Source: Botryllus schlosseri (taxonomy: Eukaryota). From it: a stretch of DNA of 64,000 nucleotides. The position numbers and the translations under genes are program-made. The DNA is taken from the NCBI GenBank assembly GCA_051294905.1, contig CM119372.1:39868001-39932000 (forward strand), given 5' to 3'. Below the pieces are notes generated by a model that saw nothing but the letters and a program-made list of their open reading frames with translations, did no database searches and was not told the origin of the DNA. Numbering within the stretch: the stretch's first letter is position 1; every line of letters begins with the position of its first letter. Of this stretch, positions 1-64,000 are shown piece by piece.

Positions 1-1356
1 AAAGGTTCGTTGATATGCTTCGACACTAAGGGCGTCTTAAAGCATAGTGTCCTATATGGCGTGGACACAAGCAAATCACACGGCTTAGTGAAATTGGTCT
101 ACGTCACACTTTCCATTTGGCTAAAGGCAATTTGACGGTGATTTCTGACCGGCTTGCCGAGCATTAAATTTGATAAAACGGGTATCAATCGAAAGCTGCC
201 GCTGCATTGATTACGAAAATATAAATTTTATTCCGCTCAGGGCCCTGGAACCCCCACAAGCAGCCTCAACTTTTGTATTGTTATGGAGATTGGCATTGAG
301 AGGCGGCAATAATGTCTGGCTAAACGAGTGCGCAGCTCAAGAGCAACGGAGCGGCTGCCCATCGAGAGTGAAAGTGCTCAGCTAGCGTCGCGGCAATGAG
401 CTTGTGTTTCGAAGTGCAATCGCGTCGCAGAGAAATTTTGCGCTGTTGATACTATTTATAGGCGCTTCGGCAGAAGCCCGCACACATTACCAGCCTTTCC
501 TAGATGCCTAGAAGTGGCTCGTGCTACAAGTCGGCTGTGACGGAATAAAAGTGAACAATATTACCCTGGTGTAAATGACCATAGTAGTCGACAAACACCA
601 TGAATAACACAAACAAAAAAGTATATAGGATCTGATTCAATACGTGCAACATAATACAGCGACTTCTATGTACAATATACAGTTAAGTGAAACTTCCATT
701 CTTTATTTCGTAGCCGCATAAAAAGTACGTATTTAGGCATTTCCAGTTTGACAACTAAAAAATCTCCATCTTTTCCTAATTTGATTAGAAGTAAAATTAT
801 ATCTTTGCCGTTTTTCCAAATTATTTAGAATTACTGAAGTCGCAAAAAAATTGGAAATTAAATTAAAGTAAAGTAAATTATTTAGTTCGTATTAAGTCAG
901 GGTTTATTCTCATAAACAGAAGAAGGCCAAATGTCTGTACACCATTGTGCAGTTCTCTTGTAGCATTTCCAGGGATGCCGAAGTACAAGTTAATTTACAT
1001 CGCTACATTCCAATGTATTACAACGAAAAATAAAGTATACGAATATGGCTCTTCCGGCGGATACGTCTCCCTACCCCTACTCTAAGATTAAGGATACCGA
1101 ATGCCAGAAACCAATTCCTATCAGTTTAGAATGAAATTACGCATTTACTGCCTCGGGATGGGCCATTCAAATGAATATTAGTGTTTGGCGATGCTTAGAC
1201 TTTCGACTGCAGAACAGGCCACCCATACCCTCAACCGCTAACAAACGACAATTCATCTTCACCACATCAAAAGCGTGCCAGCGCGTGCCTTCACATTTTC
1301 AAGAATCCAATACCCAGAACTATAAACCCCTTATCGTAATCCGTCATTAATTATAG

Positions 1357-1514
1357 GTAGTCGCCAACAATATGCGCAAAAAGTGCTCGTGCCACGGCAT
1401 GTCGGGGTCGTGCAGCATTGAGACTTGCTGGCAGGAAGCCCCGGAAATACACAAGGTCGGAAATACGCTGAAGAAGCTCTACACGGCCGCCGCGAAAATG
1501 CCACACGACAACAG
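1357..1514 (+). CDS. WNT10: Wnt10-like ligand, penultimate coding exon (upstream exons lie outside the window)
   Basis: Acceptor ttatag|, translation VVANNMRKKCSCHGMSGSCSIETCWQEAPEIHKVGNTLKKLYTAAAKMPHDN(R), donor ag|gttggg (phase 2). It contains the Wnt C-x-CHGxSGSC lipidation motif. NMRKKC, TCWQxxPE and PHxNR resemble Wnt10a/b. Confidence 0.9.
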
Positions 1515-2282
1515 GTTGGGATGATTGATATGTGCTTTGGTACTATTTAGCGTCATACACTCTTAGCGGAAACAGCGCGTATTAACACCCAAAGGTGTCG
1601 AGCGAAGTCGCAACCTAGCTCAGAATTATACCGTTGTTTAATCAAACACAACATGTTAATTCAAATGATACTTGACCAATTAGAATCAGCGCAAATGACG
1701 TACAAACAAACTTAGGCGCATACTGACGTAGGAAAGTATGCATGAGATCATGATTAACAAAATACTTCTACTTTTCGAAGTACTTCAATTAGATTTTGCC
1801 TACTTGCATTACTTGACAGTTTTCTATTCTTTGGCTAAACTAGACCACCTAAAATATGTTCTCTTTACTTACTTCTAAATCGTTGATGATTTATAAAAAA
1901 ATGCAATTACAGCAATAATCCACATCTTGATTTTTACAAGACCAAGAAACCAGCAATTAAGACATTGTTAAAGCAAAAACGAGTTCAACCATCACAGTAT
2001 ACTGAATATCGGAAATCTAATTAGTGTACTATCGTTTTATCCTGTAATTATATCATTGTATCGTACTAACAATCGGTCACTGTACAAACCAGCTTCGTTA
2101 ATTATCATTTCAAAACAAAATATTTCCTAATTTTTCGAAAAAAATTGGTTGAGACAAATAGAGGTTCATTCATTTTCCATATTTTATAAGGGGGACGCTA
2201 TGTAAAAAGCGAACCCCTGGTTTATACTTTGCTCTGTATATCGCATTTCAGTCAAATGTATTTCTATTATGTGTGTTATATG

Positions 2283-4429
2283 TAGAGGTGGTCAAAGTAG
2301 TCAAGAAAGCTACTCAAGTAAAAGTAGAAGTAGCTACGAAAAAATCTACTCAAGTACGAGTAAAAGTACTTCTTCCATAATCAACCTAAAACTACTTGAA
2401 GTAGAAGTAGAATTGACCGACTTTAAATCTACTCAAGTAAGTAAGTAGTGGTGGAAGCGATCGTAATTCGTTCGCATGGATTGTCAAAGGCGCAAATTGA
2501 TCTATGAGAAAGGTCCAGAGCTTGATTCATATTGATGCATACCAGGAGGTATCCAATTTTCGACAGCCTAAGCATTCGTCCGCATCATGGGATGAAAATG
2601 ATAGTAATGATATGGAAATGTGATACCCGAACAGCACGTTTTAGAAAAATCATGGTATGGCGCACTCCCCCATATTATAAGGTCTGTAGTAGGGATGGTG
2701 TGAACCTCTGAAAGGTTCGGGTTCGTGTGAACGCGAACCTTTTTGAAAGGTTCTGTGTGAACCCGAACGTGAACCTCGTGACGTCATATTGCTAATCCAA
2801 CCCTACATTTCAGTGAATTGATAACCTTGCAATACCTAGTGACGATTCGGGCCACATATTGCCACAATGCTGAAATACCTATTGATGTTTTAAACGTCTA
2901 CATCTGTATCAACTGGGGCAATCAATTGATGTAATCATCCCAGAAAATCAATATCTTGCGTCGTTTTGCCACTATTTCGACAAGAACTTGCAAGGGAATA
3001 TAAGCTTTCGCCTTAATGGTCAAGGTCAGACCGGACAATGTATTCGGCGTCCCGAGTATTGCTAAGTTGATATTGAGCAGAGTGTAAAACGGGTTTCCCT
3101 ACTTGCTACCGATATTACCCCTTTAACAAGTTATACAGCAGTAGCCAACACCCCAATCCACGGAGTTGGTTTTTATGATACAATAAATATATGAAATCGA
3201 GATTGACCCCGTACGCCTGCTAGATTTTTTACATCAGACAACGATATCAATTTCATTGATTGGTTGGATAAGAGTCATTCGCTGACACTAAATATTCGCA
3301 AACAGAAAGCTGGATATTTCGAGCAAACAATTGTAACAAAGCAAGTAAAATGTTTGAGATTGTCAAGGTGCATGCTCTTTTAGTGCTGATTTTTTTGCTG
3401 CCAGCGCAATGCTATAAATTTCAACCAAAGATCTTATAATGAAGTGAAAATTGTAATATATGAAAAAGGTTCACAGTGCAGAACCTACCAAGGTTCGTTT
3501 GTGAACGTGAACCTCTAAATATCTGAGGTTCACACACAGAACGCGAACGTGAACCTCACGTTCACACCATCCCTAGTCTGTAGTTTAGTCGAAGAGCAAT
3601 ACGGAGATGTTGTATTGGATACGGTGTAAACACTTTGTCCGATTATAGTGGACCGTAAAAATGCTATATTGTGTAGATTTATTTCTGGAAATGGAAGGCA
3701 TTACTACACTTGCTTTTATACGTCAACATATATGTTATCCACACAAAAAAATCTGATAGTAATTAGAACTCAAAGTATATGATACTGGGAATTAAAACTG
3801 AAATATAAATCTAAAAGCGGAACATGTATTTAATGTCTTTATTCCAGCAAGTTTCGAAGGTTGGTATGGTTAAACAGCTCCAAAAATAAAATAAAAAAGT
3901 CAGAGTCCACTTTTTCAGATTAGGACACGCCATGGACAGCTAGATTACGATATGATAAGTAAATGCTAGGTTGCGAAACATCAGTTTCAAACGTTATGAT
4001 GAGCCATATGTACTGTGATGAAATATTTGATATGGCGAAGGGCGACAATGTGGTGTGAACGGAACTACGCAACCCGCTACCTACATTATATTAACCAATA
4101 GTTTCGTGAAATCATAATGGATACTGCGCATTCACTGCGCACGAAGCGCGTCGAAAATTCTGAGCTTAACTCGACTTTTATGAAAATTAAATGTCGATAC
4201 TCCGTGAAAAAAAGCCCCGGAATTCCTCAGGCTATCTTTCTGATTGGAGGATTAAACTACTTCCACTTGATAAACTGAAAATAGCGAAAAGTAAGTAGAT
4301 CACAAAATATTACGAAGTAGAAGTAGAAGTAGCGAAAATCAGATCTCCTTGAGTAAGTACAAAAAGTAGAGGAAAACTACTTGAGTATACTTCGAAACAG
4401 TAGAAGTACTTCATTACTAACCAGCTCTG
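2283..4429. mobile_element. hAT-type non-autonomous element (AGTAG/CTACT-rich family) in the Wnt intron, hosting a nested MITE
   Basis: Ends (t/c)agaggtggtc ... accagctctg; flanks gttatatg/gttatatc (7/8 TSD). Same family as 10502-10732. Confidence 0.75.
2690..3575. mobile_element. hAT MITE (TAGGGATGGTGTGAAC family)
   Basis: Terminal inverted repeat (TIR) tagggatggtgtgaac...gttcacaccatcccta; perfect 8-bp TSD gtctgtag; subterminal GTGAAC/GTTCAC repeats. Confidence 0.9.
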
Positions 4430-4479
4430 GTTATATCGAGATCTTCTTGGATGCACATAACTTAAACATGCAATTGAAT

Positions 4480-4670
4480 TGTGTATTCATATTGAAATAA
4501 GCCCGAATATTTTTGGCTGACACTCGTCAGGGATTATAATCAGCAGCTAGTTGATAGTTGGAAGGAACACGGGTGATACGATTATCGATATACAAAGTTC
4601 TTGCCAATTTTACTAGCTGCTAGCCATTGCTTCTGACGAGTGTCAGCTGAACATATTCGGTTCATTTCTG
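4480..4670. repeat. Short fold-back repeat/MITE remnant
   Basis: ccgaatatttttggctgacactcgtcag and its inverse ctgacgagtgtcagctgaacatattcgg; a related half-copy lies at about 57090-57150. Confidence 0.55.
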
Positions 4671-4777
4671 TCTGTATATACTGTTCAAATACATCTTTTT
4701 GATTCACACGGTGAACTATTAAAGATTCTCGTTTTCTCCGATTTCAATTTCAAAATTGCTACTTTTTTCTTTTGAAG

Positions 4778-5156
4778 GGTACGTCAAAACTCCATCCAAA
4801 TCGAGAACACCATTCGCAACATCGGCAATTCAATTCATCGCAACAGTCGGAATCGGCGAGTCCGAGGCCTTGGCCGTCGCTTTGGCGTTGGTCTCACCAG
4901 CTTGGTGTACTGGAACGAATCGCCGGACTACTGCAGGATCGAACCATCCATAAACTTCTACGGCACCAAAGGAAGACAGTGCAGTAGGCAGGGAGGGGTG
5001 AAAAAACTAGGCTCCTGTGCCAACCTGTGTTGCAACCGCGGTCACAGGACATTCAAAGAGACCAGGGTGGAGCAATGCAACTGTAAATTCCATTGGTGCT
5101 GCCGCGTGGAGTGCGCCTCGTGTACAAAAGTCGAAAAAATGTCGGTTTGCAGATAG
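4778..5156 (+). CDS. WNT10: Wnt10-like ligand, terminal coding exon
   Basis: Polypyrimidine tract and aag| acceptor whose phase matches the previous exon. Encodes ...LVYWNESPDYC...CANLCCNRGH...EQCNCKFHWCCRVECASCTKVEKMSVCR* (stop TAG 5154-5156). The Wnt family call is secure; the Wnt10 subfamily call rests on motif resemblance. Confidence 0.92.
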
Positions 5157-6075
5157 TTTTCCACACGGAAAAATAAAAAAAAATCCAAACCGAAATAATC
5201 GTATAAATATGCCTCGCATCGGTAGAGGAGGCTGATCTGGGCACGGTCTGCAGTCCTTCCGAGCCATTTCCGCCACCATCAAGTCTCGAAGACGCTTTGG
5301 AAAGAGTATAGACTGTGTATCCACGACAAAACTCCATGCCTGAACACTCGGGACTATTTTTACTAATCTAACGTGATAGAGATAATGTCTTGGCTATTGC
5401 TTCCAGCAAAAGAAGTATTTTTATACAATCTCTTTCGTATTGGAGGGGTTATAAATTCGACACTGTCAGGAAACTTGTTCAGCGCAATTGATAGCATCCA
5501 GTTGGATACATGCATTGCTCAGTATGTCTGTGCACAATGATTCCAGTACTCGAATCTCAATCGAGTATTCATTTTCATAATTCGAGTCGAATGGTGAGAT
5601 AATCAATAGCTGCAATCGCAACCGGTAAATCGCTTCTAAATTTATTAAATTAAATGAATTGCAAATGTATGACTTAAGATAAAGTGATGGACTTTTCTGA
5701 ATATTTCTGAAACAGTTCGGGTATGGCAACTGTCATCGTTTAACAATGATCCATTATCTTATAAATCTATTGTGTAGGATGGTGAAATATTGTTTTTTAG
5801 TTTTATTTATACATAAATAAATATGAATTGGTGGGATATTTCAACTGTCTCTAACACCGTCTACATTTTATTGTCGTCTCTCGGAAGTACAGAGAACGCT
5901 TGTATTGAATAAAGAATTCACGAAGGAAGTAAAATACCTCGTTCAAAAATTGGATTTACTAGTATGGACGCAATATTGATCGAAATGAGCACGAATTTAC
6001 ACTGCTATTTTTTGTATATCCAAGAAGTAGCAAGCGCTAATGGCAATCGGTTGTGGAAAGTTTCGGGGTGGACAC

Positions 6076-6650
6076 TAGGGCTGTTCAAAAATAACATTTT
6101 GTTCGGGATTCCGGGGATTTATTGATTAAATTGTTAGGTTGCCTAAAAAACGCTGCACGCCAAACTTGGCTCAGTTCCAACCAATAGAAGCCGACGCAGA
6201 GACGATTGAAATATTTGAATATTTTTCAAATTTTATTCTCAACCCCGTGAAATTGTTGAGTTGTCTACAGAAACGATGCAAAACAAATTTGATGCAATAC
6301 CGACCAGTAGAAGCGAATTTATTTGAGTTTTTCAATAATAATTCTGACACCATACGCACCATCAATGCTATTTTGCATATCCATAACTTTCAACTGCAAT
6401 AACTTCGCTTCTGCCGGTAGGAAGTAGGCAAAAATTGGTATGTATTGCTCTACAGGCAACTTAACAATCCCATGGGGTTGACAGTAGAATTGGAAAATAA
6501 ATTAATAAATTCAAAAACTTTAATTTGCTCTGCGCCGGCTTCTACTGGTTGAAATCGAGTTAAATTTGGTATGCAGCGTTTTTTGGCATCCTTACAATTT
6601 GGTCAGTGAATCCCTGGAATCCTGAAGAATAGTTATTTTTAACAACCCTA
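6076..6650. mobile_element. Fold-back hAT MITE (TAGGGxTGTTCAAAA family), older copy
   Basis: tagggctgttcaaaaataac...gttatttttaacaacccta with long imperfect arms; flanks gtggacac/gtaggcac (6/8). Related to 57558-58164. Confidence 0.7.
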
Positions 6651-7906
6651 GTAGGCACGCATGTAGCGTTATGGTCATGTTTTGGTTGAGGTTAAATGTG
6701 TGTGATAAAATTAGAGAGTCTTACGACGTTTCCCCTCCATCGGTAGATTTCCTGCATGCTGATTTTTGCTGTTGTTTCCGAGCAATTTAACTTCTCGTTT
6801 AAATTGCAGATTGTAAATTGAAAGAGCAATTGTATGAATTGGTCATTCACTTTTCGTTCTTGATTCTTGTTCTGTTTATGAAGTAATTTCTGAATGTATC
6901 GCTATTCTGACGTCTATATAATAAATCGATATTTGTTTCTTTCGTAGTGAGCTGTGTTAAAGCAATGAACTGGGCATAGATATTAATGCATTATTCAGGC
7001 ATAAGAAAACGGCAGAGGATCTGCAATTGTGGACCATGTAACATGTGAACTGGTAGGATTTTGGCGGGCCGATAAAACATAAATTACTAGTATTTGAAAG
7101 TGATACCACTTATATTTTGCTCACTGAAATCCTTAACTAGTACTTGCATCTTGCAAGTGAATACATTGATAACAGCTCCATAGCGACTTTCGGCGGTCAT
7201 ATATCTTTTCCTAATGCTATTTCAGGCAATAAAGATTTTAGAAAGTTTCAAACTTAGTGACATTTTAGTAAAGTCTGCAATTACTTGGCTACATCCTCGT
7301 TACCATGTCCGCCTAACTCTAATTTGACTACGCAAGCGAGAAAGAAATCTGGTTCAGGTAGCTTGGCTTCGATTCCGTGTCAGAGGTTATTCTGGGCTCC
7401 TCTTTCCCGCGTCGCGATGAAAAGAGCACACTCACAAAGAATGGAAAGAGCAAGAAATAGCCGCGGAATAACGACTAACCTCGAAAAATGAACTCTAAAA
7501 TCGGGCACTAGGCCGAGGTGGATGCCAGAGACCGCTACTGCAACCATAACTGGTCGTTCGGCATTCTCCTATCTGTTCATTACGTCGTATTGTGTCTTAT
7601 CGCATTGAGTGTGTTTATATACTATAGTTCACATGAAAATATATTCTGATGAAAATTGATTTAATATTGATTTTTATTACAATTTCATCATTTAAAGAGC
7701 TTCCTTGGAGGTACAGAACTTCAATACCTATACTATTCAATTTCATCATTTCAAATCCCCGCAATACACTGAAAAGATAGGAAAGAGTCAGCATATCGAC
7801 TTAGAGTAGTCTTTCAATGGCGGACCTGCTTTGGTCTGGAACTCAATGAAAAGTGACAAAAGATAACAAAAAGTACATGAGATGAAAATGAATTGGTATG
7901 TGTAGG

Positions 7907-8837
7907 CAGTGGCGTAGCAGCCACTTGGCGGTTCTGGCTCTGCGCCAGGGGCGGCAGGCTCCAGGGGGCGGCAAATGAGGCAGCACAGTGTACACAGCCG
8001 GTTAAAAGCAGCGTAATTGGTAGTCCTATAGCTGGCGTCCCGTGAGCTAAAATGTAATCAAACTGTTCTCAATCGAAAGCTAGTGTCGCGCTGATTCCGA
8101 ATATGTTAACATAGCAATGGAACCATTCCAAAATAGCCGGCAAGGCCGATTGTTCCTAACAATCGGAGTGCCGCAACACGATGACCAATTGACCATGATA
8201 ATGGAAATTATATCGAGCGATTATTCGGAACAATGCCGATTTTCTGACCAATATTTAAATTGTATTTCCGGAATCAAGGCCACAATAGCTTGCGATTGAA
8301 AACAGTTTGATTACATCTTATATTTCGTATAGGCCCCGCTTTCGATTAAGATCAGTATTGTTAAATTTGAGCGCACGGAGGGCCTGGCCAACTATAGGAT
8401 GGCCATGGCCATGACCAATTATGCTGTTCTTAGTTGTCTCGGCAGAAGGCTTGTCCGGGAATTCAAGTGTGACAATAAGTTGCCCATATATCCATAGGTT
8501 AGTGATCTATACTCTGGGTCACGATTTGTACAGCGCTCAGACCGAGATATAGCAATGAAGGTAAACTGGTCCTAGGAACTGTTTAAGTTGGTAATAATTG
8601 CCCGATTGACAGATTGACAAAAATGCATTCGTTCGCTATTTCTTGTCTTTAATATTTTTGGCCTTTAACGTTGGGACGGTGAGGCTGAGACGCGTTGTAT
8701 TATTTGTAATAATTTTCATTGAAAAGATTGCCTGAGCATGAATCTATGTCGAAATTTGCTGCGGTTTACTTACGGGGGGGGGCGGCATTTCAAGCGAGAG
8801 CCAAGGGCGGCCGCACATACCTACTGCTACGCCAGTG
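7907..8837. mobile_element. hAT MITE (CAGTGGCGTAGC family)
   Basis: TIR cagtggcgtagcag...ctgctacgccagtg; perfect TSD tgtgtagg; an empty-site paralog is present at about 9256-9302. Confidence 0.88.
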
Positions 8838-8867
8838 TGTGTAGGTAGATACCGCGTTTGATCTTGC

Positions 8868-8935
8868 GGCGAGATAGTGTAATGGTATAATCCACAGCTG
8901 CAAAACCAATGTGTTGCGGGTTTGAGTCCGACCAA
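8868..8935 (+). pseudogene. tRNA-derived sequence (SINE head or pseudo-tRNA)
   Basis: A-box-like tagtgtaatggt, ctgcaaa anticodon-like loop and B-box-like ggtttgagtcc; stems pair poorly. Confidence 0.45.
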
Positions 8936-10501
8936 TGTCAATTCCAGAATTCCTACCAAGTGTTGAAGGTTTATCTAGGTTCCTCCTCGCCATCTCATCC
9001 GCGTAACCGGTGTCTTACAAAAAGCCTAGAAGTGGGCCGTGCTACAAGTCGGCAGTTACGGAATAAAAATGAAGAATATCGGCCTGGTATAAAGGACCAT
9101 AGTAGTCGACAAACACTATGAATAACATAAAGCAAATAATAATACGCGTTCGATCGCGGTCCGGTCATTTACTCGTGCACTGTCATTCATTAGCATCGCC
9201 CAGTAGTGTCTAAAATCCGTAGAAAGGATGACTTTGGGGTTACATTCAATCACGAAGTACATGAGATGAAAATGAATTGGTATGTGTCGGTAGATACCGC
9301 GTTCGATTGATGAATTCCGATACCAATAAGTGTTGGAGGTTTACGTAGGCTCCTCCTCGCCACCTCATCCGCGTGGGCGGTGTTGGCCACCCCTGTTCTA
9401 GCGCATATAGTCGTTACTTTAAATAGGGAGGGGACGTTTATATATTGTTCCTAGATCTATTTCCTCTAAAAACTCTTCGCAAACGTAAATCGAGAAATTC
9501 ACCAATGCCGCCAAAATAGCTGTTTTAAACTGCAAACAATTGCCGCGATGCGAGCTACTCAACGCTAAGCCAGAAACCGCAAGAAACAATTACTGATTGA
9601 CTGCGCTATTTCACGTTTGTAATCATCATTATTGTCTGCTTGAAACCTCATATTTCGAGAGTTGTGTATTACTTGTGAGCTTGCCAGACCAGTGTATTTC
9701 GTTAATCAAATGGCGCATTGCGTCCGACTGGATGCAACTCCAAATTCTCAGTGATGTAAATTCTGATTTTTGTTCGATGCTTTCCGTCTGACGGACTGGT
9801 AGCGCAGTTACACTTTCGAATGATCTTACCATTTTAAGATTCCATTTAATAACTAGACTGCATTGTTTAATATTACCGAGTGCAGAGCCGGTATTAAAAC
9901 GTCACACGAATGGTTTAACGCAGCACCGGCGGCATGTAGTGCGATGTGCGATGATGACGTCAGAAGACTTGACCACCTCGTAAAAAAATAAAAGGCAATG
10001 CCTATGAGTAATGTAATTATATAAGCGGATCAAATGTGTTGCTTGAAAGGGAATATTGATTTACTATTCCTGATGCCAACGCGTCTAAAAATCGTTTTAG
10101 AAGCTTGCAAAAGGATTCATGGGACGAATGAAAAAGATTATATTCATGTTATCAGGGAAGCACTGCGGCACTTCCCAAGCCGGAAAGAGGGATGCCGATG
10201 GAAGGTAGGATTTCTTCGTATGCACATTGAAACACTTGATATCATAGGCTATTATAGGACTTCATGGGACGATGATTGCACAGTCACACATCAACGACTG
10301 ACTGACTATATAGTAAGCTATTCTGTGTATATATGCTTATGACATAACATTATAAATCTTCGTTGTGGGGTTGTAATATTAAAATCTTCTGGCGGAATAA
10401 TTCAGATTGGATTATATATTAGCTGTGGCTGCTCCGTAAGTGGTAGTTTATGAAAAGATCGGACCAGGTTACTAGGGTGTTGTATGGTCCATGGTCGTAT
10501 T

Positions 10502-10732
10502 CAGAGGTGGTCAGTAACGAAGTACTTCTACGTTTTGAAGTACTTGAAGTAGATTTTGCCTACTCAAACTACTTTTTAAGTAGTTATGATTTTAGACTAC
10601 TTCTACTTCTACTTGACAGTTTACAGTTTTGTAGGCAAAAATAAGCGTAGAATGCCTACTTACTTACTTACTTGTGAACCAGCACTCCTACTTCTACTTG
10701 AGTAGCGACGGTGACTACTTTGACCACCTCTG
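10502..10732. mobile_element. 231-bp hAT MITE
   Basis: TIR cagaggtggtca...tgaccacctctg; perfect TSD gtcgtatt. Confidence 0.9.
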
Positions 10733-10904
10733 GTCGTATTGCGACTGCGACTTAAGAAACGGATACGTCTAACTAACATGACATCGTCCAAATTTACTGC
10801 CGGAAAATTTAATATGTTTATCACGTGACATGGAAGTACAGTAGTACAGACGCACAAGAGAGTAACTTGTCAAACAGTCGATCATTATGTGCAAAGATCT
10901 ATAA

Positions 10905-11731
10905 CACTGGTCGACAAATTTCGGTAAAATTTTTGCACCAAAAATTTTAATGATTGATTTAGGCTAATTTAAGGCTAATCCGATTCTATGCTCAGAATTT
11001 CTTCATCACGTCAGATTTTTTTCCGCATGAATATTTTCATTTTTATTGAATTAATGAAATTTCGGCTTTCCGTAGTGAAATCACGGTAACCATACAACAA
11101 CAACAGATCAAATATTGTTATTGAAATCGTCTGTCATGAGACCTGAGTTGTTGTAGTACAGAATGGGTGAGTTTTCGGTGAACTCGAATACAGTGATTCT
11201 CTATCTTCGTTCAATTAGAAGGTGTTTCCGGGGGAGGGTGGTCGCATACTTTCAACAGCTAGTCGGAGGTAGCTACATACGAAATCGCAAGATGTATCGA
11301 CGCATATAACGCGAAATGACTATAATTACACCACCCATGGGTAGAATCTTCGAAAAAATATATTCAGTTATCATGATTCAGAAGCTATTTTACGCATTCC
11401 TGATGACACTTCAACTCATGATGGTGGTACAATATTATCCCTGAACTATACTTTCTGCTTTACAAAAACAAAATTGCAAATGTAATTAGTTCATCCAGAA
11501 TGCTGTTCAGGTAGATGTCGAAGTAGTTGTAAAACATCACCACTTCAATAAGTACTGAAAGTAGCCAAAATCTACTTGAGTACCTCGAAAAAGTAGAAAT
11601 ATTCAACCTATATAACATCTCAAAACGTGACGTGATGAAGCGAAAATTATCGCCAGATTCGTATTCAGTGCCCCCAAATTAAGCATAATTGACCCTAAAA
11701 AGTTCTGGCGCAAAAATTGTGTAGATCAGCG
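10905..11731. mobile_element. TIR element with TAA flanks, Chapaev3-like MITE
   Basis: taa|cactggtcgaca...tgtagatcagcg|taa, with about 130 bp of imperfect inverted arms (tttttgcacca/tggcgcaaaaa; ttcatcacgtca/tgacgtgatgaa). CAC ends with a TWA TSD are typical of Chapaev3. Confidence 0.55.
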
Positions 11732-12094
11732 TAATCATTTAACGAGAGGCATCCAAAATAGCCTGTTTTGTGATATAATCCATTTGGCTATTGCACAGTA
11801 TTGATGTTAATGATATCAATCAGCTTTTGATGTGTCATTAGCGCTGTAGCAAATGCTTCACAGTCTGAACATTAGTATAGCGTGGAGAGGGACAAAGGCG
11901 TCATTTGTGTGTTCCCGAGATCAGGTATGACGCTAGTGTTGATAGCCCTGTCGAGCGTTAAAAGTACGTTGCACCGAGTCGACAACACAGGGTCTTTTTA
12001 CATTCTCGCCACGTCGTAATAAAGACAGTCTCGCAGAGCGTTAGAAGTACGTTGAAAAGAGTCGACAGGCAGGGTCTTCTTATATTCCCACCAC

Positions 12095-15000
12095 AGTAGT
12101 TATGTAGATCGGTCGTGATGTGGCAGGGGCTCTTATGGCGGGGTGGCGATTCGCCTGGAAACCCGGGGTGGCGATTCGCCTCTTATCTCTTATGGCGGGG
12201 CCGCGAATCGCCATGTGTTCTTATGGGTGCGGTCGTGATTCGCCTTTTCGGGTATAGGCCGCGGTCGTGATTCGCCGTGAAAACTCGTGGTCGTGACTCG
12301 CCTTTTTTGCTATAGGCGGTGGCGGCGATTCGCCAGTCGCACTTTCAGACATCTCTCGCGTGGTGTTGAATATGTACGAGTCACCAACAATAACCGCACC
12401 AACGGAAACGCGGCTTGCAATAGGATTACGCGTGCGACCCATATTTCGAATGTTGAATTGTAATTGAATGCGAAAATTTATCACCTCGACATCAAAATTC
12501 GAAAACAACAACTTGATGCTTTATGTTCTCACTCTAATTTCATGATAAGTGTAATAAGTGCCGAATAACAGATACACCACCGGCGAGACTTGAATACCAA
12601 CAAATTGTCACTTATTTCTATTCTAGCCGTAATCCTTTGTGAAGTTAACGCTTATTCAAAAATGTGTGAAATATTTGCAAAACCCCGCGATCACTGACAA
12701 GATAATGTCTCGGACATAGTCATCTTTCACGACTTGGTGTCATAGCCATACCGATCGCTCGCGCGGTGAAATTTTAGTAATCAGTTTGACACAGAACTGG
12801 ATTTCACTGGTAAGATTTAATAAATACCGACTAACAGAACCATCAGTGTGGGTAACTTGAATAGCAACAAATTGCCACTTATTACCAACGGGGAAATTCA
12901 CTAAACCACAGTATATTGTGCGATTTTGAAAAACAGATGTTTGGGCTTGCGTTTTGATATGTGCGACCCACTAGCTACATCCGTTTTGCGAACACGGTTT
13001 GTTGTGAGGATTACGCGCGCGCCCTATATTTCGAATGACCCGCGCGCTGAATTGTTACCCGTGCAGCTGTTTCGTGCTACTATCGTATCGATTATTACAC
13101 TAATCCAGTCAGTGCGAAATAGTTTGCTAAATCTAGGAATCAGTCGCATGGTGTTACTTTAGTAATTAGTTTACCACAGAGCCGGCGTAGACGGCGATTC
13201 AAATACCAACAATAACCGTGTTCACATACTAACACTTCAAAAAAGGTGTGAAATATTTGTAAAATCCTACGATCACTGACAAGGGTAACGAATAACAGAA
13301 CCACAACGGCGGCGACTTGAATACCCACAAATTGTCAATTATTGGTCTAACTCGAATCTTTTTAAGAGTATAATCCTTTTGAAACTGAATATTACTTGAC
13401 TTGACCAACTTTCAACTCCGTTTCCGGATCATTCACACATTCCACGCCGCTGTTTTAACACTTATAGAATCAATACCAACTATCTCTAACCCGATAATAT
13501 TCAATCATTTTGGTAATTTGCCAACTTTAAATCCATTCGTCAGATGTACTAAAGGTAAATCCAGATAATCCAAAATGAAATATTTGGACTTTGACATAGT
13601 GTGAATTGAAATAGGATTGACAAACAAGACTACCAACTTTCAACCCACCCATATTTCGAAATTATACGCATATTGATTTGAAACAAGTAATGAAACCTTA
13701 CAACTCTATTCACAACTGAGTTTTCCGTTTATCAAATAGAGTTTCAGTAAATACTATCGCGATATTTTAATGTGTTACTACACACAATAGAATCAATCAA
13801 TGAAATAACACCTGTTGTAAATATTTCTAACTTGACAACCACTTGTGCATACCGCGATCGACTTGTGACGCGATGAGTTAAATCGGAATATTTCAATCTA
13901 TTTGTCGTAACCTTGAACAAACTATCGGGTTATTTTTTGTTGCAATCGAGTGAACGGAAATAGTATTACGTCTCGACATCTCGCCATCTTACCATATTCA
14001 AAGAGTCAACCACGAAAACATTGTCAAGTAAATCCGTTACCCGACCAACTCAAACAGTTAGCCAAGCATACACGAGTCCATACAAACACTAAAACCTAAA
14101 ATCCATAACAAGTTCGGATGTATTCGTATCCCTACGCATCTTTTTTAATCAACTTGAAAAGTCGTTACTATTCTGTAAGATAGAGGGATTACTACGCGGT
14201 ATATTCTGCAAGACAAACTAATTACTACTCGGTATATTTTGTGAGACAAAAGTAATTACTCTTTGGTACAGGGGACTTGAGCTTAACATAATATGTTTGA
14301 GTATACGAGATTTGAAAGTCTGATCGACGTAGTTGCGACTTCATTTCTTACAATCGAACGCTGGTGTTACATTGAAAGTTATCATGCTGTAAACATAAGG
14401 ATTGACACATCGATTTAACATATGTAATAGTTGATCATGACTTGATTATTAAATTATTCGCGTTAATTAGACCCGGCGTTGTGTTGAAAGTTATGACAGC
14501 AACAAACTTTTCAGTACCAATGTTATTAGCATATTAAGCTGTAAAACTATGCGTGTCTGAAATGTTCTTGAATGGAAAATTATTCCACCTTGGTACATAT
14601 CACCCTGCGTATCGCGGATATCAGAAAATATTTTACAAATGTAATTGTCCCCACTAACCAAGACTAAAGATGAAACAACAATTTCCTTTGTTAAACAATA
14701 ACCGGTACAATACTTTATCATCGTAATCAGCAGTGAGAATTGAAACACTTTCGCACATTATCCGGTGTCAAGATATCACACGAGGTGAATTGACATACCG
14801 CCGCTTGCATAATACCTAATCCGTTCACACCATTTCACATACTTTGATCATTACAAAAGTAAATTGGAATATGTTTGCTAGATGCATTCAATTCAGTTAG
14901 AAATGTCTGGTGCACAACAATCGTAATATCAAAAAAGTACTTGCTACACTGTTATTTGCTAAACGTGTTTTGCATTGTTGTTCATTTGTAGTATTGATTG

Positions 15001-18000
15001 TTCTTGAACCCTCAAATAATAATTCCCGACATGAAACCAAGCCACTGAAAGTCGTTACCATCACGAAGAAACAATGTGTACGATGTTTGTCAACTGTATC
15101 CTACCTAGCCACCAGAAAACAATTTTCACTCACTCGAAATGAAACCAATGTGATGGTCTCCATTCGATATTTTGTTTGTGTCAAATACTTTACAATGATC
15201 ACATTTGAGTGGTTGAGGTTTACATCATCAAGCTGTTATTTGTAAATCAAGATTTCGGTAAACTTGTAAATGTATCGTTTAACTAACCAACATTTAGTGA
15301 TTGTTGAACATACGACTTCGAAATACTGCGTTGATCGTAATTTCCATCATCGTGATAATCGAAGTGCATTTCTTTCGAATTCGTAACAACCGGCGTTTCT
15401 ACGACATGATAAATTTTTGACAAGTTATTCTTAGAAGATTGGTTGCATATCGCGAAAAATAATATACCACTCATATTGATACTGTTACTCCATTGATCGA
15501 TATTTTCAAACGAGTAAAATTTATTACTTGAGTTTCTCCGCTTAATGTAAATGCAAACTCAGCCGTCTTTTAACATCACAAAGGCATTGATAAAAAGTAG
15601 GCAATCAAACACAACACTTTGTACGACACTAATTATTGTTCCACACATCTCATTTCATACTAAGTGTATACGAAAGACATTCACGACACATGAAAATATT
15701 CGCTCATGCTACGAACATACGCAATGATTGGTGGTGCTTTCAAACTGTTTGGATATCACAAGAACTTTATTGTCTGAATGGGTGTTCATGTATCTTAATA
15801 ATCAAATAGTTCAACACAGAACTAGTACTAACAGAAACATCAGAGAGTTGTTTACACAAAAGTTTGTATGTGTACAGTATGCGAATACCATGTGTAAGTC
15901 CAGCACAATTGCAGTATCCATCCGAGTTTAGTCAACACAAATTTATTACAACGGAGCCACGTAAACTTTCGTGAAAGAAAAGCATACTCACTTCCAGAGG
16001 GTTATGTCAACACCATAGCAGTAAATCAGCTACTCCAACAACAAAGTACATATGTTTCTAGCCACGATCCTTACATCTTTCACATAGATCAATCTACTTT
16101 GCTAACGAAAAGTGCTGAGTCATCACATGATCGCCCTCACAACAAAACAGCTAGTAGATATTATCATTCAAAATATTCCTAACCCTTTACACACCAGTGA
16201 CAAATCATACAACGAATATGTTTTGTGGGTCGAATTGTTGTTCAGTGTCAAGTCTACCTGTTGAAACGTACATTAAAACAGCGCAATTCAATTAAAACCA
16301 CGAATCTATTTTCATTTCCTCACAAACTGTCACATACAGAAAAATAAATTTTATTCCGCCAAAACATACTTGTAACCAATCACTTTCATTAAACACACAA
16401 CACCATAAAAGTATTTACTTTCTACGACATAGACATTCCGATGTAGTCAAGAAATATTTTTATCAATCAAAATCATCGATTTCTGTTCACGACGTTAGTG
16501 TGTGTATGTCATACCTGTGGACCCCGTATTAAAATGGACACGACACGACTGAATGCAAGGGGGTAGAAGTCTATCGCATCGATTTACATGTGGTCTTCGC
16601 TACGGTTTCAAAAAACGAATCATCTCTTTTGCATTGATCGAGACCGAGCAAGTTAGTTAATGGCCATGATTGTGTTTGTCATATGCGAATGATAGGGTTA
16701 CTGTCAAATCTACATACAACAACCTTCTGGCACTCATAATAGCAATTTCATTCTCTCCCTTCGTAATTGTAGACTCACGACAAGTATATTGTACAACTCG
16801 ACAGCTACGTTTAACAACACCAACGACACTAAACATACGATACCTACCCAAGTAAAATTACCATTTTCACCTGGAGGTCAGTCGTTACCTGAGTAAAAAT
16901 ACCATTATTCTTTGGAGATTTATCGTTTAATCAGAGTAACAAAACATTTTCACTTGGGGGTCTATCGTTTCCAAGAGTAACAAGCCCCCTTTCCTTTGGA
17001 AATCTATTTTTTCCCTGGGTTACAAACCTTTTTCACTTGGAAATATATTTTTTCTCTGGATAACAAACCTTTATCACTTGGAAATATATTTTTTCCCTGG
17101 GTAACAAACCTTTTTCACTTGGAAATATATTTTTTCTCTGGATAACAAACCTTTTTCACTTGGAAATATATTTTTTCTCTGGGTAACAAACCTTTTTCAC
17201 TTGGAAATATATTTTTATCCTACAGCAACAAACCATTTTCACATGGAAAACTACTTTTACCTAGAGTAACTAATCATTTTCTTTTGGAAATATATTTTCT
17301 CCCTGGGTAACAAACCCGTTTCGTTTGGAAAACTATCATTTACCTGAGTACCAATACCGTTTGCACTTGGAAATCTATCTTTTCTCTGGGTAACAATACC
17401 ATTTCCGTTTTGAAAACTGACAACCACACCCGACAATTTGATATTTTTGTATATTGTTACAACGGGCAGTGACAAAATATACACCAACAACGACTCCGAT
17501 ACATTTGTGCAATCGCATATTTACTTGTGTTGGTGCATCCCATCAAAATCATCGGTTACCCACATGCAATGTGCTCTTGTATATCGAAATGTATGTTTGG
17601 AAAATTGGACAATAGGCTTCGATAGGTCTGTGATGTCCGGGTTCGTGATTTGGATTTTCCAGAGTCAAAATGTCTGAATAAAACACCTCCTCGACGATGG
17701 TTGGTATGTGGATAACGGTGTTCGGAAAACGGTTGGATTTATGTCACCCATCGCGATAACAATTCCAGGTCGAGTTTTCCCCCCGCATGTTTACTATATT
17801 GGGTCTTTATTGGTCATGTATGTCTCGACATTCAGTTTGAAATCGGAAACCCTGATAAAGTATGTAACCGGATCCGGATATCAACTCTGAATCGATAAAC
17901 CAATGAACAATATTCAAAGTAAACATGTTACACCCTGTGTTTCCACGAAAAAATACCATCCAGACATACGTCGCGCTTGTTTGCCCACATCAGTATACGC

Positions 18001-18144
18001 GTAAATGGAGGTGTGTGACATTGCATGCAATGTGTTGGTATACAAACATCGATCCACAGACATTATCATAGCCGGTAATTTTGATGCAGATCGAATGTCA
18101 CCCGATAACAATACCAATAAGCCACATTGCAACGACTCTGAGTC
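12095..18144 (+). repeat. Left inverted arm (6,050 bp)
   Basis: Reverse complement of 19040-25089; I noticed only one mismatch by eye (13347 C vs 23837 T). Confidence 0.97.
16844..17414 (-). repeat. 41-42-bp minisatellite (about 14 units), left arm copy
   Basis: Unit approximately CAAACCTTTTTCACTTGGAAATATATTTTTTCTCTGGGTAA; mirror of 19770-20340. Confidence 0.9.
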
Positions 18145-18657
18145 CGCGCTATTACATCGATATTTCCACACCGTTCACTGATTTACTCGATGGTGTTATT
18201 GTGTTGTAACATTACAAGATAGTCACGGCCCTATCTCCGGACAGACCACCCAGACCAATTGGATACATCGGTCAATATCCGTCGTGTTGTCCGAGGTTTT
18301 CTGCTGCAGTGTTTGACCAAGGTGAACTATCGAATCACGGGTGCTCGAAATGATTGCCATCAGTCTTTCAGTCACGATGCATGGATGTCGCTACTCCCAC
18401 ATAACGACTCCAGATAAATATCGTGATTCTGAAAATCTCGGACTGATACTGTGATCCAATAAGGTGTGTTTATGTGGAATGAAGACTGCAATCGTACACC
18501 ACAATAGAACACTACCTCGCGATTTCACACGCAATCATAAACACACATCATCGTAAGGGTCCAGTTCGTCCGGTTTCGAAACGGTCATCGCCACAAGAGA
18601 TCGGTATCATTTTGAAACGACATCGTCACAAGTCTATTGACGTCGATTCTGTTGGTC

Positions 18658-18939
18658 ATGTCAATCCGTTTCACAATCCACCGTTTTTCAACTCCCCGCA
18701 CCATAGTGTTACGACACAGACAAGAAGCGTCGGTGGAAATAATAAAACACGGAAAGCACACTTTGGTCTTATTTGACATGGATTTTACACCCGACGAACC
18801 TTACATTCGAGCGATGCATTGGAATGACGCTTGTATTATTGACGTAGAAGGAACAGAAATGTATCGATTTATTGGTTTCGTACATATCCAACAAAAACCA
18901 GGGTATATGATTGTGCATGGTTCGCATATTCGACTGTGA
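18658..18939 (+). CDS. Possible small orphan protein (about 93 aa) in the palindrome spacer
   Basis: ATG-started open frame MSIRFTIHRFSTPRTIVL...GYMIVHGSHIRL with protein-like composition; no family recognised. Confidence 0.25.
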   Translation: MSIRFTIHRFSTPRTIVLRHRQEASVEIIKHGKHTLVLFDMDFTPDEPYIRAMHWNDACIIDVEGTEMYRFIGFVHIQQKPGYMIVHGSHIRL

Positions 18940-19039
18940 ACGCTCTATTGGTATATGTTGTACAGTTCACTTTCACCGTCGTGCGAATAACCCATGTTAC
19001 GGTTCCATGTTTGTGTGTCTGTATGTCATACTTCAGATT

Positions 19040-22000
19040 GACTCAGAGTCGTTGCAATGTGGCTTATTGGTATTGTTATCGGGTGACATTCGATCTGCAT
19101 CAAAATTACCGGCTATGATAATGTCTGTGGATCGATGTTTGTATACCAACACATTGCATGCAATGTCACACACCTCCATTTACGCGTATACTGATGTGGG
19201 CAAACAAGCGCGACGTATGTCTGGATGGTATTTTTTCGTGGAAACACAGGGTGTAACATGTTTACTTTGAATATTGTTCATTGGTTTATCGATTCAGAGT
19301 TGATATCCGGATCCGGTTACATACTTTATCAGGGTTTCCGATTTCAAACTGAATGTCGAGACATACATGACCAATAAAGACCCAATATAGTAAACATGCG
19401 GGGGGAAAACTCGACCTGGAATTGTTATCGCGATGGGTGACATAAATCCAACCGTTTTCCGAACACCGTTATCCACATACCAACCATCGTCGAGGAGGTG
19501 TTTTATTCAGACATTTTGACTCTGGAAAATCCAAATCACGAACCCGGACATCACAGACCTATCGAAGCCTATTGTCCAATTTTCCAAACATACATTTCGA
19601 TATACAAGAGCACATTGCATGTGGGTAACCGATGATTTTGATGGGATGCACCAACACAAGTAAATATGCGATTGCACAAATGTATCGGAGTCGTTGTTGG
19701 TGTATATTTTGTCACTGCCCGTTGTAACAATATACAAAAATATCAAATTGTCGGGTGTGGTTGTCAGTTTTCAAAACGGAAATGGTATTGTTACCCAGAG
19801 AAAAGATAGATTTCCAAGTGCAAACGGTATTGGTACTCAGGTAAATGATAGTTTTCCAAACGAAACGGGTTTGTTACCCAGGGAGAAAATATATTTCCAA
19901 AAGAAAATGATTAGTTACTCTAGGTAAAAGTAGTTTTCCATGTGAAAATGGTTTGTTGCTGTAGGATAAAAATATATTTCCAAGTGAAAAAGGTTTGTTA
20001 CCCAGAGAAAAAATATATTTCCAAGTGAAAAAGGTTTGTTATCCAGAGAAAAAATATATTTCCAAGTGAAAAAGGTTTGTTACCCAGGGAAAAAATATAT
20101 TTCCAAGTGATAAAGGTTTGTTATCCAGAGAAAAAATATATTTCCAAGTGAAAAAGGTTTGTAACCCAGGGAAAAAATAGATTTCCAAAGGAAAGGGGGC
20201 TTGTTACTCTTGGAAACGATAGACCCCCAAGTGAAAATGTTTTGTTACTCTGATTAAACGATAAATCTCCAAAGAATAATGGTATTTTTACTCAGGTAAC
20301 GACTGACCTCCAGGTGAAAATGGTAATTTTACTTGGGTAGGTATCGTATGTTTAGTGTCGTTGGTGTTGTTAAACGTAGCTGTCGAGTTGTACAATATAC
20401 TTGTCGTGAGTCTACAATTACGAAGGGAGAGAATGAAATTGCTATTATGAGTGCCAGAAGGTTGTTGTATGTAGATTTGACAGTAACCCTATCATTCGCA
20501 TATGACAAACACAATCATGGCCATTAACTAACTTGCTCGGTCTCGATCAATGCAAAAGAGATGATTCGTTTTTTGAAACCGTAGCGAAGACCACATGTAA
20601 ATCGATGCGATAGACTTCTACCCCCTTGCATTCAGTCGTGTCGTGTCCATTTTAATACGGGGTCCACAGGTATGACATACACACACTAACGTCGTGAACA
20701 GAAATCGATGATTTTGATTGATAAAAATATTTCTTGACTACATCGGAATGTCTATGTCGTAGAAAGTAAATACTTTTATGGTGTTGTGTGTTTAATGAAA
20801 GTGATTGGTTACAAGTATGTTTTGGCGGAATAAAATTTATTTTTCTGTATGTGACAGTTTGTGAGGAAATGAAAATAGATTCGTGGTTTTAATTGAATTG
20901 CGCTGTTTTAATGTACGTTTCAACAGGTAGACTTGACACTGAACAACAATTCGACCCACAAAACATATTCGTTGTATGATTTGTCACTGGTGTGTAAAGG
21001 GTTAGGAATATTTTGAATGATAATATCTACTAGCTGTTTTGTTGTGAGGGCGATCATGTGATGACTCAGCACTTTTCGTTAGCAAAGTAGATTGATCTAT
21101 GTGAAAGATGTAAGGATCGTGGCTAGAAACATATGTACTTTGTTGTTGGAGTAGCTGATTTACTGCTATGGTGTTGACATAACCCTCTGGAAGTGAGTAT
21201 GCTTTTCTTTCACGAAAGTTTACGTGGCTCCGTTGTAATAAATTTGTGTTGACTAAACTCGGATGGATACTGCAATTGTGCTGGACTTACACATGGTATT
21301 CGCATACTGTACACATACAAACTTTTGTGTAAACAACTCTCTGATGTTTCTGTTAGTACTAGTTCTGTGTTGAACTATTTGATTATTAAGATACATGAAC
21401 ACCCATTCAGACAATAAAGTTCTTGTGATATCCAAACAGTTTGAAAGCACCACCAATCATTGCGTATGTTCGTAGCATGAGCGAATATTTTCATGTGTCG
21501 TGAATGTCTTTCGTATACACTTAGTATGAAATGAGATGTGTGGAACAATAATTAGTGTCGTACAAAGTGTTGTGTTTGATTGCCTACTTTTTATCAATGC
21601 CTTTGTGATGTTAAAAGACGGCTGAGTTTGCATTTACATTAAGCGGAGAAACTCAAGTAATAAATTTTACTCGTTTGAAAATATCGATCAATGGAGTAAC
21701 AGTATCAATATGAGTGGTATATTATTTTTCGCGATATGCAACCAATCTTCTAAGAATAACTTGTCAAAAATTTATCATGTCGTAGAAACGCCGGTTGTTA
21801 CGAATTCGAAAGAAATGCACTTCGATTATCACGATGATGGAAATTACGATCAACGCAGTATTTCGAAGTCGTATGTTCAACAATCACTAAATGTTGGTTA
21901 GTTAAACGATACATTTACAAGTTTACCGAAATCTTGATTTACAAATAACAGCTTGATGATGTAAACCTCAACCACTCAAATGTGATCATTGTAAAGTATT

Positions 22001-25000
22001 TGACACAAACAAAATATCGAATGGAGACCATCACATTGGTTTCATTTCGAGTGAGTGAAAATTGTTTTCTGGTGGCTAGGTAGGATACAGTTGACAAACA
22101 TCGTACACATTGTTTCTTCGTGATGGTAACGACTTTCAGTGGCTTGGTTTCATGTCGGGAATTATTATTTGAGGGTTCAAGAACAATCAATACTACAAAT
22201 GAACAACAATGCAAAACACGTTTAGCAAATAACAGTGTAGCAAGTACTTTTTTGATATTACGATTGTTGTGCACCAGACATTTCTAACTGAATTGAATGC
22301 ATCTAGCAAACATATTCCAATTTACTTTTGTAATGATCAAAGTATGTGAAATGGTGTGAACGGATTAGGTATTATGCAAGCGGCGGTATGTCAATTCACC
22401 TCGTGTGATATCTTGACACCGGATAATGTGCGAAAGTGTTTCAATTCTCACTGCTGATTACGATGATAAAGTATTGTACCGGTTATTGTTTAACAAAGGA
22501 AATTGTTGTTTCATCTTTAGTCTTGGTTAGTGGGGACAATTACATTTGTAAAATATTTTCTGATATCCGCGATACGCAGGGTGATATGTACCAAGGTGGA
22601 ATAATTTTCCATTCAAGAACATTTCAGACACGCATAGTTTTACAGCTTAATATGCTAATAACATTGGTACTGAAAAGTTTGTTGCTGTCATAACTTTCAA
22701 CACAACGCCGGGTCTAATTAACGCGAATAATTTAATAATCAAGTCATGATCAACTATTACATATGTTAAATCGATGTGTCAATCCTTATGTTTACAGCAT
22801 GATAACTTTCAATGTAACACCAGCGTTCGATTGTAAGAAATGAAGTCGCAACTACGTCGATCAGACTTTCAAATCTCGTATACTCAAACATATTATGTTA
22901 AGCTCAAGTCCCCTGTACCAAAGAGTAATTACTTTTGTCTCACAAAATATACCGAGTAGTAATTAGTTTGTCTTGCAGAATATACCGCGTAGTAATCCCT
23001 CTATCTTACAGAATAGTAACGACTTTTCAAGTTGATTAAAAAAGATGCGTAGGGATACGAATACATCCGAACTTGTTATGGATTTTAGGTTTTAGTGTTT
23101 GTATGGACTCGTGTATGCTTGGCTAACTGTTTGAGTTGGTCGGGTAACGGATTTACTTGACAATGTTTTCGTGGTTGACTCTTTGAATATGGTAAGATGG
23201 CGAGATGTCGAGACGTAATACTATTTCCGTTCACTCGATTGCAACAAAAAATAACCCGATAGTTTGTTCAAGGTTACGACAAATAGATTGAAATATTCCG
23301 ATTTAACTCATCGCGTCACAAGTCGATCGCGGTATGCACAAGTGGTTGTCAAGTTAGAAATATTTACAACAGGTGTTATTTCATTGATTGATTCTATTGT
23401 GTGTAGTAACACATTAAAATATCGCGATAGTATTTACTGAAACTCTATTTGATAAACGGAAAACTCAGTTGTGAATAGAGTTGTAAGGTTTCATTACTTG
23501 TTTCAAATCAATATGCGTATAATTTCGAAATATGGGTGGGTTGAAAGTTGGTAGTCTTGTTTGTCAATCCTATTTCAATTCACACTATGTCAAAGTCCAA
23601 ATATTTCATTTTGGATTATCTGGATTTACCTTTAGTACATCTGACGAATGGATTTAAAGTTGGCAAATTACCAAAATGATTGAATATTATCGGGTTAGAG
23701 ATAGTTGGTATTGATTCTATAAGTGTTAAAACAGCGGCGTGGAATGTGTGAATGATCCGGAAACGGAGTTGAAAGTTGGTCAAGTCAAGTAATATTCAGT
23801 TTCAAAAGGATTATACTCTTAAAAAGATTCGAGTTATACCAATAATTGACAATTTGTGGGTATTCAAGTCGCCGCCGTTGTGGTTCTGTTATTCGTTACC
23901 CTTGTCAGTGATCGTAGGATTTTACAAATATTTCACACCTTTTTTGAAGTGTTAGTATGTGAACACGGTTATTGTTGGTATTTGAATCGCCGTCTACGCC
24001 GGCTCTGTGGTAAACTAATTACTAAAGTAACACCATGCGACTGATTCCTAGATTTAGCAAACTATTTCGCACTGACTGGATTAGTGTAATAATCGATACG
24101 ATAGTAGCACGAAACAGCTGCACGGGTAACAATTCAGCGCGCGGGTCATTCGAAATATAGGGCGCGCGCGTAATCCTCACAACAAACCGTGTTCGCAAAA
24201 CGGATGTAGCTAGTGGGTCGCACATATCAAAACGCAAGCCCAAACATCTGTTTTTCAAAATCGCACAATATACTGTGGTTTAGTGAATTTCCCCGTTGGT
24301 AATAAGTGGCAATTTGTTGCTATTCAAGTTACCCACACTGATGGTTCTGTTAGTCGGTATTTATTAAATCTTACCAGTGAAATCCAGTTCTGTGTCAAAC
24401 TGATTACTAAAATTTCACCGCGCGAGCGATCGGTATGGCTATGACACCAAGTCGTGAAAGATGACTATGTCCGAGACATTATCTTGTCAGTGATCGCGGG
24501 GTTTTGCAAATATTTCACACATTTTTGAATAAGCGTTAACTTCACAAAGGATTACGGCTAGAATAGAAATAAGTGACAATTTGTTGGTATTCAAGTCTCG
24601 CCGGTGGTGTATCTGTTATTCGGCACTTATTACACTTATCATGAAATTAGAGTGAGAACATAAAGCATCAAGTTGTTGTTTTCGAATTTTGATGTCGAGG
24701 TGATAAATTTTCGCATTCAATTACAATTCAACATTCGAAATATGGGTCGCACGCGTAATCCTATTGCAAGCCGCGTTTCCGTTGGTGCGGTTATTGTTGG
24801 TGACTCGTACATATTCAACACCACGCGAGAGATGTCTGAAAGTGCGACTGGCGAATCGCCGCCACCGCCTATAGCAAAAAAGGCGAGTCACGACCACGAG
24901 TTTTCACGGCGAATCACGACCGCGGCCTATACCCGAAAAGGCGAATCACGACCGCACCCATAAGAACACATGGCGATTCGCGGCCCCGCCATAAGAGATA

Positions 25001-25089
25001 AGAGGCGAATCGCCACCCCGGGTTTCCAGGCGAATCGCCACCCCGCCATAAGAGCCCCTGCCACATCACGACCGATCTACATAACTACT
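19040..25089 (-). repeat. Right inverted arm (6,050 bp)
   Basis: Reverse complement of 12095-18144. Confidence 0.97.
19770..20340 (+). repeat. 41-42-bp minisatellite (about 14 units), right arm copy
   Basis: CAAGTG core at 19981, 20022, 20063, 20104 and 20145 (period 41); more diverged 41-42-bp units at both edges. Confidence 0.9.
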
Positions 25090-25849
25090 CACCACGCCCT
25101 AAAAAAACAAATTTTCAACATTTCTGGTCTGTACCAGTGTTTGCCGGGGGTAGATAATAATGTCGACAACTAAAAACAAAGACATCGAGGACCGTTTCAT
25201 GTCAATGGATGCTCAACCTTGAGCAGAACTTCCTAGATCCGACGGAAATATTATCCGGATTGTATCAAGATTCCGTTTTATCGAATAAGATTAGATCGAG
25301 TTCCCCATGACCGTGATTCATACATGCTTAATTCCTTTTCAAAGTTATGTTAGAACACAAAACAGAACTATAGAATTAGGTTATGTTTTATATCGCATGC
25401 CCACTGCGACATCAGGTAGTAGCTGTCGGTTAGTCTGCGATAAGGATACGGCAAGTCCGTGGTCAACGGATATCCGCTTACAGTTTATACTTAACTGGCA
25501 CTTCCGCAGTAGCTGCTGACACGAACGTCCTGTGTTCTGTTTAGTTCTTGACTGTAGTTCAATAGACACAAACAATGCCTTTTCCAGATATATTGTACGG
25601 GTTGATAGTAATTTGGATAGTTTAAGCAGTAAGTACAGCGTACATGAGTCTCGTATAAATCTGAGTCAATCTTTGATATGCACTGGGTTATAACTATGCG
25701 ATAAGTCACGTGATATAGCATTATACCATAACAGATATAGGAGAGAGAAGGGGCCAGAGCTCCACACCACCCAGTCCATCCCCGTTCTCTTTGCCCCATC
25801 AATCCAAACTGCCTTATGTTTCACGAGTTCACAGTGTTTTCTGATGAAT

Positions 25850-25993
25850 TATTTTCGTTCAACTAACTCGAAGAATACTCCTAATCGTTTATATAGCTCA
25901 GCGGTTTCGACACCTTCCTATTTCGTTGTATCTCAGTATTGTGTTGTATTGAAATGACGGATACTGTAGCAATAAATTGAATTGAATTGAATT
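25850..25993 (+). repeat. Probable LINE/SINE 3' end with (ATTGA)n tail
   Basis: ...gcaataaattgaattgaattgaatt, a tail typical of CR1/L2-class retroposons. Confidence 0.4.
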
Positions 25994-27364
25994 ATGATTG
26001 GGTAAAAGTGTCCACCTTTTATTGATTCCAAAATATGGTAACCTTGGACCCTGGTAATGGCGCCTGCATCACTGAAATAATAGTGTCGACATCTGACAAC
26101 CGAGCCATTTCGTGTCGTTTCTGCGAGGTGGGTGACTGTTGAATAATACGCCTTTACTGGATATAAAATACATGGTTACAAATCGAGTCAAACTATCATC
26201 TTTACTGAATGAACGAAAGACGGCTTTTAGAACTATTTGAATTTCAATTATACAGGCTGGAAATTACCTCTTCGTTATTGTGACTGTGGTCAGTGACTTT
26301 ATCACTCATGGTTATCCTCATGACAATTTGAGTAAAATATGTAATCTTAGTTTTTCTGACATTTTGAACGCCCGCATCTGGGTTTATCCGAAATATCCTG
26401 ATGGCATCCCAGTTCTCAGTTCCCAGTTCTCAGACAGTTCTCAAGTGCTGATATAGCCGATGTTGCTAACCAATACAAACCGTACTCGCCTCCTTGCGCG
26501 CTTTCCGCAAACTCGTGGTTGGCGAATGGAGATAATGGCGAATACGCCTCGGCTATATGCCGTGTGGACGATGATTTCTTTGAATGGGACTCATGGATAG
26601 GGGACAGAATCATTAAAAACGTGTATTTTTACGCGGATTTGTCTTCACCCAGTACTTAGTTAAAGCAGAGGTGGTGCGTAGAAAAACACGGTTTTTGTGC
26701 GCAAATTGCAACTTTTGTATATAGTATAACTGTGACCGGCGCTCGATGCAGTGACACCAAACTTGTAAAACCTACTGTTTTTTTGAGAATGCGCAATTTG
26801 AACTAGAACCAATGACGTTTAAAAATCCGCAACTAACAAATAACTGCTGCCAATAAAAAATTACTAATTTGCAGGGGAGCTGAGAAATATTGAAGATGCA
26901 ATCAGCATTTCAAAAGGACAGGGTTTCTGGTTTGTAATGGCAGGGGTTTCAACCCCAAAACCCACCCTACACCAGTTAGTTGTGATATACTAGTGACTAT
27001 GACTAGTTCTGCTTCTGAGCTAGCAATGGCTGCCGGAACAATTAACATCACACAATAGACACAACACGGTATATCATGATTCACGGCAACGCATGTTTCC
27101 TATAGTTTTTCGGCAACTGAGTTTTTGCACTGCGGAACTAGAACTGGAACTACTCAGAATACCCGTAGCTATATAGTTCACTGTCGACTATAGATTGGTA
27201 TATATAGTGGATACAAGTCTGATAATAAATGGTAAAGATCTCAGTTGCAACTCAGCTGCTTAGATATTATAGTTATACTTGAGATTCCATATCAACTGAT
27301 ACATTTGTTTCCAGATTTTTACCTATACTTTTGGTTTTAATTCCAAGCAGTCAGATCAAACAGA

Positions 27365-27452
27365 ATGTCTGACTCCGAGTCTGATTCAGAACAAACGATT
27401 GCTGAGGATGTCGTTGTCACAAAGTACAAAATGGCCGGCGATATGGCGAACA
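27365..27452 (+). CDS. PA2G4: PA2G4/Ebp1 coding exon 1 of 8
   Basis: MSDSESDSEQTIAEDVVVTKYKMAGDMAN; donor a|gtaagt. Confidence 0.96.
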
Positions 27453-28238
27453 GTAAGTTGAAAGCTTCGTTTGTGTGATATGCGGACTAGATTCAGTTAT
27501 TCAATTCTTGCGGCATCTATGCTGTAGTCTGCTGTAATGATATATGACGCCAAGATTTCCCAACCTTCAACTTTGTTAAACATGAAATTGTCACTCTGAG
27601 TGTATATATATAGTTTATTATGATGCAACAATCCTTCAATTACATCACACCTGTTCATATTCTTGTCCACTTCTACCTAAAAAACATGAAAAAGTTCGCA
27701 ATTGCGGTTAAAACTTGCAGTAGTTGTGTTTTGGCTTTGACTTGTATAGCCCGGGTGATTCTACGGGTCACTATGGATTAGGATGACTCCAGTCAAATTT
27801 TTCAAATTGCTTCACCTAACTCTATACACTCTATAAAACTGACTTGACTTGAGGTTTCAAAATTTAAAGTTTTTCTTGATTAGAAGCAGAATGTCCATTT
27901 CAAATCATTCAGGAATCGTTCTCGACTAAGTTGTTGTACTTTTATGTCCGTGTTCCGCGCACGCTTTTGTATGTTCGATCATAATAACTTATAACTGAAT
28001 CATAATTGGTTAGTCGATTCGGAAGAAATAGTGACTCAATCTATATTCTATCTTGCAAAATGAACTGACTTGAACTTTGAAAATTCGACTTGACTGGAGT
28101 CGCCTCCAAAAATTCAGTGACTTGATCTCAACACTGTCTCGTTTTGACTTGTCCAACTCGCACGCACATTTTAATCTTTGGTTATTATCTGTTGAAAGAG
28201 TTATTTTCAGCGTATGATGAAATCTCATTTTATTCCAG

Positions 28239-28367
28239 CTATTTTGAAAATATTGGTGAAGAAATGTGTTGACGGTGCCAACGTCATCGAACTCTGTATG
28301 GAGGGAGACAGACTTATAGAAGAACACACCACCAGAGTTTTCAAGAAAGAAAAAGAAATGCTCAAAG
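28239..28367 (+). CDS. PA2G4: PA2G4 coding exon 2
   Basis: Acceptor ttccag|; ILKILVKKCVDGANVIELCMEGDRLIEEHTTRVFKKEKEMLK; donor g|gtggta. An alternative in-frame donor lies 3 nt downstream. Confidence 0.93.
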
Positions 28368-29194
28368 GTGGTATGTCTAAGCTGTGTCTACACGCTTAAA
28401 GAACGAATTTGAATCAATTCCAGCCAGTAGAAGCGAAGTTATTCTCGAAATTTTAAATTGTTTAGAATTACAAACCCAGTGTTGCCTGGACATTAGCCTA
28501 TCAGCCTATTTGGACAGCTAGAACGTTTTCTGCTTTCCCAAATTACTTCTGAATCAGAAATATAGCTAGGCTGCACGGTCTTTATCCAAATCAGATTAGA
28601 CTGAAATCTGTAAAACTTGAAAATTTATACACCAAAAAGTCAGAGATTGGCAAATGTCTACTCCAAGTTTGGCTCATTTCGCACTATACAGTGCTGTAGC
28701 ATTTACAGGAAAACCAGAGATTTAGGCGCGTAGCCAGCCGATAAATAAGAATTGGGTTTTGAAATAAAAGGGAGGGGTTTTGATTTTTTTGACTGATTGA
28801 ATTGCAACCAATTATTAGCGTCAGAACAATCATTTCAAAAGGACGGGGTGTCACGATTAGGGATGGGCTTTCGCGCTTCAAAAGTAAGGGGTTTTGACCC
28901 CCCCGAAGCCCCCTCCTTGACTACGTGCCTGCAGAGATTAGATTAGAATTAGGGCATAGAAACATTTGACAAATTAGATTAACGGCATTCAGCTTTAATT
29001 AATCAGATAACAGAACTAGAATTATCTAGTTGTCCAAATCTGCATGTATGATCTACATTTACGCTTGTAGGCTACTTAAGAACTTAACCCTATGAATTAA
29101 TGCGTTTTTTTCTCGGCGTGGTAGGAGTATGATATGATTGGTGACATCTGTGTACAGTTCTAAATCTGATAAAATATCCGATCTTTTCGTGCAG

Positions 29195-29300
29195 GAATTG
29201 GTTTTCCAACTTCGATATCCGTCAACAACTGTGTATGTCATTTTTCACCTCTAAAAAGCGAAAAGCAAGTTATTTTGAAGGCCGGCGATGTCGTAAAGAT
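29195..29300 (+). CDS. PA2G4: PA2G4 coding exon 3
   Basis: Acceptor gcag|; [35 protein letters not shown]; donor |gtaagt. Confidence 0.96.
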
Positions 29301-30077
29301 GTAAGTAGACCTTTGCAAACAACTTGATTTTCAAAATGCGCAGCTAGAACTACTCACTTTTCAAAACTCGCAAACAGAACTACTCAAATTTCGAAACTCA
29401 AAACTAGAACTAGTAATTTTAAAAACTTGCAACTGGCACCAGTATTGGTGGCCTTCTACTCAATTTTCAAAATTTGCAACAAGGTGACTAGGACCACTCA
29501 CTTTTCAAACCTCTCAATCAGAACTAGCACTGCTCACTTCTCAAAACTCATAACTAGAACTAGAAACTAGAATTACTCAGTTTTCAAAACTTGCAACTGG
29601 AACCAGAATTGACGAACTAACTAAAACACAACTGTCTAGATATCATTCCGAAGAAGCTCAGTCATTTTTATTGTATCGGAATCCGTTTTCCACATGAATA
29701 CAAGAACAAGCTTAGATGTGAGGTGTTTCGACCCCCAAAACCCACCCCCTAGCTACACCACTGTTAGTAGTTATGGTAGCAATGGTTGCTAGAGCACCAC
29801 ACAGCAGAACACTAGTACCGTTCACACCAAACAACCACACGTGGTTGCTAGTTGTTCGGCAACTATGTTTTTGCAAATGCTCAACTTGGGGTTACCATGT
29901 ATGTCCTCTTTTTTGAAAGTGTCCTCTACAGATTCCCAAAATATGGTAAACCTACTCAAAAAAGCGATAAATGAGTTGACTGTCAACGAACTGCATGGTC
30001 GCTTTTACAAGTGTGGACATATGTTGAAATGTGATGTGGATCTGATCAACACCGGTACTGACCTGTCTTATTTTCAG

Positions 30078-30240
30078 CGATCTAGCAACTCATATCGACG
30101 GTTTCATCGGATCCGTGGCCCACACGCTCGTGGTGGGAGCTAGCAAAGACAATCCTGTTACTGGGAAAAAAGCCGACGTGATTATGGCCGCCTATTATTG
30201 CTCGGAAGCCGCTCTCAGACTTATCAAGCCTGGCAATAAG
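30078..30240 (+). CDS. PA2G4: PA2G4 coding exon 4
   Basis: Acceptor ttttcag|; [54 protein letters not shown]; donor |gtacga. Confidence 0.96.
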
Positions 30241-30768
30241 GTACGACTCGCAACTGGGCAAAACCTGCCAACAGTTTGTAGATGTTCAAGCTCGCTGTGT
30301 TGGGAAATACAGGCAATAAGCGAGACATGTATTATACAAATGGATTCGAATTATTGATAAGATTCTTCCGACACCAATTTAGCATGCGTCTGACATTTTG
30401 CATAGAGCTGCGTTGCGTACACCTGTTTTCTGCTTGTTATCTATGTCATAGATGTCCATAAAATGTATACGAATACTAAATATGTACTCTTTTTGATGTG
30501 TCAAGATTGGGTCACGAGATGCCACTCAAACTCAGATTTGGGTCGCGGTCTAAAAAGTTTGAGAACCACTGTTGTAGTATTTTTTGATTCAGAATTTAAT
30601 TCAATTACTATTTTTTTTGTAATTCACTAATTCTAGTCTAATGTAATTTCTAAATAACTGTAGCTATCATTCAAATCTTAGCTTGAAAGCTGAAAATTCT
30701 CTAGGCTTGCTAGAAAGCCATCGATTTTCTTTTGCCTGCACAAATAATCCGACGACTGCTATTTACAG

Positions 30769-30911
30769 AATAGTGACGTAACGAAAGCGTTTCAAACTGT
30801 CGCGGAATCGTTCAACTGCACGGCGGTCGAGGGCATGTTGTCGCATCAACTTCAACAAAATCGTATCGACGGAGCCAAAAGCATCATACAAAACCCGTCG
30901 GAACGACAAAG
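30769..30911 (+). CDS. PA2G4: PA2G4 coding exon 5
   Basis: Acceptor ttacag|; [47 protein letters not shown]; donor |gtagca. Confidence 0.95.
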
Positions 30912-31181
30912 GTAGCAAGAATTGTGCTCTCCAATAGAGAGATAGAAAAATGATGTCTTCATTGTCTCAACATCTTCAAACATGTACTTCAAAAATTTTG
31001 GTCGCAGCCATATTCTTAGAACGCCACCTTAAGGGTGCTGCAATTTATTGAAATTTCCACAGGACCTTCACGCCCCAGCTGCTGCAACTGTGCGTCATTC
31101 CTTAACCCGTAACATGGCACGATGTCTTCACCATCGCACTTGCTCGACACGATTAGGCAGTCACGCAGAGAACGAACTTAA

Positions 31182-32592
31182 CCCTACTCCCGCGGTCGGC
31201 CTCCAGGCCAAATTTTAATGCATCAACCAAAAAGTTCATAAAACGCCAACAACGGGACTTGAACCGACGCCCAATATATCGCCGTGATCAGGATATAGCA
31301 GCCTAGCCAACTGAGCTACTCGGAAGGCTCAGGCGAGAGAGGTGACGATGATATTCAAACCAGTCTACGCGATTTCTCAAAAGTGAAAGAGAAATTTGTT
31401 TTTCGTTTTCACGTGACGTGATACATAATCCTTCCCATGGTGAATGACCACGTGGTTGTCTTACATATCAATTTCGGCATTCAAACAAGACATTACTGAG
31501 CTTGAAATCTTTACGCAGTTGAGCGCACCGCGACTGGGAAGTTTTCGTTATAAGCGTTACTCACGGCCGCCGCTGATTACGTCATCGCGATAGAGGCAAC
31601 GCGCGTTGTAATTCGTGTTTATTTGGCTTTGCCTGATCCAGTTATATAAGTCCAAATCCATGTTACTGATCTTATAGATACTATTGATCGTACATAACTA
31701 ACAAAATGTTCAATTTGCAACTGCACAAGGCCATCGGAAGTAAATATATTAGCCTTGTTTGACACTTCTCATAGGCGCGCGATTTCTCTTGTTGCTTCAT
31801 TTCATATCAACTTGAAACGTGTTCTACACATCGAATGTCCGATACAGGTTCGTCAGTATATGGCCATATGATCAACATCTGTTCATTGAAGTCTACAGTA
31901 ACTTCGTATAACATATAAAACGGATGATTCAACTGTCTGTATGATTTTGTTATTACAGGCGCGAGTACCGTACACTCGCACCAACTTACACACCCATGTC
32001 TAGAGTGTTTAGCACTGGCGTCGTGTAACTTATATAAGACCAACCTTCGTGATACTGATCTTGTTGAAGTGTTATGGACTGCATCTAACTATGTGTGTGA
32101 CATTCAACTGTATAAGACAATCGTAAGTGAATGTATATGGCCTTATGCGGCAATGCTCATACGTGCGCCGCATTTTTCACGTAACAGAGTATTGCTTTAT
32201 TTCACACCAATTTGAAGCGTGTTCTATCCAACTAATTCCCGATATTATGGTTGCAATGAACTCTTGCGATCAACAACTACTCTAAAACGACAACTGTGTC
32301 TGCTTACGACGTGTAGAACGGAAGATATAAGGAATTATAAGATTAGCGTTCATTCAGGCGAACTGAGCTACACATTGTATTTTGCGAGAAACGTTTTTCT
32401 GTATTTTGAACAGGTTATGCCATAAGGCAATGGGTTATATATAGCTGGTCGTATGCGTATCGACAATCGCTATTTATAGACGATCATTGTAACCGTTTAT
32501 GACCCCTACAACGCCAGATGTTGTTCATTGATTGAAGCGTGTTTGTGAAAAACTGTGCATGGATCCTCTAGGATCCACCCGCGGCGAAAGGG
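31182..32592. mobile_element. piggyBac-like non-autonomous element
   Basis: TTAA|ccctactcccgcgg...ccgcggcgaaaggg|TTAA. Confidence 0.75.
31250..31328 (-). pseudogene. tRNA-derived sequence (SINE head)
   Basis: Minus strand carries A box tagctcagttgg and B box ggttcaagtcc, without a canonical anticodon arm. Confidence 0.55.
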
Positions 32593-33392
32593 TTAAGATA
32601 GTTGTTGACAAATTTCCTTCATAACATCGGCTGACAACTATCTAAAGTTTGTTCTCTGCGTGACTGCCTAATCGTGTCAAGCAAGTGCGACGGTGAAGAC
32701 ATCGTGCCATGTTACGGTTTAAGCGGCAGCTGGAGCGTGAAGGTCCTGTGGAAACTTCAATAAATTGCATCTCCATTACGGTGGCGTTCTGAAGAAAATG
32801 ACTGCGACCAAAATTTTTTTCATTTTGCCCTTCAATTTGAGACCACATCAATTTTAGCGCGCAGTTCCCCTTTGACTCTCAGTTTGTGGCAGGCGCTTAG
32901 CCAGCCGAAAAAGAGGTTTGAAATGGAAGGGTGTTTTTTGATTTTTTCAAATTAACCAATATAGCATCAATTCAATAGGGTTGAGTGAACACTGCATGCG
33001 TAAATGGCGATCATACAAGCTTTTCTAGTGTTGATGGAGTTGAGTCTCATCTTCTACGGTATCTTGAAACACGTCTTTAGTATCAGTGGGAATTAACGTT
33101 CCACGTTGAAGTGTGTTTGCAAGCTTCAATGTCATTTTGTTTCACAATGTCGCTCTAACCATTATGACATAACAATTGCTTAGCAGTATACCCGTAACGA
33201 ATAACGACATTGTCTCAAAACAATGGAGTGATAGGAGACAATCCCCCTGGCTACACGCCTGCTTTGCGGCACGAATCAATTCAGTACTCGTAAAAATCAC
33301 TCACTACTTTGCTCGGAACTGTTCATTAATACTCGATTCAGACTGAAGTACTCATTGTACCCATCCCTACTTAAAACTTGTGTTGTTCGTAG

Positions 33393-33553
33393 GCAGGAGC
33401 ACGAAGAGATTGAATTTGGTGTTCACGAAGTATACGCAGTGGACGTTCTGGTGAGTACCGGTGAGGGAAAACCTCGTGAGATGGACGCCAGGACCACCAT
33501 TTACAAACGCAACCCGGAGATTATGTACCAATTGAAAATGAAGACTTCCAGAG
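33393..33553 (+). CDS. PA2G4: PA2G4 coding exon 6
   Basis: Acceptor cgtag|; QEHEEIEFGVHEVYAVDVLVSTGEGKPREMDARTTIYKRNPEIMYQLKMKTSR; donor g|gtgaga. Confidence 0.95.
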
Positions 33554-33998
33554 GTGAGATCTCGTCAATTCTGCGCAAATGCTACATAGTAGGGGGGCGT
33601 AGAGCTGTTCAATAATATTAGTTTGCTAAAAACGCTGCATGTTGAATTTGACTCGATTCCAGCCGGTAGAAGCGAATCTATTGGATTGGAAAATTTGGGC
33701 GTTGATTATACGACTGACAGTTCTATAATTAATACTTGGATTTTTTCCTTCTGTCAATACTAATTTTTCAAATCCAAAATTTTCCAATTTTCTTCGTTTC
33801 AACAAAATTTGGAATGAAACCAAATGTGTTATGCATCGTTTTTCTAGACAACTTTACAATTTCACAGTGTAGCCAGCAAAATTTGAACAAAAAGTTATTT
33901 TTGATAGGCTCAATTTAGCTTCATCTAATACAGTGGATACCTTCACGAACCGGGTGAACCCCAAATTTTCAGTGAGTCCAAAAACAAGATCTCACCAC

Positions 33999-34393
33999 CA
34001 TAGGCGCCGAACGCTAATTTTCCTTAGGCATGCGAGTTCGATGACGTCACAAAGGAATGACGTCATGATCCGACGGAATTGATAATTAGGGATAATACAG
34101 CATCAATTCATGAGAGTTAAGTGCCTGCATAAATGCCGATTATGCAATATCTTCGTGTTAACAAACTTGCGCGTATGATAAGCTTGTCAACGAGTCCGGA
34201 AGTGCTGTCGTGCGCGCCAATGCAGATGCGATAGTGCAGGCAGCGATGGCACCGGGCCTACTGCTGATGTGATTTCATGCACAAGCAAGTGAAACTAGGC
34301 TTGTCGGAGACACGATAAAGCAGGCAAGCGTCCCAAACGATGATTGCCGAGCGCACGGCAATCAATGACACAATTTCGCGATCGGCGCCTATG
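33999..34393. mobile_element. hAT MITE (CATAGGCGCCGA family)
   Basis: TIR cataggcgccga...tcggcgcctatg; perfect TSD ctcaccac. Confidence 0.88.
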
Positions 34394-34981
34394 CTCACCA
34401 CAATACACATCTAATGAAATTCTGTCGTTCAGAGGGAACTGGACGTCATCAGTAATGAAATGTGAAAAAAAAAGCAGTAAAACGTGATTTTCGGACAAAG
34501 CCAAAAGCTGATGATGAATATTTACTGCAAATTACTGCCGAACCATCCACATTTTGAAGTGGTTTTCTGCCCTCTCAAAATTAGGTTTTTGAATCTTGTT
34601 TCTTTCAAATAGGCTATTTCACATGAAAACAATAGTCATTGAAGGGCCTTGAATTAGAATCGCTGAACTCGCAAAATCTTTGATCTTCAATTCTATTCCG
34701 AATTAGAAAGAAATACAATCAAATCAATTTCAGTTCCTATCGAATCCTACTTGAATCTCATAAGAACGAAAATGTAATATGTCCATACGCCGAGGTTGGC
34801 TCATTTCGCACTATACAGTACTGTGGCATTTTCAGGAAAAGCGGAAATTAGAATATAATTCGAATAAGAGAAGATGGTAACATTTGAAAAATCCTTATAA
34901 TTCTAGGACAGCTGTTTCGCTCCACCTAGATAACTTGAATTGTGTAGTTGCCCGGTCTGAGTGAAGTGGTTCTGTTTGCAG

Positions 34982-35256
34982 CCTTGTTCAGCGAAGTGGA
35001 AAAGCGCTTCGGCTCGATGTGCTTCACGTTGCGAGCGATCGAAGACGAGAAGAAAGGCAAGCTGGGCGTTGTGGAGTGCGTCAAGCACGAGCTCTTGTCC
35101 GCGTTTCCCGTACTCTGGGAGAAAGAGGGAGAGACGGTGGCGCAGTTCAAGTACACGCTCTTGCTCATGCCAAACTCGCCGATGAGGATCACGTCAGGGC
35201 CGTTCGAAGCGGAGATGTACAAGTCTGAGTTTAGCGTCAAGGACCCCGAGATTTCG
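34982..35256 (+). CDS. PA2G4: PA2G4 coding exon 7
   Basis: Acceptor ttgcag|; [18 protein letters not shown]...[40 protein letters not shown]; donor |gtgagc. Confidence 0.96.
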
Positions 35257-35505
35257 GTGAGCAATTGGAGCTGCGACTACCGACTCTTATAAGCTAGCAA
35301 ATAAAACTTATCAAAACTTGCAGTTAGAATTGGTCACTTTTCAAAGTTCCAAACTAGAACTAAAACTGTTCGCTTTTCGATACTTGTAATTACACCTACA
35401 CGCCTTTCAAAGCTAGCAGCTTAGATTTAGTACCACTAGCGTTTCAAAATTCACAACTACAACTGGCATTACTCACTTTTCAAAGCTAGCAATTAGCACT
35501 GGAAC

Positions 35506-35964
35506 CATAGGCGCCAAGTTACTGGGTGGCGCGAACGGACGTAATTGATTAGCGGCGCTAATACTAAAACATTAGAAGATGTGTGTTAAGGCCGTGTTAT
35601 CAAACGAAACAACCGTCCTGAATCGCATGAAATCGGTGCCATTGCAGATCAGATTACACAGCAGATTTCAATCGTATTAATTTGTGAAATTGTTCGTCGT
35701 CACCGAGGTTCCGTATTCAATTGTTGGTGGATAGCGAATAGATGATGTTGGAGCGGGATCGGGGAATCGCTAATTAACCGCTGGACTCGCTGACAAGCTT
35801 ACGCGTCAACACGTTGAAGCTTGATCTGTCCATGTATTAGGAGCATTTGCACGTGTACTTAACCGTACTAAATTGATGCCGACTTGGTAAATTTGAGATA
35901 ATTTCAAACATCTCCCTTTTTTTCATCTGGCCTCCCCATGTAAAAATAAAAGTCGGCGCCTATG
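35506..35964. mobile_element. hAT MITE (CATAGGCGCC family)
   Basis: TIR cataggcgcc...ggcgcctatg; flanks actggaac/actagaac (7/8). Confidence 0.8.
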
Positions 35965-36126
35965 ACTAGAACTAATCACTTTACAAAACTCGCAGCTTAA
36001 ACTAATCACATTTCCAAATCCGCAGCTAGAACTAGGCTTTTCAATGCTCACATCCAAGACTAGTCACTTTTGAAAATTCGCAAGTAGAACTGCTTGTACA
36101 AGCCATTTGTGGTACAGAACTTCAGA

Positions 36127-36259
36127 ATAACGTGAAACAATAACTTCATATTGTTGACATATTAACAATTTAATTTTTTTTAATTTCCTAATAATAACAA
36201 TTATTATTGTTAACATATTGTTCATATTGTTAACAATATGGAGTTACTGTTTCGCGTTA
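36127..36259. repeat. Small AT-rich hairpin element
   Basis: taacgtgaaacaataacttcatattgtt pairs with aacaatatggagttactgtttcgcgtta. Confidence 0.6.
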
Positions 36260-36885
36260 GAACTGCTTGTATTTTAAAATCCGCTACTAAACTTCTGAAA
36301 AACTGATATGTACCTGACCGTCAAGTAACTAGATTAGTAGTTTGTACAAGTCTCTTCCTGTAAAGCTTTACAAATCGATGCTGTGAAGTTTTTGAAATGA
36401 GTGTTGATCTCGATTCCATATTTCTTTTCGTATCTGCTGAACATACCGTGGTTAACGGTCGGGCTCTAGTCATGGCGTCATTTGTCTTCCCATGTTCCAT
36501 CCAATTCGAAAGACATACATTTTCAAAATTTTCAGCCCATGTTGAGCTTCGTCTGATGATGTGTTCTGGTTAAGTGTGAATTGCATTTAGCCAGAATTGG
36601 AGAACTAGAATAATTTCAGCTTTTTCAAATTTAATTAGAATTACAGAATTGTCAATAACTTTCGGATTGAAGTCAATTCCGAATTGGAAATAAAATAACG
36701 ACCAAGTTCATTTCATGTTAAATCAGAGTTGATAATCAGGAAAATGACAAATGTATGTAGCCTACATTGTACACCGAGCTTGGCTCATTTCATACCATAC
36801 AGTTCTGCCGCATTTTCAGAAATACCATGAATTAGATGAGAATGAAAATGGGAGCATGGAAACACTTTGCAAATGATTTTTCCAG

Positions 36886-36990
36886 GCTTTGCTGAACACT
36901 TCTACTAGCAAGCGCGCCGCTAAGAAGAAAAAGAAGAAGGCTGCTTCTAAAGCCGCTCAAGATACCGCGGAAGAGATCGCACAGGCCTGA
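36886..36990 (+). CDS. PA2G4: PA2G4 terminal coding exon 8
   Basis: Acceptor ttccag|; ALLNTSTSKRAAKKKKKKAASKAAQDTAEEIAQA*. The Lys-rich C-terminus is typical of Ebp1. The eight exons sum to 1170 nt in consistent phase. Confidence 0.94.
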   Translation, partial: ALLNTSTSKRAAKKKKKKAASKAAQDTAEEIAQA

Positions 36991-39806
36991 TATGGCACGT
37001 TTCGAAGATGTGCTATTGGCGCGGGGTTACGTTGTGTGGGAGATGTGCTTGTCGGACAGACAAATTTGAGTAGCTTATTCATTTATAACATGTTAGGAAA
37101 ATCCAGTTTACGTAAGATCTTGCATGAACATGATTTTCCCAAGATGTTACAAGAGACATGGGCTGCTCTGCTTTTTCTGTGAAGATGCGCTCGTCTAGCA
37201 GAGAGCCAACTAGGAATATTACTTCTCTGGGGTTGCTTCTTCGTGTTTGGTTTGACGATAATTGTTTTAAGAGTGGTGGATTTGGAACTGATTAGAACTT
37301 GGTGGTTCATCTGCCTGTGTTTGAACTGGATTTCGTCGTTTGCTTTGTGGTTGAAGGTAGCAAGAACAGGATAGGGCGGCCAGACTTACACCGAATACTG
37401 GATGTTCAAAACGTGCAACTGGAACTGCACACTTTTCAAAACTCTAAACCGGAACTACCGACCGTTCAAAAATCCACAGCAACTCCTCCATTTCTGTTTT
37501 AAAGGATCCACTTTACAAATGGATATCAGTACAAATTAGACATGGAAAGGGTCTGGCTACGCCACTGTTAGTGGTGATAACTCTGAGCTAGCAGTAGCTA
37601 CAAGAACACCGGTGTCTCGCCAAACGATGGTACATGTTGCTGGTTTTTTCTGCAGTTATTTTTTAATGCCCGGCTAGAACTCGATTTTTTCAAAATCCAC
37701 AAATGGTACTAGGTAGGGATGGTGTGAACTTGAGGTTCACGTTCGCGTTCTGTGTGTGAACCTCGGAAATTTAGAGGTTCACGTTCACAAACGAACCTTG
37801 GTAGGTTCTGCACTGTGAACCTTTGTCATATATTGTAATTTCCACTTCATTATAAGATCTTTCGTTAAATGTTATTGCATTACAACTATACGGGCCGTCA
37901 TATGCATGACGCTGGCAGCATATAGATCAACACTAAACGAGCATGCACCTTGAAAATCAAAAAATTTTACTTGCATTGTTGCGCAAGTTTGCTCGAATAG
38001 TTATAGTGACTCCCTGCTGTGAGCTTGACCCGCAATCTCACAACATTAAGAGCGAAATACACTACATGTAGGTACTATAGGTAGTCAGTGAATGATGCTT
38101 ACTGAACCAATTACCATAAAAACCAAATCCGTGCGGTTGGGGTGTTGGCTACTGCTGTATAACTTGTTAATTGGGTAATATCGTTCACAAATATGGAAAC
38201 CCGTTTAACACTTCTCTCAATATCAACGTCAGTCAGTCAGGTTTATTAATATTTTCATCGTTTCAAAACATCACAAGACTGCGATACAATGAAAAGATAG
38301 GAGAAACGTAGCAACACTGAGACGCCGAATACATTGTCCGGTCTGGCCTAGACGGTTAAGGCGCAATCTAATATTCCCTTGCAAGTCCCCGTCGAAACTG
38401 TTTGCAAAGCGACGGAAGATGTTGACTTTATGGGATTATTAAATCATTTGATTTCCCCAGTTGATACAATTGGCGACGTTCAAAACGTCAATATGTACTT
38501 CAGCATTGTGGCATTCTTAGGGCCGGGACGTCGCTAGGTATCGTGTACATTAATAATATAGGCTATCATGGGGTTGCCATACGTCCGGAATTTCCCGGAC
38601 ATGTCCGGAATTTCCCTGAAAAATCTGCGTCCGGGAGGAATTTCTAAAATATGCCTAAATGTCCGGAATTTTGAAGGCTTGAAGCAGGCTCAAAAGTTTT
38701 TCGTAAATCAACGTAAACAATTCTATTTTCAAGCAGATTTATGCTATTCAAAATTGTTCTTCGCGCCGCCCGCGAGTTAATGCAACGTATAATGATATTA
38801 GTATGGGCACCAGGCACCACCCTCTCCAAAAATTGCAATCAAAAGTAATATAAATACCCATCATTTACTGAAATAACTCTAACTAAGCTAACGGTATATT
38901 CCTAGAGTTGGTTAAGGCCAATTGGATGCTTCAATCACAGACAGTGGTTCCAAATCTTGGGGTCTTTCGCCTTTGTCTGGGGATCGCGATGATCTTGAGC
39001 TTTGCCACGGAACATTTTCAAGTGTGAAATGAGGTCGCGACCATACAAAATTGGAAATCACCGGATGTGCAACCTGCTGGAGCATTTTACAGTAGTCTAA
39101 TATATGGAAGAATCAATATTATTGACAGAATTCATACCTAAAATTTACCAGCCAAATGCATATAGTAAGTGCCCAACAAGTTACATCGACTATCCTATGG
39201 TGGGCCCAAGATCAGTGCTTTTTTGTGCGGAAGGGGGGGTTGTGGAGGAGAAAAAAAATTGTTGTTTCGGATCTGATTTCACATATACCGATAGCCCAAC
39301 AGTATAGCAGGACTGCTAATCGCAATCCTGACGGGCCAGACACGGCCCGCCAGATGATTTCATCCGGCCCGTGGATGAATTTATTGCAGACTGTGCTAAT
39401 ACATACATACATACATGCACGCACGTCGCACAATCACAACAACGAGAAGACGAGATCGCTCATGCGTTTAGGGAAACTACTAGAGAGAGAGATAGTAGTA
39501 AGAGATAATCACACACAGACCATAGCAAGCAAGTAGCAATCACCAGAGCTCACATTACAGATGGCCAGGGCTGTGGAGTCGGAGTCTGGGTAATTTTCGC
39601 TTGATGGAGTCGGAGTCGTGAAAACTATAATAGTTGGAGTCGGAGTCGGTGGGAAAATACTGACTAGAGTCGGAGTCGGAGTTTGTGAGAATGACCGTGA
39701 CTTCGACTCCGACTCCAACTTTCTCTATCATGAAAACATTTGCTTTCAAAGAATTTTCAATATAATTTTATGTACACCAATCACTGTTATTAATGACCAT
39801 ACAGAT

Positions 39807-40652
39807 CAGGTGGCGCCAGCCCGTGGCACGCGGGCCAAATTTGGCACACGATAAGGTTAGGTGTGGCCTGCGAGGTAATTCTCGAAATTATTTATAACAT
39901 CAGGTACAATTGCAAGGTCAACCGAAATTTCATTAGCATGACCGCGAAATTTGATGATGACTTAAACAACAGTTCTGACGCATTGACGTATCCAGGGGCC
40001 AGCCACATTTATCCCAGATCTTCGTACACGACCATAAAGTAGAATATTTCATAGCAGATTTATTTGACTTGAAATTTTTCTCGGTACTTCGCATGATTCA
40101 TTGTCACTAGATTTATTGCATTCAGTATTTGAGCCCCCATCTGAAAATTATAAATACCTATTATTCACAGAATTGAGTCTAACTATATTCGCAATTAGGA
40201 GATAACGTGTCGTCCAACATGCGGCTTCGCTTGTGCACTCGCAGCGAGATCGTCGACAAAACATTTGCACAAAATGATAGAGGCATGTTCACTGATATCG
40301 TCGATTTTGCTATGTCTAAACGTCGAATAATCCTGTCCTTGCCAAATGAGCCCAGTGGTATACAGTTGCGACCCCCAATGTATGCTATCAACATATTTAT
40401 TGATATAATTCAGTCATTATCTTGCAAAAAAATTTCGCGCTTGGCGCGACCAGGGCCTGATTGCGCACTGCACCGTTGCATGATATATTGTTATCAATTT
40501 TAGAGCGCATTTATATAAGTCTTGTTTGCAATGTTACCTAATTCGGTTCGCTCCTATCGGACGACTAAAAAAGGTTATCAACATTCCAGTTGCCCGCGCA
40601 ATGGTTCGTAAATCTCATGTGTCCCTTTGGCCGAAAAAGTTTCCCACCCCTG
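39807..40652. mobile_element. Charlie/Buster-like MITE (nest level 4)
   Basis: caggtggcgcc...ttcccacccctg; flanks atacagat/atatagat. Confidence 0.65.
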
Positions 40653-40682
40653 ATATAGATACAATTAGACATTACTTGCAAA

Positions 40683-41880
40683 CAGGGCCGTAACAGCACC
40701 TCGTCAGCCCCCCCCCCCCTCCAAACTTTGGTCTGGGCCCCCCGGTTATAGACCGAACGTCTGGGGGGCGAACGTCCGGCAATACACTGTTTACCACTAT
40801 TCATCATGATCATCGGGAGTTTGTTCGGTGAATCAGGTTTTGTCGCCTAAGCGCGCGAGGCGCGGAAAATTTCTAGAATTCATGATTTCATCGGTCAGTA
40901 TGATCGGGAATTGCGTATTTGTTATCAATTTTTATCTTCTCTCTGCTGACGTAATGAGATTTGTCGGTAGAGCTGAGTGAGGTGTGTTTGAAAAGGTAGG
41001 ACCACTCAATAATAACTCAACATCTTCGGGCGTATACCCGTTGGAAGGACGGAAACAGCACCTCGTCAGGCCCCCATCACGTTGTTCGCGTTTGTCACGA
41101 AATCATCTGTACTGTAATGTGAGCCGAGCCAGCGCGAAGCGAGAAAATTTTCGATGATTTATGATCAAATCGGTCAATCAGATCGGCGATTGCATATAGA
41201 TTATGCTATCAATTTATTGTCCTCTCTACTCACGTAATTAGATTTACCGGTAGAGCTGAGTGAAGTGTCTTGAAAACGGGAGGGCCCGTAAATATTGATT
41301 AAACATCTTCGGGCGGGCGGACCCGTTGATATGACTTCGTTACATGATGTTATTTCGTGACTTCCAGTCTACTATATCAAAAAATATAGAATTGCCCAAA
41401 CGTAGGCTTCTAAACTAAGAGACGCACACGATTTCAAATTGGTATTTCTTCCCTGGCATAAAATTTTTCCCAGCGGGATGGTATTTGTCTTGTGAGGTTC
41501 AGATTGCAAAGACAGGAACATTCGGCCCCAGTCATTCAGGCGCCTATGGACAATTAAACCTATATGTATTTTATATAGCCTATATAATGAAGTTTTCTGT
41601 CTGCGTAAGGGCATAGACCTTTTCGGCCAAGCTTTTCTCGCTGCCGATCGTTCTGGCACACTTCTTGGAGTCGCATGTTATATGACCTAAAACTTGATTG
41701 TATGTCTTGGTGGGTCGTGGCTCGGTAATGTCCCAATACCCAATAATATAAAAAAATTGCATAAATTTTCAAAAAATGCTCTATGATTTATGCTAATTCA
41801 CGAAATAATTTTGGGCCCCTTTCGAGCTCGCCCCCCCCCCCCCCAATTGGGGGGTTTGGGGTGCGGCAGTTACGGTGCTG
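40683..41880. mobile_element. hAT MITE, CAGGGCCGTAAC family (nest level 4)
   Basis: cagggccgtaac...gttacggtgctg; perfect TSD cttgcaaa. Relatives at about 45075-45670 and about 50065-51042. Confidence 0.85.
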
Positions 41881-44800
41881 CTTGCAAATTACAACTCAGT
41901 TGCAGAGGGGAAGAAAATCGCAATATGCGTTTTCGCGATGCAGTCAAAATTGATGCAATTTTTGGAATTATACCATGGTACTGTGACAGAGCAAATGCAT
42001 CGGCTGGCCTTGTAAAATTGTAAGAATCATGTAAATATGACCAAACAATGCTTCCCACTTGACAAAATTGAAAATATTTGTAGTGTAGCTTAGCTGTTTG
42101 GGTCGAGCAAATGATTAAGAAAGATTGCAAGTCCCAATCCTTGAATACTTGAGTAAGTACATGTAGACTAGACATAGGCTATGGTCTTTGACTACTTCAC
42201 TAAATTCAATTTATGACCAACGTCTATTAGTAGCCTAGTAAGAGTGCGTGTGCTTGTAATCAGGATAGTGTGTAATGACAAAATTAGTAAGTTCAATCTC
42301 TTTATTAGTTGCTGAATCATGCACAAGAGCTACACTTGGATTTTTTATCTACATTTTTATTATACAGGATTGGATATCTGCCATATTTGAATGATTCATA
42401 CATTTCAGTATATTGGAGAGTCCATTCTATAAAAACTTGGAAAAGGAAGGATATTTAGTAAATCTTTCTTTCATGTTAATTGCATTGTGGATAATTCGAG
42501 CTGTTCCACAATGAAACAATTTTGCACGCCACCGTTAATCATATGTTTGCATATGTTTAATGGTTGTATGATAGTTATTTAACCGACAATGTGGCATATA
42601 ATTTTCGAAGTAAATTGGTCATAATGCTCGAGTCGGAGTCGGGAGTCGGAGTCGGTACGTTTAAAAACCCAGGAGTCGGAGTCGGAGTCGGTACGTTTGA
42701 AGACTCAGGAGTCCGAGTCGGTATATTGAAAATGTGTGGAGTCGGAGTCGGAGCCGGAGTCGGTGGTAGAATTTACCGACTCCACAGCCCTGCAGATGAC
42801 CTAATTCATGACATATGCTCCACTCCATTCCGGTATAGTGTATTATACAGTCAATGGCAATGCTTTGCCAGTGTGACGTCATATTGACGGTCAATGAGTT
42901 ACACCTCATTTTAAAATCCGCTAGTGGGCGCTAAAAAGTGTCCGGAATTTGCTTCACAAAAATATGGTAACCCTAGGCTATCACCTCACTAAAATGTAGG
43001 GCTTGAATTAGCAATATGACGTCATGAGGTTCACGTTCGCGTTCACACAGAACCTTTCAAAAAGGTTCACGTTCACACGAACCAGAACCTTTCAGAGGTT
43101 CAGACCATCCCTAGTACTAGGGCAATTTTCAAACTGCACAACGAAAACTATGGTATGAAGCAAAATATCTGCTAAAGCGTTATGGCAAACATCAATAAAA
43201 TGACAGTTTGAAATAACATATGTGTCGGGTAGAGATTTTGGTATTGCTAATCCTTGATCCCTGGGTTAACAAAGTACGAACGTACACGTGTAAGCTAAAC
43301 AAACCTCATACTGTGTAGACGCAAAACACGAGAGTATCATTGTTGGGAAAGTTTCTGATTCGCGGTTGAAAATTCGTCAATTTCGTATAATCCCTGTCGC
43401 AACTCCGCAGTAATCAACTGCGAAATTCAGGCTATGATTCGCCTCTTAAGTTTTCAAGAATTGAAGTCTTTGGGTATTGTTTGTCCCTGATGTCTAGCCT
43501 GGTTAGAAAAGTGATGCCATGTCGACGGTGAGTGGCAGTTTTGAATCAATCAAATCACAGTCTTTAATAATATTCAGGATTTCCAATCAGACTACTCCTA
43601 TTTTGAGGTATGAATCACAGCAGGCTGCGTAGTTATTACCGATATTAGTGTCAGTGAAGGTTAGAATAATTCATCAGTGTAAGTTGGTATTATTATCACA
43701 CTAATATGGACTGTTCCAGAGCAATGCTTCCCAACCAGTGGTGGCTTTTGGGGTGGGCGAGGTGGGCGGTCGCCCGGGCCCCCCCCTGGTCGAAGGGGCC
43801 CCCCCTCTTTGGTTCATGTACTTTTTTTCAGGGATAATAGCGATTAAACACGGAAATCCGTGTACCAATCAAGAATATGATTCCGTGCAGATGTGTCAAT
43901 CATCATCAAATCTCTGCATTTGTTAGGAAAGTCCCGTATCCCTATAATCAGCACGTCTCTGCATGCGGTAGAATTACTTAGTTTTGATGTAGTCTATCCT
44001 TGCACACATGCAATAATAGATATGGCTGAATCCAGCATCTGGGCAAACCTTGACGCGGTGAAAGATAGGTAATTATAACATGTGCGCAAGCGGGGTCTGG
44101 GGGGTGGAGCCCCCGAGAAGTTACGGTTAGATACCTATAGCCCCCCCCCGGTAACTCTCAGACGCTCAGTTTGCTCGAAACATCCAGCTTTCCGTTCGTG
44201 AATATTTAGTGACTCTCTGCTGTGAGCTTGACCCGCAATCACACAACATCAGGAGAGAAATACACTACATGTAGGTAGTCAGCGAATGATGCTTATTGAA
44301 ACAATCAACGAAATTGATATCGTTGTCTTATGTAAAAAATCTATCAGGCGTACTGGGTAAATCTTGATTTTATATGTTTATTGTATCACAAAAAACAAAT
44401 TCATGCGATTGGAGTTTGGCTACTGGTGTATGTATGTGTAATGGGGTAATATCGGTAGCAAGTATAGAAATCCATTTTACACTCTGCTCAATATTCACGT
44501 AACTATACTCAGACGCCGAATACATTGTCCAGTCTGGCCTCTGAGACCGTTGCGTAAGCTTTTATTCTCTTGCAAGTCGTCGCCGAAATTGTTGGCAAAG
44601 CCACGGAAGATATTGGTTTTATGGGATTTATCTTATCATATGATTGCCCCAGTTGATACATCTGGAGAAGTTTAAAACGTCAATATGTACTTCAGCATTG
44701 TGGCATTATGTGGCCCGAGTCGTCGCTACGTGTATCGTGTACAGCAGTGGTTCTCAACCGCCGGTCCACGGACCGGTGCCGGTCCGCGACGACATTCCTG

Positions 44801-46073
44801 CCGGTCCGCCAGATATATTAAAATTTTATACCTTAATTTCAAGATGCAATGTTGAAGTCTTTTCCATTGATGAAATAAATAAAACATCAAATTTTAAACT
44901 AATTCAGAACTTATTGAGGTAACATATAAGGCTGGAAACATGTTCGATTCGACTTGAAGTTCAAGACGTGTCATTTGACGACATGCGAGCGACAAGTACA
45001 GAACAGATAAGTGCTGACTCATCGTTAAACACCGCAGTTTGCGCAAGCATTCGTATCGATTCATTCGTTTTGTGCAGGACCGTAACTGGGGCACCCCAAC
45101 CGCCCAATTGGGGAGGGGACGAGCTTGAAAGGGGCCTAAAATTATTTTGCAAATAAACATAAATCATAGCGTATTTTTTGAAAGTTTTTCTAACATTCTC
45201 AAATTCTTTTCGCGTTTTGCGCGATTTAGTGTCGCTAAATGTCTTGCTTATTAGGTGCCCATCTCCAAGAAATACGCATGATACATAGAAATAGGCATTT
45301 CGGCGTCAGCCATTACCAAGCCAAGACGTACCAACACATAATGAAGTTTAGGCTAACATGGGACTCCGAAAGTTGTGTAGCGAGAAAACCGATTCAGTCA
45401 TGAATACGGCAAGTTTTTGCAATTTTTTTTACAGCTTCCGGCAGCTTCCTAAATACTCGTAACATATGTAGAACGCTGTTTTGAGCTGTTTGAAGGAATC
45501 TTATAGTGCAACTCTTTGCAACTTTTGTCCATTTTTTTTTCATGCAACTTTTTGCAACATTTTGCAACTTTTTCGATTTTTCATGAAAGTATTTTTCATT
45601 TTGGTGAAATACACGGCCAAATTCGACTGAAATACGGTAAATCAGCACTGAAGTAACGCTGTTACGGGTATTTCGGGAGCTGAGCCGGAAAGTTGACCTT
45701 TTTTAGTCAATCATTAGAGAATGCGGATGGAACTAGAAAGTTGACTTTTTTTTTAGTCAACCGAGCAAAATGTGGTCTTTTAGTGCAAAAATAAATGCAA
45801 CTTTTTACTGCAACTTGCTTCAGTACCACGGCGAGCTACCTAACATAGGCGATGGGCATATTGACCACAAAAGAAATAATATTTTATCAAATGAATACAA
45901 ATACAACAAAAAACCATTATCATTAATTCGATTTCATTTTGAACTGCGAGCTGTGTACGATACCTGGAAACGCTTTTCAGCAACTAAGGAATCGATATTG
46001 GGACCAGCGAGATATCTTACTAGCTGAAAGACCATCTCCACGTAAAGCTTGATCTTGTGGAGAAGCCCTAAGA

Positions 46074-46356
46074 CAGTCATTCTCAAACTTTTTCAGACAC
46101 GCCTCCCTTTATGACACTGAAAAATCGTCATGTCACTCAATGCAACCAGAATGCTAGCAATCCCAACGGCTAGTTCAATGGCATGGAAGGTTATGACTGT
46201 TGATGAGAGAATTCTATAAGATGAATTCCGGCCTATACACGGAGCAATAACTATGAATATCAGGTAAATCACGCCGAGCGCGAATAAATTTTCAGTTGAG
46301 CGCATCTCCTCCTCCCCTTCATGATGCTTTCGCGCTCCCGAGTTTGGGAACCACTG
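46074..46356. mobile_element. Charlie/Buster-like MITE
   Basis: cagtcattctcaaac...gtttgggaaccactg; flanks ccctaaga/ccctaagc. Confidence 0.7.
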
Positions 46357-46988
46357 CCCTAAGCCATTTCTAAGCGTCTCGGTTTTGGCAGTGTTTGGGC
46401 CATTGCAAGTCAACGCAATATGCCCATTCACATCAGCAGATTCTCACGCGATGGAATGCTGTTGCCATCACCACATCCGTTTTAGCTAGTGACGAATAGT
46501 GATGTTGGGCACAGGAGAATAGCTTGTTTTGAAACAACAACATGTTGAAACTGTAGTCAATTTCCGCATTTGAAATTGGATTTCTTAGCTTTCTTCCAAA
46601 ATCTCAAATCAGGTCGCAGGCCGCAGAATATGACTTGACGGGCCACATGCGGCCCGCGGGCCGCGTGTTGGTGACCCCCGGCCTACAGTGATGTACCTTT
46701 ACATATTATAAATGCCCGAAGCCCGAGTATTAGTCGCGCAAGTTATAGACCTTCAAAGAGAATCCAATCTCAGACAACGATCTGCACATTTCCATAATCA
46801 ACCCATATTGTCCTAACCTATTTACTGTGTATCTTCCTTGTTGGCTATTGTAAGCCGACGCAACACAGTGACGCTAGAAATTAACAAACTTTCCATAGAA
46901 TATCGCGCGATACGCGAAGAAATAAACCTATTGCGTGCTATTTGACAAGTGTCACATATCTATTATCTGTTAAAAGATCGCCCTAGAT

Positions 46989-47869
46989 CAGGGGTGGGCA
47001 ACATACGGCCCGCGAACTGAATTTTGTCCGGCCCGCGGACAGTTTTCCGTTTTACATGATAATTTGGCCCGCGGCCCTAGTCTGCCGAGATTTCCCACTA
47101 CTTGCTTACAACGTCAAATTTTAGTGACTGCATAGTGCATGTTAGTATATACGTATATGCGCAGCGTGCTAGAGTGGAGCTTACGCGTAATTTCGTCGAA
47201 GCGAGAAGACTTGCATTATCGGCATTTGCGATGTACTCAACCCTAATGTCGTTTGTGGTAATCATGGTGTTTGTCGACTACAATGGTCAATTACACCAGG
47301 CTGATATTTCTTATTTTTCATTCTGTAACCGCCGACTTGTAGCACGGCACACTTCTAGGCTTTTGTAAGACGAAAACACTGCTTATACCAGGGGTCGCCA
47401 ACTCAAAACGGGTCGCGGGCCACTTTTCAAATTTCGTAGAGGTCGCGGACCGCATGAATTCATTATCGAGATTTCTCAGGCCGCACAGTTGAACAACGAT
47501 GCTATCTCGTCACCTACCCAACCCTAACGAATATATGTGTTGGTAAATTAGGGGTACCGGGGTTATCGAACTCCTTGAAATCTTAATTGAGGATTGCACC
47601 GTGTGTTGATTGATCAGATAGAAGCAGACATTGCGGCGCCCGTATGACAATGCTATTCTCAAATCCACATTGTCTTCGTCATTATCGGCGAGAAATGGCT
47701 TTGAAGTGACATTACTGTCGTTAAAATGTATTCATTAAATGCGATTTATTCCTTGTATATGTGGAATGTGGATAAATGGGCGAATATTGTATCGATTCAG
47801 CAATCCGGCCCGCCAAGTACTTAATTTTCCTATATCCGGCCCGCCGACTCGAGAAGTTGCCCGCCCCTG
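46989..47869. mobile_element. Charlie/Buster-like MITE
   Basis: caggggtgggcaac...gttgcccgcccctg; perfect TSD ccctagat. A related copy lies at about 48511-49080. Confidence 0.88.
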
Positions 47870-49096
47870 CCCTAGATCGAGCAGTGATTCCCAAACTGGG
47901 TGCCGCGGCAGGTTAGTGTGGCTCCACATATTGCTAGGTGTGCCGCGAATCTTTTTGTAATTTTGAAAATAACTTGAATATTTTTTTAATGAGGCATGCA
48001 TGTTATCATATGCGACTAGAAAGTGCTCTAACCGTTTCATATGTGATATTGATAAATAAACATATATGATGCGACCATTTCAATGGAACCAATCAAGGTA
48101 TTGCTGACGAGCTGAGTATTTGCAAACGTCATACGTATAGGATTAGGGCATGGTATGGTATGGAACGAGAATTTTCCATACTCCATACTTGCCTTACTCT
48201 CTCCATACCATACTTGCAATTTTCCATACCATACCAACATTGTTCCATACCATACTTATACATATTCCATACTTTCAAATACTTCAATATCATAAGTATA
48301 GTACCTTTTATAGCACCTATATTATTGATATTTCGGATGTATTTATTGCTTAAACTGACCATGATGCGAATCTAATTCTTGGTAATAGTTTTACATAGTC
48401 TGTTTTGGTGAGGTTTAGTTCACGGTGGTGAGGTGCCGTGTACGTCTACTCTACAGATTCCACGAGAAAAGTGAGATAGTCTGCTGATTGTTATCTAGGA
48501 CCGTCCATAATAGGGAGTGGCAGCATACGACCCGCGGGCTGGATGCGGCCCGCAACAAGATTTTGTCCGGCCTGCGGACAATTTCCCGTCTTACATGATA
48601 ATGTGGCCCGCGGCCCCAGTCCGCCAAGATTCCCCACTACTTGCCTAAACGTGTAATTTGAGTGCACTGCGCAGCGTGCGAGAGTGGAGCTTACGCGTAA
48701 GTTCGTCGAAGCGAGAAGACTTGCATTATCGGCATTTACGATGCACTCAATCCTAATGAATTGATATCTTGGTAATTGTTGGGTGCCGGGCTTATCAAAC
48801 GTTTGAAATCTTAATTAAGGATTGCACCGTGAGTATAGTTGATTAGAGAGAAGCAGACATTGCGGCGCCTGTACGACAATGCTGTTCTCAAATCCATATT
48901 GTATTGTCATTATCGGCGAGAAGTGGCTTTGAAGTGACATTGCTGTCGATAAAATACATTCATTAAATACAATTTATTCCTTGTATATATGGGCGAATAA
49001 TCTATCCATTCAGCAATCCGACCCGCCAAGTTCCTAATTTTCCTATATCCGGCCCGCCAACTGAAGAAGTTACCCGTCCACAAGAATATCATCGCA

Positions 49097-49367
49097 TTTC
49101 ATCATCATCATTGGTTTATTAGCAATTTTATCACTTCAATACACCACAAAAAATGCGATACACTGAATAGACAGGAAGATGTCGAAGCGACTTGGATTTG
49201 TCAATGGAATCGGACACCCACCTTGGCCTAGGCGTAGTAAAGAGGAGGCATGCACACTGAATGAAAGTAAAGAATACAGTATAGAAAAAGAAAGCGACAA
49301 GAAATAGGGCGGCATGTCATGGGAAGCGAGATCGATAGGTCAGTCGTGGTCCGGTAATCTTGAGGAT
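49097..49367 (-). repeat. Retroposon 3' fragment with (GAT)n tail
   Basis: Inverted copy of 52210-52482; on its sense strand it ends ctaataaaccaatgatgatgatg. Confidence 0.65.
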
Positions 49368-49823
49368 ACATATTGGCATGAGGCACATGCAAGTTTCAAT
49401 AAGTAACTACTCGCACAATAATTTATAATATAGGCGCACCCATAAAATATCCCAGCTGCAGGTGATCAATACTGAAGCGATCTGCGTGATTATTAGTACA
49501 GTATTTGGTTGGGGTTAGCGTGGCGAGAATTTGAAACTATATCTACCCCACTCCCTGATCTACAATCCTAATGCGAGAGCGTTTGAAATATGACCAATAT
49601 CTCGGTATGTAAATAGTTTAAATGTGCGGACAATGATTCAGAAGAAATGTAATTGTCAATCACATTGAGCATTTAGTACGTTGCATCATGATTGCTTGTA
49701 AGCTGTCATCACTCAAGGAATGAAGTAGTTGTAGTAGCCTACATGACCAATTATTGCGTCACATGATAGACCATGCTCGGAGACGTCGTGCTCTAGAGTC
49801 TAGCTAGAGTCTAGAGTCTAGAC

Positions 49824-51195
49824 CAGTGGTTCCCAACCTTTTTCGACTCATCGCCCCCTTTTCAAACTCCACACCAATCATCGCCCCCCCCCCCCCCCCC
49901 CCCCAAATATTGGGAACACAAAAATGGGCATACAGACTGAAATCACCGGCGAGTTGACTAAGAAAAAAGGTCAACTTTTCGGCTCGACCTCGAAATTATA
50001 CTTTTCCAGCTAAATTTTTGGTGAGTTGACTAACAAAAAAGGTGATTTCTCCGACTTGATTCCCAAAGGACCGTAACAGCACTTCGTCAGGCCCCCTATA
50101 CGTTGGTCTTGACCCCCTTCATAGGGCGATAAAGCAAACTTCTGCATCCCACAGACCTAACTCCCCCGATACATCTTTACCGCTACTTCTCAGCACAACA
50201 TGTTGGACTCTCTAGTTAGTCGGCTTAATTCGCGCGAAGCGCGAAAAATTTCTATTATTCATGATTGAATCGGTCAATATGATCGGGAATTGCATAAATA
50301 TTGCTGTCAATTTTTTATCCTCTCTCTGCTCTTGTATTCAGATTTACCACTAAGGCTGAGTGAGGTGTCTTGGAAAATGTAGGGCCCGTAAATAACAATT
50401 GAACATATTCGGGCAGACCCGTGGGTATAATGACTTCGTTACGTAATGACATTTCGTGGCCTGTCTGCTATGTCAAAAGATATTCAAATCGCCCATACGT
50501 ACTAAACTAAAAGACGCACACGATTTCAAATTGGTATTTCTGCACTGGCAACTAATTTTTCTCTGCGAGATGGCATTTATTTGTGGGGTTCTGATTAGAC
50601 AGAACAGGAACATTTGGCGCCAGCCATTTAGGCGCCTATGGACAATCAAATATATATGTATATCGTATATATATATCGAAGTCGGTCAGCATAAAGGCAG
50701 TCCTCTTCCGCTAAGGTTTTCTTGTTCTGGCACACTTCTCGGAGTCGCATGTTACATGGCCTGAAACTTCATATGTCTTGGTGCGTCATGGTGTGATAAT
50801 GGCTGACGCCGAGATGCCCATTTCTATACCTCATGCGTATTATTTCTTGGAAGAAGCGTATCCAATAAGCAAGAAATATGCGACCACGAAATGGCGCGCA
50901 GCGCGAAAATTTTTTGGAAAATTTGCCTAAATTTCCAAAATAATACTCTATAATTAATGTTAATTCACGAAAAAATTGTGGGCCCCCTTCGAGCTCGGGC
51001 CCCCCATCTCAATTGGGGGCTTGGGTGTGGCGGTTACGGTCATGGACGCCAATATAGCCATTTCAACGCGCCATCGCCCCCCTATCGCCCCCTTCGTTCG
51101 TTTTCGCCCCCCTATCGCCCCCTTGGCTATTTTCGCCCCCCTGGACCGACAAATCGCCCCCTGGGGGGCGATATCGCCCACGTTGGGAACCACTG
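49824..51195. mobile_element. Charlie/Buster-like MITE containing a CAGGGCCGTAAC-family insert
   Basis: cagtggttcccaac...gttgggaaccactg; perfect TSD gtctagac; ATCGCCCC repeats. Confidence 0.88.
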
Positions 51196-52209
51196 GTCTA
51201 GACTCAATAGAACATAGGATCAACATTACTGTTGTCATCATTACATCACACAATCATGTCATTCCAAATGCTCCTAAAACCGGTGCACAAGCGTGTATTT
51301 GTTCCTACACAGCGTTCAATAGTTCACGTTCACACATCACAAAAGCGATCCTTTACCGTGAACAACGAACAACGTACGCTTCATGAAGCTTGCACTTATC
51401 ACGATAAAATGTAGAAAACATCAAAGTATGTAAGTATGGAAATGTCGTTCCATACCATAGATTAAAATCTTCCATTCCATACCATAGGCCTACTTGCATT
51501 GTTCCATATTCCATACCAAAATATCGATCCATACCATACTTCCATACCATACGTCCATACCATACCATACCATGCCCTGGGTAGGATGCCATGTGTCGTA
51601 GAAAGTCTTTAATTCGTTTAACGCTCCTAATGAATCAACTCACAAACAACAAATTACTAGGCAAAACGTGGGCACACCACCCAGTCTTGAGAGAATCTTT
51701 ATTCGTATACATCGCACTGTCAATGCAATAGTTGGATCCTAATTCAAGATACCCTGACTGGTTGGTAGGTCGTTCGGCATCTCCCTATCTGTTCATTACA
51801 TTGCATTGTGTGTCTTGTATATCGCATTGTAGGCTACATTGTGTGTGTCGTGGCCGATGAAAATATAATCGGTCCATTCGTAGCGAAACGTATATGTATT
51901 CACGCCCAAAATGTGGTACACCTCGACAGAACCTAACTCAGAATGATATCGCAGACAGCAGTTATAAATCCTATATGACTATACGCGCATACATACCTAT
52001 ATACGTCCGTACTTATGTGTAGGGCTGGGCACAATGATTCGAGTACTCGAATCTGAATCGAGTATTAATTTTAATGATTCGAGTCGAGTAGTAAAAGAGG
52101 ATTTTTTCGAGTACTGTAATTATACGCTCCTCGCAACTGACAGGTAATTGACTAGCGAGAATTATAGTTTTGGTACTATTTTCCACTGAGGAAGGCTTGA
52201 AATACAGTC

Positions 52210-52482
52210 CATCCTCAAGATTACCGGACCACGACTGAACTATCGATCTCGCTTCCCATGACATGCCGCCCTATTTCTTGTCGCATTCTTTTTCTATACT
52301 ATCTTCTTTACTTTCATTCAGTGTGCAAGCCTCCTCTTTACATCGCCTAGGCCAAGGGGGTGTCAGATTCCATAGACTACTCCTTGTCGCTTCGACATCT
52401 TCCTGTCTTTTCATTGTATCGCATTTTTGTGGTGTATTGAACTGATAAAATTGCTAATAAACCAATGACGATGATGACGATC
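52210..52482 (+). repeat. Retroposon 3' fragment with (GAT/GAC)n tail
   Basis: Same sequence as 49097-49367 in the opposite orientation; AATAAA followed by a trinucleotide tail. Confidence 0.65.
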
Positions 52483-52673
52483 ATCCTATGGGGGCTCAAG
52501 ACCAACGTTTTTTTTTTTGGGGGGGGGGGGGGGCTGACGAAGTGCTGTTACGGCCCTGACTAGAGGACTATTCTAGTAGGGCTACTCCGTGAAAAATTTT
52601 TGTAGTTCGACATAAATGTAGACATGCTTGATGACTGTCGGATAGCCGTCGAGTCCACAAGTCAGGTCTATTT

Positions 52674-53809
52674 TAGGGTTACCATATTTCAGCAACCCAA
52701 ATTCCGGACACTCTTTAGCGCCCACTAGTGGATTTCAAAATGAGTTATGACGTCACACCAGCAAAGCTTTGCTCATAGACCAGAGGTCACGGTCACGGTC
52801 ACGGTCCGGTTCAGGAGCATGTGGCTGTGTGTTGCGTAACCGGGACCGAAAGCACATGTTTTCAGCCCCTCCCGCCCAAATAAACAATGATTGTGAGCCC
52901 ACACTATACGGTACTCGATGCAACTTCTGAAGGGAGGGTGCTTGCTATAGGAATCTGGTTTCTATATGCATCTGGTCGTTAAATTATTTGAATGAATTCT
53001 GTCAATAATATTGGTCGTTCCATATATTACTATATAGATACTATACTTACTCTCCGCCCACATTACCAGAGTTAGCGGTAGTGCTGGTGGAGGATGATGA
53101 GTTCGAAAATACTGGGAGCGTAATTGCACATTTTTAAGTTATGTTCATGTCCTACCGATAAGCTTGTTAATCAGCCGTATGCCGGTGCGCACCACGGAGC
53201 TTTATAAACACCCCACATCCAGTGGTTTCCAACCTTTCTTGGTCGCGCCTCCATCTCCAATTGGAAAATGTTCCGTGACCCAGATCAAAATTTTACGAGC
53301 TGCGCTTTCTAAAAGAAGTCAGCACCTTTGCTCAGACTTGCTCACGGGCTATTTTGCAAGATGATTACGTTCAACATTTTCGCAAATCCCAGAATAAAGG
53401 CAAACGACGACCCCCCGTTTGGAACCACTATCTTTGAATAAAGCATTTAAACGGCATTAATGATCTCTAGGAATATACCGTTCTCCTATAATTGCGATTA
53501 CAATTTGGCTTATTCCAGTAAATGAATATCGTTATTGTTTATATTTTATGGCAGTTTTTGCGAGGGTGGTAGTCTCCATATTAAAATCAATGAGTGTGAT
53601 AGTAAATCGCGCGCAGCGTGAAGAAAAATATCATACATCAGCATAAATATTACTAAACAATATTGTTTTTATGCTGATTTACGAAAAAAATTATTAGCCC
53701 ACGTCAAAATTCCGGACATTTGGCATATTTTAGAAATTCTTCCCGGACGCTAGTTTGAACAGTGAAATTCCGGACATGTCCGGGAAATTCCGGACGTATG
53801 GCAACCCTA
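52674..53809. mobile_element. hAT MITE, TAGGGTTGCCA family
   Basis: tagggttaccata...tatggcaacccta; perfect TSD gtctattt. Confidence 0.9.
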
Positions 53810-54019
53810 GTCTATTTGATATAGCGATGATCTGTTTTGGCGATAATATGGTAGTTGGAAGACGTGGACGCGCGTGTATCGTACTTATGTACTTTTGATA
53901 CCGAGGTAAAGAAGTTATTGAAGTTTTCGGGGCAGTGGCCACAGTGGAACTGAGACATAAACTTGGAAATTTCTGGTTTCCGTATATCTTTTATGTTTAG
54001 GACACCGAATCTTTTGAGC

Positions 54020-54069
<50 letters not shown>

Positions 54070-54073
54070 CGAG
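54020..54073. repeat. (GA)n microsatellite
   Basis: About 27 imperfect GA units; may be the tail of the adjacent SINE. Confidence 0.95.
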
Positions 54074-54084
54074 CAGTTCTTTTT

Positions 54085-54283
54085 TCGATATTAGTCTCTA
54101 TCCCGTGGTTCTTTTTGCTCTTGCATTCCTTGTGAGTTCTTTCATAGGGTCTTTGTCTGGGCTTTTTGTTGCCGTAAGAACAGAGATACGGGGGAAGAGG
54201 AGCCCAGATGATCATCCGACGCGGAATCAAACCCGGGTCTCTCGGGTAGCAGGCGCTATCGTCAAGACTGCTGAGCTACAATG
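54085..54283 (-). mobile_element. tRNA-derived SINE
   Basis: The minus strand begins tgtagctcagcag (A box) ... gggtttgattcc (B box), followed by a non-tRNA body. Confidence 0.55.
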
Positions 54284-54799
54284 TACAATTGAATAATATA
54301 ATCATATTCAAATAAAATCGAACATTTTTGGCTGTCAACCATCAATGTAAGTGAAAGAGACGTGAAAAGAACATCACATATCAACAATCGTATCAACAAC
54401 CTACTATAAAAAATCTGTAAACCCAGGGTTAATTTCACGTGATACTCGTGTGATACATGGACGATAAGAAGCGCCCCACTACGAAACGATGAATTTCACA
54501 AAAAGGTGGAGCTGGCAAGGATTATCGAATCGTAAAAATGTTGACGCTATTTCTTTTTCCAAACTCATCAATATATTTTAATGTATAGGCGAGCTCACCT
54601 CATTTTATACACTACTGCTTGTTTACCAATATATACACGTAATGCTTCTTTGTTCATTCAGCTTTATACTACAGTGAAAATAGTTGGAATACAGAATAAA
54701 GAGATCATTATAGAGAGCTAATAGTGAATGTGCTGCGGCGAGGTGCAATCGTGAGGAGCGGCTGCGGATTTTAAACATTGGACCAGTTATGCTGCGAAA

Positions 54800-54831
54800 A
54801 TGGTCCTTTCAACAAGACAACGAGATGAATT
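54800..54831 (+). CDS. PAFAH1B1: LIS1 (PAF acetylhydrolase IB subunit beta) coding exon 1
   Basis: MVLSTRQRDEL; donor |gtaagt. Matches the conserved LIS1 N-terminus MVLSQRQRDEL. Confidence 0.92.
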
Positions 54832-55217
54832 GTAAGTTTACGTTTAACCTTAAACTCTATATCAATCTCTCTGAGTCACTTCCCTGTATGGAATCGGTGT
54901 CCTGTGCTCACACAATTATTTATTATTTTTTATTTATTTTGATTAAATTACTTACACTCTGAGAATCATCGCTGCTCACCTCTTATATTAGGCAAAACGT
55001 ACCGAGATTTCAGTATGGCTAGAAACGTTGTCCCTTTGAAATGCCGATTCTATCTTCAATATTTCTCAGCTCCCCTGAAAATTTTCAGCAGTAATTAGTT
55101 ATGGTAGTTCGCAGATTTTTTAAACGTCATTAGTTCTACTTTTAGTTGTTCATTTTTAAAAACCAGTAGGATTTTCAAGTTAGGTGTCACTGCTCAGAGC
55201 GCATAGTCACTCACGAC

Positions 55218-55542
55218 CAATGTTACCTCTAATTTTTAACGAGTCTGCGCACGCTCACCAACCCAGACTGAAATCAGTGGTTGTTTTTGTCAATAAGTTG
55301 CGCGTGACAGAAGGATTTCTTCCATAGAATAATTAAAGAATTGAATGAAAAGTTGCGCGTGACGTTTGCCACCAATTCCACTCTGGTCACCAACTCACTG
55401 CGCAAACCTTCGGACAACAATGTGTAACGACTAAAATAAGGTCATCACTTCAGATTTTTTGTGCGCAACTTAGATTTTCTGTGCGCAGAGACCGTGTCAG
55501 CACTGCGCATTTGCGCACGTGCGCAGCTTATAGGGAACATTG
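55218..55542. mobile_element. hAT MITE (CAATGTTCCC family)
   Basis: caatgttacctcta...tagggaacattg; flanks ctcacgac/ctcacgag. Confidence 0.75.
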
Positions 55543-57268
55543 CTCACGAGCACGACGGTCACGCTATGTATAAGCTACACAAAAGTTGCCAATTGCGCTC
55601 AAAATTCGTGTTTCAGGTCAGGACGCACCACCTCTGCTCAAACTAAACATCTGGTTTCCTGTGCTCACACAATTCTTTAATTTTTAATATTCTTTATCAA
55701 ATTACTTTAACCTGGATAATCATCGCCTGCTCACCTGTTATATTAGGCTTGAACTAGAAGTACAATTATAGAACAACTCACTTTTCGAAAGTTGCAGCTA
55801 GAATTAGAACGAATGACCTTTAAAAATCCACTACCAAGTAACTAAAACACAACTAACTACAACTGATAGCCTGATGCAAATTACTGAATTGCAAATGAGC
55901 TTAGAGCTATTGGAGATCGGCATTTTAAAATGAATGGATTTTGAGTTCGAAATGGGAAGGGAATTGCTTCGAACCCAAAACCCGCCTTCCTCATGAGTGT
56001 ATGCCACTGTTAGTAGTGATGACTCTGAGCTAGCAATGATTGCAAGAAGATCACGGAACAGAAAACCCGTATCACGACTCACACCAAACGATTACACGAG
56101 TTTTCTAGTTGATCTACAACTAAACTATTTTTAAATACGGATCCAGAACTAGCCTACTCACTTTCCAACTCCACAACTATAGAACTAGGACTACTCACTT
56201 TTTGAAATCCGCCACTAGATAGAACCAGAACCATCGGCCACTATCAAGGAACAGAACTACTCAAAAACAAAACAGTAGTTTGTTGACTATCTATTATATA
56301 GGTATGTGTACAAGTCCTAAAACACAAATGTAAAAGATAATTTAAGTAATGAAGATATAGTATTAGTAAAAATGACAAAGTACAATCTGTAAATCTAGCG
56401 GCCATGTCAACCTACTGGCCAGTATGGAATTGGTGTTCATGGCTTGCAGACTTCATCTTCCATAGTTGCATGCGGTCACAGTTCGTTGATTTTATTTATT
56501 TAAATTGAAAAAAAGTTGGTGGACTCGGTCAACCCAAATGCTTATATTGCAGTTAGTATGTGGTTGTGGTATATAATGTTTTGACCTTTTCTTTTACCAG
56601 GATATATTGACTAGTATCTGTTGGGAAATCACTTCCACCTTGCCAGTTGCTGACAAGCATCTGATCTCTTGTAACTGACTAAGTGCATAGCTATTTGAAA
56701 TCAGTAATCTCACTCGTTACGCCGCAAAGTCGGCTCTGTCACGCGAGAAAATCACATGAAGCAGGATTCATTTTTAAAAAAGGACCGATATTCCATTCGG
56801 GTCTACTGGTACAAAGTATTCATTGTGCATATTAAAATCAACATGATCTCCTCCTATTATGCTCAATGTAACAACAGTGCTCGAACTTGATCTTTTTAAA
56901 TATCAATGTCTCATTTTCTTTTTTACCCTTTTCATTCTGTTTCGTCAAGCAACTATGCCTTGCCGTTCATAGAATGGCCTCAAACCCTTATATTGCAGTC
57001 CGAATGTCCTGAAAATTGAGGAAATCTATAGTTGTGAAGTCTACATTCTAATGCATATATTCTCTACTAGTTGCTGGTTATTAGTACCCTTGACGAGTGT
57101 CAGCCGAAAATATTCGGGTTCTTTTCAATATCAATATACTATTCGATTGTATAATGCATATAAGTAGCCTACTATTAAAATATCCTACCTGACATCTTCT
57201 CATCTCAGCATATCTCAGTAACTTAAATCATACTGCCCTTCTAGATTATGCCTACCTTTTTCTTTCAG

Positions 57269-57347
57269 AAATCAAGCTATTTCAGATTATTTACGATCGA
57301 ACGGTTACGAAAAAACATTCAATGCATTCAAAGCCGAGGCCAACCTT
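57269..57347 (+). CDS. PAFAH1B1: LIS1 coding exon 2 (LisH motif)
   Basis: Acceptor tttcag|; NQAISDYLRSNGYEKTFNAFKAEANL; donor |gtaagt. Confidence 0.94.
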
Positions 57348-57557
57348 GTAAGTACCGTTCGATTTTTATTTTATTTTATTTTTCTTCTGATGTGCAATTA
57401 TTTGGTAAGTAGGCCTATATTGGATGGCATTGAACCATTTTAACATATATTCGCAAATGGTCAGCTAATGCATATGCACACAGTGAATCAGATTTGGACA
57501 ACTAGAAAATTTTCAGATTTTATAAATTAGAGTAAAATTAGAATGATAGCTGTACAG

Positions 57558-58164
57558 TAGGGTTGTTCAAAAAAAACTTTTTTTCCAAATCTCGCTCGCC
57601 TAGTGACTAAATCGTCAGGTTGTCCAAAAAAACGATGCACACCAAATTTGACTCAATTCCAACCAGTAACGGCCGTGCAATCTTGAATTGAAATTTTTAA
57701 ATTATTAATAAAAATAAAAAAATTAAAATTCTCAAATTTTTCTGTCAACCCCATGAAATTGTTGAGCTGTCTTCAAAGACGATGCAAAACAAATTTGAGT
57801 CAATTCCGACCAGTAGAAGCGAAGCTATTGGAGTTTTTCGTTGATAATCCGCGGATCAAGGATAATCCGAGAATTATCAACGAAAAACTCGAATAACTCC
57901 ACTTCTACAAGTCGGAATTGACTCGAATTTGTTTTGCATCGTCTTTGAAGACAGCTCAACAATTTCATGGGGTTGACAGAGAAATTTGAGAATTTTAATT
58001 TTTTTATTTTTATTAATAATTTAAAAATTTCAATTCAAGATTGCACGGCCGTTACTGGTTGGAATTGAGTCAAATTTGGTGTGCATCGTTTTTTTGGACA
58101 ACCTGACGATTTAGTCACTAGGCGAGTGAGATTTGGAAAAAAAAGTTTTTTTTGAACAACCCTA
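57558..58164. mobile_element. Near-perfect fold-back hAT MITE (607 bp)
   Basis: Inverted arms of about 290 bp around a loop of about 24 bp; TIR tagggttgttcaaaa; perfect TSD ctgtacag. Confidence 0.92.
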
Positions 58165-58611
58165 CTGTACAGTGTATTTTCCAAATTAGATTAGAATTAC
58201 GGTACTTTATTCGCAAAATTTTGGATATGGAAATACATTCAGAAATAGAAATAAATCCAACAAAAATCATTTAGTTCATATCGAACCAGAGCACATTCTA
58301 ATAAGCATGAGAATAGCAAATATCAGTCCACCAACCTTGGCTCATTTCAGCGATAGGCCTACCGTTCTTCTGCAGCATTTTCAGTAAAACCAGAAACGAG
58401 TTTAAAATAGAAATGGGAGCTGAGCAGCATTTCACAAATTAGATTGAAATTCGATGACTAACGTTTTGCCTGAGTCAGCCTAATTAGACCAATCGAAATA
58501 TCTATCTAGCTAGTAGTCCAAGTCTGCTTTGAGCATTTATCTTAACGACTACAATATACCCACATTGTACAAATACGCGGAATGACAGCATAGGCCAGGA
58601 GGAGTGTGCAA

Positions 58612-59039
58612 AAGGGCTCTTCAAAAATGACTTTTTTTCTCAAATCGTACTGGCTACTTGATAAAATTGTTATGTTACCTAATTTAAGCCTACACACAAA
58701 ATTTGGTTCAATTCCAGCCAGTAACCGCTTTGCTACAGAAGAAGAAAGTTTCTATTTATTATATAAGAATAAATAATAAAAAATTTGAAAATTTTCTGTT
58801 CACCCCATGAAAGTGTTAGGCTGTCTATAGAAACGATGCTCACCAAATTTGGTTCAATTCCAACCAGTGGAAGCGGAGTTTTTTTTCGACGGCAATAAAT
58901 AGAAACTTCCTTCTGTAGCAAAGCGGTTACTGGCTGGAATTGAACCGAATTTTGTGTGTAGGCTTAAATTAGGTAACCTAACAATTTTATCAAGTAGCCA
59001 GTACGATTTGAGAAAAAAAGTCATTTTTGTAGAGCCCTA
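58612..59039. mobile_element. Fold-back hAT MITE
   Basis: aagggctcttcaaaaatgac...gtcatttttgtagagcccta, arms of about 140 bp; perfect TSD gtgtgcaa. Confidence 0.88.
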
Positions 59040-59364
59040 GTGTGCAATCTGCAGCCTGAAAAGAAACATTTTGTGTCCCGCAATGAAGTGGCAATTTTGA
59101 ATTGTTTTCTGCCTCGAAATAAGATTCCAATTTAAAATGGTGAAATGAGATAAGTGCCCAAAACACTCGAGATAAACTGACTTTTGCGCATGAATATTTT
59201 TAGCAGTATTTATCCAATAAGACTGCAGACAAACGTCCTCGATGGATCGTCCTTTTATTAAAGCTCAATTAGAATGCTGAGATAGAAACAACGTCGAGGG
59301 TCTAAAAATGGCTCAAAAAGCAACTAATTTTTGATTAAAACGAAACTACCAAATTCTTTTGCAG

Positions 59365-59439
59365 CCAGGAACGGTGGAAAAGAAATATGAAGGTCTCATG
59401 GAGAAAAAATGGACGTCAGTTGTGCGACTGCAACGAAAA
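59365..59439 (+). CDS. PAFAH1B1: LIS1 coding exon 3
   Basis: Acceptor ttgcag|; PGTVEKKYEGLMEKKWTSVVRLQRK; donor |gtagga. Confidence 0.94.
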
Positions 59440-59954
59440 GTAGGAAATGATATTAAATTGTTGACTTTTAACCTCGATGTTATGAGGTGCACTCATGATG
59501 ATGTGTGATGTCATTACAGTATGAATGGTTTGGAAAGTTGAAATATATACCTTTTATGCGACTACAAAGAATATTATGTCAGTTCGAAATGACAATAAAG
59601 ATAATTTGTTATTTTTTTGATGGCGTTTTGTGACAATACTGTGGTTTGATCAGGACTGCACAGATATGTCATTTCCAGTAACGTGAGTAGCTTTGTATGT
59701 TTCATATGCTGAGATCTAACTAATCCAAGTTTCAAGGTTTAAGCAATGTAAAATAATATCCAATCTGTAATTTTTGTTATTAAATAAACACTTAGCAGGA
59801 AGAAGCGTATCATTCCAGTAGGGTATTCATAAAAATCATATCTCCCTACCCGACTCGATTCATCGCATTTATGACTCGAATCATTGGGCTTAGCCCTAGT
59901 TATTCATCCTTATGCTGCGAATGTATTGGTGTAATCAATTGGTGTTATCTTGAG

Positions 59955-60161
59955 GTTATGGATTTGGAATCCAAGCTGGGCGAGCTCCAAACTGAGACGC
60001 GAGACGGCATCGTACCTCGGGACCGTAAAGACCCATCAGAATGGATCCCACGGCCGCCCGAACGCTTTTCGTTGAGTGGACATCGGACTCCTATAACGCG
60101 TGTTGTGTTCCATCCTGTATACAGTCTATTTGTTTCAACCTCAGAAGACGCAACGATAAAG
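59955..60161 (+). CDS. PAFAH1B1: LIS1 coding exon 4
   Basis: Acceptor ttgag|; VMDLESKL...[44 protein letters not shown]; donor |gtttga. Confidence 0.95.
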
Positions 60162-60239
60162 GTTTGATTTATGGCGGTGTTCGGAAACTAATTTTACTTG
60201 TCATGCTCCTCAATAAACCGGCCTTACTGGAATCCATCG

Positions 60240-60500
60240 TTGCAATGACTCAAGTCTGAGTTGAGTCGCCATTTTTTGGTGACTTGACTTGAGTCATTTT
60301 CTTGAATACGGAAAGTAACTGGACTGGACACTGGCATAACTGTGACTCAACTTGAGTCATTTTCTTCAATATCAAAAATGACTCGACTTGGGTCGAGTAA
60401 ATCTGTCTATTGACCCGACTTGTACTCGAGTCGCAATTTTTTGCTGACTCAACTCGTACTCGAGTCATTGTGCATGACTCCACCAAGTCATAATGACTCG
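60240..60500. repeat. GACTC/GAGTC-rich MITE remnant
   Basis: Many short gactc(a/g)...gagtc palindromes; similar to about 27770-28160. Confidence 0.5.
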
Positions 60501-60864
60501 AGAGAAGTCGGCCAGGAACTAACTGTCTTTTATCTGTTTGCATGAACCTCTTAAGAGCAGAAGTGGTCAAAGTAGTCAAGCAGCAGTAGAAGTAATGATG
60601 TAAATTCACTACAAGTAGAAGTAACGATTTTCAAGCAAGTAAAAGAGTAAGCATTATGGGCCTAGTTTTGCTTAAAAAACTGAAAACTGCCAAGTAGATG
60701 TCAGGGTGATGAATACGAGTCAGGGTCTCCACTGTAAGACTCGAACTCTGTGGTGAATTTACAATGTCTAAAACTATTAATGTAGCATCGACTTGTGACT
60801 TTATTACAACCCTGCTGGAATCTGTGATATCAATAGTTACCTGTAGCAATTCGTACCCCTATAG

Positions 60865-60961
60865 ATCTGGGACTATGAAACCGGTGATTTCGAACGGACC
60901 TTGAAAGGCCACACCGACTCAGTACAAGATGTTTCTTTTGACAGCCAAGGAAAACTGTTAG
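60865..60961 (+). CDS. PAFAH1B1: LIS1 coding exon 5 (WD40); the gene continues beyond the window
   Basis: Acceptor ctatag|; [32 protein letters not shown]; donor g|gtgagt. Confidence 0.95.
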
Positions 60962-62667
60962 GTGAGTTTTGGTCATAGTATTCCATATAATATTAACACA
61001 AAAACAATGCTTCTTCATGGCTATCAACAACTGTTCCGTAGACTAATTCCAGATTTTGTGTAGTAAGAGAGTCCATAACTTGATAACTACACAGTTTGAC
61101 ATTAGGAAAGATTGCAATGGATGTAGTTCCTCTACTGTACACTGCGGCGATTGGTAATTTCTATATCACTACCTTACCTTGAAGAGATCTGGAAATAACT
61201 GTTGTTGTTGGTGGCTCCTACTGGTGATATTCCATCCCTCAAATTATAAACGGGGCTTCGACGCTTGAATAGTTCGTAAGCATTTTTCGAATTCATTGCA
61301 GTTATGCCCTCTATTCTGATACTTTTATTTTCATTGACGGCTAACTAACTATATTCAATTGCAAAGCAAAAGCAACTCTTCCCACATGAACATTCATACA
61401 AGTTTGAAATGGGAGGGGTTTCGACCCTGAAGACCCACCCCTGGCTACGCCACTGTTAGTAGTAGTAACGACTGAGCAAGCAATGTCTGCAAGACCATCA
61501 CACAACAGAACACCGGTTTCATGACTCACACCAAACGACAACATGGTTTCTAGTTGTTCTACAAGTATTTTTAATGCGCAATCAGCACCAGAACTGATCT
61601 CTATTCAACATGCTCAACTAGAACTACTCACTTTCCACAATCCACAACTTGAACTAGAACTACCAAAAAAAGTAGGTAGTTGACCATCAACTCTCTTTTC
61701 AAAATCTGGAACTAGAACTAAAACTACTAAAGAAGTAAAAGTATGCCATACGTGATCCATATTAATTTCTGTCATTAGGTGCCGTCATAATGGGAATCGT
61801 ATATTGTTTCTAATCGTCAAACCCCAGTTCATGTTGTTGCATTGCGTTTATCATACAGTGTTGTTCAAGCTTTGCTTCATACTTTTGCCAAGTAGGCAAT
61901 AAGTACCAATTCTTCATTTCTCCTGACATTGGATATGTTCAAGTCTTCTCAAGTACTGACTATGAAGTTGTTTTTGCCTGTTAAGAAGTCTGTGTGGCAG
62001 ATGGGGCCAGCCACAATGATTCGAGTACTCCGAAGTAGGCTACTGTGTAAGGCCCTGTAATCTTCGATTGGTATCTCGGCACACATATCATACAATACAA
62101 ATCTAGACACGTTACTTGAAATGACATAATATCTGTAAAGATGTGATCAACCCACAGAATTTTCACTAATGCAATGAAATAGGCATGGTCGAAAAATTAC
62201 CAAATTATCTCAATTGTGATGTAGAACTGGGATTACATTCTTTGTGGTAGCATAAAATCTGTTGTGACATGATAATGAGTGACACTTGACTTCAATCTTC
62301 ATACTAAATGGAGAATTAAAATTTTCCCATCCCTACCAGCAAGGAAATACAATTGACAAATATTATTCTTGTATTGACAATGTGTGAAGGTGCCTTTTGA
62401 TGTTTACATTCAAGGTGAGCTATATAGAGGCGAGTATTATCATATGTTCACATCAACTCACAATTAATACAATATTTCTATTTTAGAAGCAAATAAAACC
62501 TAGTACATTACCCCTGGTTCTTTTGTTATATCCTAACCTTTCAAAATATCCTTCAGCACTGTGGAAAGGATGTGTTCATTCAGGTCCACTACAAAGGTGT
62601 CATGCTGTGTCTGTTAGTTCATCACTTCAACAGCGGCAAATAGTCTGAGATGTGGTCATCGCTCATC

Positions 62668-63162
62668 GGACTTGTACTAATGACTGGATGTTCATAATGG
62701 GCTACTGGAACTAAACCTAGACTTCGAACCGAGACCTACTCATTTTTCAAAACTAGAGCTAGTCACTTTGCAAAACTCGCAACTGGAACTAGAATTAACA
62801 ACCTTGAAAAGCCGCAACTAACTAACTGGAACACAACTCCATAGACTATATATTCAATTCCGAAATATCTCAATTCATTTTCATTTTATCGGAATCGAAA
62901 CAACTTTCCACATGAACATCGGTACAAGTTTGAAATTATAGATGTTCCGTCCCTCAAAACCCACCCCCTGGCTACGCCACTGTTAGTGCTGATGACTCTG
63001 AGCTAGCCATGGCTAGTTTGCAAAGTTTTCAAAATCCGCAACCAGAACCAAACTACTTCAAAAAATATGCGGCTATAACTAGAAGTAGTGGAAAAACCCA
63101 ATAGGCTCACCTGGGTAGTTAGTTTACCATCAACTATCTAGATTGGTAGTTTGTACAAGTCT
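62668..63162 (+). mobile_element. Representative copy of a dispersed family with ACTAGAACTACTCACTTTTCAAAA subrepeats
   Basis: Ends ggacttgtac...gtacaagtct. The internal module acccaccccctggctacgccactgttagt recurs, in whole or in part, near 26960, 29740, 37555, 55980 and 61435. Confidence 0.6.
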
Positions 63163-64000
63163 TTTCTACATGTAATGTAGCCTATAGCCTAACGTCCAAT
63201 GCCTATTGTACCAACAAGATACTTTGGTTATTTGAGCTTAGAGAATGATTGTTATTATCACTCACATCGAAATAATGGCAGTTTTCTGTTTCATTAATCG
63301 AATACTCTGCATATATCCTCAATGCCTCAGCTACATATAGCCCAGTAGGCTTATCTTATCATTCAAAGATGCTCTTTCCAACTACTGCACTTGAATAGAT
63401 ATTAATCATATTCTAATCTAGTGATGCTAATTTGAAAATTGTCTCCTTAATTAAGGACAGGTAGCATTTGGGATGACATAGTCCATATGTGTTTTGTGAC
63501 AAAATAATGTTCGCTATTGTTTTTCAAGTTATATTTACGCAATTTTATGGCCTTGTCCCTAGCACTGCAGTATTTGTGAAATTTTGTCAACTAGATAGGT
63601 TGCTGGTGCCGTTGTTTGTTGATATAAAATGTTCTTGTCATCTTGTGCACCAAGTCATAGCTACTGAATCATTGCCTTATTCACGATGTAGTCTGCATGA
63701 TGCAAATACCTCTGCTGTGCAAACAGCTACTCTATAGGTTGATATCCAAACATCTGTTATATAATCTTTATGGCACTGTCGGTCATTTTTTGTTGCTTCT
63801 GAAGTTTGTAGCTACATTTTGTGATGTTGTCTGGACATATGGTGACATATTTTGTTGACATTTCCAATGGTGTGTATTCTATCATAATGCTTGTAATCTG
63901 CTTCAGAATGCATTTCATGCATCTCTGTCGGGTTGGTGACTATTTGCTTGATTTCACACCAGATTAGATCAAACCTTAGGACTATAGTATTATACATACT

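Follow-up and report, generated by a model that had tools for sequence, protein, structure and literature searches.

How does a 13-kb segment that is almost entirely its own mirror image, that ends like a Polinton/Maverick and in which no Polinton gene is recognised come to lie in the genome of Botryllus schlosseri, and what keeps its two halves alike? The segment is a 12,995-bp insertion at positions 12095–25089 of a 64,000-nt stretch of contig CM119372.1 (hereafter, the window). The explanation that we consider probable is that it is a helper-dependent (non-autonomous) Polinton/Maverick derivative, best called a satellite, the arms of which are most likely kept alike by snap-back re-templating or repair.

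Polintons/Mavericks are widely regarded as viruses. To our knowledge, Polinton replication and virions have never been observed, and non-autonomous relatives have scarcely been described. In a full-text literature search, no Polinton derivative that is palindromic or devoid of genes came up, and one paper remarks on the apparent absence of non-autonomous derivatives in a lizard (PMC3014272).

Architecture of the element and its relation to an autonomous Polinton

The original prediction had described a left arm at 12095–18144 (forward strand) and a right arm at 19040–25089 (reverse strand) around an 895-bp spacer. The direct comparison of the two arms re-derived this architecture: 6,049 of the 6,050 positions are complementary, and the sole mismatch is found at 13347 (partner 23837). 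The terminal inverted repeats (TIRs) represent 93.1% of the 12,995 bp, as initially proposed (~93%), and the remainder is a unique centre at 18145–19039 (forward strand). The termini AGTAGT...ACTACT were seen again to abut, on both sides, the 6-bp target-site duplication (TSD) CACCAC (12089–12094 and 25090–25095); AG...CT-type TIR ends and a 6-bp TSD are hallmarks of Polintons/Mavericks. The flanks, which had been described as unique, are so within the assembly only over the nearest ~360 nt (left) and ~310 nt (right); farther out, other repeat families begin.

On the forward strand, the left arm opens with a terminal 20-mer starting with (AGT)2 (12095–12114), which is common to the autonomous Polintons of this genome. 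It is followed by a subterminal array of ~30-nt units, with ~11 matches to a GA(A/T)TCGCC-type motif (12145–12335, forward), and by a block (12447–12694, forward) that is 98–99% identical across many other copies, while the adjoining terminal 342 nt are 73–96% identical among copies. A conserved core is present at 15740–15940 (forward) and holds a 27-mer (15844–15870) invariant in 18 arms; it is probably not coding, as a 2-bp indel within the core speaks against a reading frame. The RNA fold signal of the core is near zero (z score) on both strands, and the Rfam scan of 12000–19100 gave a sub-threshold miRNA match only. The invariant 27-mer was not found in viral-contig or metagenome-contig collections, an absence that says little. 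The only tandem repeats detected in the 6-kb arm by TRF are a 409-nt array of 9.9 units of 41 bp (16996–17404, forward) and a 73-nt array.

The same genome contains a 17,263-bp element (C1:19598838–19616100), with a 688-bp TIR and a 6-bp TSD, which is a complete Polinton/Maverick and which we refer to as the helper. It encodes a pPolB of 1,209 aa (PF03175, 1e-7), an integrase (rve+chromo, 3e-16), an ATPase (PF00910, 22.3 bits; cut-off, 21.5 bits) and a double-jelly-roll (DJR) capsid protein, the AF2 model of which (pLDDT 91) matched the MCPs of iridovirus, PBCV-1, Sputnik and mavirus (Foldseek, 5e-16). An autonomous element with the same ends had been predicted to encode pPolB, integrase, ATPase, protease or capsid: neither protease nor penton was identified in the helper, and the other functions are all there. 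Among the 38 pPolB loci scored from 435 candidates, 32 are stop-free and four are 100% identical; the number of intact copies, at least 32, is therefore a lower bound.

The claim that the ends of the window element are of Polinton type was borne out, since its terminal 20-mer is 19/20 identical to that of the helper and the TSD is 6 bp long in both. Beyond the 20-mer, homology with the sampled helper is limited to element positions 1–106 (82% identical), 243–358 and 921–1032, for a total of ~330 aligned nt in the terminal 1 kb; no alignment extends into the arm interior or the centre. The subterminal array of the helper has the same layout but another core (GGTGGTGAGCGGCT), and no autonomous copy with the exact subterminal repeat type of the window element was found. 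Coherently with the predicted absence of Polinton genes, none of the 50 ORFs of the window element matched Pfam (no pPolB, rve integrase, ATPase, capsid or transposase), and tblastn of the helper ORFs against it gave no match.

Two origins of the arms were rejected on these grounds. They are not decayed helper genes, since the relation does not reach beyond the terminal ~1 kb and no helper ORF matches; nor are they a copy-back or inverted-dimer defective genome of the sampled helper, as the arms are not a duplicated helper stretch and just ~330 nt align. Thus, the proposal of a non-autonomous Polinton derivative stood as regards the ends, the TSDs and the large family described below, while a recent copy-back of helper genes did not, because the relation is confined to the terminal ~1 kb.

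The comparison with the helper also bears on whether the element could belong to another superfamily, as a cut-and-paste transposon of foldback type that resembles Polintons at its ends only. Foldback (FB) transposons consist mostly of inverted repeat, and long TIRs, subterminal repeats and little coding capacity, all found here, are typical of them. However, FB arms are assembled from tandem repeats, with a 9-bp TSD in Drosophila, whereas the arms of the window element are complex sequence built without tandem repetition, and its TSD is 6 bp. Moreover, the terminal 20-mer is common to elements with pPolB and integrase and a TSD of equal length, ~100 terminal nt and two more blocks align with the helper TIR, and no transposase was found in the window element by Pfam or by tblastn of helper ORFs. 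We consider such an origin highly improbable.

The body of the satellite is, then, a 6-kb non-coding sequence and its mirror image, with the ~0.9-kb centre between them. On sequence grounds, it appears to have retained the (AGT)2 terminus, ~100 nt of related sequence and the subterminal repeat array, and to have lost all replication, integration and capsid genes. From the common ends, the equal TSD length and the at least 32 intact pPolB copies, we infer that it would be mobilised in trans by a helper.

The palindromic family and the ORF in its centre

A degenerate 20-nt terminal pattern has two matches in the window, against 0.05 expected, and 859 forward plus 870 reverse matches genome-wide (495 Mb), where the reversed control gave 0 + 0. 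We estimate a copy number of ~900–1,200, corresponding to ~2–3% of the genome; the palindromic element is more numerous than the autonomous Polinton copies. Further copies with different TSDs had been anticipated, and indeed all ten fetched palindromic copies have 6-bp duplications, with nine different sequences; three palindromic copies begin with the exact 20-mer of the helper. The centres are homologous over their whole length, and the mirrored arm/centre junction stands at the same place in 38 of the 39 other scored copies, so the palindrome architecture is ancestral to the family.

An assembly fold-back had been named in the original prediction as what would overturn it. Chimeric long reads can yield perfect palindromes, and the data at this locus are short unitigs; however, an assembly or library artefact is countered by the hundreds of loci, spread over many contigs, that have this same architecture, with a TSD of its own, diverged sequence and conserved junctions in every copy, and the probability of such an artefact is negligible. 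At the window locus, one short unitig (from a DNA run) tracks the left flank precisely as far as 12094, beyond which it no longer resembles the element; this break, seen in a single short contig, may reflect an empty allele. No haplotig with the empty site is present in the assembly.

The longest ORF in the window element is 119 aa (ATG/GTG/TTG starts), in line with the original statement that none exceeds ~120 aa. A small conserved ORF at 18658–18939 (forward strand) was overlooked there, however; it encodes 93 aa before its stop, or 91 aa in most copies, and an all-beta fold is predicted for the product. The frame is open in 10 of the 14 centres inspected. Of 1,192 candidate loci, 150 were scored, and every one of these shows a full-length identity of 90% or more. 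The dN/dS ratio is 0.30–0.44 at a dS of 0.77–0.96 (15 pairs across two centre types), and the differences per codon position are 29.5, 15.5 and 36.9. Overall, these ORFs stay open and under purifying selection at 5–25% divergence between copies, a pattern from which the centre appears to encode a small conserved protein, the one gene of the element.

A profile search on 1.84 billion representatives returned, as relatives of this ORF, its own family (P0233) and one spurious WD-repeat match only, and the ESM Atlas gave nothing at ≥0.9. Compared with the HSP20/alpha-crystallin/CS beta-sandwich, the model reached a best Z of 5.4 (VIA-align) and a best Foldseek E of 0.02; one of the five AF2 models was confident (pLDDT 77). 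In the ~6% that was read of one RNA run, 165 reads matched the element, 164 of them partially, and none lay over the centre ORF, which says nothing on expression. This orphan ORF may encode a factor that manipulates the helper.

Selection on an ORF carried by the element also matters for the possibility that the palindrome is not a parasite but a hairpin locus serving the host, e.g., by supplying long dsRNA or small RNAs directed at Polintons. Once transcribed, a perfect 6-kb inverted repeat with helper termini would give dsRNA, and strongly conserved non-coding blocks exist within the arms; against this, the family comprises ~1,000 dispersed copies with TSDs, and the selected ORF travels with them. 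We regard a host function of this kind as very unlikely.

Concerted evolution of the arms

Within a copy, the arms are 99.50–99.98% identical (1–27 mismatches), and different copies are 64–97% identical to each other. With 1–27 differing bases within a copy against 3–36% between copies, the arms evolve in concert. In seven of nine copies, arm divergence is 0.02–0.07%.

In the satellite model, the protein-primed polymerase of the helper would initiate at the (AGT)2 ends of the satellite, and a displaced or unfinished single strand would, most likely, snap back on itself, so that at each replication round the arms would be re-templated or mismatch-repaired against each other. The rve integrase of the helper would then insert the satellite copy, generating the 6-bp duplication. 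Gene conversion between the arms while in the chromosome has to be taken seriously as an alternative, and the two processes may operate together. If conversion accounted for the arm identity, the element and its helper dependence would be unchanged, and the insertions could be old.

Three observations count against conversion. The arms of the C12:8.9M copy are 99.76% identical, and two sister copies are ~99.7% identical to it: arm divergence approximates divergence between copies, as in LTR-like dating, which favours re-templating at replication over slow decay in place. The centre ORFs, intact and selected despite 5–25% divergence between copies, favour it as well, and would be unexpected in long-dead copies. 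Finally, the copies with secondary insertions have a lower arm identity (98.3–99.5%). The break at 12094 in the unitig, if it marks an empty allele, would likewise favour re-templating over slow decay in place. The copy C1:15.7M contains a nested LTR element, which gives no age bound because its LTRs are 100% identical.

Other observations point towards conversion. The nearest scored relative of the window copy is 95% identical to it, despite the single arm mismatch, and the C3:19.6M copy resembles it in this, its nearest relative being 96% identical. If sources were chromosomal and homogenisation in place did not occur, one should find a source copy almost identical to each; arm divergence of 0.02–0.07% in seven of nine copies, beside nearest relatives 4–5% away in these two, thus speaks for conversion. 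In C11:5.6M and C12:8.9M the mismatches occur in patches, and the 27 of C11:5.6M spare one 3,070-nt stretch that looks like a conversion tract. Mosaic copies are also found: the ORF segment of the window copy is identical to that of C2:4.0M at 278 of 279 positions and the flanks at 87–92%, so exchange between copies occurs, which conversion in the chromosome or template switching could explain. Taken together, we consider conversion a credible but less probable source of the arm identity, and re-templating or repair at replication the likeliest one.

Implications and comparison with known systems

If the satellite model is right, the genome holds a natural and very successful Polinton parasite, reduced to its cis-acting needs. 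The comparison between satellite and helper would place candidate origin and integrase sites in the first ~100 nt and in the repeat array, and the mirrored body, with its concerted evolution, could bring the intermediate of replication, a snapped-back single strand or a panhandle, within direct reach of study. Element lengths fall within a narrow range, a hint that packaging may constrain them.

It seems doubtful to us that these elements go as far as being true polintovirus satellites, with replication by the helper polymerase, packaging in the helper capsid, a length floor, a helper-exploiting protein and a circulating pool. Were this the case, a lower packaging limit would hold their length near three quarters of that of the helper (75.3% for the window element, 12,995 of 17,263 bp), which they would reach by carrying a ~6-kb stuffer twice, in mirror image, much as undersized helper-dependent adenovirus genomes double spontaneously. 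The orphan 91-aa protein would exploit or interfere with the helper, and the germline would be re-entered from a diverse pool, circulating horizontally or population-wide, from which perfect arms beside a 5% distance to the nearest genomic relative would follow.

Among known systems, the arms of primate Y-chromosome palindromes are kept alike by arm-to-arm gene conversion. These palindromes share with the window element an arm identity of ~99.9–99.98% and a unique spacer, but they are single-copy genomic structures, without the mobility, TSDs or viral termini of the element.

Autonomous Polintons/Mavericks have in common with the window element the 6-bp TSD, the AG...CT termini, the presence of TIRs and ~100 nt of related terminal sequence. 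Unlike them, it has no pPolB, integrase, ATPase or capsid and carries one unrelated small ORF, and its TIRs are 6 kb long (93% of the element), against ~0.6 kb in autonomous Polintons; an Anolis copy measures 17,487 bp with a 6-bp TSD and a 584-bp TIR (PMC3014272). Butterflies, according to a recent preprint, have Polinton derivatives lacking polB and Polintons with ~2-kb gene-bearing TIRs (10.1101/2025.02.07.637071). As described there, they are similarly mobile without a polymerase of their own, or have TIRs far above the usual length, but they retain capsid and other genes, their ~2-kb TIRs are coding and they are not near-complete palindromes. Transpovirons and Tlr1 (PMC5499653) are gene-poor linear TIR elements descended from Polinton-like viruses and dependent, as the satellite would be, on another virus or element; they differ in having a helicase or other genes, short TIRs and protist or giant-virus hosts, and no sequence relation of the window element to them was found.

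The mirror-image doubling has a parallel in helper-dependent adenovirus vectors: rearrangement occurs in those smaller than ~27 kb, and one of 15 kb is packaged in the form of direct and inverted dimers (PMC4189039). Both systems combine protein-primed linear dsDNA, a DJR capsid and gene-less genomes that keep their ends, and the adenovirus limit, 27 kb of ~36 kb, also corresponds to ~75%. The adenovirus genomes are, however, non-integrating laboratory products, whereas the palindromic family is an old lineage that is heritable and integrates; its members have a unique centre and lack termini in their interior.

The palindromic insertion and its family

Repeat detection placed the two arms of the insertion at 12095-18144 (+) and 19040-25089 (−), each of 6,050 nt, with a centre of 895 nt between them (18145-19039). 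Direct reverse-complement comparison paired 6,049 of the 6,050 positions, the sole mismatch being a C at 13347 (partner position 23837). The element starts with AGTAGT, finishes with ACTACT, is abutted by CACCAC on the left and right, and is 12,995 bp long, with a terminal inverted repeat (TIR) share of 93.1%. The arms, spacer, ends, and duplication of the original prediction were reproduced, and its ORF ceiling of about 120 aa held (the largest conventional ORF has 119 aa). The flanks, previously described as unique, are so in the assembly only next to the element (~360 nt to its left, ~310 nt to its right); beyond these lie other repeat families.

Two dispersed families sit beside the insertion site, at 11230-11740 and 25405-25770 (921 and 1,164 first-look candidates, 84-98% identity). 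Positions 10314-10941 are a very high-copy repeat, where unitig depths add up to tens of thousands and where the sole appreciable RNA-seq read matches within the stretch compared with reads are located. At 57569-58152 lies a hairpin (288-nt arms, 95% complementary, 8-nt loop) that probably represents a small element of the foldback or MITE-like kind.

The palindrome is not an artefact, being a member of a large family. In the eukaryotic assembly that holds the window (495.5 Mb, 219 contigs), a degenerate 20-nt terminal pattern matched 859 times forward and 870 times in reverse (reversed control, 0), the invariant arm 27-mer (15844-15870) had 721 + 708 matches (control, 0), and the centre ORF gave 1,192 first-look candidates. 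We estimate, rather than count, ~900-1,200 copies, roughly 2-3% of the genome. Nine further copies, retrieved using the first 600 nt of the element as query, all have long inverted arms, as does the window copy (3.4-6.5 kb, 98.9-100% identity by BLAST). Copies with different 6-bp target site duplications (TSDs), which the original prediction had proposed to look for, exist: a 6-bp duplication flanks 10/10 copies, with only nine distinct sequences because GTCGTA was found twice. The copies examined were picked by similarity or size, non-randomly, and identities from the genome-wide search are rounded values.

Among the first 100 contig 1 terminal matches listed, 37 adjacent +/− pairs were present, spanning 12-14.1 kb (16 pairs), 14.1-16 kb (8), 16-20 kb (6), or larger (5) and smaller (2) distances. 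A 13.4-kb pair, chosen because it lacks the arm 27-mer, has a palindromic centre too (arms of at least 1,076 nt, 100% identity, 926-nt spacer).

The TSDs of the 10 palindromic copies and the putative helper Polinton described below are 61% G+C (40/66 bases), versus ~40% in the genome region; together with the repeated GTCGTA, this may reflect a weak target preference. Three nested pairs of Polinton-type termini (spans of 41.8, 28.7, and 14.7 kb) occupy C1:16768420-16810257. The right arm of the palindromic copy C1:15703969-15721605 contains a 4,027-bp LTR element (element coordinates 9588-13614) with TG...CA ends, 329-bp LTRs 100% identical, and the 4-bp TSD ATGT.

A small gene in the centre

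From copy to copy, the centres show homology over their whole length (86-93% identity), and they split into two types, between which alignment is limited to ~250 nt. This common stretch is an ORF at 18658-18939, of 93 aa in the window copy and 91 aa in most copies, which the original prediction overlooked in describing the gene content. Among 14 centres, the ORF is open in 10, frameshifted in one, and absent from three, including one deleted and one substituted by other sequence. Between the two types there are zero indels over 91 codons, 15 cross-type pairs gave a dN/dS of 0.30-0.44 (dS 0.77-0.96), and the differences by codon position were 29.5, 15.5, and 36.9. Genome-wide, 150 loci were scored; in every one, identity reaches 90% or more along the whole ORF, and 109 are without a stop. 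The one checked among the other 41, C1:15710851, has the family's usual stop at codon 92. Judged by openness, dN/dS, codon-position pattern, and genome-wide conservation, the centre ORF is a gene.

Among 1.84 billion representatives searched by profile, only the centre ORF family itself was recovered. The AF2 model (one of five confident, pLDDT 77) is all-beta with eight predicted strands, and this one confident model weakly resembles alpha-crystallin/CS sandwiches (Z ≤5.4, E ≥0.02). The copy C24:276544-291170 has a 627-nt centre without the small ORF and with a stretch that looks tRNA- or SINE-derived (TCGAACC-type box).

Likeness of the arms within copies

Of 39 other copies scored with window 17400-19039 as query, 38 have a mirrored match that terminates at query position 744-747; therefore, the arm/centre junction is common to copies. 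Left arms are 64-97.4% identical across copies (MAFFT alignment), and arms within one copy are 99.50-99.98% identical, with 1, 2, 2, 3, 3, 3, 4, 15, and 27 mismatches in nine copies. One ancient duplication without homogenisation predicts arms at least as divergent as copies, and the arms are far closer. Thus, some process keeps the arms alike; on these alignments, the palindrome is old and its arms evolve in concert.

As to the process, we lean towards self-templating: during protein-primed strand-displacement replication, a single strand would snap back and the arms would be templated on each other, so that arm identity would be made at each replication or insertion and then decay. Coherently with identity made at replication, the arms of C12:8.9M are 99.76% identical and two sister copies stand at ~99.7% (from bit scores), copies with later insertions show lower arm identity (98.3-99.5%), and centre ORFs are intact and selected though copies diverge by 5-25%. 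Moreover, in sequencing run X1 a 394-nt unitig aligns to the left flank (four differences) as far as 12094 exactly; its next 81 letters, recorded only as unlike the element, behave as the empty allele would in this one unitig.

Chromosomal arm-to-arm conversion, to which we assign a clearly smaller chance, would also keep arms alike. It is favoured by the window copy and C3:19.6M, whose nearest scored relatives are 95% and 96% identical, yet whose arms differ by one and four bases, and by C11:5.6M, whose 27 arm mismatches spare 3,070 nt. Copies are also mosaic: the centre ORFs of the window copy and C2:4.0M (L042, C2:4004400-4006800) are identical at 278/279 positions, amid a surrounding centre at 92.4% and arms at 87-97%, which shows exchange between copies; likewise, many copies are 98-99% identical to the window over 12447-12694, beside stretches at 73-96%. 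Self-templating and conversion may both act.

A putative helper Polinton and comparison with known systems

An autonomous element with the same ends, anticipated by the original prediction, was found among eight larger or odd-sized contig 1 elements, and one copy was read whole. This putative helper (C1:19598838-19616100) spans 17,263 bp and has a TIR of 688 bp (99.56% identity) and the TSD TTCGAT; its first 20 nt are one base off those of the window element and match three palindromic copies exactly. It encodes a polymerase (1,209 aa, DNA_pol_B_2, 1e-7), an integrase (356 aa, rve 3e-16 and chromodomain 1e-8), a P-loop ATPase (203 aa), and a capsid candidate (423 aa, pLDDT 91.4, 43 homologues in the alignment), whose predicted fold resembles the double-jelly-roll (DJR) major capsid proteins of iridovirus, PBCV-1, Sputnik, and mavirus (Foldseek E 5e-16 to 1e-11, TM 0.6-0.69). 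With this gene set, the helper is a complete Polinton/Maverick, its capsid protein being assigned from the model.

A first look for its polymerase across the genome gave 435 candidates, of which 38 were scored: every one is 91-100% identical, 32 are stop-free, and four are identical as protein. The best match outside the genome, in marine invertebrates, is at 39% identity, which marks the host as an animal. A family search of the genome with PF03175 was a false negative, as hmmscan and protein search show dozens of intact pPolB genes.

The window element aligns to the helper only at positions 1-106 (82%), 243-358 (82%), and 921-1032 (88%). The 25 helper ORFs of at least 100 aa gave no tblastn match to it or to most other copies, except for ~640 nt of subterminal sequence in C3:3.0M and a match of 27 aa in C1:14.5M. 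One arm plus the centre contains 58 stop-to-stop ORFs of at least 50 aa; with seven that lie within or near the 41-bp array (16996-17404) and one located largely in the flank set aside, the other 50 had no Pfam match, so the predicted lack of recognisable Polinton genes stands. Conversely, the helper has no homologue of the centre ORF. Both elements carry subterminal arrays of ~30-nt units, with unlike cores (GGTGGCGATTCGCC-like in the window element versus GGTGGTGAGCGGCT in the helper).

Length is 13.0-13.9 kb in seven of nine compared copies despite many indels, the exceptions having either gained 1.95 kb by a later insertion or lost central sequence; the window copy has 75.3% of the helper's length. 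Helper-dependent adenovirus genomes shorter than ~27 kb are reported to gain length by rearranging, and a 15-kb vector to enter capsids in dimeric form, both direct and inverted (PMC4189039). Adenovirus likewise uses protein priming and has a DJR capsid, and by this analogy, on which the packaged-satellite reading of palindrome length is based, length could be tied to packaging.

Full-text searches of the literature, including one on long TIRs and with Repbase entries outside their scope, turned up no Polinton satellite that is palindromic or gene-less. The closest published cases concern butterfly elements with ~2-kb gene-bearing TIRs and polB-less derivatives (bioRxiv 10.1101/2025.02.07.637071), and Tlr1 and transpovirons (PMC5499653). 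By gene content, the window element departs from an autonomous Polinton, whereas its ends and TSD are those expected of a helper-dependent Polinton derivative.
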